5,958 bases of DNA, from assembly GCA_905178155.1 (NCBI GenBank), contig CAJINV010000006.1, forward strand, positions 2,412,172 through 2,418,129, written 5' to 3'. The notes under the pieces were generated by a model. The model did not search any database. It had not been told where the DNA came from and saw only the letters and a list, made by a program, of their open reading frames with translations. The number at the start of each line of letters is the position of its first letter. Positions within the stretch are counted from its first letter, which is position 1. Of this stretch, positions 1 to 5,958 are shown in pieces. The position numbers were made by a program, and so were the translations under genes. This DNA is from Amoebophrya sp. A120 (lineage: Eukaryota; Protista; Dinoflagellata).

Positions 1-32
1 AGCACTCTACTCGCACGCGTGGTCTCACTTCT

Positions 33-71
33 AGAAGACAGAAGCAGAAGTCAGAAGACAGAAGTCAGAAG
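33..71 (+). repeat. AGAAG(A/T)C heptamer microsatellite, about 5.5 units
   Basis: AGAAGAC AGAAGC AGAAGTC AGAAGAC AGAAGTC AGAAG. Confidence 0.85.
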
Positions 72-101
72 AATCGTCGTTTCACCAATTAGTTCGTTCA
101 A

Positions 102-146
102 TGAAGACAGCACACGATCTGTACAAGGAGCTCCTTTTTTCCAAAT
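102..146 (+). repeat. Core repeat copy 1 (45 bp, truncated at its 3' side)
   Basis: TGAAGAC...CCAAAT, then diverges into GATATCAGG. Confidence 0.97.
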
Positions 147-1092
147 GATATCAGGTGGAAGTACCGAAAGGGGAGGACGGAAAAAATACCCCCAGGCGCG
201 GCGAACTAGCACGCAGCCAGGCGCCCGGCCCGAGGTGGGCGCGCAGCCACACACCAGAAGACCTTACGCAACTACCTACCGTATCCAATGGCGAAAAGTG
301 ACCCACGCCCGGCCGCATAGTCGTCAAGGGCTGACAACCCAGGATGGGCCAAGGGCAGTGGTGATATAATGCCTCAGGAGATATGAAGGGGGCGCAGGCC
401 GCATCTGGACAGGCGTCGCGTGCGGTGGCGGTTGCGGCTATCCTCACTGCACACGGTTGGGCAACTACCACGGGGTGAGTGAAGTTATCCTGGAGGCGCG
501 CACAGGTCGCGGCGCAGTGTAGTACTATCCTGAGGTCTTCAGCAAAAACTAAACAGTAAGAGTTTGGTCGCAACAACCAGTAAGTTTTCGTTTTCAGCAA
601 AAGATCACTCGAAGAGCGTAAGACAGGCTCCACGCAGCACTGCAGCATCAAAGCAACAAGTTCGAAAAAAGTAAAAACACAAAAAACAAAACCTTCGACT
701 TCTAGTTCAACTACAGCAAGACTTTAACAAGCTTTCCGTTTACAAAAACAGCTCAACGCAAAAATTTAGACTTTTCAGTTCAACAACCAACCTCTTGATC
801 AATCTACAGACTTTTATTCACTACAGGAACAGTTCAGGCAGACTTGTTAACTTTTCAAAACAGCAATTTTATCAAACGAGCGGTCCTTTTCAGAAGCAAT
901 TTTAACAATCGACTTTTTAAATTTTAAGCAACAATTCCTTTTCGTTAGCAACTCCTTTTCGGTTTTTTCTCAGCAGGCCTAAAGCGGCTCCGGCACACTG
1001 TATTTTTCTTCAAATAGCACTAGAACTACACGAGAGAAGAAAAGACTCTTCACCCGGAATCCGTGTATCCAAAGTCAACAAACAAACAAACA
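147..1092 (+). mobile_element. Cargo A: possible 5'-truncated non-LTR retroelement or retroposed RNA
   Basis: Flanked by a 45-46 bp duplication. GC-rich 5' part (147-540), A-rich G-poor UTR-like part (540-1000), and an (AAAC)n tail (AACAAACAAACAAACA) directly abutting the downstream core. Confidence 0.5.
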
Positions 1093-1146
1093 TGAAGACA
1101 GCACACGATCTGTACAAGGAGCTCCTTTTTTCCAAATACTTACAAA
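1093..1146 (+). repeat. Core repeat copy 2 (54 bp)
   Basis: Exact match to copies 3-5. Contains the perfect palindrome AAGGAGCTCCTT. Confidence 0.97.
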
Positions 1147-1993
1147 CCAGCCACCCCCCGGCGAAGGCCGCCGGGGAGGGGGCTGCTCGGTGGAGGTGTT
1201 CCGGTGGGGAAGGTGGCGCCAGCATTGAATCGCTGCGCGCCGCTTCACAACCAAATAAAAAAATAAAGCTCGGCCCAAGTTGTGGCATGGGTGGGCCCCA
1301 TGCCCGGCCTTAGTAGCTGCGCGCCGTGGGAAAATGCGCACAGGAAAGCATTTGCGGGCACCAACGTTCAAGACGCCACAAGGGCGACGCACCTGCTGCC
1401 AGCGCGCGCGGGCGCTGTGGGAAAGAAGTTGCGGCCACCCTAGGTGGCCGACCAGGTTAAGGCGGGGCGCCGCGCCCCCTCTGGGGGACGCAGAGCGGCG
1501 CACGCACTTTGAACGGCCGCTCTGATCTGAAATTGAAAACAATGCCCGCCGGTCGTTGCGCCCTAGCGAGCTTCTTGAGGGGGCGCCGCGCGCAGACAAG
1601 TCAGCGGGCAGGCTGTGCTCCTGGAGGTGGTCCACGAGAGGGTCCGGGAGAGGGTCGGGGAGAGGGTTCGGGAGAGGTTCAGAGAGGGTCCAGGAGAGGG
1701 TCGGAGAGGTTCCCGGAGAGGGTCCGGGAGAGGGTCGGAGAGGTGCCGAGAGGGTCCGCCGAGAGGTAAAATAGAGGTTCCCGGAGAGGGTCGCGGTAGA
1801 GGGTCGCCTAGAGGGTCGCCCTATACTATGCACCCTCTCCGACCCTCTACACCCTCTTCCCCTACCCTCTACTTGACCTCTCCCCAACCTCTACCCTACC
1901 TCTGCGCGCGTATAGCCCCGCTATAAGGGCGGATATACGGCTCACCCTCTCCCGACCCTCTCCATTACCTCTCGTTTTACCTCTCCCCGACCC
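1147..1993. mobile_element. Cargo B copy 1: 847-bp GC-rich, hairpin-rich non-coding insert
   Basis: Flanked by the exact 54-bp duplication. Contains several perfect stems and mutually complementary minisatellite arrays. Confidence 0.55.
1636..1993. repeat. Purine-rich GAGAGGGTC(C/G)GG minisatellite (1636-1821) followed by complementary GACCCTCTCC-type array (1831-1993)
   Basis: Roughly 10-13 bp units seen directly. TTTTACCTCTC (1975-1985) is the reverse complement of GAGAGGTAAAA (1761-1771). Confidence 0.9.
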
Positions 1994-2047
1994 TGAAGAC
2001 AGCACACGATCTGTACAAGGAGCTCCTTTTTTCCAAATACTTACAAA
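1994..2047 (+). repeat. Core repeat copy 3 (54 bp)
   Basis: Exact match, followed by the 19-bp right end. Confidence 0.97.
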
Positions 2048-2457
2048 TGGTTTAAGTAAGTAACTATTAAAGGTGCAAAAAACTCAGCTCCCGAAACAGC
2101 TCCCAAATTTCTTAATTGAACGCTTCCGGGACCGTCCGAGGGCAGCTTTGCACTTCCGAAAGCGCAAAACCTTTCGACCACACTACGCGCGCCTCTTGAA
2201 GCAGTCTCATTGGTCTTGTCATGGCTCACGATGATCAGACCCCGCGGCGCCTACTGTTTTAAAATATCCAGAAAGGCGGCCGAGATGCTTACTCGTGCGA
2301 CCAGGCGAAGTATCTGCGTAGTTCTTGGCCATTTGCGCGCGGCGGCGTCCCATCTGTGCTCTTTTGGGTCATTTGTGCAGAATAACGCGCCATCTGTGCA
2401 CGATGACGCTTTATCTGGCCGAGAGTGGCCATCGGAGACCGTTTTGCGCGACCAAGT

Positions 2458-2560
2458 CCGAATGCTATAAAAAACACTATGCCGAATGCTATAAAAAACA
2501 TTATGACGAATGCCATAAAAAAGTGCACCCGAACATGATAAAAAACAACACGCCGAAAAG
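2458..2560 (+). repeat. 24-bp tandem repeat, about 4 degenerate units (CCGAATGCTATAAAAAACACTATG)
   Basis: Units start at 2458, 2482, 2506 and 2529, with a partial unit at 2553. Confidence 0.9.
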
Positions 2561-2677
2561 ACAGCGTTAGGTGCGGGTAAGCAACTCAGGAGCAGCCCTA
2601 CCTTTTGACCCCGCAAAACAAAGCTTTTTGTGATGTGCCGGAAGCCGCATCTTTTGCCACTTTTTCTGTGAAAAAGT

Positions 2678-2920
2678 TGCGAAGGTTCCGCATTCCAGAC
2701 GTCCATTCTTCCAGTTTTCGGCTTGCACGTCACAGATTCCATTCCCCATGGAATTTGTGACGCTTGGGCAATTTGGAGTACATGACGAGGAGAGTTCGCA
2801 AATGCGAAGGCTCCGCACGACGAAACTCCATCCCTCAGCTTTTGGCTTGCGCATTACAAATTTCATTCTTCATGGAATTTGTAATGCGTGAGGAACATGG
2901 AATCGCGAGGCGTGGAGTTT
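2678..2920 (+). repeat. Degenerate ~124-bp tandem duplication, each unit containing a hairpin
   Basis: TGCGAAGG(T/C)TCCGCA at 2678/2803, GGCTTGC in both units, ATGGAATTTGT at 2748/2872. Stems at 2728-2762 and 2850-2888. Confidence 0.85.
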
Positions 2921-2967
2921 TTATCTGCGCTACCCAGGCGCCTACTTCGTTTCAAAGGAACCGACGC
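2863..2967 (-). CDS. Tentative second exon (ASVPLKRSRRLG...HEE*); true 3' boundary uncertain
   Basis: Follows the AG acceptor at 2969-2968 and stays open for 34 codons in frame with exon 1. Codon bias fades and the frame runs into a hairpin repeat, so the real exon may end at an earlier GT (e.g. after GCG TCG). Confidence 0.3.
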   Translation of the reverse strand, partial: ASVPLKRSRRLGSADKNSTPRDSMFLTHYKFHEE

Positions 2968-2981
2968 CTTAGTTCGTTCAA

Positions 2982-3035
2982 TGAAGACAGCACACGATCT
3001 GTACAAGGAGCTCCTTTTTTCCAAATACTTACAAA
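2982..3035 (+). repeat. Core repeat copy 4 (54 bp)
   Basis: Exact match, preceded by the 12-bp left end. Confidence 0.97.
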
Positions 3036-3882
3036 CCAGCCACCCCCCGGCGAAGGCCGCCGGGGAGGGGGCTGCTCGGTGGAGGTGTTCCGGTGGGGAA
3101 GGTGGCGCCAGCATTGAATCGCTGCGCGCCGCTTCACAACCAAATAAAAAAATAAAGCTCGGCCCAAGTTGTGGCATGGGTGGGCCCCATGCCCGGCCTT
3201 AGTAGCTGCGCGCCGTGGGAAAATGCGCACAGGAAAGCATTTGCGGGCACCAACGTTCAAGACGCCACAAGGGCGACGCACCTGCTGCCAGCGCGCGCGG
3301 GCGCTGTGGGAAAGAAGTTGCGGCCACCCTAGGTGGCCGACCAGGTTAAGGCGGGGCGCCGCGCCCCCTCTGGGGGACGCAGAGCGGCGCACGCACTTTG
3401 AACGGCCGCTCTGATCTGAAATTGAAAACAATGCCCGCCGGTCGTTGCGCCCTAGCGAGCTTCTTGAGGGGGCGCCGCGCGCAGACAAGTCAGCGGGCAG
3501 GCTGTGCTCCTGGAGGTGGTCCACGAGAGGGTCCGGGAGAGGGTCGGGGAGAGGGTTCGGGAGAGGTTCAGAGAGGGTCCAGGAGAGGGTCGGAGAGGTT
3601 CCCGGAGAGGGTCCGGGAGAGGGTCGGAGAGGTGCCGAGAGGGTCCGCCGAGAGGTAAAATAGAGGTTCCCGGAGAGGGTCGCGGTAGAGGGTCGCCTAG
3701 AGGGTCGCCCTATACTATGCACCCTCTCCGACCCTCTACACCCTCTTCCCCTACCCTCTACTTGACCTCTCCCCAACCTCTACCCTACCTCTGCGCGCGT
3801 ATAGCCCCGCTATAAGGGCGGATATACGGCTCACCCTCTCCCGACCCTCTCCATTACCTCTCGTTTTACCTCTCCCCGACCC
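3036..3882. mobile_element. Cargo B copy 2
   Basis: Identical to 1147-1993 with the same junctions. Confidence 0.55.
3525..3882. repeat. Second copy of the purine/pyrimidine minisatellite pair
   Basis: Part of the 975-bp duplication. Confidence 0.9.
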
Positions 3883-3936
3883 TGAAGACAGCACACGATC
3901 TGTACAAGGAGCTCCTTTTTTCCAAATACTTACAAA
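3883..3936 (+). repeat. Core repeat copy 5 (54 bp)
   Basis: Exact match, followed by the 19-bp right end. Confidence 0.97.
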
Positions 3937-3956
3937 TGGTTTAAGTAAGTAACTAC

Positions 3957-4085
3957 CTCGGTCGCTTTCACCTCGGAACGGGTGGTCTTCTTGCGCAGCA
4001 GGCTTTCGGCCGAGACAACGGTCGCGGAGGCGACGTTGGCGGCGACAGCGCCGAACAGGACCAGGGTCTTCTTGGAGGCGAACAT
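3957..4085 (-). CDS. First coding exon of a putative secreted protein (MFASKKTLVLFGAVAANVASATVVSAESLLRKKTTRSEVKATE, 43 codons)
   Basis: ATG preceded by A-rich context (AAACCCAAAA-ATG). Third codon positions are strongly C/G-biased (TTC GCC TCC AAG AAG ACC CTG GTC...). Basic N-terminus followed by a hydrophobic Ala/Val stretch resembles a signal peptide. Ends at GAG|GT exactly at the element 2 boundary. Confidence 0.75.
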
Positions 4086-5958
4086 TTTTGGGTTTGTGTT
4101 TTTCGCTTCTTTTTTTATCGAAGAAAACAAAAAAAAGTTTTTTTCAGGAACAAAAGCTTTATTCTCGTAGAGGTTGTACTAGTGGTTGGCTTGCTGCCGG
4201 TTTTTTTGAGCCTTGGTTTATTTCAGTATCAGTCGAGGAGTGATGTTTGTTTCCTGTGATCAAAATAGTTTATGGTTGTCTTGTGTGGAACTAAGAAAGA
4301 ACAACCTTTTAGATAGCGACTTCTATTACTTAGTGTATTTTCGAATACTTATCACTAACAGGACGTAGTGCCGCAGAAGTTGTTAACGAGAGTTGAAGAC
4401 GAACTGTAAGTACTTATCATCTGCAGGGGCAGCCTTGGTGTACGACTACGACCACGACATCCACATCAGTGAAGACATATTGATATTTACATACCATATT
4501 CATGACGAAGTTCATGCTTCCCCCGCCGCGAAACAACATCTTACGCGCGATATACTGAACGAGAACGACGTACTTCATGCTTCATAGCAACCGTGGACGA
4601 GGACGACGAAGACGATATCTATTTCAACATTTGCACACGACACAAATTTTTTCTTCTACTACAAGATCTGCCAAGATCTGGTCCATTTCGTCGGGGTGAT
4701 CGTCGTCACAATTTTGCTAGATTTTTCGTGTGGGGCTAGTGTTCTATCCAAGCTTGTACTTACAACTGTAGTCCTCCTATTGGGAGCTGCTGCTATAATC
4801 TCTGGATCTTCGGTGCACATGCACCATTACTTCCTTGCTACAACGCAGACCGACATTATTTGCATCCATTCCGTCACAGGACCATGCACCACGATCCAGT
4901 AATATAGGAAGAAAAGAACATCATCGCACCGTGAAAGCGAGCGGTCGTACGAAAGAACTTAAAAACGTGGGCGGCTGCCATCATGTTGCAAGCATATGAG
5001 CGCCCTGGTTCCTCCCCTGTTCCGTCGATTTTCATCTCCCAGTAGGCTATACTAGCGATAAAAGGTTTTGTCGGATTGTATCTTGAGACGTGGTAGGTTT
5101 CATTCGCAATTCTGTAGTACTTACACTAGAAAATAAGTTTGCTCGCCGTGGCTACCAACATCGCGAGAGGATCGGGTGTGGATTGAAGCAGAATGATGTT
5201 GATTATTAAAGTAGCGGGCTACGCCGCAGGCGCTTCAGAAGTACTCTACTACTCGGGGAAAGTTATATTCTATCGTTGTACAACGGCCGCGCACAGTTCA
5301 TCTCTTTGCCCAGATCATAAATCTTATCCCGTAGAGTAATGCTTTCTTACCCTTCCGTGGCTAGGGCTACTACGTCCTCGAGAAGAGTGGCTGAATATAG
5401 CTGAAAGAAAGGTCGTGGCAACATGATTTGCAGTGTAGATGTAGTACTATAGGCAGCAGGGTACTTAGTACTGAATGAGTACTTTTACCACGTTTAATAT
5501 TCTCTGGGCGGGAAACGGTTAATAAAGGGGATGAAATTGGTTCCATCAGGTTCGTCAATGGGAAGAAGTCTTGTAAGTAAGTACTAACTTTTCACATCCA
5601 CATTGGGGAGAAACAATCAAAGTCTTGGACGAGTTGAGTCGCCAAAAGTTGATCTCTTTGCAGCTGTTTAAAAATGCTTGTTGACGCAATAAAATTGTAT
5701 GTGAATACGAAAAGTAAAGCCTTACAACCCTCTAAAAGATAAATTTACGAGCGATTCTTAAGTAGTGAATGGGCGGCAACATCAAGGTCAAAGTCAGTTG
5801 TGTCGGGTTGCGTCCATAGAGGTAGACGCGGTTGGTGCTCAGTGTCGTGGAAACACTTTCACTTCTACTGTTGACGACTACTACCTAATATCATCCGCCC
5901 CGTCTTGTGATGTAGCAGAGGTTAAAGCACCTCAACTCTTGCAGATGAATCTTTGCTC

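Follow-up and report, generated by a model that had tools for sequence, protein, structure and literature searches.

How do five copies of one short sequence come to alternate with unrelated segments of about 0.9 kb at the end of an exon? This question is raised by a stretch of 5,958 nt (the window) from Amoebophrya sp. A120, a genome which the available text of PMC7789003 describes as rich in introners and as containing non-LTR elements.

Architecture of the window and its gene setting

The repeated unit, a core of 54 nt, starts at positions 102, 1093, 1994, 2982 and 3883; the copy at 102 is identical to the others over 45 nt (46 if a shared A is counted), and the others are identical over 54 nt. 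From the left, the window comprises a flank termed F1 (1..89), a 12-nt sequence L (90..101), the first 45 nt of the core (102..146), insert A (147..1092), a complete core (1093..1146), insert B (1147..1993), another core (1994..2047), a 19-nt sequence R (2048..2066), a segment C (2067..2968) and a second L-core-B-core-R (2969..3955), in which B occupies 3036..3882. Repeat comparison identified 102..146 as the duplication flanking A and 1994..2047 as the one flanking B. After removal of A and one 45-nt core, the first L-core-B-core-R is identical to the second over 987 bp; without any removal, 1092-2066 and 2981-3955 show 100% identity over 975 nt. On its left, the 987-bp duplication starts at 89-91.

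A (946 bp), B (847 bp) and C (902 bp) are mutually unrelated, with local-similarity scores of 20-23 against shuffle means of 21-22. Coordinates and shuffle test agree with the preliminary description on the sizes and unrelatedness of A and B, and the core alignment bears out that both share a junction at TGAAGAC, with duplications of 45 and 54 bp. The claim that cassettes are stacked at one nucleotide stands for the 101/102 junction shared by A and B, but the third insert, C, had been overlooked. Similarly, the 85-nt sequence proposed as the empty element is correctly obtained when cargo and one core are taken out, but is absent from every record listed, which is an indirect test.

The L...R unit ends in TAGTT/AACTA, an inverted repeat of 5 perfect bp (8/15 matching positions inside TA). 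The probability that such a repeat bounds the 987-bp duplication by chance is ~0.005, and that of the matching CCT flanks of copy 2 is ~0.017. Only TA is duplicated at both copies; CCT occurs at copy 2 alone and, with shifted ends, ATTA at copy 1 alone. R and the end of the core form TACTTAC-11 nt-GTAAGTA, a palindrome considered as a recombinase site, but its folding is not significant (z = -0.7). F1 also runs on into L and the core at one or more further, diverged loci: F1 and L precede the core in two contigs (agreement 0.97), one of which may be the present locus, and a contig joint links 48 to 1109.

On the minus strand, 3957..4085 contains a first exon of 43 codons, a paralog of Amoebophrya sp. 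A120 protein P0001 with 95% identity, followed by GT at 3956-3955. Copy 2 of L...R is located exactly at the exon end and has GT...AG with an AGG repeat on this strand; exon 2 lies outside the window and follows neither copy. Two RNA-type contigs (set X3), which may derive from paralogs, pass from 3956 into exon-2-like sequence and continue the exon as G|CT, so that AGG would be a natural junction. Judged from the sequence, A, B and C likely lie where intron 1 of an Amoebophrya gene begins.

Introners of A120 have inverted repeats of 8-20 nt and direct repeats of 3-5 nt, according to the available text of PMC7789003. Copy 2 resembles them in its inverted ends, its 3-nt direct repeat, its position at an exon end and GT...AG, whereas the inverted repeat of L...R is 5 bp long, starts with TAG and not TAT, the copy number is low and splicing is predicted. 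The introner-like character ascribed to the element is supported by the introner-rich host and the GT...AG/AGG at the exon end, but not by the inverted repeat of only 5 bp or the low copy number. Neither an element of 85 or 986 bp nor a direct repeat of 54 bp appears among the 40 of 58 A120 family rows compared from PMC12130899, which are given without sequences. Short motifs of core, R and C are absent from the 12 (of 14) supplement files of that paper that were covered, and TAGTT/AACTA is absent from the covered supplement file of PMC7789003.

Origin and ends of the three inserts

Insert A is non-coding and belongs to a diverged dispersed family. Its left part is GC-rich, its right part AT-rich, and it ends in an (AAAC)n tail, from which plus-strand orientation is deduced. 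Contig joints within the family fall at 232-306, 340-471, 365-474, 367-455 and 522-665, with loose ends behind 1089 and 1092. Unrelated DNA follows the tail in 3/3 relatives with a flank listed. In one relative the same 10-mer as here, CAATGAAGAC, is found 14 nt past the tail, a match expected at ~2e-5 per 30-nt flank, with 27 flanks listed overall. The TGAAGAC junction as a natural 3′ end is plausible for A only.

Insert B, also non-coding and apparently in minus-strand orientation, begins at a family terminus with a strong hairpin (z = -3.7 for 1130-1260) and then CTGG|T on the minus strand. This left end occurs in at least five contigs with long unrelated flanks and in one 49-nt variant, starting at 1146, at depth 544 (13 single-copy units); a 3.4-kb contig has only the terminal 51 nt in common with B. 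Contig depth and flanks thus point to a dispersed repeat. The right end lies inside a fold-back of 12-bp repeats, in which 1652 pairs with 1993, and B continues beyond 1993/3882 in three contigs (loose end behind 3883). These contig flanks suggest that the right end at TGAAGAC is a truncation; since the three contigs run through it, the fixed 3′ end formerly placed there is not borne out. The 5′ TC of a Helitron is not present at this end of B, which reads GGGTC on the minus strand.

Segment C, for which minus-strand orientation is deduced, has a twin elsewhere. It matches C without a difference over 2094-2960, where depth is twice that of a single copy, and then passes into other DNA, a continuation common to two contigs; the depth arithmetic fits this (63.3 expected, 64.1 observed). 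A diverged relative is alignable from 2067. The twin has no TA at the place of the copy-2 site. The identical 987-bp duplication on both sides argues that C is an insert; two independent insertions hitting both C ends exactly would be very unlikely. The upstream region 4330-5480 likewise has twice the depth of a single copy, so that the twin could lie within a segmental duplicate, C then being a resident sequence rather than an insert; over this region, 19 letters and 42 gaps separate the window from the matching contig, some of the indels being common to all four runs.

Copy number of core and inserts, and database searches

Copy number was judged from short-read contigs of the same organism, in which a single copy corresponds to a depth of 39-44, a rough measure and no copy number in itself; sets X1 and X2 represent one sample, possibly the source of the window. 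Flank counts rest on the rows listed, 6/14 loose ends and 8/46 pieces. Five of 14 runs were covered; one of these, the raw RNA run X12, placed no reads on the window and so bears neither way on splicing. The core reaches ~8 units (depth ~343 at 1095-1100) against five cores in the window, which leaves little room for exact empty copies. Exits from core to B amount to 4.5 units, more than the two junctions in the window, and thus indicate further core-B units in tandem or elsewhere; non-B exits at the same point amount to 2.4 units, matching two R copies. In this one sample, depth therefore speaks, indirectly, against L...R at many unlinked sites, and a spreading landing pad with many empty copies is poorly supported. 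Nor do most copies of A and B lie in one multicopy target: core exits sum to at most ~7 units, against at least 13 + 4.5 units and five contigs for the left end of B, and the A flanks are other DNA in 3/3 listed cases. The left end of B and the right end of A occur mostly away from the core, an outcome that the preliminary description itself had named as refuting its model.

Its statement that no enzyme gene is visible agrees with a Pfam search of 15 window frames and P0001, which gave no match above the cut-off. With Rfam, no significant family, ribozymes included, was detected in the window or two sub-regions, and no tRNA was found in the window. A U1 snRNA at the start of B was rejected, as its covariance model gave no match at E up to 10 in 1085-1400 or up to 5 in the window. 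Core and B patterns had no match in viral contigs or prokaryote genomes and one in metagenomes, a chance 20-nt stretch inside a bacterial-type coding region. No homologue was found for the open frame of the core (MKTAHDLYKELLFSK...), nor, among longer proteins, for a transcribed region near 5373-5744. An LTR or solo LTR (the core starts with TG and has CA at 52) was discarded by inspection for want of a primer-binding site or a 4-6-bp duplication. Tc1/mariner-type MITEs duplicate TA at a TA target and have clear terminal inverted repeats; such an element (GTT...AAC between TA) was likewise rejected, as TA flanks both copies but is missing in the C twin, and the repeats are weak. A literature search for nested introner hotspots in dinoflagellates returned none.

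Proposed serial insertion and its alternatives

We tentatively favour, at somewhat less than an even chance, the reading that A, B and C are three unrelated, non-coding, dispersed repeats of ~0.9 kb inserted serially by target-primed reverse transcription, each with a long direct duplication of its target: 45-46 bp for A, 54 bp for B and 987 bp for C, the last value depending on C being an insert. The nicks would be widely spaced, and the mobilising enzyme is presumably encoded elsewhere. B would have entered a resident 85-bp stretch, C would then have arrived and duplicated L-core-B-core-R, and A would have inserted into the left copy. B and C, which keep the left end of their families and are cut short on the right, would resemble 5′-truncated minus-strand copies, and A with its (AAAC)n tail a plus-strand copy. 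The 987-bp duplication around C, the dispersed ends of B and A and the diverged F1+L+core locus support serial insertion. Against it stand the 5-bp inverted ends and CCT flanks, which better fit a true TIR element, the surplus of core-B depth over the two junctions in the window, the segmental duplicate to which the C twin could belong, the missing tail at the presumed 3′ ends of B and C, the failure to find an enzyme gene and the lack of an end sequence common to A, B and C, as is usually needed by one reverse transcriptase.

Long target duplications had been invoked before as a non-LTR trait, and rightly so: the available parts of PMC9977147 give median target duplications of 900 bp for Dualen-4b of Chlamydomonas reinhardtii and 126 bp for R9 LINEs of rotifers. 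The duplications of 45-987 bp seen here are similarly long and direct, but the three inserts, crowded into 85 bp, lack coding capacity and any mutual relationship, and no RT/endonuclease partner was identified. Elements of the CRE/SLACS type combine a fixed 3′ junction with a long, variable target duplication. The long, variable duplications here are alike, and one common junction is shared with CRE, Tx1 and NeSL/Utopia (PMC4640811 and PMC3747384, available parts), whereas the target here is not multicopy and cargo ends lie mostly at other sites. Non-autonomous Penelope-like elements of the Chlamys type are comparable in their fixed 3′ end, frequent 5′ truncation, 5′-side inverted repeats and tandem copies (PMC8557442, available part), but a pseudo-LTR of element sequence, a hammerhead match and a partner protein are missing here.

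Among the alternatives, a possible but less probable one takes L...R for a true introner, small and with inverted-repeat ends, whose entry into the exon at AGG produced a 3-bp duplication and GT...AG. It would then have acquired B, and a second copy would have arisen around C, either because the element transposed itself or because copies recombined (for instance, a circle of element and C integrating by crossover, or a deletion at the 5-nt microhomology GCCTT). Under this reading, A and B would remain mobile repeats in their own right. The TAGTT/AACTA ends, CCT flanks and GT...AG of copy 2 agree with this, as do the inverted and 3-5-nt direct repeats of A120 introners (PMC7789003, available text), the natural AGG junction of the RNA-type contigs and the surplus core-B depth, which permits a third filled copy. 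The inverted ends fall short of the 8-20 nt of A120 introners, the 3-bp duplication is missing at copy 1, exon 2 follows neither copy, the C twin lacks TA and non-B exits reach only ~2.4 units. It is rather improbable that B, perhaps also C, is a non-autonomous rolling-circle (Helitron-like) element, with duplications arising either when core-B circles integrate by crossover or when a one-ended transposition is repaired through copying. The fixed end of B, with its hairpin and CTGG|T, does resemble the 3′ CTRR and terminal hairpin, then T, of Helitron1 and Helitron2 (PMC5148889, available part); three of the four AT dinucleotides of the 85-mer coincide with a duplication end or lie 1 nt from one (noticed post hoc), the surplus depth suits tandem units, and what the 3.4-kb contig shares is limited to the terminal 51 nt. 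Yet the present copy of B lacks TC at its other end and has a 54-bp duplication, which is not expected of Helitrons (PMC12130899, available part), A carries a simple-repeat tail and no Rep-helicase was seen.

That the duplications are partly an assembly artefact, with repeat-bounded contigs joined through overlaps or a segment written twice, is unlikely. The 100% identity of the copies, the ~0.9-kb size of all three inserts, the mismatches at 4330-5480 and five junctions spanned by none of the contig pieces listed (B-core, R-C, C-L, core-A, A-core) would accord with it. Opposed to it, short-read contigs reproduce the core-to-B junction without a difference over 57 nt and at 4.5 units, the 2.4 units of non-B exits accord with the prediction for two R copies, positions 482-1089 within A and 2094-2960 within C are confirmed as well, and the window has no gaps of N. 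Least probable of all, and very unlikely, is the earlier model of a sequence-specific non-LTR element in a spreading, self-propagating 85-bp introner, which would serve as a safe harbour removed by splicing and exist in many copies, both empty and filled. It would explain the 101/102 junction common to A and B and CAATGAAGAC past the tail of one A relative, and non-LTR elements targeting transposons are in print (PMC4640811, available part), but the core is low-copy, cargo ends lie mostly elsewhere and the B junction appears to be a truncation.

Under serial insertion, the bottom-strand nick corresponds to the left edge of the duplication in either orientation, so that A and B would have a preferred nick (101/102) in common, with the top-strand nick at different places. 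Non-specific elements using a local hot spot of nicking are a better fit than a site-specific safe harbour, and the 85-bp stretch would be low-copy target DNA, possibly an old introner, and not a spreading landing pad. A further, doubtful proposal is that an undescribed Amoebophrya enzyme nicks CAA^TGAAGAC, places its second nick at a distance of 45 to ~990 bp and inserts passengers of 0.9 kb that are structured, non-coding and unrelated, which pile up in introner DNA where splicing hides them and yield giant nested introns with kilobase duplications. The coincidence of the A and B junctions and the 5-bp inverted ends are features for which serial insertion does not account.

According to the available parts of PMC7789003 and PMC12130899, no mechanism has been assigned to most Amoebophrya repeats or to many introners. 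Very long target duplications are made by Dualen in a green alga (PMC9977147, available part); three recent insertions at one spot, with duplications of 45-987 bp, suggest that an alveolate, too, may harbour an active element of this sort. Three passenger families and one candidate nick site are on offer at this locus, which also illustrates how long duplications can give the false appearance of a small mobile element that occurs empty and filled.

Organization and genomic setting of the repeat array

The five copies of the core (45 nt in the first, 54 nt in the others), the two cargos (A, 147–1092; B, 1147–1993 and 3036–3882) and the 85-nt empty form reconstructed in the preliminary description (L, 12 nt at 90–101; core; R, 19 nt at 2048–2066) are all exact in the window sequence. 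Self-comparison of the window revealed 975 nt duplicated without difference (1092–2066 and 2981–3955); once A is taken out, two identical 987-bp copies (copy 2 at 2969–3955) flank C, the spacer at 2067–2968. A, B and C are mutually unrelated and have no end sequence in common. The outer inverted repeat measures 5 bp, with 8 of 15 positions matching inside TA, which is the only flank common to both copies; CCT is found at copy 2 alone and ATTA at copy 1 alone. At least one diverged locus also carries F1, the left flank (1–89), directly ahead of L and core.

Directly left of the array lies a tandem repeat (33–72; 7-bp unit of the AGAAGAC type, 5.9 copies), and the core/A junction (139–160) is imperfectly palindromic about GATATC, with 18 of 22 positions matching. 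Both short duplications have ends (101/102, 145/146, 2047/2048) that, as was seen post hoc, coincide with AT dinucleotides or are 1 nt away at most; the 85-mer contains four such dinucleotides. One open frame runs through F1, L and core behind a possible AG acceptor (35–145, also 2981–3035, plus strand); a homologue search for it found none, and it is probably due to chance. The empty form would give a 20-codon frame, then GTAAGT.

The minus-strand frame at 3957–4085 matches P0001, a protein of Amoebophrya sp. A120, with 95% identity over 93% of the frame length (E 9.9e-14; sole match among 51 candidates). This exon frame stops at GAG|GT, precisely at the start of copy 2, and the further residues of the homologue are not encoded anywhere in the window; therefore the array likely sits either in a first intron exceeding 3.9 kb or in a copy of the gene that is broken. 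Two RNA-type contigs, possibly paralogs, run from 3956 into sequence matching these further residues. The stretch 4987–5958 (minus strand) is multi-copy and present in a poly(A) metatranscriptome (X8), where its end at 4987 is poly(A)-like; a search for a protein homologue of it found none. Indels at 5085 and 5412 set the window apart from all four runs (X1, X2, X3, X8), so the stretch may contain assembly errors or be a diverged copy.

Copy number of the core and relatives of the inserts

The contigs of five out of 14 listed public runs served to estimate copy numbers; X1 and X2 represent one sample, possibly the window's own source. Single-copy depth in X2 was 39–44, from five long contigs. 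Core depth at 1095–1100 was 343, about 8 such units versus five cores in the window, where summed contig depth is, by the tool's own warning, no true copy number. Contigs beginning at 1117, the branch point of the core, had a summed depth of 289, comprising 188.9 (4.5 units) for the exact core-to-B junction and a remainder of 100.0 (2.4 units) that, to judge by depth, would be core-to-R. Many exact empty copies would have raised both core and core-to-R depth; contigs omit rare forms, and diverged empty copies could escape detection. The evidence on flanks and depth covers six of the 14 loose ends and eight of the 46 pieces.

The left end of B, where a strong hairpin precedes CTGG|T on the minus strand, is far more frequent than the core. 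A 49-nt variant beginning at 1146 had a depth of 544 (13 units), unrelated sequence of at least 255 letters precedes position 1145 or 1146 in five contigs with this end, and one contig of 3.4 kb matches B over the terminal 51 nt only. As it falls within a fold-back made of 12-bp repeats and three contigs continue beyond it, the right end appears to be either truncated or the variable end of an array. An 848-nt contig (X1, X2) matching 1141–1530 contains a diverged B relative with its joint at 1141/3034, just upstream of which the core is replaced by 36 nt of the relative's left end in inverted orientation. The core end with the B start (1136–1300 and 3025–3189, plus strand) is faintly U1 snRNA-like, ATACTTAC being followed, as in U1, by hairpins that contain CGAAGG and ATTGAATC. 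U1 has been described as absent from A120, but there was no Rfam U1 match, and the core is mostly absent upstream of B left ends.

Joints to other contigs place A in a diverged family. Behind the (AAAC)n tail, each of the three relatives with available flank has different DNA. In one of them CAATGAAGAC is present 14 nt downstream of the tail; such a match is hardly expected by chance and may reflect a short target preference or microhomology. Long RNA-type contigs of high depth (170 in X3) contain relatives of the A right end (956–1092) in their interior, so this end may often be in transcribed regions.

C is exact in contigs over 2094–2960 at twice single-copy depth, and beyond this its twin extends a further 352 nt or more into other DNA (mean depth of the twin-bearing contig, 63.3 expected versus 64.1 observed). 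The alignment of a diverged relative starts at 2067 and does not extend leftward. A tandem repeat of 24 bp lies within C as well, as do two palindromic blocks that are related to each other, 66–100 nt long and 73–76% alike (2458–2552, 2678–2901).

Proposed history and competing explanations

In the simplest history, a resident stretch F1-L-core-R-exon would have been entered by B, with 54 bp duplicated, then by C, with 987 bp duplicated, and last by A, with 45–46 bp duplicated. The fixed left and truncated right ends of B and C, the simple-repeat tail of A and the long duplications would fit arrival by target-primed reverse transcription in which the nicks are far apart. The geometry of this reaction puts the bottom-strand nick at the left duplication edge, whichever the orientation; thus, we infer, a single nick would be common to A and B. 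A search of the window for an enzyme gene for mobilisation found none. Duplications with a median of 900 bp for Dualen-4b and of 126 bp for R9 have been reported (PMC9977147), as have 5′ truncation and 5′ inversions of Penelope-like elements (PMC8557442). Published work on A120 describes non-LTR elements, an introner-rich genome whose introners carry 8–20-nt inverted and 3–5-nt direct repeats, and U1 as not detected (PMC7789003).

Several observations count against duplication by insertion: the 987-bp duplication terminates at the 5-bp inverted repeat (chance 0.005), CCT stands on both sides of copy 2 (chance 0.017), and core-to-B depth exceeds the two such junctions in the window. The inverted repeat and CCT give copy 2 the look of a genuine introner inserted at AG|G; the rival reading of a true introner doubled around C is, in our view, rather unlikely. 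Against C as an insert, 4330–5480 is likewise at double depth, so that the C twin may belong to a segmental duplicate. The B end also matches Helitron1 (PMC5148889), although Helitrons are expected to leave no duplication (PMC12130899); rolling-circle or circle integration is improbable. Slightly less probable again is partial misassembly, for which speak the absence of most junctions from the contig pieces examined and the indels of the right third of the window relative to all four runs.

The literature searched, including 40 of 58 A120 family rows, yielded no published description of the locus in the parts covered. A site-specific non-LTR element using a spreading 85-bp introner as a spliced-out safe harbour, as had been proposed, is very unlikely; its fixed site would survive in part, as a local hot spot. 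Our tentative preference, held with less than even confidence, is that A, B and C are independent repeats that entered this hot spot with long duplications.
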